Assembly (NCBI GenBank): GCA_907165135.1
Contig: OU015569.1
Span: 3,782,001 to 3,846,000 of the forward strand
Origin: Oikopleura dioica
Taxonomy: Eukaryota; Animalia; Chordata
Direction of reading: 5' to 3'
DNA length: 64,000 nt
The position numbers and the translations under genes are program-made. Position 1 is the stretch's first letter. The number at the start of each line of letters is the position of its first letter. Positions 1 to 64,000 of this stretch are shown here, one piece after another. The notes beneath the pieces were generated by a model. That model had not been told where the DNA came from. It saw nothing but the letters and a program-made list of their open reading frames with translations, and ran no database searches.

Positions 1-956
1 ATTTACCTCTCAGAAAATCTCTTCCGGGGAGCTACGCGACGACAACCCTGCAAAAAATGAGCCGATTATCCAATTTCTAAAGGGGAAGTCACTCAATAAG
101 TATTTCCTGACAAAAACACATTACTGGCTTGATTTCGCCGAGTACGAAATGAAACAACCTACATTCATTAATCTCATACGAGGTAGAATTTGAATTTTCT
201 TTTATTTTTCGTAGCCCGACTCTATTAAGATCCTGTCGAGTGGTTTGAGTCAAGGTACAATTTTAAAAGGAGACATCCGATTAATGTCAAGTTCGGGTTG
301 AATTCTAACATCTACTAAATTCGCCACGAATAATCTGATTAACCCCGGCGTAGACAGCGAGCATTTCTGAACGCGAAACATTTGAACGCCCAATTTCAAA
401 ATGCGTTCTTGAAGAGTTTGACGAGTGCTCGACGCGCGTCCATCAGCCCTGGCTTCTCTATCTTTGTGGAACGAGTCAGACATGCAAAGGTATCTAGAGA
501 TTGATCTATAACTTGCCATTCCAGCGCATTTGCCAAGCATTTCTTCTCTTCAGATCTGAAGTCCAAGGATAAGAAGCGGAGGAAAAAAGCCATCGAGTTT
601 ACAAAAACGAATATTGCTCAGAACTTCTACTTGATCGGACTGATGGAGGATTTCGACCTGTCTCTAAAAATGTTCGAACATGCTCTGCCGCGTTACTTCA
701 ATGGCGCCACAAAACTGATGAGCTCACACAAGGTTCAAGCCGCGATGAAAGCCTCTCAATCAGGAACGGATTTGTACTTTGCGTCAGTGGTCCTAGCGTA
801 ACACTCAAGTGCAATCCTACTGCAGCAAACATATCGTCGCTCAATCCTCTTGCTAGAAAGAGGCTAGCCACTGTTCTTGCGGATGAAATCGACGTTTTCG
901 AATACACGAAGTCATTATTCTACCAAAAAGTAAAAGACGCGAATATTAATTTATGA
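1..956 (+). CDS. Heparan sulfate 2-O-/uronyl 2-O-sulfotransferase-like (HS2ST/UST family), 3' part, multi-exon, 5' end outside window
   Basis: Manual translation across short introns gives FINLIR|DPVEWFESRYNFKR, KCVLEEFDECSTRVHQPWLLYLCG, NFYLIGLMEDFDLSLKMFEHALPRYFNGA and DEIDVFEYTKSLFYQKV...NL* (TGA 954-956). These match the HS2ST/UST motif order. Confidence 0.8.
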
Positions 957-1600
957 AAATGCAAAAAAGTATACTTCTTCAATGTACATCAGATATAGAT
1001 ATGCAAACATAGCATATTCCTCCGAAAACTTATTTAGCCCATTTATGATATTAAAACGTGCAATACATATTATCAACAATTCAAAACTTGAGCGTTTATT
1101 CAAGAAAATTTGACAGCTTCGATCACATGCATGCGTTGAGTTTTCAATCTTGGAGTAGATTGTGAGCGATAAATGACAGCCCAGATTGAAATATTTACAG
1201 TGCTGATTATTTCACGTCAAAAGCAGATTTGGATATAAGCAGAAAGTCAATCAAAGAAATGTGTAGTTACTGTTTCATTCTCGTGTCTAAAGCACTTTGT
1301 TTTTGAAATAAACGCAGGAGGTTCTTGTTTAATCTGTCATCTGGTAAGATTTTTTCCGGCAGAGGCTGTATCCGACACTTGAGAACTAATGATTGCTTTA
1401 TTGCTTCCAAAGCTGGTTATCGACAAACTCGAGAGCTGCTGGAAAAGCCATTGAAATTCAGGTTGCTTGATTGAAATTTCCATCAGACTCACTTCATTCC
1501 TGATCAGTGACTAACTCATTCTGTTTTTCTGTGTTCATTTATAGAATTTTCTCGTGTTTTTTATTTAAAATCAAATAAAAAAGTACGATGCAAATAACTA

Positions 1601-2216
1601 ACGCCTGAACGTACGAACTTTTTTTCCTGCTGATTCAGCAGTGCTGAACGCATATTGCGCAGATTTCTGCGCAGCACCTTTAGAGCGCTCTAGCGACGAT
1701 TGTGGTCGAGATTTGAAAAATCAAAAGCTACCAAAATATAGCTCAGACGCGAACGAACAAGCCAATAATAGTTTGAAATCCTAACCCTAACCAGAACCTC
1801 GCTAAAAATAGTGATTTCTAAAGTAACCCGAAAATGAACCAGTTTTTTCCATTTTTATTCTATTTCATTAATCTCAAATACAAATGAACAAAATAGATAT
1901 TTATGATTAAATTTATATTTGATCTGATGTAGAAATCCGATAAAACGCCGAAAAAAATATTTTTATCGAAAGAAAAATTAATGCAAAACTGTTAAAATGC
2001 TAACAAAACATTATTCGAAAAAATCGGAAATTTTCGTTCTGAAGCCAATTTTTTATCCTGATGTCAAATTTTTTTTTTCGATGCCAGATTCGGATTCCTC
2101 ATCGAAAAAGAGCTCCTAAAGTGGGGGTCCATTTGAAATTTTGGTCAAGCAAAGAATGAGATATCGAGCTTTAAAGGGGCTCTGCGCAGAAATCTGCGCA
2201 ATATGCGTTCAAGCGT
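1601..2216. mobile_element. Non-autonomous TIR element (MITE), probable TA TSD
   Basis: Perfect 30-bp inverted repeat TGAACGCATATTGCGCAGATTTCTGCGCAG at 1645-1674 and 2182-2211. Outer ends read TA|ACGCCTGAACG (1601) ... CGTTCAAGCGT|TA (2216). No coding capacity. Confidence 0.7.
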
Positions 2217-2362
2217 TAACATCGGACGGGCATAAATTTTATCATTTTTTTCGCAAGAAAGATTGTTTAAATTAACGTGTTTACAGATTTATTGGCAGCT
2301 TGTTATATGTACAGATAATTTTAGTGGTTTTTGAAGGGGTAGATGAGAGTTGCTGTGGATGT

Positions 2363-2790
2363 TCAGATGAGAAGATTTCCCTCTGAGTATTTCTTGCGCT
2401 CTTTAGAACGGCGGCTGTAGACGTAGGAGTAAAGCATCACTGCGGCAGCAACGGAGACGACAAAGAGTCCAATAGGAACGATCTTTTGCCAGTCTAGAGC
2501 GGTTTCACAAATGAAAGTTTTAGAATAGCACGAAGACTTGTGCCAGTCTCTCACCATCTTGCGCGTTAATTTCCCTTTCAAACGTGTTATTTTATGGGGC
2601 TAGATCCTAAAATAGATGCTTGCTGAAGAGAGCGGAATGCGGCATTCCGAATGCCCCAAATGCAAAGGGGAATTTTAGTCGGGCAGCCACAAGCGGACGT
2701 GTCACGGGGAACTGATAACTGCACGCGCGAGTTAAGAAAATAGGTCGCTTGAGCTTCCACTTTGGCATTCTGTGGCTCAAGAAACTCCAC
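2363..2790 (-). CDS. Possible last exon(s) of a single-pass membrane protein with a C-type-lectin-like C-terminal motif
   Basis: The ORF contains W-x4-C-x4-FICE followed by a hydrophobic segment (IVPIGLFVVSVAAAVMLYSYVY) and a basic stop-transfer tail. Upstream exons not resolved. Confidence 0.3.
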
Positions 2791-5700
2791 ATCGGCAGGT
2801 GTTAGGGACAGAAGGCCACTTATTAAAAACTTATATTTTAGAGTCAACTTTCAATTTCACCCGGGAAGCAACGAGAGACACCTCTAATCTATAATCAAGC
2901 CGACATGTCATAAAGTTTTTAATAAAAATTGAATTAACAACCCACGAGAACGGTGAGATCAGCAGGCAGACAAGACTCACCTCACCCTACCCGCGTGTGA
3001 GCGCAAAAATGTTGTAATTGTCATTTGCGGCCAATTCCACTGACCAAAACCGAAAATCGCCGTTTATCTCTTCTGACGAAAACGTTCGAGGACGAAAAGT
3101 CAGTGGCGAACTTCCACAAAGTTTGTCCGCCCCATTAAAAATATATTTATTGCTGTCACAGGAACTATCAAGAATATAAAGTGTCGATCCTCAAAAAGTG
3201 CCTTTTGAACTTTTCCAGGTCAGAGTTTGTTCTTTCTGATTGAGATTTATTGCTGCTAAGAACGAACGCTTATTCACAATCTATCGTCATTCATACGCAA
3301 TTCTGCATCATCCTAGCTTACATCGTAAAGTCATTTCTACCGAAAAAACTTAACGAAAAATCTTTCAAAAGAGCCGAGAAATGTTAAGGAGAAAAAAGCC
3401 AAAGTACGCGAAGAGTGGTTATTGTGACGTTTAACTTTCCAAATATAGATGCCCTTTGATGTTGTCACTTGAGTTGAACTCTCTAATTACGTTGATTGAA
3501 AAAGGGACTCGTAACCGCTGCCGTGTCTAAGTGAGCATCGAGTGAGTGAGCTCTGAAGTGACACCTACCCTCGGCATGACCTTTCTCGCTTCTCAGCGAT
3601 TCATGGTTCTGGAGAAGGAACATAAGTTCTGATAAATCAGAAATCTATTTTTGAGAAATTACGCTTCGTTTGACGTAGCATCCTCATAAACCCGTCAGCG
3701 TGATTGATTCCGCTCGGCTGTTCTTTGCCATTGAGCACCAGAACATCAAGAACAAACTAGCGGCAAAAGTTCAACTCATAAAGAACCAAAAGGTTCTCGA
3801 AAATGTAGCTAGATCTGTTTGAGTTTCATAGACGTGAAAGTGGCTGATCTGTAGATTTACCGTAAAACGGCGGGGAAAGTTAAGTTGTGGGCGGAAGTGG
3901 CTAGAGGAAGTTTTAGATTCCGAAGCTGTCAAGACCTGCCGAAAGTCTTCGATAGACTGGCAAATCAACATTGAATAAGAAGTCATAAATTTGTGGATTT
4001 CCGCTTCTATTAAATAATAATATTAAATAATACGTCTTTCTATTAAATGAGTCAAAACTACTCGCAATTACGGAGCTCAGTTCGACAAAATCGGAAAGGG
4101 AAACCAAGGGGCAAGCGCAAGGGTTTCTATTTCGCGCGAGTAAGCGTAAAATAACACTCCCAGACTCGGCAAAAGTCAAAACTCTTTATTTTCGCGTGAC
4201 GTGCCCGCCTTGCGAAAGGTTAGATAAGCGAGTGAAACCGTCTCCTGGAAATGTTGTTGACTGGTTGACCTCTGCCGGCAGTTCCGCCACTTCGAGCCCA
4301 TCTGACCTTGAGCCGAACTCGATGACAATTTCAGCCGGCGTGTATCCAGGCAAATTTCGATCTTGGCCGCTTCAAGACTCAGCCATTTCACTTCTCAAAT
4401 CGGAAATCGTCTTGAAGCATTCCTGAATTCTTCATTTCCGCCTCCAGTTCGGGAAAGTATTCAAACTCGTTCCTCACGTTCTCGTAAAGGAAATATGAAT
4501 CGTCACTAGACGAAGAACTTGAGTAGTCACTCAAATGGGTTTATCACGTTTTCGCCACGCGGGAATGGTCATGAGCGAGTACATTCTGGAGTTGGCCAGA
4601 GTTTAGTCGCAGTATCTTTATTTCTACTTGCTTTATTTTAATATGTTCAGAATGTTTTTAGATAAAGAAATCTGTCTTATCGTTAACTTTCAACTAAAGT
4701 GATAATTTCGAACGAAAAAAAAGACTTCTAAATTTAAAGTTTAAACCCTTTCCCCAGAATAATCATCAAGCTGGTAATCTTCGTCGTCAAAATTATCCAT
4801 TTCGTTTAACGAGTTGATTTGATATTCTTCTTATCGACAGATGTTTATTCTCTGGTTTTTTTCTATCAATGGGGCCAATTGAAAGCCGAAATTATTTTAT
4901 TCACTGAAGACTAAAATTTATTTTGCTTTTTTCAAGTTTATAGTTGCTGCGGGGAAAATTCGGAATCATCTTTTGAACGGGAAGCTAATACAGTGCGACA
5001 CCTGAGGAGCGCGGGCGCCCTCGCCAAAAAAATTCAAGCAATCTAGGCTAAAAATGATAAAATAAAAACGAAATTGGATAGACGGATGAGCTTACAAGTA
5101 ACGTGTTCGCGTAAGTCGTTGTTGATAGCGTCGGATCGTTCTAGCAACACGTTTATTCAGTAGTTTTACGGTCACAAATCAGCGTTCAACCTGTTGGAAG
5201 CGGTTAAATCTAAACATGCAAATCCACAAATCCGCAGTTATTTGTTTATTAAAATAAAATATAGAGAATTTTTAAAATTATATTTTTAATAAAAAGGTTG
5301 AGTCAGCAAATAGCAAATAATTGTGCAGTTTCATGACCATTTTTCAGACCCTAGTTTTAGGAGATATGGAATCGTTCCTTATTTAGATAAATAAGCATAG
5401 AGTGTAACTGACAAAAACGCGAAGAGAGACAATTTCGAACGTGTCATTTGATTAATTTGATAGACAACGAATAAGCAGAATAATTTTGGCTAGCTGGCGA
5501 CAGCTACCAGCCGTCTTTTCAATTCTTCAAAAAATAAGAAAGAACGAGGAAAATCAAAAATCGCCTTCAGACGCCGGGTAAACAAAGCTTTCGAAAATAT
5601 TTTGCTCCGTTTCAAAGCTGAGCACATGGAAAGCGACGCTCTATTAGAATGGCACTTTCAGCCGAGTCTGCACATTCTGAGTAAACTTCTTCAAGTCTTC

Positions 5701-6694
5701 ACCTGACGACACATACGACTTCATTCGCATACGCTTTGTCATTTATTTCGCAAGGCGAAAAATACCTTCACGAGTTCTTGATTTGTTGCACGCTGATTTG
5801 GGTTCGTCTGGGTACCTTTTACTTTCATTCTATCTTTATTTGCATGCACGCCTTAACAATTATTGATCCCTCAACAGTCGTAAATAGTTCTTACTAAAAA
5901 TATAACGAATAGGTTAAATAACAAGAAGTAGAAATGACGATGAATGATCTTCCGATGAAGTCGTTGTTGATCTCATTTACTTGGACGACAACAAGCGACA
6001 TTGACGCTAATAGCGATGACCAGGGAGTTGAGAAGAATGGATGGCTTCCCTGAAGTACTGGATTTGCGCTGCTTTATCGCACGTTTATCGGCAAAGCAGT
6101 ACTAACTACAGTAGCGCAGGGAGACCTGGAACTGACAAGCAGCTTTCAGCAATATTCGACATTCAATTTTGATAATCACCTGTCATACAGTGCGTTACTG
6201 ATTGATAGTACAGATTGATGATGATACTTTTCAGAATGAAAAATGCGACAAGCGATGGTTCTGTTTATTTCTGTTGGCGAAGTGATTCAAGACAGGAGTT
6301 CATCAATTGACTAGAAATTGAAAGCTTCTGTCGCTTTGTCTCTATAACATAACAAGTTGAAGGGCGATTCGTCAAGCTCAAGGAACATCGATTTATCTCC
6401 TCGTTACGAACAGAATTTATCGAGTAGACGTGATGATGCTTCTTTTTCGTCGTTTTTCTTTGACTCAATTCAAATTTTCGACTGTACCATCCAACCATTC
6501 GCAATTTTGCCAAAGGGCGTCTGATGGCCAAACCTTCGAGTTCGAATTTCCAACTTCGAAGTTAACTAAGGGGTGGCCTTGAAAACTCCAACCTTTTAGG
6601 ATTCATAAGCGATAATCCTTTCGATAGCTTTTTGATGGTGTTGTTATCGGCGCGCTAAAATGAATCTAGAAATGGTGCGCTCGCTGAAAATCTA

Positions 6695-6805
6695 CGGGGG
6701 TGTCTTTCAACAACGACCGGGCTGATTTGCATGATTGACCAATCACAGCACAGAATAATGCTTCATGATGGGAATCGCCCCGGTCGTTATTGAAAGATCC
6801 CCCCG
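6695..6805. mobile_element. 111-bp Tc1/mariner-type MITE, TA TSD
   Basis: TA|CGGGGGTGTCTTTCAACAACGACCGG ... CCGGTCGTTATTGAAAGATCCCCCCG|TA. The paralogous empty site (rc ~53405-53415) reads AAAATCTAGAAATC. Confidence 0.9.
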
Positions 6806-6893
6806 TAGAAATCGGCCTGCCCTGGATCAAACCATTTGCACGCTGCTCCCTGGTTGGCGCGCTAAGAGAAAAATTCTCTAGATTTGGGAGGTA

Positions 6894-8283
6894 ACGTACC
6901 CCCTAGCTCGCTCACATTTTGTGAACATTTTTCCCTTTTTCGCTTAGTTAAACTCCAACAAGACCCCCCTTGGTCGCTCGCTTTTTGTTACCAAGATCCG
7001 TTGGTCGCTTTCCTTCTTTTGCATTCTACGACCCCTTGTTCGCCCTCCTTGGTTTCGACGGCGCACCTTTGCTCGCCCGCCTTTCTCCGTCATTTATCCC
7101 TTGTTCGCTCCTGAAGCCCCGCGAGAACGCTTTATAACGCGTAGCTCATTTTCTTTTTCACTTTTAAAAGGCTTTTTAACTCGTAGAATGGTCTCAAAAT
7201 TCGATTTTCATGATTTTTTCCAAGCAAACTTATTTTTTTATGCTCTTTCACGTCCATTTTGTCAAATTTTCATATCTTATTAATAAGAAGAAATTTGGAC
7301 ACTCCATTTTAAGTAAACATAAGTACTCGAAATACATGGATTGAAACTTTTCGAGAGTTGCAAATTTTGATTAATTTTTCCGAGCTGAGCTGAGCTGAGC
7401 TGACCTGCGAAAAAATTTCTCTGAGCTGAGCTGAGCTGAGCTGGCCTACTTCGGAGGTTTCTGAGCTGAGCTGAGCTGAGCTGGCCTTTTTCAGAGGTCA
7501 TTAAGCTGAGCTGAGCTGATCAGACCTTTTGTTTAAGAGAGTGGAGCTGAGCTGAGCTGAGCGGACCCTAATTAGAGCTGAGCTGAGCTGAGCTGTTTTT
7601 TACTGTTTTTTGGTAGTAAAATTGTATTCAAATCATTGAGCTGAGCTGAGCTTAGCTAAGTGATAATCGTCTGAGCTGAGCTGAGCTGAGCAGAACAGAT
7701 CATGTTCGAAAATAATGGAGCTGAGCTGAGCTGAGCTGAGTGAAAATTGTCTGAGCTGAGCTGAGCAGATCAGATCATTTTCCAAAATCACTGAGCTGAG
7801 CGACTGCTCAGCTCACTCAGCTCAGCAAATTTGCAACTCTGGAACCAGTGTCAACATGAAGATTCGACTATTTTGAGTATAAATGTACATATAAAGTCAA
7901 ACTATCAAGTTTACGGCATAATACAGCGTTGCTACAAGATATAAAAATTGGACGCTTTAAAAAGAGGAAATGAAGTCTAGTTACTGTCAAAATATTCATG
8001 AAAATGAAAAATATAGTTCCCTATGAAAAGCTTGAGTCGAAAGTACAGTAAGAGCTGTAAGAGCGACCCAAGCCGAGCTAGGCTTTGGCGGTCTCCCGGC
8101 GAACAAGGGATAAATGGGTGAGGAGGAGCGAACAAGGGCGCGCGAGGTAAAAAGAAGGATGGCGACTAATGGAGCGCGCTGAAAGAAGAATGAGAGCGAG
8201 CAAGGGGACTTTGATAAAATTTAACTAAGCGAGCAAGGGAAAAATGCTCACAAAATGTGAGCGAGCTAGGGGGGGGGGTACGT
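6894..8283. mobile_element. 1390-bp non-autonomous TIR element, TA TSD, upstream of CenH3 copy 1
   Basis: TA|ACGTACCCCCTAGCTCGCTCACATTTTGTG ... CACAAAATGTGAGCGAGCTAGGGGGGGGGGTACGT|TA, with ~200-bp degenerate arms rich in CCCTTGNTCGCT. The paralogous empty site reads GGGAGGTATACAATT. Confidence 0.9.
7354..7840. mobile_element. Nested TIR element with clustered (GCTGA)n repeats
   Basis: 14-bp inverted ends AGAGTTGCAAATTT / AAATTTGCAACTCT. About a dozen clusters of 2-4 GCTGA units, flipping orientation near the right end (7805-7826). No clear TSD. Confidence 0.65.
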
Positions 8284-8299
8284 TATACAATTCTCTAGA

Positions 8300-8387
8300 T
8301 TTGGGAGGTATAAGAACCGGAGCGACGCAGCCAGGCCAATCAGTCGCAAACTTAACTCGCTCAGAAGAAAACTTTCAGAAATAAAAA
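8300..8387 (+). promoter_or_regulatory. Putative core promoter of CenH3 copy 1
   Basis: TATA-like GGTATAAGAA (~8306) and CCAAT (~8336) just upstream of the ATG. The block is conserved at 53230-53300 and 52200-52275. Confidence 0.5.
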
Positions 8388-10352
8388 ATGGCGCGACAAA
8401 AGTCTCCACCAAAGAAGAGGCCAGGAAAGCCAGGATCCAAAGTCAACAAAGAGATTATGGAACTCCAGAAAACAACCAACCTGCTCATGAGAAAGATGCC
8501 CTTCCAACGAGTGGTCCGAGAGGTAAATCTAGAATCTAGTCGAAACAGTAATACTTTTCCTTTAGGTTGTCAACGATCTTCGGCCTGGAAACGACTATCG
8601 ATGGCAGTCGCAGGCACTCCTCTGCCTCCAAGGTAATTTAGCACCGTCTTCTGTATTAAGGCTATAACCTCTCTTTTGGCCTCTCTGGAAAACGGACTTC
8701 CCTTGGTCGATTTCAAAAATTTAAAGGGCAAACATACTTGTTTTCTCCTAAAGAATTCAAAAAAGCCATCAAAAAATACTTTTCTCTGGTAATTTTTTGC
8801 TCTAGAATCATTCAAAAATCGCCGATCGGTTTTCCGAGAAAACCAGAAGCTCTGAGGTAAAATAAATCCGACAATGTTATTTAGTAAAGCATATTCTATG
8901 ATCCCTCTGGAAAAAATTTCAAGAAATTGTGTAAATTATGATTCTAGTTCTCTCTTCTTTTAAATCTCTTTTGTTTATAGACTGACGCTTGAGATCCGCG
9001 CAGCCAATCAAAGCGCGATGAATCGCTTGACTCACACGCTCGCCAACAGCGCTCTCTTTTTGGCCTGGAGGATAGCACTCCGCGCAGCGCGTCCACGCGC
9101 ATTTTTATCCTCAGGTGCTAGTACTAACATGGCCCTAGAATGAAAATTTGAAGAGATTTCGAAGATTTTTTCCATAGGGATTGTAGAGAAGGCTTTAATC
9201 TATTAATTGATCAAAAAAAAATCTACCTCTGTAATGGTAAAATTCTTCGGAAAACCGATCGGCGTTTTTTAAATGATTGTAAAGTCGAAATTTCAAAAGA
9301 AAAATTAATTTTTGATCGCATTTCTGAAATCTACGATAGATTTTGAGTATATGAGTCTTTTTAATTTTTGAAATCGACCAAGGGTAGTCGGTTTTCCGAA
9401 GAGGCCAAAAGAGAGGTTATAGCCTTAAGGATATACCCGATAAAATTGAACTTTTATAGCGCCGAAATGCGACGTAGGATCATTTTTATTATAAAAGCAA
9501 TTCTACCGTAAAATGCACGTAGAACTCAAATCTGGTACTTTTTTTATATTTTTTCATTAGAATTTTTCTCTTTAGAGCGATTTCAAATCTTACTCTCTCG
9601 ATTTCTCGAAATTTTTGGTATAAATCGGTCGAGATTTTTCGATAGAAAAGTTCTTTAGACCGTTATCTACAATCTTGATGGTTTACTTTTCCTTAATTCC
9701 GAAAAAAAACGATTCTAGAGCCATTTCACTGAGGGCTACTCAGCGCGTGAAAGCTCTACAAAGCGGCGCGCTGGGTGCTCGCTCACTCGACTCCTCTTTT
9801 CTGAGAGAAAGTGCGTGGTTGAGCGCACCGCTCTGATTGGTAGCACGCGAAAAAGCGCGCAGAGAAGAAAAACAAGTGTATAAAAGAGGAGAACACTAGA
9901 ATGAAAATTCGATCGGGTTAAAGAATTTGATCCCATCAATTTTGTAGGTTAGCATTATTCCAATACAGAACACGGGTCAGTTTTAGCGATTTAGTGGAAA
10001 AATTTCGAGAAATCGAGAGAGTTCGTTTTCAAATCGCTCTAGAGAGAAAAATTATGATGAAAATTTTTAAAAAAGTACCAGAATTGAATTTTACGCAAAA
10101 TTTTAGATAGGATTGCTTTTGAAATAAAAATGATCCGACTTCATATTTAGGCGCTATGAATGTTCGATTTTATCGGGTATATCCTTAATCTCTCAACTTA
10201 CAATTTCAGAAGCGACAGAGGCCTTCATTATCACAACTTATGAAGTCGCCAACCTGTTCGCCCTTCACTCCAAGCGCGTCACCATCATGAAGAAAGACTT
10301 GGACCTTGTCAAAGCTGTCGCGCAAGTCAACCTCAATGGAATCAAAGAGTAA
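8388..10352 (+). CDS. CENPA: Centromeric histone H3 variant (CenH3/CENP-A-like), copy 1; exons 8388-8522, 8566-8632, 10210-10352; 114 aa
   Basis: Histone-fold H3 motifs LLMRKMPFQRVVRE, QSQALLCLQEA and HSKRVTIMKKD. CenH3 hallmarks: loop 1 two residues longer than H3, W at the H3 F84 position (DYRWQS), A at the T107 position, unrelated short N-tail. GT-AG introns give an intact frame. Confidence 0.85.
8660..9424. mobile_element. Foldback MITE A (765 bp), TTAA TSD, GG...CC ends (Kolobok-like), in CenH3 intron 2
   Basis: TTAA|GGCTATAACCTCTCTTTTGGCCTC ... GAGGCCAAAAGAGAGGTTATAGCC|TTAA, with ~288-bp imperfect arms. Absent from the 48-nt paralogous intron (52930-52977). Confidence 0.9.
9429..10184. 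mobile_element. Foldback MITE B (756 bp), TTAA TSD, GG...CC ends (Kolobok-like), abutting MITE A
   Basis: TTAA|GGATATACCCGATAAAA ... TTTTATCGGGTATATCC|TTAA, with ~288-bp imperfect arms. Absent from the paralogous intron. Confidence 0.9.
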
Positions 10353-12603
10353 ATTTCCCCACTCCCCGTTTTCGAATCCTGCCTCACCTCCCCGTGCAAA
10401 TTTCTTCCCAAACCAACCAATTGCGATCATTTGTACATTAACATCGGAATAAAATTGAAAAAAACTATATCCTAATGTCTTTTCTCTTGTAATAACTTTC
10501 CCATCGGAAACCAAATAAAATATACAAAAAAAATAAATATCGTCTTCACTGGCAAGATCTTTTCGCAGGAGTTAAAATCGATCTACGATCTTGCAAAGCA
10601 CCAAAATGCTCGAGTCAGAATGGCTCATGATCTCGGCGGAGAATCGATACTGGCATAATAATAATAAATATGCCGGCTATTTTTCACCCTTTTAGAAAAT
10701 AAAAATTTGTTTAGGTTGTTTCCTGTTTATCAGGAAACACACTTACTAATAGTAATAATTTAGTAAGAGGGAAAGAGTTAGCTTGGAAGAGTTACGAGCG
10801 CTTTGAGTACAGATTCTACTATTTGCTAAAAGGGGAAATGAGTTTTAGCGGCTGACCAATCGTCGGGGCTCTTTTTTGAAAACGAAAATAATTGATCCGC
10901 GACGGGTTATTTCGTCGTTTTTTCAGCGAGGACTGCGAAAAGCGGGAAAGAGTCAAGTGTAAGAAGTGAAGAGTGAAATCCAGAGAGTACACAAGTGCAC
11001 AAAAAGAAGAGAATAATAAAACCGGCGCCGCGGGGAGAGAGTGCGGAGAATCAGGAAACCTCCAAACATTCAGAGAACTGGAAATCAACAAGGATTCACG
11101 CAGCCCGACACATGTAATTCCTTCATAGAGCCTCTCCAGTTTCTTTTGGTAAGTAAATATCACAAAAATGACATTTTTCTCAAAAAAAAAATTGGGAATT
11201 AAACGAACTCGAACGAGTGAACTTGATTAGTAATTAGTTCCCGTACTGGGTGGCCACTATTTCTACACTAATAACTTCGAAAACGACTGATTGAACGGGC
11301 GAATTCCTTAAAACTCGCCAATGTCGATCTTGTCAATTGAGAATGTTGGCTTTCGTCAATGACTCTGCGTGAGAAAAGATCGCGCTTTATTCTGATTGAG
11401 AATAATGGGATCTTTAAATTCATGCTTTCCCAGAAAAGAAGAATTCGCTGAATTGATGGCCCTGGACGTAATCCCCGAGGGATGACTCCGTGACTTAGAG
11501 TTCGCTGTGAACTTTTTACAGCTCTGCAAACAGCGACTGACTCATCAGTCCTCTATTTTTTTAATGCGCATTGTTGTTGTTTTTTGTTATTGTCAATAAC
11601 TTATTGAGAGTCATTATTTGTTAATCTGCCAGTAACACTAATAAAAGTAAATCTGAGTAAATAAGAAAGTCTGATAATTATGATGTCAGATTGTTGACGC
11701 GGACGAGGGTGTAAATGAAAGAAATTGACATTTCGAAATCGATTCTACCTATGTTCGTTCGTGATGTAAGCCACTGTAAGAATGCAGTGGCGAGATACTC
11801 AAAGCATGAATATGGCCCATAACAAACTTCGTTTTCGCCGGCATGGGAAAGTAATTTAGGTGAATTCGGGAGCCTTTAATCATCTCTTTTACGGAATTTT
11901 TAACGCTCATTTTCGGAAAATCGTAATTTGCCGTCATCGCTCGCCTCCTTTCAGTATTGATTTTGGACCGGAAAAAAAGTGAGAACACTTCAATCACCAA
12001 AAATTTAGTTAGAAAAGGGCTAGTCTTTAAATATATCTCCGCTCATCTGTGAAATGCGCCTCTCTGGCAGATTCAGAAATAGCAACATTATTTATGAATA
12101 TTCACATACACCAAAAAGGCCGTCAATTTCCAATTGATTTTTATTTTTTTTTCTCATAAGGGCTAGACGTAAAGTTTCTCCAAAGTTATTTTTCGCTTGT
12201 TTTGCGTGAAGAGATCAATGCAGAAGGACACGATCGACGCTACAATTTATTGATTTATTGTTGGTAAATTTTCGTTAAACTTATTCGACTTCCGTTTTTT
12301 GTATTGACTGTTATGGGCAGAGTTGTTAACTCACGTGTCTGTCCATGTCTCAAGAAATAAATAGGGGCGCGAATTAGACGTCTAAAAATACGAGGAACTG
12401 GTCCTCGGCAGATATCAGTGCATTGAAAATCTACGAATTGCTGATTATTTCTCAAGTTTAAAGTGCGCCACCCTCAGAGTAGCTATAAGAAAATCGACAA
12501 GCTCTAGGAATAGAAATTATCAGAGAAAATAAAAGTTCTACTTTTGTCCATGGGAGGTACAACCCAACTAAACCAAAAATTTAGCTTTTATAATGCAGTC
12601 TTT

Positions 12604-15600
12604 ATGAGCAAGTGGATCGTTGGCTTCCTTCTCCTGTCTGTAGCCCACTCACTGCGGCCCTGCTCCGAAATTGAGAACAACGAAAACTTTCGTCAAACGT
12701 AAGTCGAATTTTCACCCCTAGAAAAGGCTCTTTTGTTTGAAACAGCCTTTAATCTGAGCTAAAAGATTACATGCCAAAAAACAGCATCTATTTCAGAAGA
12801 TAGAATCTTAAATAACATACACTTTTTTGACAAACAATTTAGAGCTAGTAAAAGCAATAAATAAACATTTATGAATTATAAAGGAGAGTTTACCTGATAT
12901 AGTCCGAAGCGACCTAAATTATCGATTGCCGTGATGAAATGGACTTTACGCTGTCTTATTAATTCTATCTGTTTAGGACATGTCACTTGGAGACGTTTCT
13001 TTTCAAAGAAGGATCGGTTCTTGTAAATGGTACATCACTAGGTACGGGCTCGTTAACTTATCAAGCAATATTTTAATTAAAAACAATCTACGTACAATCG
13101 CGTTAATCAACGTAAATTTATCTATCACGAATATCTTCTGAGCCCCGAAAGAACCAAATACAACTTTCCAACTATCCGAATTTCCAGACCGACATGATCG
13201 ATCATTTCCCGATGTGAAATGGCTCACAGTTGGGGACACACTCGCCGTCAACAATGTGGACATCTGCAAAATAGATTTTGCGGAGGGCTCGTGCGACATC
13301 CGCTCCGTTCTTATGCTATATCATGGATTTTCTCAGTAAGCGAAAGACTCTTTCAATAATTTTCTAATTGAACTTTCCATCCTAGAGTAGCATCAGTATG
13401 TCTACGTTATGTTACATAATCTATCGCGACTTTTAAAGATTTAATATAGGCAGCAAGATGACGGCTTTCTCCAGCAAACCGTCCTTAATCACCCCTTCGT
13501 CATTGGTATTGATCCTCCAGCCTACTTGTCCGACAGTTCTTTCGAGACCTCGTATTCCTTGTGCGAGCCGGACTTTCTCAATGTTTCCAGAGCACTCTAC
13601 TCTGACAGCTTCAATACCATCAACCGCTCCGCCCTCCACAAAAACATTCCCTACGATTGTCTCGCTGATGACATTCCAGAAGAAAATTGCACAGCTATTT
13701 TCGACACAGTCAAAGAAAAATATTGTAAATGTGGTCCGGAACAACTTAGTGCTCCTAATACAGCATTGGTGATAACTAAGGTGAAGGGGATTTCTGCTTG
13801 ATTTTTGTTAATTAACCTTGATTTTTTGATTTTGTCAAGCTTCCATCATCCCAACGAATAATGAAAATATTTTTAGAAAGGAAAACTTAACTTCCTTGCT
13901 TTATTTTCCTCACTCACGACAGCTGATGTTCGTTATGAGGAAGACGGACTGCCAATTTTCAAGACTCCCGAAAACTACTTTCTGACCGATAGCGGCACCC
14001 TTCCGAAAGTCCCCAACTATTGGGAATGTAGCGAGCCATATTCGAAGCTTCAAATCTTTCAAAAAATATCCTCCGAGGATTTTTTCAGTAGAGCATACGA
14101 AACGATAGATCTAATTGGAAGCAAATACTCTTTGGATAAGAAATACAGAACTATTACAAGACCATCGACGCTGGTTATGAAAATCGAGACAAAAATTGAC
14201 GACAAAAAGTACACAGCTTCAAAATTGATCCAAATTGCTGACAGCGTTCACTTTCGTCCTAGCGATTTTTTTCCAGAAATATCGTTCCGTAAGTTTCGAG
14301 AATCTTCAGGAAATCTCTAAGCATCGGGCCTGGAATTTATAGTCCTGAACCGGACTTAGAACACCCGTCCAGCAGCCAGTGACTCTTATGACTAAACTTT
14401 TAGAATTCGTGGACGAGGATGAAAATAATTATTACTTCGACGTCGGTGTAACAATTGACATCCCGAGCAACTTTTATGACTTCCATGAGTCCCAGAATAA
14501 GATTGTTCAAATCTTCATTTATGCCTTCCAGCATTTGGAACTTCGTATTCTTGAAGTTTTTGTTCATGAAATCGGTTACTTGCCAGGGGAACCTACGAAA
14601 ACAAAGAAGGTACGTTGTCAGGAACGTTTACCTGCTATTTTTTTTATTAGATACCCATACCGAAGACCATCACTTTGAGCGGGAAAAGACGAACTATTGA
14701 TATGCTTGATGGTTACGTTTCGTTATCAGAAGAACCACTTCTCGATGACGATGGTATTCTTCTACAAGATGCAACCGAAGGAGTCAAATTTGCAGAAAAG
14801 TCAGAGCACTGTCATGTGAAACACGAGTTCTGCGACGCTGTTACTTACACACCATCAATGCCAAGTTTAGAGACTATATTCTCAACAGCTAGCTCTTCGA
14901 AACGCTTTGCAGATATTATAAGTATGGCATATGTGAATGATAACACTAGAATGACGGTCCAAACTGTCAAGGCTCCTTGCTGTCCAGATCACCAGTATGC
15001 CAAAGGTCACAAAACATTCGATTATCAATTTTATGGCAACAGCAAAATTTTTTATATTCGAAATCCTATAAAGATTCGATCTGAAAAGTGCTTTATGGTA
15101 TATTTTGTGACCAAAGTAAAGGTTTCAACTTGACGACAACGAGGACTCTCCGAATAGAGATGCATCAATTAACGTCGATGCTCTACAATAGGGACGAAGA
15201 AGATTACAGGATCGTGTTATATTTCTCCGCTTACGGCCATCCTCTTTCTCCAGAAAAAACATCAAATATCCCCTGTTTCGAGAAAACAATGAGGTAATAT
15301 TTTCTAAAAAATTTTATTTTTAAATCACTACCATAGCGCTGTTAAACATGAGTCTTATTTTCGACGCATTCGAGGAGAAAAATTTGGCCGTGAAATATAT
15401 GAAGGGGAAAACGCTCCTGATAGACACCTTACGGGAATTTACTGGGAAATCACTACAAGTGAAATATTCGATGTACATACGGCGATTGATGATTCCAATG
15501 GGACTCATTTAGACATGTGGCTTTGGATGGCGGTAGAATACAACACTAGCGACTCAAAGACGAAAGAGTCCGAATGCATAATGATCGACAAGGATACGAG

Positions 15601-16256
15601 TTCTGCCGGTTACGACATCAGCACTTTCGTAAACGAGCAAATCGCCGTCAACCGAAATAAATTTATCGTTCGCATAATCAATGTTGGATTGATCCTTCTA
15701 GTAATTGCAGTTGCTTTCTTGGCAGCGAATCTCTTGCAGCGAAAATGGCAAAAGCTGTGGAGAGATAGTAAGCCAACGCCAGCACAACTTACGCTCTACC
15801 CTGTCCGCGAACCATCGGATGATCTTTCTGAACCTAAATGGCCAACAGGGGATAGACCAACAGCCGAAACAACCGAACTGGGCGAACCGCTGAAGTAAGC
15901 ACATTTGTCAAGCATTTTTAAATAATTTTAGTTCTAGCTCGATATCTGACTCGCTCAAAGACGAGAATGACAATTTGCTGAACCGATATTTCCCAGCAGA
16001 GACGCCAGCAGAAAACACTTTCGACCAGCTACCCCTGATCGAATCCGACAACCCGGGATACAAGTTCAACCCACTACAAATGATCACCCCCAATCATCAA
16101 AAATCACAAGTACTTCAATCAGCTCCAACTCTTCAACCTCAAACTTCAATGCAACCTCCAATGCCGCTTCCATTCAACAGTGGCATGTCTGGTGGATACA
16201 AATCAATGGAAGCGATAGAGGCGATTCCATTTTCCATTGCAAACGAAGACGAATAA
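12604..16256 (+). CDS. Uncharacterised type I membrane glycoprotein, multi-exon
   Basis: Signal-peptide-like first exon MSKWIVGFLLLSVAHS ending at a GTAAG donor. Consecutive open exons with Cys residues and N-glycosylation sequons, a TM segment IINVGLILLVIAVAFLAANLL (~15675-15735), and a Pro/Gln-rich tail ending at 16256. Confidence 0.65.
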
Positions 16257-16964
16257 ACAAAAAGACAAGTTTCTTTCAAATAGAATATGGTCCATATTAT
16301 ATGGAGAAAACCTTCAAAATTTAAAATAGCTATCTTACTGCCGTTCAGTAATTCCTGATGCTTCGATTATTATTTTAAGATCTTGAGCCCTGTACAAATA
16401 AAAATCACAGATCAATTAATATCCCCTGTTGAAATATAATAAGTTATGCAGACATGAGATTATATACCATCTAACTGTCTCCTGTCTGATGGAAAATTAT
16501 GTGTTGCATGCATTGAATTGAAATAAAAATCAATGATTAGGGAAATGATTAATTTTAAAGGGCGTTTATACGGGTGAAGAGGATCTGATTTGACGAGGAA
16601 AGACGATTTGATTTGCTTTTAACTGCTAAGAAGTGGTCAAATCCAGCCGTGTTTAGGAGAGTGCGAGCTTATCTCCTTCTCAACCGGGACAAGTCGGGTC
16701 GGGCCACTCGCCTGAGGCTAAATCCGTTGCGACGGAATCGCTTTTTCGTTACTTGCGCTTCGCTCGTTATTCGACAAAGCCATATTGGTTTTTTATTCCA
16801 CGGCACAATTTATCATGAGAGAAACCATTAGAATGAAACCTCCCATGAGAAGAGTCTCCAATCATCTCTCTCTTCGCTGGATCTATCAGGGACTCCGTTA
16901 AAGCAGTCGTACAGGAGGGGTTCTCCGCTTTGTGTTGGTGCTAAAAACTCGCAGTGGCAAAGTA

Positions 16965-17601
16965 CAGGCAGGTGTCAAGCTGTGCAAATAGGATGCAACG
17001 GGCCCACCGACACGCGTAGCCTGCTGCGATGTCCTGCAGAGACTGGTCCTTGCACCGATTTCGAGCAACGCTCGGTGTGAGATGGCTTCAAAATCAGCAA
17101 GCTAAGCCGAGGATAAGCTCAAAAGTGAAGTTTTAAAAGAATAAAAAATTGGAATTTCATAAAACCTTGGAGAGTAATTTTTTGCAGATATTAATTCTGA
17201 GACCGAAAATATATTTATCTGACCATAGCCTATGGTCCATAGCTCACCTAGCCTGCCCTTGACAAGAAAGCTCGGATACCAATTCGCTCGGAAACCTAGA
17301 TTCTTTATGAAGATGATTTTTGGGTTCATAATCGAAATCTCCGTAAAAAATAACCATAAAAGGCGAGATTTCATAAAATTTCAATTTTTATTCTTTTTTA
17401 TCTTAACTTTTAACCGGCTGAGCTTGATCCGATTTTGCAGCTCAGTCCCTCTCAAAGTTTGTGATAACTTTGGCTCAATTCATCTCACACCGAGCCTTGC
17501 TCAGTGTTGGTGCTAGGAGCAGTCTCTGCGGGACTTCGCAGTGGGTAGCACATGTCGGTGAACCCCTTGCATCCTATTTGCACAGCTTGACACCTTGCCT
17601 G
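16965..17601. mobile_element. 637-bp Tc1/mariner-type MITE, TA TSD
   Basis: TA|CAGGCAGGTGTCAAGCTGTGCAAATAGGATGCAA ... TTGCATCCTATTTGCACAGCTTGACACCTTGCCTG|TA, with ~130-bp imperfect arms. Confidence 0.85.
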
Positions 17602-19505
17602 TACCGTACCATCATTTTCATTTTGATATTGAACTTATATGAATGATGAATTGATAAAACACTTTTTAAAATATTTTTGATAAATCTATTCGAATTTTTT
17701 TTCTTCGTAATAAATATTCGTGCGACAGATAAACGATTACTGCATGGATTTTTGAAGTAATCGACTTAGAAAGAAGATCACGAGTAAATCCGAAATGACT
17801 CAATCATGCTTTTAACTAGTAAAAGACATCTTCGCATCAAACCCGGGATGAATTTAGCTCCGGTGGGAGCTCAGACGTGTCCCTCAGTCGAGTTGATGAA
17901 GTTAGTTGGAGTTTATTTATTTATAAAACCCAAGGCATAATCGCGTATTTTATCTCAAACTCATGTGTTATTTTGGGTTCTCAATGTCCTCTTGCAGCAA
18001 TACTGGTTTCAGAATCGATCTTGAAATTCACAAATTTTCGCTTTTGCGCTCAATCGGCGTAAATAAATTCACCAACCGAGAAAAAGCCCACAAGCTACGC
18101 CGAAGAACACACGACTTCGGCGAAAATCCTATCAGGAAAAAATTGAAAGCAAAGGAAAATGAGAATGATCAGAATTCTTTTTTGATTTCGAAAAAAAGAT
18201 GAACAAGAATACATCAGAAGAATCAAACAAAAGCAAGAATTCAAATAGGTCTTCATTCCTCAGGCAAAGCTTTTCGAATTGAAATCTAGGGTTAGGATTA
18301 GGGCTAGGGTTAGCCTGGCGAGACAAGTCAATTAACAAAGTGATAGATTGTTAAATTAGTGATTGCGCGACTGTCGCTGAAAATATTGTTAGGCTGAATG
18401 AAAAGTTTCGATTCTAGCCCTTTCAGCTCTCGGTAAGTCGTCAACACTCTCGTCTGGGTTCTTTCTGGAGGTTTAGACACGCGACGCCGCGGCCCTCGAA
18501 TGTCTCCAACATCTCAAGCTGCGGGCTTTCTCTGATTCAATTCAAAAGGCAAATCCCAGTCGACAAAAATATTAGAAACAGCCTTGACAGCGCATTAAGA
18601 GATAGCAATTATTTTTTTTATTTAATTATTTCTGACAATTGATCCCGATCCTACTCGTGGCAAGCACAGAGAAAGCAATATTATCAAAGCACCCATAAGG
18701 TAACTTTAACACATCTATTTTCCACAAAGTCGTGGATAATCGGGTTTCGTAAAAATGCTGTCCTTTTTCTGAAAAACCCTTCTGAATATATTTTTTAAGC
18801 CCGCAAAAGTGACTCAACGAATTTAACCTTCGTCTCGATACAGGAAAAGCTAAAAAGTACATTCGTCAACACAATAAATAATAAAATTGTTTTGAGCTTT
18901 TTGAGGCTTCACGCAGGACAACACGATGCTCACGAACTTCTTGGTTTTTTGAAGAGTTAAGAACCAGGTACAAACAGCTCCGTGAGACGGTAAACCGATT
19001 TGTAACGTTTTCGAAATCCAGACATGACGCGAACTCTATTGAGTTATTTTCTATCAGCGTCGTTTCTATTACGAAGTTGTTCGGAGACTCGATAGACGCA
19101 AATAGCATACCTTGTCTTACCGTTCTAATAATTCAATAACACTATGGGAAACATTTAAATTATATTATATGAATGATCTTCACCTTCTTTAGGTAACCTT
19201 CAGTCTTGTAATGGCAAATTAAATATTTTTGATTTTGTATTTGAAGCGCTGAGTGAATATCTAAGTGTTGTCAAATTCACTCAGATCATGGCGCCCTTTT
19301 TGTCTTTTAGTATTGGCGCAGTATATACAATTTTAACGCAAAAGTGCATTACCTCAGACCGCGCGGCTTCCCCTTATTTATTTCGACGATTATTTTATTC
19401 ATCACTGAGAGAGTCACATCGAGAGAATAACGCACTCAGAAAGGATGAAAGAAATATCTTACGGAAAATGTAACTTTGTCGCCTAGTGGCCAGCGGAGAA
19501 ACAAC

Positions 19506-22500
19506 ATGCTAGGATGTTCGAATGCTGTTTTGTTCGGGTAACTTTTCTGCCAAAGCTTATGATAAGCCGCTAATTTTAACATTGACAGGTGCTTGGTATT
19601 CCTCGCCGCTTTTATCGGCCTGTACTTCGTGATCGAAATTCAAGCCAAAAGTAAAATCGCTGAAGGTAGTACAGTGCATTTGTCTGATCTAATAAAATAA
19701 ACCAGTTCCCGATCCGCGCCCTCAAAATCCTCAAAATGCCGAAAATTTCTCAAGAATGGTTGAACTATTGAGGAATGAATGCCATGATAACAACGTTTGG
19801 GTATGTTGATGAGAACGCGTGCTTGGAAAAAAACGAAATTTTAGGCCGAAAATTTGGACAACAAAAAATGGTGTTCAACGAGCTGGGATCTGATTTTTGC
19901 TGGCCGCCGACAGAAGTTGAAAAAACCGCCACTATCAAGTGCCCAGGTAGAACAGTAATAAAGGAAGTGTGCTCAGTATACTGCACGTATGTATATAAGC
20001 GCGATTAGCGAGATTAATTTTCAATCTGCGTTTATGGCTCTAAGTGTAATTGAAAAATAACGAGCTAATTGATGAAAGAATTCAATTAACACCATTTCTG
20101 CTGATTGATTAAACGTTGTGTATTTGTACTGGAATATTATTATTTAATATTTATGACTTGTTCGTTCGTAAACCCTTATTAGCTACCTCAACACTCCCCA
20201 TTCCTGCGTATTTAGACGCATTGAAACATTTTGACACTTCAAAGAAACTCCAGCGCAAGTGCTACTACAATGCTACTACTGAAACGGCTGAATGGCAATC
20301 TTACAAGACAAAAGCAGAGCAACTTGCAGGTTTGGACTGAACTTGCTAAATCCTCAAGCGGATCGGCACTCGCGAAAAAAGCACTAGCTCCACAATCGCT
20401 TAGAACTTGACCTTTGAGTTAATAACTGATTTCAAGATGGTTTGTATGGCGCGCGGGTTCTCATACTTGGTAAATCGGGCAAAATATCTGCCAATCGTAC
20501 CGACTCTTCATTTGCACAAAATGAATGGTCTTTCAGTGATTTATATCTATCTAACATTTGCCAATTATCTGGTTATTGTTAAAAGAGTAACTAAACAATT
20601 TTTCGTCATATTCGTTATAAGTTTGATGCAATCTGAGAACAGCGACATGTTTGAGGAACAATAACTTTATAGCTAAAGTTCTCATATAACACTAATAGTT
20701 ACTCGGAAATTGATTAAGTTATTTGCTTAACTATTTTGGACTTTTAGAGTGTCTAACCGACGAGAAGTCACATTTATCCAAAAATATTATCAAGTAAGCG
20801 TTCCCTCTTGATGACTTCTAATTATTACACTCAGTATTGTGATAATAATGAACATCGTTGGCGCTTCAATATCATGTCTTGCCCTGGGACTATCGATAAT
20901 TATTCTGTCGTCTTTGGTAAGTTTCTCGAATATATTCAACGCAGCTATATTCAGCGCAAAATTCGCTCGACGCGCAATCACATCCACTGTAATTTATTTC
21001 TGGCCTGGATCTTCAACACCATTTTTAAATGTCTATTGTTTGTCCAAGGTAATTGTTTCACGATAAAGTAGTTGCTCAATTACTGTCGCAGGTAATAACT
21101 GGGCACATTTGTTGAACGGATGCGCGATTACAATACTCGCTGTTTACGGTTCAATAATTCAGATGTCCTGGGTAAGAGATATTAGCCAAGTGATAAAAAA
21201 TTAACTAAATAGACTCTGATCGAAGGAATACATCTACATCTGCTGCTCTCTATATCGCACTTTCCTAAGACGTGGTCTTTTAAATGCTTCATAACTTGCG
21301 CCATAATTTGCTATCTTTGATGTTTCGAAAAGACAATAGTTGACCCCATCCCAGCACAACTACTACCTCGCCATTCTAATGTCTCTTGGATGGGGAATCC
21401 CTATTCTTCTTGTCGTCGGCCAAATATGCCACGTGAGTGCTAATCAAGTTCTATTTCTCGACATTTTGACTAAGAATAAAATCATTGGCTTCGAAAACTG
21501 CTTTCCAGAAGGATCGTCTATCCGCTACTGGAATGAAATACCGATAATCGTGATGCTTACAATCAACTTCGAAATCTTTATTTTGATTATTTCGAAAATA
21601 TCTACCAAGGAATGATTCTAGTACGCCGAATTTCAGTCTCCAAAGAAAAGTTTATTGAAATCATAAAAAGTTAATACCAAACGGGGGTCAGCGACACGGC
21701 TCGCACTCATCCCCAACTTGTCCTGGAAACGCCACCCGTGGCACTGGCCGGACTGTTCCGACTCTTCGCCTGGCAAAAGCGACGCTAACACTTATTCCCG
21801 TTATGGGCATGCAAAACCTCCTCTTCATTCTGATACCATCTCAGGGCGTAGAAGATAGAACCATAGAAATCCGAAATTTGATAGAGCAGAGTCTTGAAGC
21901 CTACTCTGGAATTTTAGGTTAGATTATTGCCATTATTAACTGCTCCCAAAATTTTAAGTGGCTATAATTTACTGTTATCTGAACCACGAAGTTCAAGGCG
22001 AGATAGGGCGATATATTATGAACACGAGACTGAGGTGGGTCCTCCTTGATATCGTGCGAACATTGAGGAGATTTCTTTTTGTCATCGAATCTATTACAGA
22101 AAATAATCCTGGTCTGGGACGGTCAAAAATACGCCTGGTTTGGGACGGTCGGGCCATTTAAAGATCAAAGGCGCACGCCTGGGGGGTGCTTTTTAATATG
22201 AAAGTGGCGGCAGAGGCGAGAGCGAAAATAATCCTGGTTTGGGACGCTTTGGCTGATTAAGACCGTCCCAGACCAGGCGTATTTTCTGTAACTCGTCAAA
22301 TCATTAAAATTCAGATGGCTTATTTTCGAAGAAAGAAGAACAGGCGTCGAGCGATTTCGGCAACGTGTATCCCGCGTCTCGCAGGTTCACTGGAGAAATT
22401 TAAATCTTTGCAAATAATTCTCTTACAGGACGTTTCTGTCATACAGCCGAAGCGTAAATCGAGGAGAACGAGGTCAAAAAGATTATCAAAGAAAAACTCT

Positions 22501-22638
22501 AGGAAATGCTCAATTGGCGAAACCAGGAAATTAAGAGACGAGGCCTCTTCAACTCGCATTCTATCAAGCGATCGCGATGATTCTGAGGAAGTCATCAACA
22601 AAATTGACAATTATGACTTTGAAAGGATAGTGCTCTAA
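19506..22638 (+). CDS. Class B (secretin-family) GPCR, multi-exon
   Basis: Hormone-receptor domain FCWPPT...CP. TM motifs RKIRSTRNHIHCNLFLAW, W|TLIEGIHLH, LGWGIP, ATLTLIPVMG-type TM6 and AIIYCYLNHEVQ. Start codon is tentative. Confidence 0.9.
22097..22288. mobile_element. 192-bp Tc1/mariner-type MITE in the last GPCR intron, TA TSD
   Basis: TA|CAGAAAATAATCCTGGTCTGGGACGGTC ... GACCGTCCCAGACCAGGCGTATTTTCTG|TA, with the internal motif CCTGGTYTGGGACG repeated four times. Confidence 0.85.
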
Positions 22639-23047
22639 AAGCTAAGACAATTGCGGGGACGTTGGAGCTATGAACTCTTCTCAGGAGCACAATAAAAAGT
22701 ACTGATTACAACGTCTAAGGCTAAAAACGTACGTGCCCATCAAAGCAATTTCCCGCCGGAATTCTGTACAAAAATATGATTCAACTTCTTTCAAAAAACT
22801 ATCAACTGCCAATAAAGCAATACAACTATCAGTAGGATCAACTACTGCAATTAACTAGAGTTGAAACACACATTGAATAGACAGTGAAATTAGAAAGACA
22901 CTTGATGGAAATGATAAAAATCGAATATTTTCTAGTATTTCAAAAATCCGCCTGTTTTCCTTTCAAAGATATTTGGGAGTCATAGCAACGAGTATTCGAG
23001 AGGACGCAAATTTCGCTTCGATTTGCGCTGAGATTAACTGAGGAAGG

Positions 23048-24038
23048 ATGGTAGAGCTTTATACAGAAAAAAGATCAGGACTCCCACGTGATGTTTGGAA
23101 GTGGATTTTCTCTCTTGATTTACCAAGACCTGTTAAAAATGTTCGCCGCGATTTTCAGGTATAGTTTGGTTGAGTTGATTCTTTTGTGGAACTAAAATTA
23201 GAATGGCGAATTGATCGGATATATTCTTAATCATTACTATTGCCGTAATGAACCAGGTAATAAAAAGATTAGAAAAAGTGCGAATGAATGACTTCTCAGT
23301 TCTTGGCTGGATAGAAATTAGCCAAATGAATCAAGGAACATCATTTAACTCGATGAATGCAAACTGGGACCTTGTTCGGCGATTCCTCGCGCGACCAGAA
23401 GTAGGTGCTTCTTCATGAGGAAAAGTTTATTGTTTGTATACAGAACTCTGACCTCGTCATCTCTAAAGAGGAGATCGATGGCATTGTCCATGCGAAACCT
23501 GGCGCAATTGAGCTCGTTCTGATTGGAATGTTCCAATTCTTCACTGGCAAGGAGCAGAAGACCCTCGTTGGCGAGTATAACTTTGACTTCAAGTAAGACT
23601 TGTTTTCATTTTGTCCATAAGATGGAATTCTTAGCGACGGAGATTACCAGAATCGACTCCCATTCCATGCTCGGAATACAGCTACAAGCTCCGTGAAAGC
23701 GAACACTAAAATTACTGAAACACTCGCAGATGGAGACACGGCGCGAGAGCAATTAAGAAACTCGAAAGTCTTGTCCCAGTTCGAGCTTAACAAAGTCATG
23801 GCAAGGGTTTTGTGTGGATACTTCTTCAATTTCTTTTTAGATGAAAGCGGAGCATCCTCAGCGATTCAACGTGGTTCCACCACTCGATACGAGAAGCCGA
23901 AAGCACCGAGGGGAGTCTTCAAAGAAAACAACGCTTCAACCTTCTGCCAAAGCATCAGTTCGCTCGTCTAGGGTTATTTCCGCCGATAAAAAATCAAAAC
24001 CTGTTCAGTACGACCAATTCGTCAATGTCAAGCAATAA
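23048..24038 (+). CDS. SPATA4: SPATA4/SPEF1-family calponin-homology protein
   Basis: SGLPRDVWKWIFSLDLPRPVKNVRRDF|NGELI..., NWDLVRRFL, IDGIVHAKPGAIE, DYQNRLPFHARNTATSSVK and a terminal VNVKQ*. Confidence 0.85.
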
Positions 24039-24255
24039 AAGATAAATTTGAGAGGATGATTGTCTGTTTTCCTTGACGTTTTATGAGAAAGGTCTCAGAA
24101 TGCATGTCTGCGGTATCAAAGAGAAACTGAGTAACATTTTTGGCAAAACTTCATAGTTTTTTGCTAAAAGATGTAAAATATGGGTTTTACTTTGAATAAA
24201 ATTTATTGATAGTGATTTAATCGGAAAAGGATATAATAGAGAGGTACAGAGGCTT

Positions 24256-25340
24256 TCAGGCAGTGTAAAAATGGGTGGGCCAGTGGCAAGTTATAAAGTC
24301 TAGTAATAAAACGAGCATATCAATATTCGATTGAGTCACTCTCATTTGTGCACGGGCGGGAAAAGTTTGAATTTTCGCTATGGGTGAGAGGATATCGTTT
24401 CTCAGTGGTGTCCTCATCGACCATCTGAGGAAATGCAGCGTCGTGAGCAAGAGAATCATAACTACGAAGGGCAAGTAGCACGCGATCATTTGGAGGAGCT
24501 TTTCCAAATTTATATGTTTTGTTCGACGCAGGAGAAGGTGGCTATTAATTTGATAAAAAATATCAGTAAGGTCATTACCATAATTCGTCCAGGTGGTGAG
24601 TTTTCAAGAGAGCCTGTGCGAGAGTCGAAGTCGCTGGTTTCTTCTTCGTTGTAAAAATAAACTTCTGAATTGAGACAGTTGATCAGGTCAGATGCGTCTA
24701 TTGATGGTGGTCGTGGTGGAACCCGTCCGTCTGAAACTCAATATTATCTTCAAAACAGTCTTTTCCGAGTGACCTTGTGGAGTGTACACACACGGGCGAA
24801 TAGAGAGATGTTCGTTTTCTGAGTTTCCTCCTGATAGTCCTAGGAGTTCTTCGCTAAAGCTATCAAGACTACTCGATCGAGAACGACGAGAAAGCGGTCG
24901 ACGGGGGCTTCCCAATTCAAGCGTTTCCCTCACTCCCATTGCTGGAGACTGAGGTCGACTATTAGGGCGGCTGTTTGGACCAACTTGATAACCACGAGCT
25001 TCGCGACTGTAAAATACGATAATATTTTGAAAGGGCTAGTTAACAATACTATGCATCGAAATCGTCAGCTCTGTCGCCGCTAATGTTAGGTAGATTCGCA
25101 AGCATGTCTCTAGTATTCCAAGGCTTTGAAGGCAAAATGTTGTTTTGGAGTCGACTCTGGGGTTTTCTCCTAGCGAGTGGACTGTTTTGACATCCTATCG
25201 CCACTCCTGGAGCATTCGTCTAAGAAGACAGACATCTTGTGACTCTAATTCTCACTTGAATTGAATACCTGATCCTCAGAAGCGACAGGGAATACCTTCA
25301 ACGGAGGGAGAACTGACCTATCCTTTTTCGAGCTCTTCAT
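24256..25340 (-). CDS. Hypothetical Ser/Arg/Pro-rich protein, multi-exon, 3' end uncertain
   Basis: ATG at 25340 preceded by an acceptor-like TTTTATAG. Open exons MKSSKKDRSVLPPLKVFPVASED and SREARGYQVGPNSRPNSRPQSPAMG...SRRSRSSSLDSFSEE. Confidence 0.4.
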
Positions 25341-25399
25341 TCTATAAAACAACAATGTTCACTAAGTGAACTTCACTTTACCAGGCTAATATGAAGAAA

Positions 25400-26900
25400 G
25401 ATAGGTTAGTATTTGAAGGACGCTACAGAAATGATTAGACTTTAACGAGTTTCTCTTCTGACATCAGTCTGATGATTTGGTCTCGGAGAGGTTCAGTCGA
25501 GATTTCGGCTAAATCTTCGCGACGTAGTAAGGTACGATTTGCCAAGTTAGAGAGATTATCGTTTTGGTAGGTTTTTTTGACATAATCTGAAAAGAAAATG
25601 AAAACGACGTTGCCTCAGAATAAATGAAGACGAGAAAAAACTTACTTATAACGTCTTGTCTTGGCAGTAATTGGGACTTCGAAAGTGAGTGCTCATCGAG
25701 TACAGACTCGTAATACTTAAGATTTCGCTGGGCAGTTTGATCAGTCGGAGCTTAAAATATTTTTAAATACGCAATAGATTACTTGGCGCTCACCGATTAA
25801 AGATAGTGTCTTTGCAGCGTTGGCTCCTTTCAGGATGTGTTTTTCTTGAAAGTAGCAAAATTGAAGATAGTGCAAGATTTCCTGCGGAGTGTCTGCATTT
25901 CGTTTGCTCCAGACTTCAGCCGCCATTTTATTCCGACAAGCGATCCGGCACTCGTTCACTTCCATCTCCATATGTGCAAGATGAGTCCAGCTCTCTTGAA
26001 GTGAGTCGAAGTCCCTTGGCATTTTAAAGCAAAGACTTTCGCATTCATTTGAGTCTTCGAAAAACTCTAGTAGGGCTTTCTCCATATGCTCAATGCACGC
26101 TTTGTAATCGTTTGTTTCGTAAGACTCGACGCTGAACGGTTGTTATTTTGAAGACTTCAGTTGCTGATTACCCTTGTTTGTAGTGCTTGTTATACATCGC
26201 CGATTCATAATTGACAAGTTTTTCTTCCTTGATCGCTTGGTCCACGACCCGATAGGCACCTTTGTAAAATTCCAAGTTGTGCATCATATCATCCCATGCA
26301 GGATCGTCCTTAGATCGCAACGATAGAAACGTATACGCAGAGTTGGCCGCCTTGAGGCCGTCTTTTAGATTGTGATAGGATATTTGCAAATAGTTGTAGA
26401 TTTCATACGAGTCGATCGCTTTTTGAACACTGTAATTTGGCTTCTTTTCTTTCATCAGCCGCGCGAAAGGGTGTTCCAAGAAGCAATCTTTAAGGCACGT
26501 GCTTTGTTCCAAAAGATTTTTAAAGAAGACATGTTCTCCATCATCAAGATCTTCGAAAGAAGCCAACTGCAACTTCGTGAATTCGACGTTTGGAATGTGA
26601 CATTTGTGGTGACAAGAGCTCAGTAAATTGTTCTGCATTCGATAGCTGATCAGAAGTCTTTCGAAATTTCTCACAGCTTTATTCGAGGATTAAAAAATAC
26701 TCAAATCAACGAAATAATCAGAGATAGACTATTAAATAGTAATTTTGAAAATCCTCGCCTTCAGCGTAATCGTTTCTCGAGTAAGCTTCATAGCCTTCCG
26801 TCCAAAGTTCGTTGATACCACGCAAGAGATGTTGCGGCACTTGAGCATAAACGTAGCCAAAAACTAGAAGGGACCATTTTGCAAAGCAACTAGCCACCAT
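25400..26900 (-). CDS. CRTAP/P3H4 (leprecan family N-terminal type) protein, 3' end uncertain
   Basis: Signal peptide, then C-x3-C pairs (CHHKC, CLKDC, CESLC, CRIAC) and the motifs YNYLQISY...AANSAYTFL...MMHNLEFY and LHYLQFCY...GANAAKT. No 2OG-dioxygenase domain follows. Confidence 0.8.
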
Positions 26901-26985
26901 TCTTAAAATGTAAATTCGAAGGACTATTTTTACGAAAATATAAAATATTATTTTATTAAAATAACTGTAGAAAAGAGAGGTGGCT

Positions 26986-27304
26986 CTAACGACGGATGAC
27001 AAATTCAGTAAAGTTGCAATCCCCAACGTCAAGTTTCGTTATGTCACAACGGTCGATTCGGGATTTAGGGCTACCTTTTCGCGATAAAAAATTCTCAAAT
27101 TCTTTTAATTTATCTTCTGGGCCGGAAGCTTCTCCAATGACCGTGCCCTTTTTAGTGTTCTCGACCTAGAGGAAATATGAATAACTGTTCCCACAGTTTG
27201 CCGCTCACCCAACCGCAAATACCAAGCTCGTCAGCTGCTTTCTTCGTGTATTTTCGGAAAAACACTCTCTGTACTTTTCCATGAACTTCAAACGAAATTA
27301 TCAT
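26986..27304 (-). CDS. ACYP: Acylphosphatase (two exons; absent from the ORF track)
   Basis: MIISFEVHGKVQRVFFRKYTKKAADELGICGW|VENTKKGTVIGEASGPEDKLKEFENFLSRKGSPKSRIDRC...FVIRR*, with a GTGAG...TAG intron. Catalytic Arg and Asn are retained. Confidence 0.9.
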
Positions 27305-27443
27305 TCAGAAAATCTAAAAGGAATCTAATCAGTAATGAAGATTATATCATGAATTTGAACGTGGACAAGTTAGCTTCACAAATAAAATAACTGATAATCT
27401 TAAGTTCGGCAGTGATATATATTCAATACAAGAGAAATTAACA

Positions 27444-28434
27444 TCAGTTTTCTTTGTAAACCTTTAAAAACGCCTTTACAACCGATGGGTGAGTAAGCGC
27501 ATGAAAAAAGCGATGGTCTTCTTTAATTTCATCGACATTTACACAGCCTTCTTTTTCGCTTCTTTGGATAAGTTTAGCCAGATGCTTGATGTCTCCGAGT
27601 TCTTCGTTTTTTTCGACGATCGGCACTCTTAAAACGTCGATGAAAACTATTGGGATCGTTTCGTTTACGGGAAAAGCCGTGCTTCGGAGCAGACTTTTGT
27701 GATGATCCGGGTTGCCACCTCGCTCTCGGACGCGTCACTATCGTGTGAAGACGACGCTGGACAAGCAGACTGAACAGTTGATTGGAGAATTGTCTCGGTT
27801 TAGTTTAGTAACGCACCCAAATATTAACGCTTATCGCTTCGGTAAGGCTGATAACAGAGTGCCACCAACCAGGTGGAACCACCAGCATATCCCCTGGTAC
27901 CAGTTCAAACGTCAACGCATCATTTACATCGCTAAGATTGATATTTCTACCCCAGACGGTGCTTGCCTCATACGGGCATCTTGTAGATTTTATTCCAGAG
28001 CTTTGAGGGGGAGCGAGAGTCCATTCTTTCTTCCCATAAATTTGGCAAACCACGTTGAAGCCATGCGAGTCTTGATGGAGTTTGGTGCCGGCTCCTCGAG
28101 AGCCCCACCAAAGACAGGAGTCACCGCCAGTATCTTTCAGTCCAAGTTCTTCCCAAGGTGGGATCTTATCGATCAGATCCTCGTTGTGGCTCATCCTGTG
28201 ATAGGCCACGTAGAAATGTTCGCAATCTTGCAAATTTGCTACGTCGACGTCCATCGGCTTACAAATCTGTTCATCGTTGAGTTCTTGTTGGTTTTCTGCT
28301 GTTCGAGCTTCCACTGGACTCTTCAGAATGGACCGCAACTTTCCTGGAGTCCATTTCAAACATTCCCAGTGCGATGGAACCGCGGTTACATAGGGTTTTT
28401 CACGATATTTTATTGCCGACTCGGAACTATTCAT
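27444..28434 (-). CDS. HSPBAP1: JmjC-domain protein HSPBAP1-like
   Basis: CLWWGSRGAGTKLHQDSHGFNVVCQIYGKKEW...TRCPYEASTVW...GDMLVVPPGWWHSV...AISVNIW. Confidence 0.85.
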
Positions 28435-28545
28435 TTTATCTTAATTTGATGTTCAAAAGTTCGATTGAATACGGAACGATCATTGCAGGAAAATGACTCA
28501 GAAAAAGGAAAGAGACGAATATAGAAGAAAAGGGAAGAAAGTTAC

Positions 28546-29273
28546 TTATTCAAGGCGGGACTTGCTGGCGACTGCGGCATCTAAAATCAAAGTTCCTTTT
28601 CCTTCGAAAAGGGCTACCTTTACCTTAAGATATCTGTTCTGGCCAGCTATGATTGAGGTATTTGGTCGCAGGTAGGGGTTAACAGCAGGACTGGATGGAC
28701 ATTTTGCGCGCGGTGTTGTAGGATTGTATGCAGTCGGCATTGGCATTTCAGACGGGTTGAAGATGCTTTTGTGACTGTTCATAATTGAGATTCGTCCACG
28801 CTATAATAATTTTAAGGTCGAACTTATTCAAACACTCAAGTACCCCGTCTCCTTCGTTGGCTGAGCCATAGCTGGTCGGTTTTCGACTTTCAGCCCAGTT
28901 GCCCAAGAGTTGTTGACTTGCAGCGTCTCTTTGCCGTCGTTCGTCTTCTTCTCTCGACACTTTTTTGAGCTCATTGAAAAGACGATGTTTTTCTTCACGA
29001 AGCTTTTCTAACTTCTTTTCCATTTCGTCGAGCTCAAATGTGACGTCTTGCAAGGATTGCGCTTGGTTGAGCATACGCTGTTTTTTCTCTTCTAGTTTTC
29101 GCTGCTTTTCCTTTTCTTTTTCTTCAGCTTGCTCCTCGAGCTAAAACCGAGATATCTATAAAATATATGTGAGATATTCATACCTTTCTTTTTCGCATAA
29201 TTTGCTGTGCGAGACATCGGAGAATGGTGTCATCCTTCCAAAGATCAGGAATTTTGTGAACAGCGCCCGGCAT
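28546..29273 (-). CDS. GPS2: G protein pathway suppressor 2-like
   Basis: N-terminus MPGAVHKIPDL...LAQQIMRKE, a coiled coil LEKLREEKHRLFNELKKVSREEDERRQR (the GPS2 signature) and a Pro-rich C-terminus. Confidence 0.75.
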
Positions 29274-29446
29274 AGATCCCAACCAATTATCTTATACAAT
29301 TGCTTTAGTCGATTGAAGTTGTTAAGAGAAGAAATGAAGACAGTCTTGGTATTTATTAGATGGCATTTGAAAAAGGATGATTGATATCAATATAACAGAA
29401 AGTATTTAGTGCAGCTTTACAGAATATGATGATAATAAAGACAAAA

Positions 29447-32088
29447 TTATTGGAACTGTGAAGATATTTCATCAAGCGATTTTCCTCGTGTTTCGGGTAA
29501 AAAGATAAACTCGAAAATGGCAACAATTGCGGTCAAGATTGCGAATAGCCAGTAAGTCCAATCCTGGCCCAGCTCGGCGAACATTTGCTGGAGAAAGAAG
29601 GTCAAAAGAAACGATGCGCCCCAGTTAACAGTTCCACATAGTTAGGGTTTCTCACGGGAAAATGGTAGTTATCACTTTTTTCTTACAATTTCACTGTAGG
29701 CATAATTTGACCCGCTGATTCCAAAAATACAAAAATCAGAGGCGCTGGTCAAGGTTTTGGTGGTGCGGCGCGCGCTGTCTTGGCGCATTTGGTGCAAGGG
29801 TGATTTTTCAGTGAAAATTTCCCAAAATAGTTTTCTATAGGTTTTTGAACATGGTGAGCCCGAAAGTAATAGTTATTTTGGCTAAATAAGAGTTATTATT
29901 AAACATCAGTATCTTACAACATATGCGACTCTGATTTCTCTGGAAAAAATAAGAATAGTCTGCTTTGACTTCTTTGTTAAATCTCTGGAGAAGTTTGGAT
30001 TCCTTCTCCCGAAGGAATACGCTCTTTTACTTTTGTTAATCTTGACCCTTGTTGCAAACCGATGTTCAGAAACTAATTGACAATTAGCTTTTTTCGGAAT
30101 TTTCGATGGTAAGTCACATTATTTACAATGAAATTATCATATTTGAATCGAAAATCCCCCAATTATTGCATCGAACCACTTTATTTCGTCACCTTCCACA
30201 GAAAGGTTCGGACTGCTCTCCGGGGGAGTGAGTAAATATGCGCGTTTTCAGCCCAGGCGGTGACCCCGTGCGCGACTCCAGCGCCCGCGCAACGCCAGAA
30301 AGTTCTAGTTAAATGCAGATTTCCGGGTGTCCTACCAGATCCTGCTATTCCAAAATTTGAGAGGTGATTACTAAGTGCCTAAAGTTTATCATATTCGAAA
30401 ATGAAGAGTGTGCTAAAGTGTGATCAGTGTTTGGGAGGCAATTTTCCAAAAAAATTCCCCCATTTTCGCCTTTTTTTAACATTAACTTAAATTATAATTC
30501 TTAATTATTAATGTACACCTTCGATTTGGTACTATCTGTGAGTTTCATGAAAAAAATATAGACAATTAGTGAAGATAAAAATCGCGGTGAGAAGGCGTTC
30601 CGAGCCCCGCGCGCTCCCGTGAAAAACCCTACACATAGTGATGAGCAAGTCCCCTTTGCTCTGTTGTCGAAGAACTCGCCGATCAACAGCCACGGAACAG
30701 GACCTAACGTAAAAATCAGGCTAAATATAGAGTGAAAACGTTTACCTTCTCCAAGAGCAAAGGATAAACTAAACAAGACAATTGAAGTCAATCCGACGTA
30801 TTCCATCCATGAGGGACCGACTCCTCTCATGTTGTAATTTTCATAAACTCCAAAAACTGTCAAGCAAACAATCATTCCTATAGCGGAGGTGAAGAGCCAA
30901 AATCGACGGCCGGCTTTATCCATCAAAGAGGACGAGATAACAGTCCCGATAACTTGAGATAGACCAAGCAAGATCGAGGCTAAGTTAGCGTCTGTCATTC
31001 CAGCAGCGGCAAAGATCGTTTCAGCGTAGAACAAAATGCAGTTGATTCCGCAAAGCTGCTGACCCGCATGAATGACTTGACAAAAAATGTATTTTTAAAA
31101 TTTACAACTTTATCTACCGAGCATGATAAACAGAGGAGTTCGCAGATGTCTCGTTGATAGAATTTCTCGGATCGATGCATTCCCGTGTTGAGTCTGGAGC
31201 AGAACGGACTCTTCGATCTCCTCTATCTCCTTTGCAATGAGCGGACTGGATAAATCTTGCGCCCGAAGATACGCTAAATTTCGGCGCGCAGATATTCTGT
31301 CTTTGCGCATAAGGAGCCATCTAGGAGAGCTTGGCACCATTATGAACACGAGAACAGCGCCGACTGCTGTAAAACTGAGCGAGTAAAGCGCCGCATGCTG
31401 CCAAACAAGCCATCGTCCTGCCAAATAGCCGAGCAAAATTCCAACAGTGACTATTGAAGGAGAATAGCTTAAAAAAACTAACTTGACAACGGCTCACCCA
31501 TGAATTGGAATCCGGCACCGAAAAGTCCTCGCACATCAGGAGTAGATACTTCTCCAATGTAAGTAGGACACGCAATACTCATAACACCACAGGCGATACC
31601 GGTCTTGAGGCGACCGACAATGGCCGTCTCCATCGACGAAATATCCATGCAAAGAAGCATCCACCCAATGGCGAACAGTGAGCAGCCTACAAGCATGATG
31701 CACTTTCGTCCAAACTTCTCACAGGCTGAAAAGTAGTCACTGGAGCTTATAAAAATGGTATAAGACTTACCTGGACCAGCAGCTAGTGAGCCTACGGCAG
31801 CACCGATAGTGATAATACTTCCAAACCATGAAATTTGACTAGGCGTACTTGTTATGTGAGGATCCTTTTGAATTGATGGAATTGCGCCAGATGAATAACT
31901 CAGCGTTAAACCGATTATTATGGGGCACATATAAGACGCCAGGATCACTTTCTAATTATTTTAAAATTATTTACACCCTCTGAAGGTTTTCTTACGTAAA
32001 TATTCGTCTTTCTTGTTGGAGCACCATGCGAAGAGAGTACATCATCTGCTGGATTCTCATTATCAACAAGAATCTCTTGATCGCCCAT
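29447..32088 (-). CDS. MFS sugar porter, GLUT6/GLUT8 (SLC2A6/8, Tret1-like), interrupted by an exonic insertion
   Basis: EKFGRK, PTYIGEVSTPDVRGLFG, PSSPRWLL, QQLCGINCILFY, MDKAGRR, GPVPWLLIGE and PETRGKSLDEI. N-terminal EILV dileucine-like motif. Confidence 0.9.
29643..30631. mobile_element. 989-bp hAT-like non-autonomous element with an 8-bp TSD, inside a coding exon
   Basis: CACATAGT|TAGGGTTTCTCACGGGA ... TCCCGTGAAAAACCCTA|CACATAGT (TSDs at 29635-29642 and 30632-30639). Confidence 0.92.
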
Positions 32089-32713
32089 GCTTTTTTAATT
32101 TGGCCCGTTTGTGATCGATTTTGTCGTTACCCCATCAAAAGCACGAATTTGCGAAAAACAATCATTTTTTCAGAATCGCAAATACTGGAGCAAACGCTTC
32201 ATAATTATCGAATTCTCTACAATATTGAAATAAATACAAATTTTATAGCGAAAATACTTGTGATAAAACGAATTCTAATTGATAACTGGAATGCTCAGAG
32301 TTTTTGGCGTAAGTGCAAATAGGTTTGTAAGGTAGAAATGGCAAGTGAACATTGGGAGCGAGGATAAATCTCAGTACGTTGTTTTGCATAAGAAACTGTC
32401 GTGGTAAGGCGCTACTGTAATAAAAAGTGTTTGCTACTGGCAATGTTTCGAAGTGAAAACACATTATCATATTTAACTAAAAATTCGACTCAAGGATATC
32501 TTCTTTCTTCTGATGGAGTTCCATCAGTGAGACTAAATAAAATAATACATGCTATAGAAGAATTAACACACTTTCGGCGCATTTTTTGCAAATAGGGCAG
32601 TGGAGAAAGAGATATCTGTTATTTATTTTTTTAAGTTGGTACAGCTGTGCAAGAGAATAAAGGGTGAACAGAGGTGACGGTGAAAGTGTGAGATATTGTT
32701 GGCTTGGGTTTAT

Positions 32714-35700
32714 TTACAAGGCTGTGTGGAATTTCTTATTGAGTAGGTGAATGAGCAGATTCACGTTGACTTTCGCTTTCTCGTCCAGCTTGATGACAGA
32801 CACATTCTCATACTGCTTTTGCAAGAGGTCTTGCAAGATGAGCGTTGTTGTGAAGACGCTGACGCCAAGGTAAAAGGCTTCGATAGACCACTGTCCATTG
32901 ACCAACAAAGGTTTGATAATGAACTAAAAAGATTTCTTTCAGTTCAAGATGATCTAATAAATATTACCTTGAGATGCTTCGTGTTCTTAACTTCATCCCC
33001 GTCTAGACTTAGTAGGATGCCCTTCTTGATAAGCTGTTCCGCGCTATATTTGATCTCCTTCTTTTCTTTTCTCGACTTCAAGCGGAACGAGGCGCCCTTG
33101 GCTGGTTTCGACTTTGCCTGCTTGTCGTCGACCGACTGTTTGGCCAAGCAATCGGCAATGTAACGCTCGTAATATTCACGCTGTTCTTCGTAGTACTTGC
33201 GCTTGTTTATCAGTCTTGCTCGGGTGAGACGGAGCTGTTCGATTTCGCTCTTGCGTGCTCTTCTGAGGCGGTGTTTTTCACGGATGTCTTCGCAAATCAG
33301 CTTCACCAGATCGTCTTCCGACTCGAGAATTCCATTCGCGATGAGGGTCTTGACGTTGGCCTTGATAGTCTCACGGTCGTTCATCAAGTTTGATTGCGTG
33401 TCTGTGGAGTACTTTTTCATTGTTTCAAATGGAACAACCTCGTTTAAATACTCTCGCAGATTCCTAGAGGATTGATACTCGATCGCCGTACAGAGGAGGC
33501 GTTTTGTCTCATTGAGAAGTTTGCGCATTTCCATGGCAAGCGCGTCCTCGTCACTCTGGTCGATATTCACGGACAAACTGAGATGAATATGATAGGAGAG
33601 AGCATCCGAGTCGTTTATATTTCTAAATTCGCTTCCAAGAAGCACCTCTGGCTCTGGTATCTCCTTCATTCCAGCAAGCAGATCGTGGAGAGGATCATCT
33701 TGATTCGAAGTAATTGATTCCGAAAATTGTAGGAGAAGTTTGTGCGTCTCAAGAAGGTCTTTTATTGTCAGCGTTATTTTCGGTTTTTCGATTTCAACAA
33801 CATCAGAGTATTTGGACATTTGAAAAACCTCTTCCGGCTCCGCGACGTTGATAACTGCCTTGAAAAAAGTTCGGAAACGCTTCGAATTTAGAGCTGTCGC
33901 TTTTCTTATCGTCTCGTGCTCCGCTGTCTTCGGCGGCAAGGAGCCGTCAGCGATGTCTTTGCCTGTGGTATAGGATGCGGAATGCTGCAAAAAGCGGGCA
34001 ATCTGACCGAGCTTCTTCCTCGTCTTTTGGTCAAGAGCTGTTCCGGCAGGAAGATCAATAACGTCAAAGGCTTCTGGCGCGCAAATCGCTGGATTTAAAA
34101 ACCGATAGTAGATTAGGTTTCCTACGGAAACAAGAAGCAGTTCTTCCGATGCATCAGGGAATTTATTTGCAAGAGCTTTATACATCACCTTCGCTTGGTA
34201 TCGAAGTCCGTAAGGAAGACTTTTTACTGAGGCAGTTATTGAAGACATGAACCCATCAACAAGTGATGTCAATTTCGTGATGTTTTCTTCGAAAATTTCC
34301 ACAACTTCTGGTACAGCCGCTGCTTTGTCTTCAGTTATTTCCGCGTCAAGTCCAACGAGTACGCCGTTTTCTGTTTCTTTACGCTGAGCCCATTTTTTGT
34401 ACGTTTCAACTATGCTCCACTCAAGATTCAACTCATCACAGCGCGAGATGATCTCTTTAACACGCTCGCCGAGAATGTCGCGAAGGGATTCCCTGTTTCC
34501 ATAATTACTTCCGACTTTCATGCCGATTCCACGGTAAAAGTTGACGATCAATTTCACTGCCAGAACCCCGTTTGTCATAAGGTCTTTGGGTGTAGACACC
34601 TTCTGAGAGATTTCTTCCTCAAGGGCAGACCGGAAAAGTTTGAGCAAAAGGTACTGCTCTCGCTTTTGCTGGGCGTAGTCGTAAGTGGCGAACACTGAAA
34701 GCTTTTTTTTAAATCAAGATCTCTACAAGAAGCACAATTTTCATGACTATCGAATTCCGGGACTTACCAATATTTTGAACGAAGTTGTTAGACTTGACCA
34801 TTGGCAAGCAAAAGAGCAGTTTGGAGAAGTAAATTGGCTCTGTCTGCAAAAGTGCGAACAATCTTTCATAAGAGTCCACTAATTGCTGCGTTTCTTTGGT
34901 GAGTCGCCCCAGGTTAACGGTTGAATTTTCACGGTTTCCAAGAGAAGATGATGATGTTTTCTGCTTGCGGATTTTCTTTAGGTGGTTACTCGCATCATTA
35001 AGTGAGATTCTGTTCTTTACTAAAAGTCCAATCTTCACATCCATTTGGTCAAGCTTATCGTCCAAGTCGTCGTTCTCTCGCACTCTGTTAATGATCTCTT
35101 TCTTCAACTGGCAAATTTCTTCTTCCTCGCTCAAATCAAGATCTGTGTGCTCGAGCAAGTGAACAAAATGTCGAACCGCTCGTAGAGTTGCTGTTCCTTT
35201 TGAAACACCTTTATAATCATTGCGCAGGTGACAGCTTCTCCACCAAGATTGAATTCGAATTATTACATCTTCTTGCTCTCTCAAATACTTCAACCTTCGA
35301 ATGTAGCGCAGACGCTCTTTTAGCATTCTGAAGTTGCTTTGCAGTAGCAACACGCTGTCAATATTAGCTTCCCAATGCTTTTTCTTCTCCCGCATTTCTT
35401 TTCTTACTTTCCAACCTCTATAATACGACTGGAGGACGATTACAGGGCGCTCTTGTTCTTTCAGGTAATTCAGTCGGCTTTGAAAAGCTCGTTTTTGTAG
35501 AAACATTCGGATTGCCGATTGAATCGTTATTACAGCTGGAGTATTACGCTGCCAGGCTTCCATCTTGATGAGAGCAGCAGTGACATCCTCTACGACCCCC
35601 TTGATCTCCACCGAGGTGAGCATTTTCTGTTCCGAGTTATAATCATACGAATCAGGAGCTTCCCAGTAAGCCTAAGAAGCGTTATTATCATTTTTAATGA

Positions 35701-37460
35701 TATAATTTTATACCTCAAGATTTTGGGTGTCGAAGAAGAAGAATGAGCCATTGATTATTTCTACTATCCAATCAGTTTCGATGCTTCCAGCAAGACTACT
35801 ATCTTTCTTCACTTTTGCGTCGACAAGTGCTTCGTAATATGCCTGGACACTGTCTGGGAATATCTGATACTCGAGTACATCCGTAAGAAGCATCTCTTCG
35901 AAGCGTTCTTCACAATCCTCCTCATCGAGAAGCAGATTGATTGCCATCACTGCGGAGCATCTTTTCTTCATAAATTCGAACTGTTTCTTAGTCTCATACA
36001 CGGCCTCTTTGATGTCATCGTATCCAAGTTCTATTGTAAAGAATTTAGAATTAACATAAACGAGCGAGATTTACCTTCGTAGCATTCAAGGTGGGACTGT
36101 AGAATAGAAGCGTATCTTGATTTATGCGATTCTTCTAGGTCACTATTTATTTCTAAATAGGGATCCTGAAGAGCTTCAAAAATATGAGCCGCTTCGCCAT
36201 CTGCTACAACTTCGTTGACTGTCTGTACTGCTTCGAGACGCTTTTCAGAAAGTAGTTGTTGGGCACTTGCTGCCTCTTCTTCCTGAGTAAGATAGGTGAG
36301 CACAACGAGAGCAAATTATCTCCGTTTACCTTGATTGCTGCGTTAATTTTGAAAATTTCTTCTTGAACTTCGCTGTGCGTCAGGCGAGTTTGGTAAACAT
36401 CATCATTGTCAAAGCTGGCGAAGCTTGAATTTGGATCGAGGGCTGCTTTTTCTAGTGACTCGGCCGAATGAGATTCGGCTTTGATATTTTTGAAGTGTTT
36501 CATCTCGCATGAATATTTTTCGATGTTATCTTCACTGACACCTTCGATTCGCGCATCTGGATTCAAAAGTGCTTCTTTCAAATCATCGAAATTATCCTGT
36601 TATTTGGCTCAGAAAATAAAAAATCAAATTTGAAGCATATCGATAAAATGTCGTTATCTTTTAGCCATTCCTCATCGAGAGCTTGATTGATTCTCAAAAT
36701 GGCAGCATGATGAAGAGCCTCGTCTTCAGAGATCTCTGCAGCGAGAATGCCGCCTATTTTAGCGAAAGAAGGGAGCTTTATTCCGTAACCATCGAGGGCC
36801 ACTTGCATGGCTGAAAGTTCTTCTTCTGTAAATTTCAGGATTCCTTCAAGATCGTCCATTTTCGGCGCTTTGCCTAATTTCGAGAGGTGCATCGCCAGCG
36901 CGTGAATACAGTAGATCAATCTCGGCAGATTCTTTTTGTCGTAAATGTCAGTAGTTTCCGGATAGAAGGAACTCGGCAGAGAGACCTAGATAAAATTTAA
37001 GACATCAGTTTTCTACTAAAACTCACCTTTGTCATCGCATCTCGGAAAATGTTGATGTTGTCTGTGTGCCGAAAGTGGAGGCCCTTCGTTTCGTAGTGCT
37101 CGTGATTCTCGTCGAAGATCCGGCTGCTAATAGATGGGGCGATCGCTTTGCCTAGTTTTGCTATAACAATGCCGTTGGCAAGGCTTTCTTCCATTCCATC
37201 GGTAACTGCAGGAAGCTTTGTCTGACTCATCGCCTCAATCCACCGTTTCGCTTCTTCCAGCCGGCAGAGATAATTGTAAACGATCTAAAATGTAAAAAAA
37301 ACTCCTAGTGAACTAATCTCACCGATTTTTCTCGCTCGTTGTCCATGTCCTCGCCAGTCGGACGTTCGGAAACATTTGTCCACACGTGGATTTCATCCGT
37401 CGACGGGGTACAACTAATGGCGGAAATCCGCTGCAGCTCAGCGCTTTCCATCTCCGCCAT
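32714..37460 (-). CDS. IQGAP: IQGAP scaffold (CH, repeat, IQ, RasGAP-like and RGCT domains)
   Basis: YNYLCRLEEAKRWIE...LANGIVIAKLG...LHFRHTDNI, IYCIHALAMHL, IQ motifs, YRFLNPAICAPEAFD, YSAEQLIKKGIL and VNVNLLIHLLNKKF. Confidence 0.95.
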
Positions 37461-37972
37461 GTTACGAGTCTGCCACTTCTAATTTTCTGTCTCTCGAATT
37501 TCGGTCTCTCTTTCGCTCCCGATCTTTTCGATAATCAGCTCTCAGCCTGAAAGTAAAAGTATGTAAGAATTTATCGGCCGCGTGTGAAGAGGAGAAAAGT
37601 GGGACACGGAAGTTTTTGTATAATTGACAGGGTGATTCAACCCTCATTTCCCTCTAGGCGCGATGAATTCGCAGCTACAAGAGCTTATCTCTACTCTAAA
37701 GTTATTCAACAGATATCGCCTTCTGAGTGGTGGAAGTCGAGACGCAAAATAGATGCCCAATAAGACTAATCGGGCAAAATAAAAAAAACGGTTTCTTTGA
37801 CCCAAAAATCAGATTACAACGGCCAAGCGAATTTCGCCTGAAGGTGCGACTCCTTAACAAATTTGGATGTTCGATCTTGGTAGTACCAAGTTGGTACTGC
37901 TACTTAGAGACTTTCGCAACCCCATAAATTTAGTAATGAGCTTGTAATAATAATATTTATTTGCATTGTTTT

Positions 37973-38359
37973 CTAAGCTTTAATCGCGCAATAGATAGGT
38001 ATAGGAATATCTCTAGTGAAAAATTGTTTTATCGAAGTGGTGAACTTGGCGAGGACAAGAATAAATTGGAGAAAAATCCGCCATGGCCATACTCTCTCGT
38101 CTGCGTAGACTGAAGCGCCCGGTCGGAAGCGGGTATTTATGGAGCGAGAGTGGCGGTTGTTGCCCCCGCTCAAAATCGATGCATAATAACAATGGGCAGT
38201 TGCCGAAGCTAGTAGTACATGAACTTCTCCGAGTTTTGGTAGACACCACTGAGAGACTACATGGACTGATTCCAATAGACTATGGCCCATAGATGACGGG
38301 TCATTTACATCAATTTGGAGACGACAAGATAATAAGTCAAATTCATAAAAAACATCCAT
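37973..38359 (-). CDS. Hypothetical 128-aa intronless ORF
   Basis: Open frame sitting in the same-strand array between RPB3 and IQGAP. No recognisable motif. Confidence 0.25.
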   Translation of the reverse strand: MDVFYEFDLLSCRLQIDVNDPSSMGHSLLESVHVVSQWCLPKLGEVHVLLASATAHCYYASILSGGNNRHSRSINTRFRPGASVYADERVWPWRIFLQFILVLAKFTTSIKQFFTRDIPIPIYCAIKA

Positions 38360-38639
38360 GATAAAGAATCTGTCTGGATTTCATCACAAACATTAATGAA
38401 ACGGAAAATTATTAATGCTATTTAGGAATTGCGATGATTCAAATGCTGAAGGATTAGTTGCAATTGCGTGTTTTACTTTAGGGCAGTTTAAAAGGATGAC
38501 TTTAAAATTGCACGATGACTCAAAAGAAATAGTAGAGCAAATCGAATTGACTACGAAAATAATCAGTTTATTTCCTAGTAGATGACATATTTGATGGCAG
38601 TTTTATAGTCATTTAAACTTGCGGACTAACTCCAATAGT

Positions 38640-39750
38640 TTAGTCCAAATTGTCTAAAGCAAGGGCATTCTGGCTCCATTCATCTTGATGCTGCGTTTGG
38701 AGATCTAATAGATCATTGTGAAAGTCGGCTTGTGAGATTTATCGTTACCCGATAATTTCGTTTTCAGTACTTGGATCCCTCTTGCGACGATTGTCTCCGG
38801 CCTCATAAACCCAAAGCTCTCAATGTTGAAGAAAAACTTCGTCGGTACACCAGTCGGGTCTAATGGCGCCTGATGCATGTCGTCTTCCAATTCGGAATAG
38901 ATTGACTTTGGCCATTCCTCTTAAATTACAGACATTACTTAGAGGGTTTAGGCAAAACTAGTCACCTGGTTTGGGATAAGTCGTATGACGAAGAGCATTG
39001 TCCGGATCGTACTCGAACTGGATCACGCACGGTTGCCATTTTGCGTGCTCCTTAGCAAAACCTTTTCTCGCTTCCGATAGAATTGACAATGCATATCAAA
39101 TATCATTTATCAAACGAGAAAGAAAGCGTCTTGAAAGTATCACCGACTATGTTTGCAGAAAAAGATATTGTCAACTCTTAACGTGAGCGGTAAGTTTCAA
39201 TGTTTGACCCTTTCGAAGTTTGACGATCAAAATTTGATTGCTATCACGATTATAGTCGTCGTCACTTTTCCCCAAGGCTGGTTGAACTAAAGCACATTTG
39301 AGAATATTGAAAATCACTTAACAAATAGTTACCTGCTGGGTTTCCAGACATAAGATCAGCAGTCGTTACTGTACGAGTCGCTTCCGTTTCGCATGTGACA
39401 TCAAGGGTAAATTCTACCGTGCAATCGTTGCAAAAATTATCACAGCTGCAGTCCCGAATATATTGCATCTGAGAGGGATTGAGCAATAGTACTCGTTTTT
39501 TTGGTACCTTTTCGACGACTTCCTCGCAGTGAAGTGGTATCAACGCTAGTCTGTGGGCGATGAACTCATCAATCAGCACAGTAGTATTCTCTTCAATTCG
39601 AATCCAGTCAATAGCGAGCACGGGCACTTCCGAGAGCCAGACGCGTCGCAGGGCGTTCGCTACGGAAAGATCAGTGTTTTCGATTGAAAATTTGCAGTTC
39701 TCATCCTTGATTTCCTCGATTCGCACGATCGGTTGATTCGCGTACGGCAT
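38640..39750 (-). CDS. POLR2C: RNA polymerase II subunit RPB3
   Basis: [49 protein letters not shown]...[13 protein letters not shown]...[14 protein letters not shown], plus [18 protein letters not shown]. Confidence 0.97.
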
Positions 39751-39860
39751 TCTATGAGACAAACAACTAACATATGAAAAATGATGAAAAAATTAGAAAA
39801 AATAACGATTATAGAGCAGAAATAAATAAAAGTACTCAGAAAATGAATAGACGGGACGAA

Positions 39861-40756
39861 CTAGATTGAAAAATTGCTCCAGAGAGATTCGTCGGATTGC
39901 TTGTCCTGGATGAAGATACTTTTGTTCTCTTTCTTCTTTTGTTTTCGAAGGGCTCGGTTGTTTTGTGTGTCTGCAGAAAGGAGAAGATAACCACAGTAAA
40001 AGGGAATCATCTGAACGGACGAAATAAAGACCTGTCTAAATACAGGTACGTACAATGAGAATAATTCCGCTAGCAATAGATCCGACACCATTGACGCTTT
40101 TGTTGTCATCAGAGATATACATGTTGACTCCTTGAAGAATCATCAAAATAGACGTAGCAAAAATTGCCGTGTACTGTAGTCCGGAGCAGTAAAGCATTCG
40201 AAATCGAATCTTCTTAAGCTTCTGCGCTTGTGACTCTTTGACTTCGAGGACAACCTATGAATATTTGTTTCCCATGCATGAGCTTAAAATTTACCGGGAA
40301 CCCGTTTTTTGGACTAACTCTCTTTCCTCCGAAAGCGCTTTTTCTTCCTGGTGATCTAGGAAATAATTATTGCTTTAGCTTCGTTTTGACAAAAACAAGC
40401 TTACACTGAAAGTTGTGCGCCACTTTGAAGGAAGGTAGATTTCGATCTCTGTCCTGGCTCATTCGTGAACACCAGGTTTCCCAAATTCGTGTTTGACTTT
40501 TGGGCTCGCTTCTCGCTCTCTTCTAATGTTGCTTTGAAACCTGCTAGTGCTTTGCCCGATCGGATAGAAATGTTTGAATTGCGAGAGCTAAGCGGTCTGG
40601 TTTGTAAGCCATAAGACGGTCTTGCTTTGCGAAGCTCAGAAAACTTGTCTGTTGGAAAAAAAAGATAATCTAAAGTACTAAATCTACAGTTACAGTAAGT
40701 GCGCAGTTTCTGTTCTTTCCTGGGTTGTCATCAGGTGCTGAAATCTCGATTCTCAT
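39861..40756 (-). CDS. Uncharacterised protein with ~3 C-terminal TM segments, multi-exon
   Basis: Spliced frame MRIEISAPDD...|DKFSELRKAR...|...RMLYCSGLQYTAIFATSILMILQGVNMY...GSIASGIILI|MIPFYCGYLLL...NFSI*. Confidence 0.6.
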
Positions 40757-41144
40757 CGCCTGCTTATACAAAAGAATACGCTGCCTTTACATGACCTGCC
40801 AGTTTTTTAATGAAAACTAACTATCTAGAAAATCGTGTTGCACTTGTTTTATTTATTGTTTGTTATCATGAAAAAGGCGCGAATGGGTTAACTAGTACAG
40901 TGTAGTTGGGCGAAGTCGGTGAACAGGAAAAAGATCTGGGAATCATGATCAGTTTGGGAAATTGGGAAGTTTTATTAATTATGTGAGTCGAAAAAAAGAA
41001 AGAGACTTTGATTGTGTTTTTTATTGAAGAAAATATTTCGGGGGCATTTGTTGGGAAAGATTTTAGGTACAGAATAGAAAGTGTTGAGGTCAATCAGAAA
41101 AAGAAGACGCTTAGGCACGGCTTTAGAGATAAGATGAGTAGGAA

Positions 41145-43488
41145 CTAGGAAGTACTGATGGCAGAGTAAATACAATGTTTGAGAGAGCGCACATGATCCG
41201 ATAGCTCGGCTGTCAAATCGACAGCGGTCTGGAGCTCGTTCGTTGCCGGCCAGAACTGGGCTGCTTTGTCGACTTGTAAAAGTGCAGTTGTAGACGACTC
41301 CGCAAGCTGATTAGAGAGCGAAACCAACTTCGTAACTCGATCTTCTTGTCCCTGCGATTCGAGTACTTTCGAAGTAGCATCTCCTTGAAAACAATCAATA
41401 CCGTAGCAAATATCAAAACTTACCGAGGAAGACAAGCTCAGAAGCAGACTTGTAAATCTTTTTTGAAATCGTTTGCAAGCTCTTTGGTGGACTATCTTTA
41501 GCCGATTCGATGAACTTGTCCATGTTCTGCTGAAGAGATTCCTGGGAAGATTTGAATTGAAGATAGAAATTCATCAATCTTTCGCGAGATGGAGACTTTT
41601 CGTTTTGAGCTTGTAGCCATTTTAGTAATTTTTTCGTAATTTCAAAATGATACCTGGAAGTTCTTTATAGCTTGATAGTCGATTGTAACGAGGAGATTTT
41701 ATTTCGTTGCGCAACGAAGGCGTCGGACGCACATTGTCGAGCTAGGAATTCGAAGCTCAAAAACTAGAATTTCATTTACTTGGATGTAATCGTAGTCATC
41801 TTGGTCGTGGTCAAAAGATTCGTTTTGCGTCTCTTCAATGTTTCGCGAAAGAGCTCTTGGAGCAATAGGCAGCGGACGATCCCTTGGATCTTCAATTTCT
41901 TTCAAAAATGTTTAAATTTCAACTAGATATTGACTTACCTATCGATTTCGTTTTAAGACTTGATGACAATAAAGGCGTCGAGTTTTTTCGTCGGAAAAAT
42001 GTCTTGAAAATAAGCTTTATATTTCTGGTCGAGAAATAAGAATAAGAACCTGTGCGTGTGTGTAAACATAGTTTGCCAGAGAGGCAAGATCGTCAGGCGC
42101 AGCTCGTGCAGTGATAACAAAAGAGTCGTAATCGTCGGGTATTCCTGTTTGAATATCACGCTTTGGGTCAGCAAGCGATTCGATTCTCCAACTGTTTTTT
42201 TCGAGCTTGAGGCGCATGTCGCCGAAGATCTTTGCGTCCTCTTCTACTGGTTGTAGAAGGTGGTTGATGTGTCGAACGCATCGTTGTTGGCCTGCCCCGG
42301 CTGCCGTTGCCATCGTCCGCCGGGTGAACTCGATCACATTCTCTAGCGATTTTTCCAGGGCAGTTGTTTTCATCTTTAATTGCTTTCAAAAACTGCGGAA
42401 AGGAAACAGCCTACCTTGAGATCCTCAGCTTGTCCATTCAACCGCTGGATGCATTTTTGGGAGCGCCATTCTGGGGATAAAAACTTCAACAGCGCAGTCA
42501 CTTTTTCGTCCAAATTTATTTTCAATTTCAGAAGTTTATCCATTGCTTCTTCGTTTGTGTAAGTGAAAGGACTTCCAAAGACCTAAAATTAGTTTAAGAA
42601 AATAGTAAGGTTATTTAAAGACGACCTGTAAGGGAATGGATTCTGTGCTAGAGAAGGATGCGATCGAGCTTCTGCTAGCAGAGGAACGAACTTGCTCGAC
42701 CGAGCTTTGCCGGGCCATACGAAGACTTGCGAGTGACTTTGGAAGTTCGTCGTAGTCATCTGTTTTTGATAAGTCGAGATTTGGTTTTGGAATGTCGTAA
42801 TCGTCAATTACAGTTGATTGAGATTTTTTCGGTGCAATTGTTGGCAACTTGGTTGGTACATCGTAGATCCCGTCTACTTGCACGTTTGGCTGAATCGGAT
42901 AAATATGCAAATTATTATTATTTCATACTTTTAATTCGTCGTAGTCATCGTCCTCGTTTGCAGCACTACCGTCGACTACGATGTTGTTATTATTATTCGT
43001 GGGCAGCTCGTCGTAGTCGTCGTTCTTTAGAGCTATTCCTTTCGTTGGTAGATCATAAACGCCATCGTCATTCTGTGGAGAAAATTTCTTTTTGAGTGGC
43101 AAAATCGTCACAAGTTCGTCGTAATCACCATTTGAGGGCAGATTCCTTCGAGGTAACGCATCATACGTATCTTCTTCGGGTTCGGGAGAGGAAATCACAT
43201 TTGCATTTGCATTCGCACTTCGAGGCAAATCGTAGACACCCTCTTGGACGGAGGCTTCAGTTTCTTCGATTTCTTCTACGTAGTTTACCGGAACGAGCCC
43301 CGTCTAGCTCGGAAAATAAAAATAAATCAGTAAGGAGGACTCACCTTGTCTCGAAGGGAACATCTCCACCATCCTGGAGTATTGTCGACGTTTTTCTCTA
43401 AAATGACGAGAATATCATTCGCGTTGAAACTCAGCTCATCAGTGTCCTCAGCTTCAGTCGAAAACAATGCTCTTGCCTTCTTCACCAT
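41145..43488 (-). CDS. CAS-family scaffold (p130Cas/BCAR1/NEDD9-like)
   Basis: N-terminal SH3 (ARALF...DELSF...GWWRCSLRDK|TGLVPVNY), a tyrosine-repeat substrate domain, a Ser-rich segment, a helical bundle (DDYDSFVITARAAPDDLASLA), a DYDYIQ motif and a C-terminal FAT-like region. Confidence 0.88.
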
Positions 43489-43742
43489 TTCGGCGAGCAG
43501 CTAACTCTACTATTTATGGGCGACGACGAGCAATTTTGAGTGTTCGCTCTAAATTTTAAATAAGAAGCCAGGCGCTTTTGGAGCAGATCAAACATCGCGA
43601 GCCGATGATTTTAACATCGAGTACGAGTCGAGATTTAGGTCATTTCTCGAAGATAACAGGGAACGAAAAGAAAAGGTGAATCAAAGATAATTTTACAGTT
43701 TGAAAAATAAACAAAGAAATTATGAACAAGGAACGAAAAGAA

Positions 43743-44108
43743 TTAGGAATCACACTTGCGGTTGCATTCTTCGTCCGCGCATTTTTTCTTCTTTTTTTGC
43801 TTCATTTGCTTGGGTTTTCTCTCAAGCGGTGAGATTTCGTCGTCGGAGGAGTCCGATTCTGAGCTTGATTCGCCGAAGAGCTTTGGTTTGTGATAAATAC
43901 AGCACACTTTGGTTGATTTGCGGCCGAGACCTTCATTATCCACCGTGTCCTCGGTAAACATCACGCGTCGCCGGGGCTGACTCTCTTCGACCTCAGGTAG
44001 CCGAGCTGTTATCACCACTCTTTCCGGCTGCGTTTCCCTTATTAATTGTATATGGAAAGATCCGATATTTCTTTTACCTTGCGGTTATTGTCATTGTTCT
44101 TGACCCAT
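43743..44108 (-). CDS. PPP1R11: Protein phosphatase 1 inhibitor-3 (PPP1R11/Ypi1)
   Basis: [41 protein letters not shown]. Confidence 0.95.
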
Positions 44109-44353
44109 TGCTATCGTTTTTAGCTAAAGAGCCTCGTTTCTGCAAAGTCGCCATAACCGAAATCAAAAGATAAGTCTGAAGTAAAAGTTTTCACTCGGAA
44201 GGAGCTATTTTCCACTGAAGTGTTTTATATTCAGAAGGATTTAGGCCAGTCTTTGTAAAATTTGTGATGTCCTGAGCGGTAACCGCCCTGATTAAATTTC
44301 TCGTCTTTCCAACTTTTTACGGGCTATTAATCTCTTTTACTAAATGGCTAAAA

Positions 44354-45551
44354 TTATTCGTAAATCGACTTTCTGCCTGAGTAATGCTCTGCCCGTTTCC
44401 TAGTCATCACACTGCTCCAATAACTATTCAAAAGCGGGTGCTCGGGCTCATCATGGCTTTCCAACAGATCGAATCGTTCGATCTCAAACAGCAATCGTTT
44501 TTCCAAGAAATCGAGAGTCTCCAAGTCAATAATCAGCTTGTCATACTTCAGTAGACTCTTTACATTAAGTCCTAGGCAGGTATTTATTTAAATGATAAAG
44601 ACTCTCTATAACAGGTTGTACCTTCCACTGGAAAGAGGTTATAATATTTCTTTGAGCGAATCCAGTTCTCGAGAGGAATTGGATAATCATTATCCTTATT
44701 TAGCACCAAGTAGCTCAATTCAGGCTCCTAAAAGTTAAAAATGTAAACTAAAAGCGTGCTTTGAAAAAGTAGACACTGTACCTTTTTAGTATTTAATTTC
44801 TTTGAAATCGCTTCAATATTGTTTGTCAGACTACTAACGACAAGCAGATCCCCCTGAATAAATTTGAGAGTCAAGCAGGAAACGAGAGCTTTGATTCTGG
44901 TCGCCCGATCGATCATATGAAAGTTAGAGATGTATGGACGTCGAGGCTCATCTGTAAACGCTCCCCCTAAACATTCAACTAGTGTTAATTTGGAGCTGAG
45001 TGATAACCTCTAAAATAGGGGCCAGTTTTATCACGAACGCGTTCGTATCCATGGCCAGAGCCACCCCATGGCTTTGCCCAGCGTTTATGTCCAGTCTCCA
45101 TTCGACTCTGCTCAAAGCTCATGTCAACCGTCTTATAAGTGTTCTGCCACTCCAGTGCCTCGTGAATAGCCTGCTGGTCCACCACTGCTGCCCAAATCTT
45201 TGGATGGAGCTGCGCTATCCCTTCTTGCTGAACCTCTCTGCTGATTTTGGTTTTTTGGGTTGTTTGTTGGGTTGTTTCTGGCAGTGGGGTATTTTGACCT
45301 GCATCGGTCTCGTCAATTTCCAGCGTTTCAAAAAGGTCTTCCACTGGACTCTTTGTTTCCAGAACAGTCACTCCATAAACAGAGACGGTTTCAGGAACAT
45401 AAGCTGACTGAGATGAAAGACGGAGAAGCTCGTCCGATCGCTTAAGTTCAAGATCAACTTCTTTCTTTCCAGGACGCACTCCAGAGGCACTAGACCAGAC
45501 AATCTTGGTACTAGCGAGTCGAGCCCGTATTCGTTTCGCCGATTTCAACAT
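44354..45551 (-). CDS. MRPL4: Mitochondrial ribosomal protein uL4m
   Basis: LHPKIWAA...IHEALEWQNTYK...KPWGGSGHG...GPYFRG, RIKALVSCLTLKFIQGDLLVVSSL and NVKSLLKYDKLII, all divergent uL4m motifs. Confidence 0.8.
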
Positions 45552-45746
45552 CTGAAAAATTCGATGTCAAACTTAAGTTTGAACAAACGTTCTTTCTTAC
45601 ATGTTGGAAGTAACAGCAGATTTACAATACAGGCAGACACAGAAATTGCAGGAGGATTTATAATTACAAAAGTCTAATTTTTGATTTTCAATTTCTCGGA
45701 ATTGCGTGAGGATAATCGATCATGTTCGTCTTCGGGCTTTTCGTTC

Positions 45747-46538
45747 TCAATTCTGTTTGACACCCTTTTTCGGAGCGCGTTTGGGTTGTTCTCCACCGAA
45801 AAAGCTTGACATTAGCTCGGACATGTCTGGCACGTTTCCGCCTTTATTCATCGTCTTCATTTGCTCCTCCATTTCTTTCTTCAGTTCGGGATCCTTTTAA
45901 TCGCAATTAAGTTATTTAAAAAGCAATAAAACGAACCTGCATGTCCATGAGTTTTGGCAACAGGAAAAGAACAACCATGGGCAAAATCATTATGAGAACC
46001 ATAGGCGATTTGAGAGTGTCAAGAACATTGAATTGCTCTCGCTAGAAAGAAGATAAATTGTGAAATGACAGCGTAGAGTTCACCTTTTGGAACCACTGAG
46101 TCTGCTCAATTGGCTGTAAGTCCATAATGTTGATTGGATCGACTTCCTTGAGAGTGAGAATATTCAGTCTTCGGTAACGGATTTTCCCTTCATTAAATGT
46201 TTGAAGAAGCTCAACTAGGTACACTGACCTTGTGCGTTGATGTCAACTCTGACCGAGTGGTAAGTTAACTTTGGAGATGCGACTTTGAGAATATAACTTC
46301 CAGGCTTCACATTGTGAACGGCAAATTGCCCGTTACTTTGGACAAAGCCCTTGAAAGAATTGTCAAAATTGCTTTAGGGGGTTAAGCCAACCTTGTATCC
46401 ATTATCTAGTTGTATTTCGACACCCGAGTAGGCTTCGGCATCCATGTGAGCATATTTGCTCGAGAGCTGCCCTTCGATAGTAACAGTCACTGCCGAATGA
46501 GCAAACGCGAAAAGGGAAAGGAGCAGCTTTCCGAGCAT
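45747..46538 (-). CDS. EMC7: ER membrane protein complex subunit 7
   Basis: Signal peptide, GQFAVHNVKPGSYILKVASP, VRVDINAQGKIRYR, REQFNVLDTLKSPMVLIMILPM...LPKLM...DPELKKEMEE and VPDMSELM. Confidence 0.92.
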
Positions 46539-46781
46539 CAACTCTAAAATGCATTGAATGGCAACAGCTTTTCAGTGAGAACTTTGTCTGTCATTGACAC
46601 AAGTGGTGAACTGGAGAGCGAGTTGGGACTTGGAAAAGAAAGGAAACAGAAGAAAAGCCACTTTCGCAATCAAAAGTATCAATAAATCGGGAAATGTCCG
46701 TATTACGCTCTTTTTCGTGAAGGGTTTGCGAGGTACGTTCGTTAAATTATAGTAATAAAAGTATTTTTAGAAAGAGGGGAA

Positions 46782-49700
46782 TCAAGATAAGTGAATAGGT
46801 TCTAAGTGATTAAATGGGTGCTTGCAGAATGGACAGAGCCCGTTGCGCGAAAGCCAGTCTTTGGCACACACAGTGCAAATCATGTGCGTGCAAGCCAATT
46901 TGCAGCGTTTTCTGTCACCGATAGGTTCGTAGTCTAGTTCGCAGATCCTGCAAGAGGTCACACCAGCAGTCTCTAGCTTTTCTGAATCGTGTGTTTATAG
47001 AGAAGTAAGGCGTATAGAATATGTACCGATTTGATCTTTAAAACGATCGTTTTGGCGTAGCTCTTTCCGCAGCTTTGAAACATCTTTTTTGAGAAGGTTG
47101 TTTTCTTGAAGCAGGGCCGAGTAATTTGTCACCGATCCATTCTAGCGGTGATCTGTTAGAACTGACAAAAATAATAATGCATTTACCTGCTCGAAATCAT
47201 TAGAGCGTTCAGCTTCGAGCTTCAGGTCGCGCAACTCAGTCGCCATTTGATTGATGCGAAACTTATTCGGCCGCTAATTGTAGCTTTAGTTCATGCACTC
47301 ACTCTCAAAGGCACTTTACCGTTTTCAGGGCTGCTTCCAGCGCCAGATTCTCTTTGTATAGGTCCCTGAGCGCTTCTTTAAACTCATTAACGCGGTCAGC
47401 TTTTTTCCGGTATTTCATTTCATACTCATTGCGCTGATCCAAGTTTCTCCGTGTCTCTTGTTTATTCCGATCAATCTTAAACTTAAAAACAATGATTAGA
47501 TGATGGTATCGTCTTTGGATGAACCTGGTGAAGCTGGTTCTGAAGATCATGGCACATCTTTTCAAAATCGGCTGAACGGCTTTTCTCGACATCATAACTT
47601 TGCTCGAGAGATTCATATTTTTCCCATAAATGTTCATTTTCTGCCCTGTGATTTTCAGCAGTCTTTTTGTAGCTCTCCAAATTGGAGATTTCTTTCGTCT
47701 GGCGTTGACACTTTAATCGCGCGTCCGCTAGCTCTTTCTCCGCTTTGTGCAGCTTCTCTTCCTTCTTCCGTGACTTGGAAAGAGCATCTTCTAACTCACT
47801 TATGCGGCGGTCCTTCTGTTCGATCTGTTTTGAAAGGGTATGGTCGGCCGTCGTTTGAATCTGCTTCTCCTTCGTCGTCACGCAGGTTTGGACGCTGCGT
47901 TCTTTCCGCGAAGTAGGGACTAAACGATATAGATTAAGATTCTTTCTGGAAACGGCTGCGTACTACTTGCGTCCGAGTCGCGTCTCTGCGTAGACTGCGC
48001 ATAAGCCTCTAGGTCGTCCGCAGACTCGTTTCGCTTGCTGGCCCGGAGCTGATTGATGATCTGCTCCATGTTCTTAACATCTTGGGCCATGGTGTCCGAT
48101 TTTAGGGTTATCCGATCTGTGCCGTTCATTTCCGTTTCCTTCTTCGGCACCTCTGAATTCGCCTTTTTGATCTTGCTCTTCGCTTTTGAACTTTTCGAGC
48201 TTTTCGACTCTTTCTTTTGCACACAATTGGAATGGTCATATTTGGACAGATTTTGTTTCAGAAAGTCTAGAATATCAGGAAATTGGTGGTTCTCTTCGTT
48301 GCTTATTGCTTTTGGCAGTTTTGTGATATTCCGCACATCATCGTAAGAGATTTCCATTTGCTCTCTCAACAAATCGGGGCGATTCATATGAATTTCAAGG
48401 TTGGACAGGATCAGCTTTACAGCTTCAAGTGAGCCGCCTTCAAAACTTGATGAAATTTCAATTTTGTCAAAAGCTACCTTTGGCAGCGTCGTTAAGAAGG
48501 TTGTAGGAACCATTTTTATAACAAATATGCTTCTGATAATTATTGAACATGTATCGAAGAAGCTCCGGATTGGCATACTTTGCACCTTGCTTCACGATAC
48601 TCATGATACAACATTTTTTCGAGTCTGGTTCTTTGATCTTTCGAAGGATGCTTCAAATAAGATTGAGATGAATCTGTTTTCCGAAGGAAACCCTCTCCTG
48701 ACTCAGAGTATAACGAACGATAAGCTCCAAGATAAGCTTGCTCCTGATATTGGCACAAAGAAGCAAAACCATGGGAGTGTCCGTCTTCCTGTAAACACCT
48801 TCAAGCGGATATTAACCTGTCGAAAGATGAAGTTTTACCATCTCTTGCCACCCAAACTCGCTCTTCGTATAATTTAAGTTTGCGCTGGAAAAGAATGTGA
48901 AGAATCTGCTGAATGTATTTTTCGTTAAATTCCCGGTCGAACACGCGGTCATCTCGCTTCGCTTTCAAGTTGAATCCTTGGACAAAGTGAGGACTGAAAA
49001 ATGAAAGCTGCTGGATGAATGGTGGGAAGCGCTGGTGTCCTCGGAGTAGGGCGCCTTTTCGTGGATTTATCGAGTTAATTTTTTCTCGATAGATGTGATC
49101 AAAATGGATAGTTCCTTTCCTTGATGAAGAAAACAATTCACCAGCTCTGGTAAATCCCAGGGCATGACTTCGTGCATCAACAGCGTTCTTTGTTAGAGAG
49201 CGATTATGACGGCGAACCGCTGTGAATGGTTACCTTTTGACGATCTCGATTTTGCGACGAGGACACAGCAACTCGAAGCTTTCGTTTATGTGAACCAGTG
49301 GGAAGTCACTTTCCTAGAGTTTAAAAAGCGGCTGAGATCGCTCGAGAATGGACTTGAGAAAACTCTGACTGACAAACTCGACGATGCTCTGCCTGTCCCA
49401 GCGGAGGGGACACACATCGTAACCTTCGAATACGTGCGCGCAGAATTCTTCCTGCAAGTGCGAATATCTTATCGACGATTCATCGACTTGCTTTTTGATA
49501 GCGTCCGAGCAAAAAGGATACCAGTAACCGTTCACGAGAATTTCCGCCCTTTCTTCGAGCATTGTTCGGGCTTAAAAAGACTCGTTAAGGAGGAGTAACT
49601 TGTTTTTTTGTATTTATTCATGGTCGAAAAGGAAAACGCGGAATGCTGTTCCACGCAGACACACGGAAACTGTCTCATAGAATCAAGAGGTTGATAATGT

Positions 49701-50590
49701 TATGAACTGTATGTACACTGGAGATGCTCTCTGGCGGAATCACGAATTTTCAGGCACACGGAGCGAAGAGTACGTTGCGAATGGAAGAATCAGTTGTGGC
49801 GGAGCGTATTGAGCACTTGATTGGTTTGGTGAAGAAGTCGGTTTGCCTCACGGAACACCCCTCGCTTTCTCTCGTCGCACCGATCTTGGAAGTATTCCTT
49901 AAAGGCATCTTCTACCGACGCTAGGCGCACAAAGCGATCTACCTTGAGCGCTTCGGAAAACCTCTTCGAGAAGCGAACGAATTCTCGTTTCTGCAAGTCG
50001 AGCCTGTCAGTGCTCGCACGGCTTTTCTGGCGATTGATGTCAATCTTATTGTTCAGTGCGTCGAGAAGCATTCGAATGTTTGAAGCAATGTCTTTGATCG
50101 TCTGCAAATTAAATTTAAAAAAGTCGTTTCAACTAGCAAATTCCTCACTTGAAGAAATATGGGTCGGTCTGGAATGACTCGTGGTATCGAGGAAAGAATC
50201 TTTTTCAGGTTGTCCGCTCGAGACTGTATCAACGGAGCTAGCTCGCTGAGGAAACGATGACTGATTTGCTCGAGATAAGAGGCTTTGGTTTACCTGTCAT
50301 TTGAAAGCTGAAACTCGCGCAAGTGTTGACTCGAAGTAGCTAGAATAGTTGCCTCGTAAGGATACGGTGTTCCGTCCGTCTGTTTGTGGAAGGAACGCAT
50401 GAAGTCTTCTGAGAAACCTAGTCACTCGATAAAAAATAATCAACAATTTTCTCATGTTACCTGGAGCATGTTTCTCTGCTTTCAAAAAGGTTTGGATGAG
50501 GGCCTTCTCTGCCTGCTGATCTTTTCCACAAATCCCACGAATCTTCGGAAGAATCCCGTACAGAAGAGCCGCCGATGTTTCGTTTGTCAT
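46782..50590 (-). CDS. Large coiled-coil protein with a C-terminal RING finger (putative E3 ligase; TTC3/DZIP3-like architecture, tentative)
   Basis: Terminal CRIC...LACTHMICTVCAKDW...CPFC RING, with long heptad exons upstream. Many open minus-strand exons extend to 50590, so this may be more than one gene. Confidence 0.6.
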
Positions 50591-51491
50591 TTTTCCTCTC
50601 TAAACAAGATCTTCTTTAAATTTCTCGTTAAATCAATCTGCCTCGAATCGATCGGATCAACTTTAAAAATTTTCAATAATGTAAAAAAAGAAATCTATTT
50701 TTCTCTATCTTCACAAATTCTTTCGATTCGGGTGGCGAATCTTAATAGAAAATGAGCTTCGCCAGTCTTCTTAGGAATTGTCTCCGAAATTGTATGCAAA
50801 TCGTAGGAACGCGGAAAGTAATTGCGCGATGAGTCACCGCGAAGAGCGCCCGCGCCGCTGATTTTTTTCATTCAAATAACTTCAAGTTGAAGTCTTCAAC
50901 AGTAACTTGATAATTCACAACGGCTCTATTTGGACCATGAGTGAGTTTACTAAATCCCACCTGTTACTGCTTATTCTTGGGAATGATCACGAGAACCGTT
51001 TTTTTTCTGTTCTCCCTTAGTGATGAAAATTGATTTAATCATGAGCCAAGATTTTTGCATTCAAAGACGATCGATGTTGTTTTTGTAATGTTTATTAAAT
51101 TCCAATAATAAAATTGGTTAAACAGTAGTTCCAATAAATTTAATCGATTAAAGGAGTTTTTCAGTTATTTCTAGAACAGAGAATCTAACGATACAATAAT
51201 ATCAACGGTCGAGGAGGTCGGCATACAAAAAGTTTCAGTAATTTCCAGTAGTAAGGATTTTTCAGTGAAATTAAATGAGATAAAAAAAGAGAATTGTATC
51301 TACGAGGCGCGAGGAAAGATTCACAAAGAGTTCCTAAAAGGCTAAAAAGAATACTTGACGAAGGAGAGAAGAAATGTGCTTAGTGCCTAACAGGTTTAAC
51401 AAGCATAAACTGAACTAATCAAGAGCAGGCTAATTGAGAGTTCGCTCGAAGCGAGAACTTCTTCCATTTGAAGCTGACTATCTGCTCCTTG

Positions 51492-52188
51492 TTACTCTTC
51501 GGACTTTTTCTGCTGACGCTTGATGAAGAATTTCTGGGTTCCTAAAATCAAAGTTAGTTATCAATCCCTATCGTGAAATGTTTTCTGACTTACCTCCGTA
51601 TTTGAAGAGTTTAGTGGCAGTCTTCTTGAGATTTCCGAAAGCTACCTCAGGTTCAGAGGGGAAGAATGCGGAGTAGTCCTTCTTGACTTCATCGAGGAAG
51701 AGCTTGGTCATCCACTGCTTGTCTCGTCCGTTGAGAGAGTTTGGCCGCTTCGCCATCTCCTCGATTTTCTCCTCGGTGACTGCTCCTCGCTTGATGAGCT
51801 TTTTCTCGGCGTCGGCAAGAGAAAGAGACATTCTTGGACGATTGTCCACTGTCTCAGGCTTCTTGTCGAAAATCACGATCCCGGGCGCGCCTAGAAATTT
51901 TATTAATCAGAACATCTTTATCAATAATAGATTATGAAGACCGAGCCTCTTTATCGTAGGATAAATTATGATTTAAAATTTACCTGGGACTCGCGAGAAG
52001 AGTCGTGCTGCCTTGGACTTGAGGCTAGATGGATTGGGTTCGTCAGAGAAGAATGCAGAGTAGTTTCGCTTGACTTCATCTACGAAGACGGTCGCTATCG
52101 CATTAGCTCCAGCCCTATCGAGTTGCTCTCTGGTCATTCGTCCTACTTTGATGAGCCCTTCTTCGGCTTCGGTCTTGGAGAGTTTCAT
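51492..52188 (-). CDS. Orphan ~180-aa protein made of two homologous helical repeats (three exons)
   Basis: Repeat 1 is LSKTEAEEGLIKVGRMTREQL...FVDEVKRNYSAFFSDEP...LKSKAARLF; repeat 2 is LSLADAEKKLIKRGAVTEEKI...FLDEVKKDYSAFFPSEP...LKKTATKLF. Both introns are GT-AG and fall at equivalent positions just after each repeat. Confidence 0.8.
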
Positions 52189-52199
52189 CGTTGGAAGGT

Positions 52200-52503
52200 A
52201 AAAAAAGGAAGTTTTTCTTGAAGAATCAAGTTTGCGACTGACTGAATTGAGCGGGTCACTCGGCTTCTTATACCTTCTCGAATCTAGGGAAATTTTATCA
52301 AGCGCGCCAACCAGGGAGCAGCATGCGAATGGTTTGATCCAGAGGCGGCCGATTGATCCAGAGTCAGCGAGCGCGCCATTTTTAGATTCATCTTTGCGCG
52401 TCGATAACAGCGCCATCAAAAGCGCTCTCGAAAAGATTATCGCGTAAAAATCCAAACGGTGGAGTTTTCAACCTTCGAAGTTCGTTTCGCGAGCATACCC
52501 GTG
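52200..52503 (-). promoter_or_regulatory. Paralogous copy of the CenH3 upstream/promoter block in front of the orphan gene
   Basis: Collinear with 53230-53538, sharing e.g. TCAAGTTTGCGACTGAC, AGCGCGCCAACCAGGGAGCAGC, ATGGTTTGATCCAG, ATCAAAAGCGCTCTCGAAAAGATTATCGCGTA and GGTGGAGTTTTCAACCTTCG. Confidence 0.85.
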
Positions 52504-52786
52504 TGAGATTATAAGCCATTCTGACTCGAGCATTCTGGTGCTTTGGAATGTCATAGATAGATCCTAACTCCTGCGAAAAGATCTTGCCAGTGAAGACGAT
52601 ATATATTTTTTTTGTATATTTTGTTTGGTTTCCGATGGGAAAGTTATTGCAAGAGAAAAGACATTAGAATATAGTTTTTTTCAATTTTATTCCGATGTTA
52701 ATGTACAAATGATCGCAATTGGTTGGTTTGGGGAGAAATTTGCACGGGGAGGTGAGGCAGGATTCGAAAACGGGGAGTGGGGAAAT

Positions 52787-53222
52787 TTATTTTTTGATTC
52801 CATTGAGGTTGAATTGCGCGACAGCTTTGACAAGGTCCAAGTCTTTCTTCATGATGGTGACGCGCTTGGAGTGAAGGGCGTACAGATTGGCGACTTCAAA
52901 GGTTGTAATAATGAAGGCCTCTGTCGCTTCTGAAATTGTAAGTTGAGAGATTAATACAGAAGATGGTGCTAAATTACCTTGGAGGCAGAGGAGTGCCTGC
53001 GACTGCCATCGATAGTCGTTTCCAGGGCGAAGATCGTTGACAACCTAAAGGAAAATTATTACTGTCTCGACTAGATTCTAGATTTACCTCTCGGACCACT
53101 CGTTGGAAGGGCATCTTTCTCATGAGCAGGTTCGTTGATTTCTGGAGTTCCATAATCTCTTTGTTGACTTTGGATCCTGGCTTTGCTGGCCTCTTCTTTG
53201 GTGGGGACTTCTGTCTCGCCAT
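52787..53222 (-). CDS. CENPA: Centromeric histone H3 variant (CenH3/CENP-A-like), copy 2; exons 53222-53088, 53044-52978, 52929-52787; 114 aa
   Basis: Same exon lengths (135/67/143 nt) and same CenH3 hallmarks as copy 1. Introns are 43 and 48 nt. Six amino-acid differences from copy 1. Confidence 0.85.
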
Positions 53223-56200
53223 TTTTTAAAAAGTATTTTCTTCTGAGCGTGTCAAGTTTGCGACTGACCAACCTGGCTGGGTCGCTCAGGTTCTTATACC
53301 TCCCAAATCTAGAGAATTGTATACCTCCCAAATCTAGAGAATCTTCTTCTTAGCGCGCCAACCAGGGAGCAGCGTGCAAATGGTTTGATCCAGGGCAGGC
53401 CGATTTCTAGATTTTCCGCGAGCGCACCATTTCTAGATTCATTTTTGCGCGCCGATAACAGCGCTATCAAAAGCGCTCTCGAAAAGATTATCGCGTATAA
53501 ATCCGAACGGTGGAGTTTTCAACCTTCGGAGTTCGTTTTTTCGATGGTTACTAATCATTGGTTAGGCTATTACCGGCAATTTTCGAATGAAGTCTCGCTA
53601 CGTTTGCTCAATCGAAGCAATCATGGAGGAGAACAAACTTTGCCATAAAGAATCACCAAAAGCTTAAGCTAAAGTCCATGTATTTTATAAAAGTTTTAAA
53701 GCTTTGAAGCTCCATTGAGGTAAATTTTTCTCATGCGAAAAAGCGGCTTTCGTTAAATACCAAGTGAGGCAGGTGTTGCGTATTTAGAACACGCGTGTTT
53801 GTAGATTTTCTTTATCAGCATGTTGCTTTCTGGAGAAAGTCTTCGCCGAAGCTGGAATTCGAAGATGCATCTTCTTGTAGACTGGATACGCGATAAGGGT
53901 AGAGAAGTCGCAATCGATAATTGTCCGAGTTCCGATTTTCTCACAGCGAAGAACTGCTGCCCCGATAAGCGATGATATCCGCATTCACTCTTTCGATACT
54001 TGATCCTAAACTGACAGGAGCGAGTTCAAATAACCTTTCCGTTGATCACAAATGCGTTTCGCAAGCATACCCGTGTTACTTGCAATTCAAGAGTTCGATC
54101 GTGGATCTTTATTGTTTCGTTTCCCGAGTAGTACGCCGAGCAATAAAAAAATTGGGCTTACTTATTCATCACGTGAATAAATTAAATGTACGGCAGTGCA
54201 CGAGTTAAATATTTAAATTTGACACTAAATGACCTTCTTCCAACGCTTTAAAGGTAAAAAGTATTTCGAATTATTTCGAATATAAAAATCATTCTTTAGA
54301 CTCGTTACTTTTTTTTAAATAATCGATCAGTTAATCAAAATTCCTAAAAGAAGGGATTCTTCATGAGTGATATTTTTAGCTTTTCTGTTCCTTGTCATTT
54401 TGGCAGTCACTCTCGGAAGGTGCAAATTGTCTGAGCGGGGTCTCATCTGGCACACAGCTCTAACCCTATTAGCCCCTCAGATGTCCCCCTGACGGCACCT
54501 TTCCGGAAAGCAAATATTTTCAACCTCATTTTCTAGCGTTACATAAGATAGTTTTTCATCATCGATATTTTAGCAACAAATGTTAGACGAAGTTCAACGT
54601 CTGCACTGACAATTCAATGAAGCTTTAGTTAGCATATTAAAAATTCAACCCCGATAAAAATTAAAATGAACTTATTCATTGTTTTATCCAAATGTTTTTA
54701 GGTAAAAAGATTATTCCCTGTCCACGTCTTTAATTCTTAATAAGCCTTTGCGAAAATAATGTAAATAGGTTACAAACAGACAAACAATTGAATTGTTCGA
54801 AAGAAAAATCAAGAATTTCCGTTTTTACAAGAGATAGAGTGGCGCAGTGAAAAGGCGCGCCACCGAGTGGAGCGGTAGCGCAAGAAAAAAAACGCGCAAC
54901 CGTCTGGTGCGCGCTCATCGCTGACAAGAATTCAACTCAGAACTTAACCCTCCTATATTTTCCTTTATTGCTGACGATTGTTAGATAAGAGATTCACTGC
55001 TTTACGCCCTCAAGAAGTAAACTTTGATTGTTTGGGAATTAGAATCCACTGTTTTGTCATAACAGGTATTGAACACTTCCATTAAAAGAACAGTTACAGT
55101 TGTTGTTCCCGAATCAAATGGACATAAAAGTTCGACCCTAGAAAATAGCTTTTTGAAAAACAAAAAAACGCGATCGATTTCATTAGAAATGTTGGATGCA
55201 TGAAAAATAAAAGAGCAGAAGAGATTATATGCAGCATATAATACGCGCATCTCGTATTTCTATGTTTGTCCTCGCATAGACTAAATACAATTCTTAATTA
55301 ATTATTCTCGTTTAGCGGTCGTCGGATTGAGCAGTATACCTGCTCTGAGACCGATGATTTTTTCGATTAGTCGCGCATTTCGTTTTTACTTTATTTTCGA
55401 AGCGAGAGAACATACTCCTGGGGATTATTTTGAAACGCGGCCGGGGTCGCCAATATTTATATCCGAGCTAGGCCGTTTTCTAGAGACAACAGCAGAAAAA
55501 CTCCAGTAAGTGAGTAGTCCTAAATCCAGTGTTTTTGCGTGAATAATTAATGAATTTGAATGAAATTAATTCTGGCCAAGTTCGGATGTTAGCAAATGCA
55601 TGTTAAAGTTATAGTACTCTACTTCTTCGCCAATCGCTTATTAATGCCCGGCCCTTAATTAAAGATTGAGTTTGGCTTGTGTATTAATCCTAAAGAGAGG
55701 CTTCAGAACGACATGGTGCGAAGCAGATTACAAATTTTAATCTGGCGGGAATTCGCTAAAAAATTTACGCATCTCGATGCGATGGGCATCTTCTCACGTG
55801 CCGGCCAAAATACTAGAAATGCACTGAAAGAAGGAAGAGGCTGCTACTAGTTCAACGCCAAGCATAATTGCACGAAGCGATGTTGCTAATCTCGTAAATG
55901 TCGACGGGCCCACAATCTAATATTCTGACCCATCAAGCTTTTCTCAAAAGCTCATTAAAATTGAACATTACTAATCTACTTTTGGGAATCCCAATTACAA
56001 TTATCGTCTTCTGCAACAATTAGACACAGCTCAATCAACGTGGCTTTAAACGTCAGAAATACGGGAGTTGAACTGCTCTAGAACACGCAGCTCAGGCGAG
56101 AAACACCTTTAGCGGTTCTGTTTTGGAAGACTGGAATAGTAAATGAGAGCGGATCGTAGAAGTCGGTCCTCTGTAGCGGGAAAGAGGAGGAATACAGAGC

Positions 56201-58073
56201 TGGGAATCGCTTCCTTCGGGAATCGATGTCGGCGGCGGGAAATGTGTCGCTGATGCGAAATTACGAGCGCGGCGCATGTCTCGGCGAGCAATCGCTCCGA
56301 TTGCATTTAGCGCGCATGTGTACCTCCCATCGAAGCTAGCTATACCATTATTGTATATTACACACGAGAGAGAATTCTTAATTTGCATTTTATGTTGCTT
56401 GCTGGCGCGTCATTACGGACGAGGAGAAAACGAACGTTCCAAGCGGCGCCGTGATCCTAGTCTGATAATTTTGGAGGGGCAAGTGCTAGCGTCCCGCAGT
56501 CCCCAAGGTGCACCGATTGAAAATTCGCTGCATTATTCACTCCTATATTAGTTAGTTATCCAGTTTTGTCTTCTAAGAGTTCGACTGAATAACAAGGAGA
56601 AAGAGAGAAGCCGCTGGGAGCGTCTCCCCAGTTCAGAGTCGGAAGGGAGCTTCGAATTTCAAGAGAGAAAGCTTTCTTCTCTCACATTCCCCCTACTTCC
56701 GTTCACCATCGCTCAAGCACATCTCGTCTCATCTAAGAGTATGTAATATAAAGCAACGTTCGAGATGCAAAGCCCGTTTTAGAATTTATGAAAACTTGAT
56801 TTTTGGTTATTTTTGTGAAGCCCATTTCCTAGGTCATCAAACATCAAACAATGAATAATCGAAATATAACGACACGTTGTTTTGTAAAGCTGATTTTTGC
56901 AAAGTCGCGATTGAAAATTTAAGATGCACTGTTTAATACATGTGTCCGATAAAGGTACTTGCTCCTATTCAAAATTAATGCTACAATTTAGATTGAGAGC
57001 TTGTCCTTTCCTCACTTGAACAATGAGCTTATATAAGTGACTTGCTGTATAAAGTTGACCACCATTTCCGATGAACACGCAGACTTCAAAAGCTGCATTA
57101 ACACACGCGCACTTTGACGCAATTTTCTAATTACAATTTTCTCTTTGAAATTACTTTTACACGTCGCACAGTTTCGAGCCATAATCACAGCTTGAATAGA
57201 AATGCATATATGTAGCGTAGACTCTACGCCGTAGAGTAGATCCCCTTTCAGCGCTTTATTCTATTACCATCTTTTCAGCGGGTATTTTGGGAGGAAGGAG
57301 TTGTCTGTTTTGATTCGATGGCGGAACTCTGAATTCTAACTCTATCGTAATCGGCGCCGTGATGACCCTTGGCGCTTTATCGTGCCAGTTTTGACAACTA
57401 GAGCTCCTTCCGATAACTGACGGAAGAGCGGTTGCGGGTTAAGGGTGTGAACTTAGCAAATTCGAGCATTTATCGCTAGTTGCTTATCGCGCTTGTTCAA
57501 GACGACTGCACCTGGTCATCAGAAGCGTGTGCATCTCATCCCGCCTTTGCGCACAGACCGGTCCAATTTTAACCTTCTAATCGCCATCGCCCTTATGCCA
57601 CAGATTCACTTTCTCTTGGATAAGCTTTCGCTTCCTACAAATAGCCATGTCTCGGTAGAAAAAAACAGAGTAGTCTTCGAGAGCGAGTAATAGATGTAAA
57701 TTAAATGACAATAATCTAAGAGACTTCTTGGCTTAACGTTTTAGCCAATGAAGCAATTGGACTTGTCGAAAGTGACGTGCCAGACCAACAAAATGGCAAC
57801 AAAATTTTAATTCCAAACAAGCCGCCAATTCACCAATTCGCTCTTTCTTTTCTTCTTCTAATAGTGGTCAACACACCGGAGATCGTTGTTCAAGCGCACT
57901 TTAGACACTTTGAGCATTCGAATTTCACTTTTCAGAATTTAATTCGCAAAAATAAGAAAATAAGAAAAAAAAAGTTTTTTCGCCTGAAAAACTGCCGTTT
58001 TAAGAGTTTGTTAAGGATGAGAAGTCGCCACCAGTGAATGCGGAAGAATAGTGAAAAAGTCTAAAAAGGCAGC

Positions 58074-61000
58074 ATGGTAAGAGCGCGTGCAATTCAAGTT
58101 TCAACAGTTTCAGAAAACGATTCATGTGCTGGGTCTCTTCGCCCTCGCCAAGTCAGAGTACTTTTATTCGCCGGCTTCAGAAACGATCAACCTTCTCGAA
58201 AACGAAGGTACGTTACTTCACGTTGCTTTTTGCGCGCATGGTATTTGAGGTAAAAGAGCAGAAAAATAAACGAACGCTCATCAAAGACGGAATCAATCAA
58301 AGCTTCGTTTATTTTCCGCTTGCATGAACTTAATCCTTCTTAATTATTTTTAACTTGCGTAGCTCACGTGTTTGTCCCTCTGTTATTTTACATTTTCCGG
58401 CATCTAGCAAAAACTCAAACAACTCTATCCGGCGGAATCGCTTCGGATATACAACTCATATGTGTTTATGTCCATATTGGCTCGATATAGAATCATTTAT
58501 TCAGACTTCGTTTTCGACCTTGGCAAGAAGATCGACATACGCGACTTAGACCTGAGCAAGGAAATTTTGTTGTTCTCGGCGCAGGATCTTTTTTCTTTGG
58601 AGCCCAACTACAGAGGTACGTGGCTATTAATGAAATGCCTAAGCAGAGCACTTTTGAATCTTTTAGATTCCGAAAAGAACAGAATCTATCCAGCAATAAC
58701 TCTGAACAAGTCTCGCTATGAAAATCCTCTGGACAGAGAGAGGATCTGTCTGAATTTGCCTGGAGTAGATTGCTATGTTTCCGCTCAGGTAAGCGCAGCT
58801 CTAAAAAGACATCATTTTACTTCTCTGCATATTTAGGTGCTAATTCCCCGAATTTCAACGAAACCGCTTCTTTTCACCCTCGTGGTCAAAGTACTCGATG
58901 CGAACGATTCCCTGCCTGAGTTTATGCTGAATCTGAGCAGTTTGGAGCTTACATTCTGCAGAGAAAGCTTGCTCCGACAAGATGGAATTAATGCTGATTT
59001 TCTCCGTGCAACTGATTCCGATCAAGGTTATTTTGTTTGTTTCCAAATTTTAATACTATTTCATTCTGTCAGAAAGAGAAAGATTTTCTGAATACATTTT
59101 TAGGAGGGTTATTTTATCAGTTCGTCGAAGACTCAGTGCCTTATTTGAAGCTTGAAAACTCCAAGGAAGGTTGAAACTGATCAACTGCACGTTACTGTCG
59201 ATAATGAGGTGTAGAAATTTGACCAGCTTCGAACCTTAAAAAGAATCTTCGATTGAGTCTGGATCCAAGTGCAAGTTACCGCACAGGCTTACAAACACTT
59301 TTCGTCGAGGTCAACGACAGCACGAGATCTACAAGAGCGCCGATACAGCTGGCTATTGAGAATAGCTGCACGGAAACCTTCACGTTCACGAAAAATGAGG
59401 AACCTTACCGCACAGTCGTAGAAGAAAACGTCGCTGACTTCTTTCTGGACATAGTGATTGAGCACGATGCAAATCCAGAAGATGTCGAAGTTGTCTTTCT
59501 TGACAAGAACATTTCTGATCTGCTCGATATCAAAGCGCACAATCAAATCTATTTGAAAAAGCCGCTTGATTTCGAAACAAGCAAAAAAATTCAGGTAAAA
59601 ATTGAAAATCAATCTAATTTTTCATCAAACTGATCATAAAAGACAACGATTGCGCTGCAACTTCGTGGAACTTCAATAATCCTGGACTTGGCGCAGCTCG
59701 TTTTGGAAGTGAAAGACATCAACGACAATGCGCCGCTGATTGAGTCGTTCGTCCTGGCTCCAGCAGTACGGGACGCGGAGAAGAATGAAATCCTACTCGA
59801 AGAGAACAATTCAAGTTACGGTTTTGAAATGCTCACCGCGCATTTCGCATTTTTTAAAGTCTGCATTAATTAAGTCAGAATGCTGGAATCCGGACCTTTC
59901 CTGGACTTAATAATTCTTTCGCCAGCGAGAGAGAGCCAAGTTGCCATAAATTAATGATCACATTGTTTCCCTTGTTCCAGTGACCTTTAGTCAATTTCGA
60001 CCGCTGCCGATTCTTGTTGAACGTCGTTTATTATAATTCAGATTCAATCATTCATACTTTGCCTCAGCACTTTGCTCATGAATCATAAACTACCACATTT
60101 TTAATCGAATATCTCTACTTGTGGAAAGCGAAAAGGAGCCTATTTATAGCCCTGTTTGGGACATCTAGTCGATTCGGCAGGTATTTTTTCGCTAAAGAAT
60201 AGAATGAAGAACTATTTCCGAAATTTTTTTCAAAAATAATTTCTCACGAATGTCTTTTGTTCGCGACTTTACGAATATTTGAACGTGATTACTTCATGTA
60301 GCGGAATTCCCTTTCTCCCGTTTGATAAAATTCATGTTCCGAACGGAGGTCAGATTCTGAATGTCGGGTCAAGCGCGCCTAGAATAAATTGCGATAAACC
60401 GTCTTCAGGGGACTGCCAGTAATCTTCATAAAGAGCTCTGACGAAGATACTTCCTCGGCTGGCGAAATCAACATCACCATTACAGGAGACACAGGAGAGG
60501 CTCAATAAATTTCTCACGTTAAATTTGATAATATCGTTATCTCGAGAGGTTAACTAAATTTTCGTTCAATTCGCGTGCGGGATTTTTCTTGAGCTTGATA
60601 AGACGTGTTTTTATTTGAGCAGGGGTTCATCTGGCTAAAAGCAATGATCGACCGCGAAGCTCAAAACTTTTTCAAAATTCACGTTCGCGCGTGCGACGAG
60701 GGCAAGCCCAAAAAGTGCTCAGAAGAGGTCTTCCAATTCACTGTCTTGGACAAAAATGACAACGAACCATTTTTCACAAACTGCCCGGAAAAGGTCTTCG
60801 AAGTTGAAGAAAATGACGGCTCAAGAAAGTTTCTCACTACTGTTCGCGCCACAGATCTCGATCGACTGACTGGCTATATTAGCCCATTTGGAGTAGTTGA
60901 GGTGAAAAAAAGTGTTATTATAAGACGTGTCTGTTATCCTTATCTTACTCCATATTCTATCTTTGCCTGGACATTCATTAAATACTTATTTGCAGTACAA

Positions 61001-62656
61001 GAGCGACAGACCCGATATTTTGGATGTGAATAACGTTACCGGCCAGGTCTTTCTCAATGCCGCACTCGACCGCGAGGTAACCAGTTTTTACTCTTTACCG
61101 ATTTTGGCGGTGGACGGTGGTGGTCGCGCTGCAAGATGCAACCTGCGTCTCCGAGTCAACGATCAGAATGACAATTCACCTAACCTGGATAATCTGGGGG
61201 ACCAAATTTCGATCCTCGAAGAGACCCAACCCGGTCAAGTCATCATCGAAAACATAGGACTGGCTTTTGATTATCTAAAATTTAATTATTCATTATTGAT
61301 TTCGGTTAAAAATTTAAGTAAATAGAAACTAATCTAGCCAGGATCAGGCGGATATGATCCCGACGCTGGAAACTTCGGAAAAATCTCCTACTCTCTTGAA
61401 GATTCCTTTGATGGCCTGTTCCAAATAGTAGATTCTTCAATTACTGTGCAGAAGAATATCGCAAACATCACGACAGGGTCAGCTAAATATTTCAATCTGG
61501 AAGTAATAGCGACGGACGGCGGTGGGCTGGAGACGAGAAAGAGTATCAGGATAAGGATAACAACAAGCCATGTTTGCGCTGCGAACAAGAGATAAACTTG
61601 GGAACAAGAGCCTACTTGTTGATTTCCTTTCCCTCCGCCAAAAACCTGTTTTGTTATCCTGAGAAGAATAAATGTCTCTGCCGCCAAGAAATTCACGTCT
61701 GTGGCGGTTATTTCTCTCATTGCCGGAATAATTGCTGGAGCCGTCATCGTCCTGCTCATGTTTTTGTCAATCATCTTTATTCTCCGTCGCCGGGGCTCGA
61801 CAGAAAATAAGCTACACAAGGGACGTTGTTCTACGGTTTACAATAAGCCAAAGGCGCTTAGTTGATTGAGCATTTTGAACAATTGAATAAGGGACGTAAT
61901 TCCGAGTGGGCTTCGGTAGAAGTACCTATCGTGAACCGGCGTGGCGACTCGCACTTGTTAGTTCAAACAGAAGCGCCGACACCGTCGTCGCAGTTCCATA
62001 AAAGCGCCACTCCCAATTTCAGCGCGCTCCAGCACGGGCTCTCGGCATTTCGGTAAATTCTCAAAAGAAACAAAACAAAGCTTTATCTCCCCCTCCATTT
62101 CAGAGTTGGTAATATTTCTAGTGACTCTGATCACGTGACAGATAGTGGCAAAGGCGAGTCGGAGCAAGAGTCCGCTTCTTACACGGACGCTCGCTTCTCG
62201 CCCCACAATCTTGCTTCGCACAACGGCCACACTCTCAAATCAGTGCTCAGTAAAGCGCAGTATGGTCCTAGATGTGTCCGAGAGTGTGGAATATACGGCC
62301 ACTCAGGTACTCGACCGGTCATCGTTGAACCCAACTAACTGTATGCTTCAGATACTTGCTGGCTAAGTACTATTACTTCTCAGGGCTTGAGTCAGCATTT
62401 GCCTGATTTTATCTACATTTCACAGAGTCAGTTGACCCAAGGCCAGATGATCGAGAAGAACGGTTCATACAGAGACCTTTCCCGATTCGAAGTTGACCTG
62501 ACACCAATTTACTCTCCTTCCGAGGCAGAGCCGGGAACAGAATGCAGACAAACGCCGCTTGGGACGGCTATTGATGCTCCCTACTCGCCTGAGAACATGC
62601 AAAAAGTTAACCGCAAAATGCAGCGCAAAACCCCTTCCATTGAACATTACTGCTAA
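58074..62656 (+). CDS. Delta-type protocadherin, multi-exon
   Basis: Signal peptide M|KTIHVLGLFALAKSE, repeated cadherin motifs (LDRE, VLDAND, ATDSD, LDFE, DINDNAP, DKNDNEP, DQNDNSP) and a TM segment. Cytoplasmic CM1-like DSGKGESE and CM2-like CVRECGIYGHS|DTCW. Confidence 0.92.
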
Positions 62657-63245
62657 TTTATATTGCACTCCACCTCATTCGCATTAGACCCTGAAATAAT
62701 AAATCATATCTTCCTTCCACATTATCACCATTTACACACGGACAATAAAAAAGTTATTATAAAGTTCAATCGAAGAATTTTCACCTTTTTTGGATCCGAA
62801 TTGTGCGACTTCCAAAGAGATTATCTATAAAAGCCCTTTTGAAATGGCACGAAAGATTATTCACATAGCTCGATCCTTTGCAAGTGCAACTGAGTTGAAA
62901 GTTTCAACTTGAAACGGCTATCATCGCCGATCGCGATTATTCGAAGTCTTCGTCTTCGCCTATCCGCGAATGGATTTCATTGCGTTTCTTCTTTCGAAAT
63001 CTTCAAAACGAGCACATTTATTCACATCTTGGAATTGAGAAAACCAAAGAGAAAATTTGAAAAAACAGATTTTAATCTATCATAAAAATCAATCTAAAGT
63101 TAGTCTGTTTATCGGGGAATAATCTTTGCTCTTGAACTAGGGAAAACTCGACGGGTGATCGCTCTAACGCCCTCTTTCGGATGATCATACAGGGCTATAA
63201 ATTTTTCTTGAAATTCTTTGTGCTTCAAATCAATTTTTTGTAGCC

Positions 63246-64000
63246 ATGCCCCGTAAGAAATCAACCACAACTGCAACTCGCCGTAAGAAATCAACCACAA
63301 CTGCAATTCGCTGTGATGAAATTACGATGATTCCAGCGGATCTCAACAAAATCACCAAGAAACGTGAAGAGGTCAAAGAAAATAGAATACGACAATCCAT
63401 TCTAGCTAAACTACAATGTGATCTTTTTGACAGTAAAAAAGAGGTAAGCAATACAAATTTGAATTTTCTTCTAAATGTTTTCTAGGTCGGAGTCTTGAGG
63501 GAAGAAAACAGAAAGCTTCAAGCGGAAATGGAAGCGAAGGATCGAGAACGGGAGAAATCTACCAACGAATTGAAGGAGGCTGAGCACCTCGGTGAGGAGA
63601 ATCGACATCTTCGGATGGAGATTGAACAAAACAAGGGAGTTCTCTCCTCGGCCCAATCAGAGATTCAAAAACTGAAAGAATCCATCATCGACCTGCAGGA
63701 AGAAAATAAATTGAATAAAGACCAGATCAGAAACGAGCAAAAGAAGTCGTCGAAACTTCAGAGGGAAGTATTCCAATGGAAGGAGCGCTTCAATATTGCT
63801 GTCGACTCGAACCGACTTGGTAGTGATTTGGTTAGTACTTAATTTCCGAAAGCGCTCGAATTCTATTAAAATTTTTAGATTACAGGACAAAAAAATCGAA
63901 TCTACCAATTGAAAAAAGAAGCTGAGAAGAACAAACGTCAGATGTATATATTGAGAAATTATGTTACTGAACTGAAACGTAAAAATGATATTTTTCACAC
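63246..64000 (+). CDS. Coiled-coil protein, 5' part, runs off the window
   Basis: ATG at 63246, GT-AG introns after KKE (~63443-63485) and a continuous heptad-rich exon from 63486. Confidence 0.6.
63251..63310 (+). repeat. In-frame 30-bp tandem duplication (RKKSTTTATR/RKKSTTTAIR)
   Basis: CCGTAAGAAATCAACCACAACTGCAA(C/T)TCG occurs twice, with one mismatch. Confidence 0.95.

Follow-up and report, generated by a model that had tools for sequence, protein, structure and literature searches.

A promoter module shared by an Oikopleura-restricted two-repeat gene and X-linked CenH3 duplicates, and the probable direction of its copying

The X-specific region of the Okinawa Oikopleura dioica assembly OKI2018_I69 (contig OU015569.1; PMC8008620) harbours a small gene of two homologous repeats, g14349 (full name Oidioi.mRNA.OKI2018_I69.XSR.g14349; NCBI protein CAG5095813.1, P0019), which is annotated but uncharacterised and is called the orphan below. 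The sequence upstream of it, here termed module P, recurs in front of two X-linked genes for the centromeric histone CenH3. The best overall explanation, held with reasonable confidence, is that module P originally served the orphan as its promoter, a copy of which a young CenH3 duplicate later acquired. The more notable result would then lie beside the orphan: judged from sequence, the assembly carries three intact CenH3 genes, two of them X-linked and furnished with an apparently captured, TCTAGA-enriched promoter. The features discussed are listed in Table 1, with positions counted in the window, that is, the whole 64-kb stretch of DNA that was analysed.

Table 1. Features of the orphan gene, module P and the X-linked CenH3 genes in the window.
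Feature	Position	Strand	Details
Orphan exon 1	51984..52188	-	ATG 52188-52186; repeat 1; 68 aa plus first base of the split Gly codon; residues 1-68 of P0019
Orphan intron 1	51891..51983	-	GT..AG, phase 1; position and continuing frame kept in L010
Orphan exon 2	51594..51890	-	linker (APGIVIFDKKPETVDNRPR) and repeat 2
Orphan intron 2	51542..51593	-	GT..AG, phase 1; same repeat-relative position as intron 1
Orphan exon 3, coding part	51493..51541	-	15-residue basic tail TQKFFIKRQQKKSEE; stop TAA 51495-51493
Orphan promoter and 5'UTR (module P)	52189..52504	-	76-81% kept in orthologues L012 and L014
Orphan CCTAGA	52288-52283	-	
Orphan TATAAG	52272-52267	-	
Orphan TCAGTC, initiator-like	52245-52236	-	
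Orphan E2F-like TTGGCGCGC	52310-52302	-	
Orphan GGCGCGC	52377-52371	-	
Orphan GGATCAAACCA	52340-52330	-	
Orphan Yn-AG	52225-52216	-	
Module P boundary ACACGGGTATGCT	52504-52492	-	13 bases
Putatively captured module P before CenH3-2	53223..53545	-	24-nt tandem duplication; four TCTAGA (53437, 53411, 53338, 53313)
CenH3-2 TATAAG	53298-53293	-	
CenH3-2 TCAGTC	53267-53262	-	
Distal extension of the duplicated upstream segment	53546..54076	-	53702-53540 homologous to L001 orphan upstream
CenH3-2 (X-linked duplicate)	52787..53222	-	exons 53222-53088, 53044-52979, 52930-52787
CenH3-1 (secondary inverted copy, P + CenH3)	6545..10634	+	exons 8388-8522, 8566-8631, 10209-10352
CenH3-1 promoter pieces	6545-6693, 6807-6893, 8284-8387	+	
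CenH3-1 inserted elements	6694-6806, 6894-8283, 8660-10184		

The orphan gene and its repeat family

The orphan consists of three exons on the minus strand and encodes 183 aa arranged as two homologous helical repeats of ~75 aa. The model derived from the exons matches the database protein residue for residue over its full length. The repeats share 42% identity and a common core, F-x-D-E-V-K-x-x-Y-S-A-F-F-x-x-E-P; at the DNA level, a repeat search detects the cores as a 52-nt echo of 77%. The earlier note had described two homologous repeats, each followed by an intron at the same position, and both introns are indeed in phase 1 and split a Gly codon directly past the last helix of the repeat. 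The computed protein has a mass of 20.7 kDa and a pI of 9.7, is soluble, and has neither a signal peptide nor cysteine. A single AATAAA is located downstream of the gene (51096-51091). The annotated gene order is cadherin, a 114-aa histone, g14349 and a PDCD10-like gene, then RING, EMC7, RPL4 and others, and the coordinates agree with the placement of the orphan directly downstream of CenH3 copy 2 on the same strand. The gene id g14349 was not found in the literature.

Two other readings of the locus were rejected. That the two Met-initiated repeats are separate genes is ruled out by the conserved phase-1 intron with its continuing frame (OKI, L010) and by the database protein, which covers both repeats. 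A derivation of the coding sequence from a histone or CenH3 is ruled out by zero similarity in blastn and Pfam; Pfam is empty for the orphan's coding sequence, which is thus as unrelated to histones as previously claimed. Between OKI and L001, a 95%-identical relative, the orphan differs by 13 synonymous and 7 non-synonymous codon differences (pN/pS 0.20), and pN/pS reaches 0.40 between OKI and L010; by these ratios, selection on the gene is purifying but relaxed. The orphan is a real, conserved, Oikopleura-restricted gene.

A profile search with the repeat against 1.84 billion cluster representatives yielded 13 matches. Marine assemblies in ENA or Logan supplied 11 of these, the orphan's own cluster representative included, all of them as short reading frames. 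In ten of the short-frame relatives the repeat starts at residue 1, in two others at residues 29 and 34, and in most of them the reading runs into a splice donor after G-G. A second profile search added further relatives of the same kind, none of them a named protein. Six-frame HMM scans of the contigs found two tandem repeats wherever the contig was long enough (L002, L003, L005). Among the peptides of JGI metagenomes and metatranscriptomes, a pattern scan recovered no true relative of the family, and the 36 loci returned by a scan with a degenerate 29-nt motif all proved to be chance matches in hmmsearch.

Pfam gave no match to either repeat exon or to the full protein, and scattered single matches alone (E>=0.003) when 18 aligned family members were searched. 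The best NCBIfam match (E=0.019) falls far below its cut-off, and a PDB profile search with the repeat stayed at E>=0.48. AlphaFold2, run on the 18-sequence alignment, predicts a four-helix domain with moderate confidence (pLDDT 71); a single-sequence model of exon 2 (pLDDT 53) was left out of the fold searches. Searches with the alignment-based model remained at noise level in Foldseek on PDB (E>=4.9), VIA-align (Z<=4.3; 48,161 chains) and the ESM Atlas (TM<=0.46), and feature searches of the Atlas for the repeat returned noise-level rows only. Since the fold model reaches no more than moderate confidence, its failure to match a known fold says little about novelty. Judged by these searches of Pfam, NCBIfam, PDB and the Atlas, the repeat is an Oikopleura-restricted domain family without recognisable relatives, in line with the earlier statement that it is not a known domain.

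The remaining two of the 13 matches are bacterial DUF2680/SHOCT-like repeat proteins (P0009, P0010; PF10925, PF22746), and they are confined to the first helix-turn-helix. The likeness lies in the first two helices of the orphan repeat, with the pattern L-[IV]-x-x-G-x-[IL]-T-x-E-[QK]. It differs from a family relationship in that 30-48 of the 79 profile positions are matched and that the scores are inflated by the five to six repeats of the bacterial proteins. P0010 scores 118.8 bits on PF10925, and PF10925 and PF22746 produced no match to the orphan protein or to the 18 aligned family members. Convergence is the more likely source of this likeness.

The family also has more distant members. 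Two-repeat representatives (L005 1881-2487; L003 1-673; L013 557-781) share metagenome samples with closer orthologues, and in many of the distant members a Cys is conserved and the motif appears in an F-F-F-P-E form. Their distribution suggests that the members either form a small family of several genes or come from more than one Oikopleura species. Module P is absent upstream of the distant member on L013. Elsewhere in the window, at 29838-30026 (-), a reading frame (...RFNKEVKADYSYFF...) inside a hAT-like/MITE insertion in a sugar-transporter exon matches the core motif of the orphan's domain family, with an HMM E-value of 7e-5 for a small search space; a paralogue may have left this fragment through capture or decay.

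Module P and the CenH3 genes

The sequence 52189-52520 (-) is collinear with 53223-53560 (-) at a mean identity of 85% with one 24-nt indel. Its blastn core (52269-52487 versus 53320-53538) reaches 87% with E=4e-66, and the repeat search recovers 187 nt at 89%. The ~300 bp upstream of the orphan are thus a collinear paralogue of the sequence upstream of CenH3 copy 2, as the earlier note had stated, and its remark that both ATGs lie at a similar distance from a TATA-like element is also sound, the distances being 84 nt for the orphan (ATG 52188) and 76 nt for CenH3-2 (ATG 53222). The window contains three copies of module P only, one each for the orphan, CenH3-2 and CenH3-1. In every copy, the TATA box is located 29-33 bp upstream of the TCAGTC initiator-like element. 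TCAGTCGCAAACTTGA is perfectly conserved among the copies, and the E2F-like TTGGCGCGC, GGCGCGC and GGATCAAACCA boxes are common to them; the last of these recurs before a distant family member on L005. The boundary sequence ACACGGGTATGCT is repeated at 54076-54064, upstream of CenH3-2.

The CenH3 sequence (...NDLRPGNDYRWQSQ...) has extra loop residues and the Trp, and Pfam Histone matches fall on exons 1 and 3 of CenH3-2. A CenH3 combines an H3-type histone fold with a divergent N-tail and carries an extended loop 1 as well as a Trp in place of H3 Phe84, and centromere localisation has been shown only for the single OdCenH3 of the Bergen lineage (PMC3156773). CenH3-2 ends in an AATAAA at 52691-52686 and a 3' flank that extends to 52505. 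The secondary copy, CenH3-1, has no orphan gene behind it, and its reading frame is intact despite several insertions. These insertions are foldback/MITE-like, two of them in the promoter and a stacked pair in intron 2, and one of the promoter insertions lies at the TA of a TCTAGA motif, which it splits. The third gene, g7130 (P0026; L015 6001-6436), was located on chr2 with CenH3 exon 1 as the query. The X-linked copies differ from it with a pN/pS of 0.17-0.22 (0.17 for CenH3-2), and the ratio is 0.31 in exon 1 versus 0.05 in the fold exons; on this measure, the three copies are under purifying selection.

Orphan orthologues from other lineages (L010-L012, L014) keep a promoter block of ~250 bp, which is 81% identical to OKI in L012 and 76% in L014. 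The exons are 65-74% identical between OKI and L010/L012, and the introns and 3'UTR fall to ~50%, i.e. they are unalignable. The orphan promoter is therefore conserved above its protein.

This conservation bears on the way in which the orphan is transcribed. It could be the downstream cistron of a CenH3-2/orphan operon, or its transcript could be trans-spliced to the spliced leader (SL) at the Yn-AG ~25 nt before the ATG, and either arrangement would fit both directions of promoter copying. All orphan and P-CenH3 copies have a pyrimidine tract followed by AG at this position, and trans-splicing occurs nearby, at the next gene downstream. Four RNA runs, assigned by species label only, were mapped at 90% likeness and gave 0, 0, 1 and 4 reads on 50300-55300; at 90-99% likeness they apparently stem from a diverged O. 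dioica lineage. None of these few reads falls on the orphan or CenH3, so they are uninformative on the expression of either. Reads do join an SL end at 50593 on the minus strand, 3 nt upstream of the PDCD10-like ATG; their overhang reads as the O. dioica spliced-leader end in reverse complement, which independently confirms the species, and the PDCD10-like gene is thus SL trans-spliced. Operons are common in O. dioica (PMC6389100). However, the orphan's TATA box, initiator-like element and upstream boxes are conserved above the coding exons, which is hard to explain if they are unused. Moreover, the CenH3-2 poly(A) signal lies ~500 bp before the orphan ATG, a distance far exceeding typical operon spacing. 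We consider transcription as a downstream cistron or through trans-splicing unlikely.

Direction of the promoter copying

The earlier note had proposed that the orphan captured its promoter from CenH3. Module P would then be a CenH3 promoter that was duplicated in front of an unrelated orphan, which thereby gained the CenH3 expression programme. The promoters are clearly paralogous and the genes stand in tandem, and the CenH3-2 3' flank ends exactly where the orphan module begins (junction 52505/52504), as a tandem duplication of P-CenH3 would give. However, four lines of evidence speak against this direction, beginning with the autosomal CenH3 gene. It aligns with CenH3-2 only between a point ~12 bp ahead of the ATG and 52641, a short way beyond the poly(A) signal, with identities of 87-95% in the exons, 82-91% in the introns and 92% in the 3'UTR. 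Upstream, the chr2 gene is unrelated to module P (39%). It is flanked by a PKK-domain kinase gene upstream and a convergent HMG-box gene downstream, and the same two genes also flank CenH3 on L017-L019, contigs of a much more distant lineage whose CenH3 protein has 65% identity over the N-terminal 46 residues. Because these neighbours recur, chr2 is the ancestral CenH3 locus and the X-linked copies are derived. On the JGI contig L017 (118-4450), the PKK kinase and CenH3 genes are intron-free with their 680-nt spacer kept, and the sequence looks transcript-derived; the ancestral CenH3 may be co-transcribed with the PKK kinase.

Module P, in turn, accompanies the orphan in two or more other lineages, in which the introns have diverged from OKI to saturation. 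The contigs of these lineages end too early to reveal any CenH3 copy upstream of their orphan genes. The junction itself is legible on the Tara contig L016. There, a P-type CenH3 gene retains the orphan 5'UTR through ...CCAACGAT(A) and then continues with a chr2-like AGAAAT..ATG. The stretch ...CCTCCAACGAT(A) corresponds to the orphan start-codon position with the ATG changed to ATA, and AGAAAT..ATG matches the 12 bases preceding the chr2 CenH3 start.

Divergence also bears on the timing. pS amounts to 0.26 between the X-linked and chr2 CenH3 genes and to 0.42 between the OKI and L010 orphans, and the X-linked CenH3 copy would be young because its introns are still 82-91% identical to those of chr2. 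With a bootstrap of 53 and quartet-informative sites split 3/1/5, the promoter tree gives no date on its own, so that the timing rests on synonymous and intron divergence, a dating that gene conversion between the CenH3 copies could distort. For two local alignments, one of them underlying this tree, the three promoter pieces of CenH3-1 were joined end to end and the inserted elements left out.

Taken together, chr2 synteny, the orphan-linked module, the L016 junction and the divergence values argue that a young DNA-level duplicate of CenH3 took a copy of the orphan's promoter and not the reverse, a direction in which we have good confidence. An origin of the module at CenH3 is correspondingly improbable. 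The earlier reading is thus upheld as to the shared promoter, the orphan status and the unrecognised repeat, and probably reversed as to the direction of capture. With the direction falls its functional argument, which had made the orphan a candidate centromere or chromatin factor by way of the CenH3 programme: if the CenH3 duplicate inherited the orphan's expression programme, this argument is removed. It is scarcely credible that module P is a self-spreading or gene-converting promoter cassette copied between unrelated genes and owned by neither, since it lacks terminal repeats and target-site duplications and all copies found belong to this orphan or to CenH3, even if three copies do occur in one 64-kb window.

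The favoured history, in which the promoter passed from the orphan to CenH3, would have begun with an orphan that owned an upstream module of ~0.3-0.85 kb, comprising the TATA box, the TCAGTC initiator-like element, the E2F-like GGCGCGC and an ancestral TCTAGA ~45 bp before the predicted start. A duplicate of the autosomal CenH3 gene, with its ends at about -12 and a little beyond the poly(A) signal, would have landed at the orphan start codon, and at least 0.5 kb of the orphan's upstream sequence would have been duplicated at the same time, yielding the order P-CenH3-P-orphan. The simplest course of events would be a tandem duplication of the orphan upstream region during which the CenH3 body entered at the junction, much as template switching would bring about. 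Later, P-CenH3 would have been copied in inverted orientation to a site 45 kb away without the orphan (CenH3-1). Since then, the CenH3 duplicates would have run on the borrowed promoter and gained extra TCTAGA motifs. L001 has the same order of CenH3 3'UTR, P and orphan, and its orphan upstream region keeps ~160 bp matching 53702-53540, a stretch lost in OKI. Because of these ~160 bp and the recurrence of ACACGGGTATGCT upstream of CenH3-2, the duplicated segment would measure at least 0.5 kb and possibly ~0.85 kb, and OKI and L001 would later have undergone different deletions.

Duplication-mediated promoter capture, which gives rise to chimeric duplicates, is a known route by which new genes acquire their regulation. 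The proposed history resembles it in that a duplicated gene body is fused to the 5' region of another gene, with breakpoints in the 5'UTR or at the start codon. It differs in that the donor promoter would have been duplicated too, leaving both genes with a copy, and in that the recipient is an essential-class histone variant.

Expected expression and significance

TATA promoters of O. dioica are sharp and tissue-specific (Danks et al. 2018, PMC6389100). In the same species, more than 70% of testis-specific genes carry TCTAGA at about -44, the published male-germline core element; E2F1 sites have also been treated (PMC6389100). In L014 and in all P-CenH3 copies (CenH3-2, CenH3-1, L016), the core site 45-48 bp upstream of the predicted start reads TCTAGA; it reads CCTAGA in the OKI and L001 orphans and TGTGGG in L012. 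Measured to the initiator A of a predicted TSS, the distance is 48 bp for the TCTAGA of CenH3-2 and 45 bp for the CCTAGA of the OKI orphan. In total, TCTAGA occurs four times in the CenH3-2 promoter, twice in that of the L014 orphan, and neither in the OKI orphan promoter nor upstream of the chr2 CenH3 gene. The P-CenH3 copies owe their extra motifs to two point changes and the 24-nt tandem duplication. On L016 (1-277), the TCTAGAAATGGTGCGCTCGCTGAAAATCTA segment of the P-type CenH3 promoter is tandemly duplicated once more, which raises its number of TCTAGA motifs above that of the OKI copies.

The position of the element is close to the published arrangement of spermatogenic promoters, 45-48 bp before the predicted initiator versus a median of 44 bp. 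Unlike those promoters, module P combines the element with a canonical TATA box; the OKI orphan reads CCTAGA at this site, and the start sites here are predicted, whereas the published data come from the Bergen lineage (PMC6389100). Male-germline activity was probably a property of the ancestral module P. It seems to be strengthened in the CenH3 duplicates and partly lost from the orphan, and the prediction of male-germline expression is weakened for the orphan because its core TCTAGA has decayed to CCTAGA in OKI and to TGTGGG in L012. The orphan and CenH3-2 may well be co-regulated. The orphan itself is most likely a fast-evolving small protein with a sharp, tissue-specific promoter, possibly expressed in the male germline, and it probably acts through the binding of proteins or nucleic acids by its predicted helical domains. 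Its function would not follow from that of CenH3. More speculatively, the X-linked CenH3 pair, rewired onto the orphan's germline promoter, would supply male-germline centromeric histones, and the orphan, co-regulated with them, might be their paralogue-specific partner or a sperm chromatin protein; we regard this scenario as doubtful.

Duplication of CenH3 is rare in animals, and we know of no case described in tunicates. Duplicates of Cid (CenH3) with germline specialisation have been reported from Drosophila and mosquitoes (PMC5435080, PMC8200288, PMC7306699). The O. dioica genes resemble them in having several intact paralogues under purifying selection with a faster-changing N-terminal tail, and in promoter features that hint at male-germline use. 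They differ in belonging to a chordate, in being young (pS 0.26) and located in the X-specific region, and in a regulation apparently copied from a neighbour.

By the favoured history, two X-linked CenH3 copies have come to carry the promoter of an unrelated neighbour, with a junction that can be read at base level. They would represent a clean, datable example of an essential histone variant acquiring a new expression programme. The orphan's promoter, for its part, gives no reason to regard the gene as a centromere factor, and the orphan stays a conserved, lineage-restricted two-domain protein. Male-germline centromeric histones, if true, would be the first for chordates, and the locus offers a case in which it can be tested whether centromeric histones have specialised for the germline in the vertebrates' sister group.
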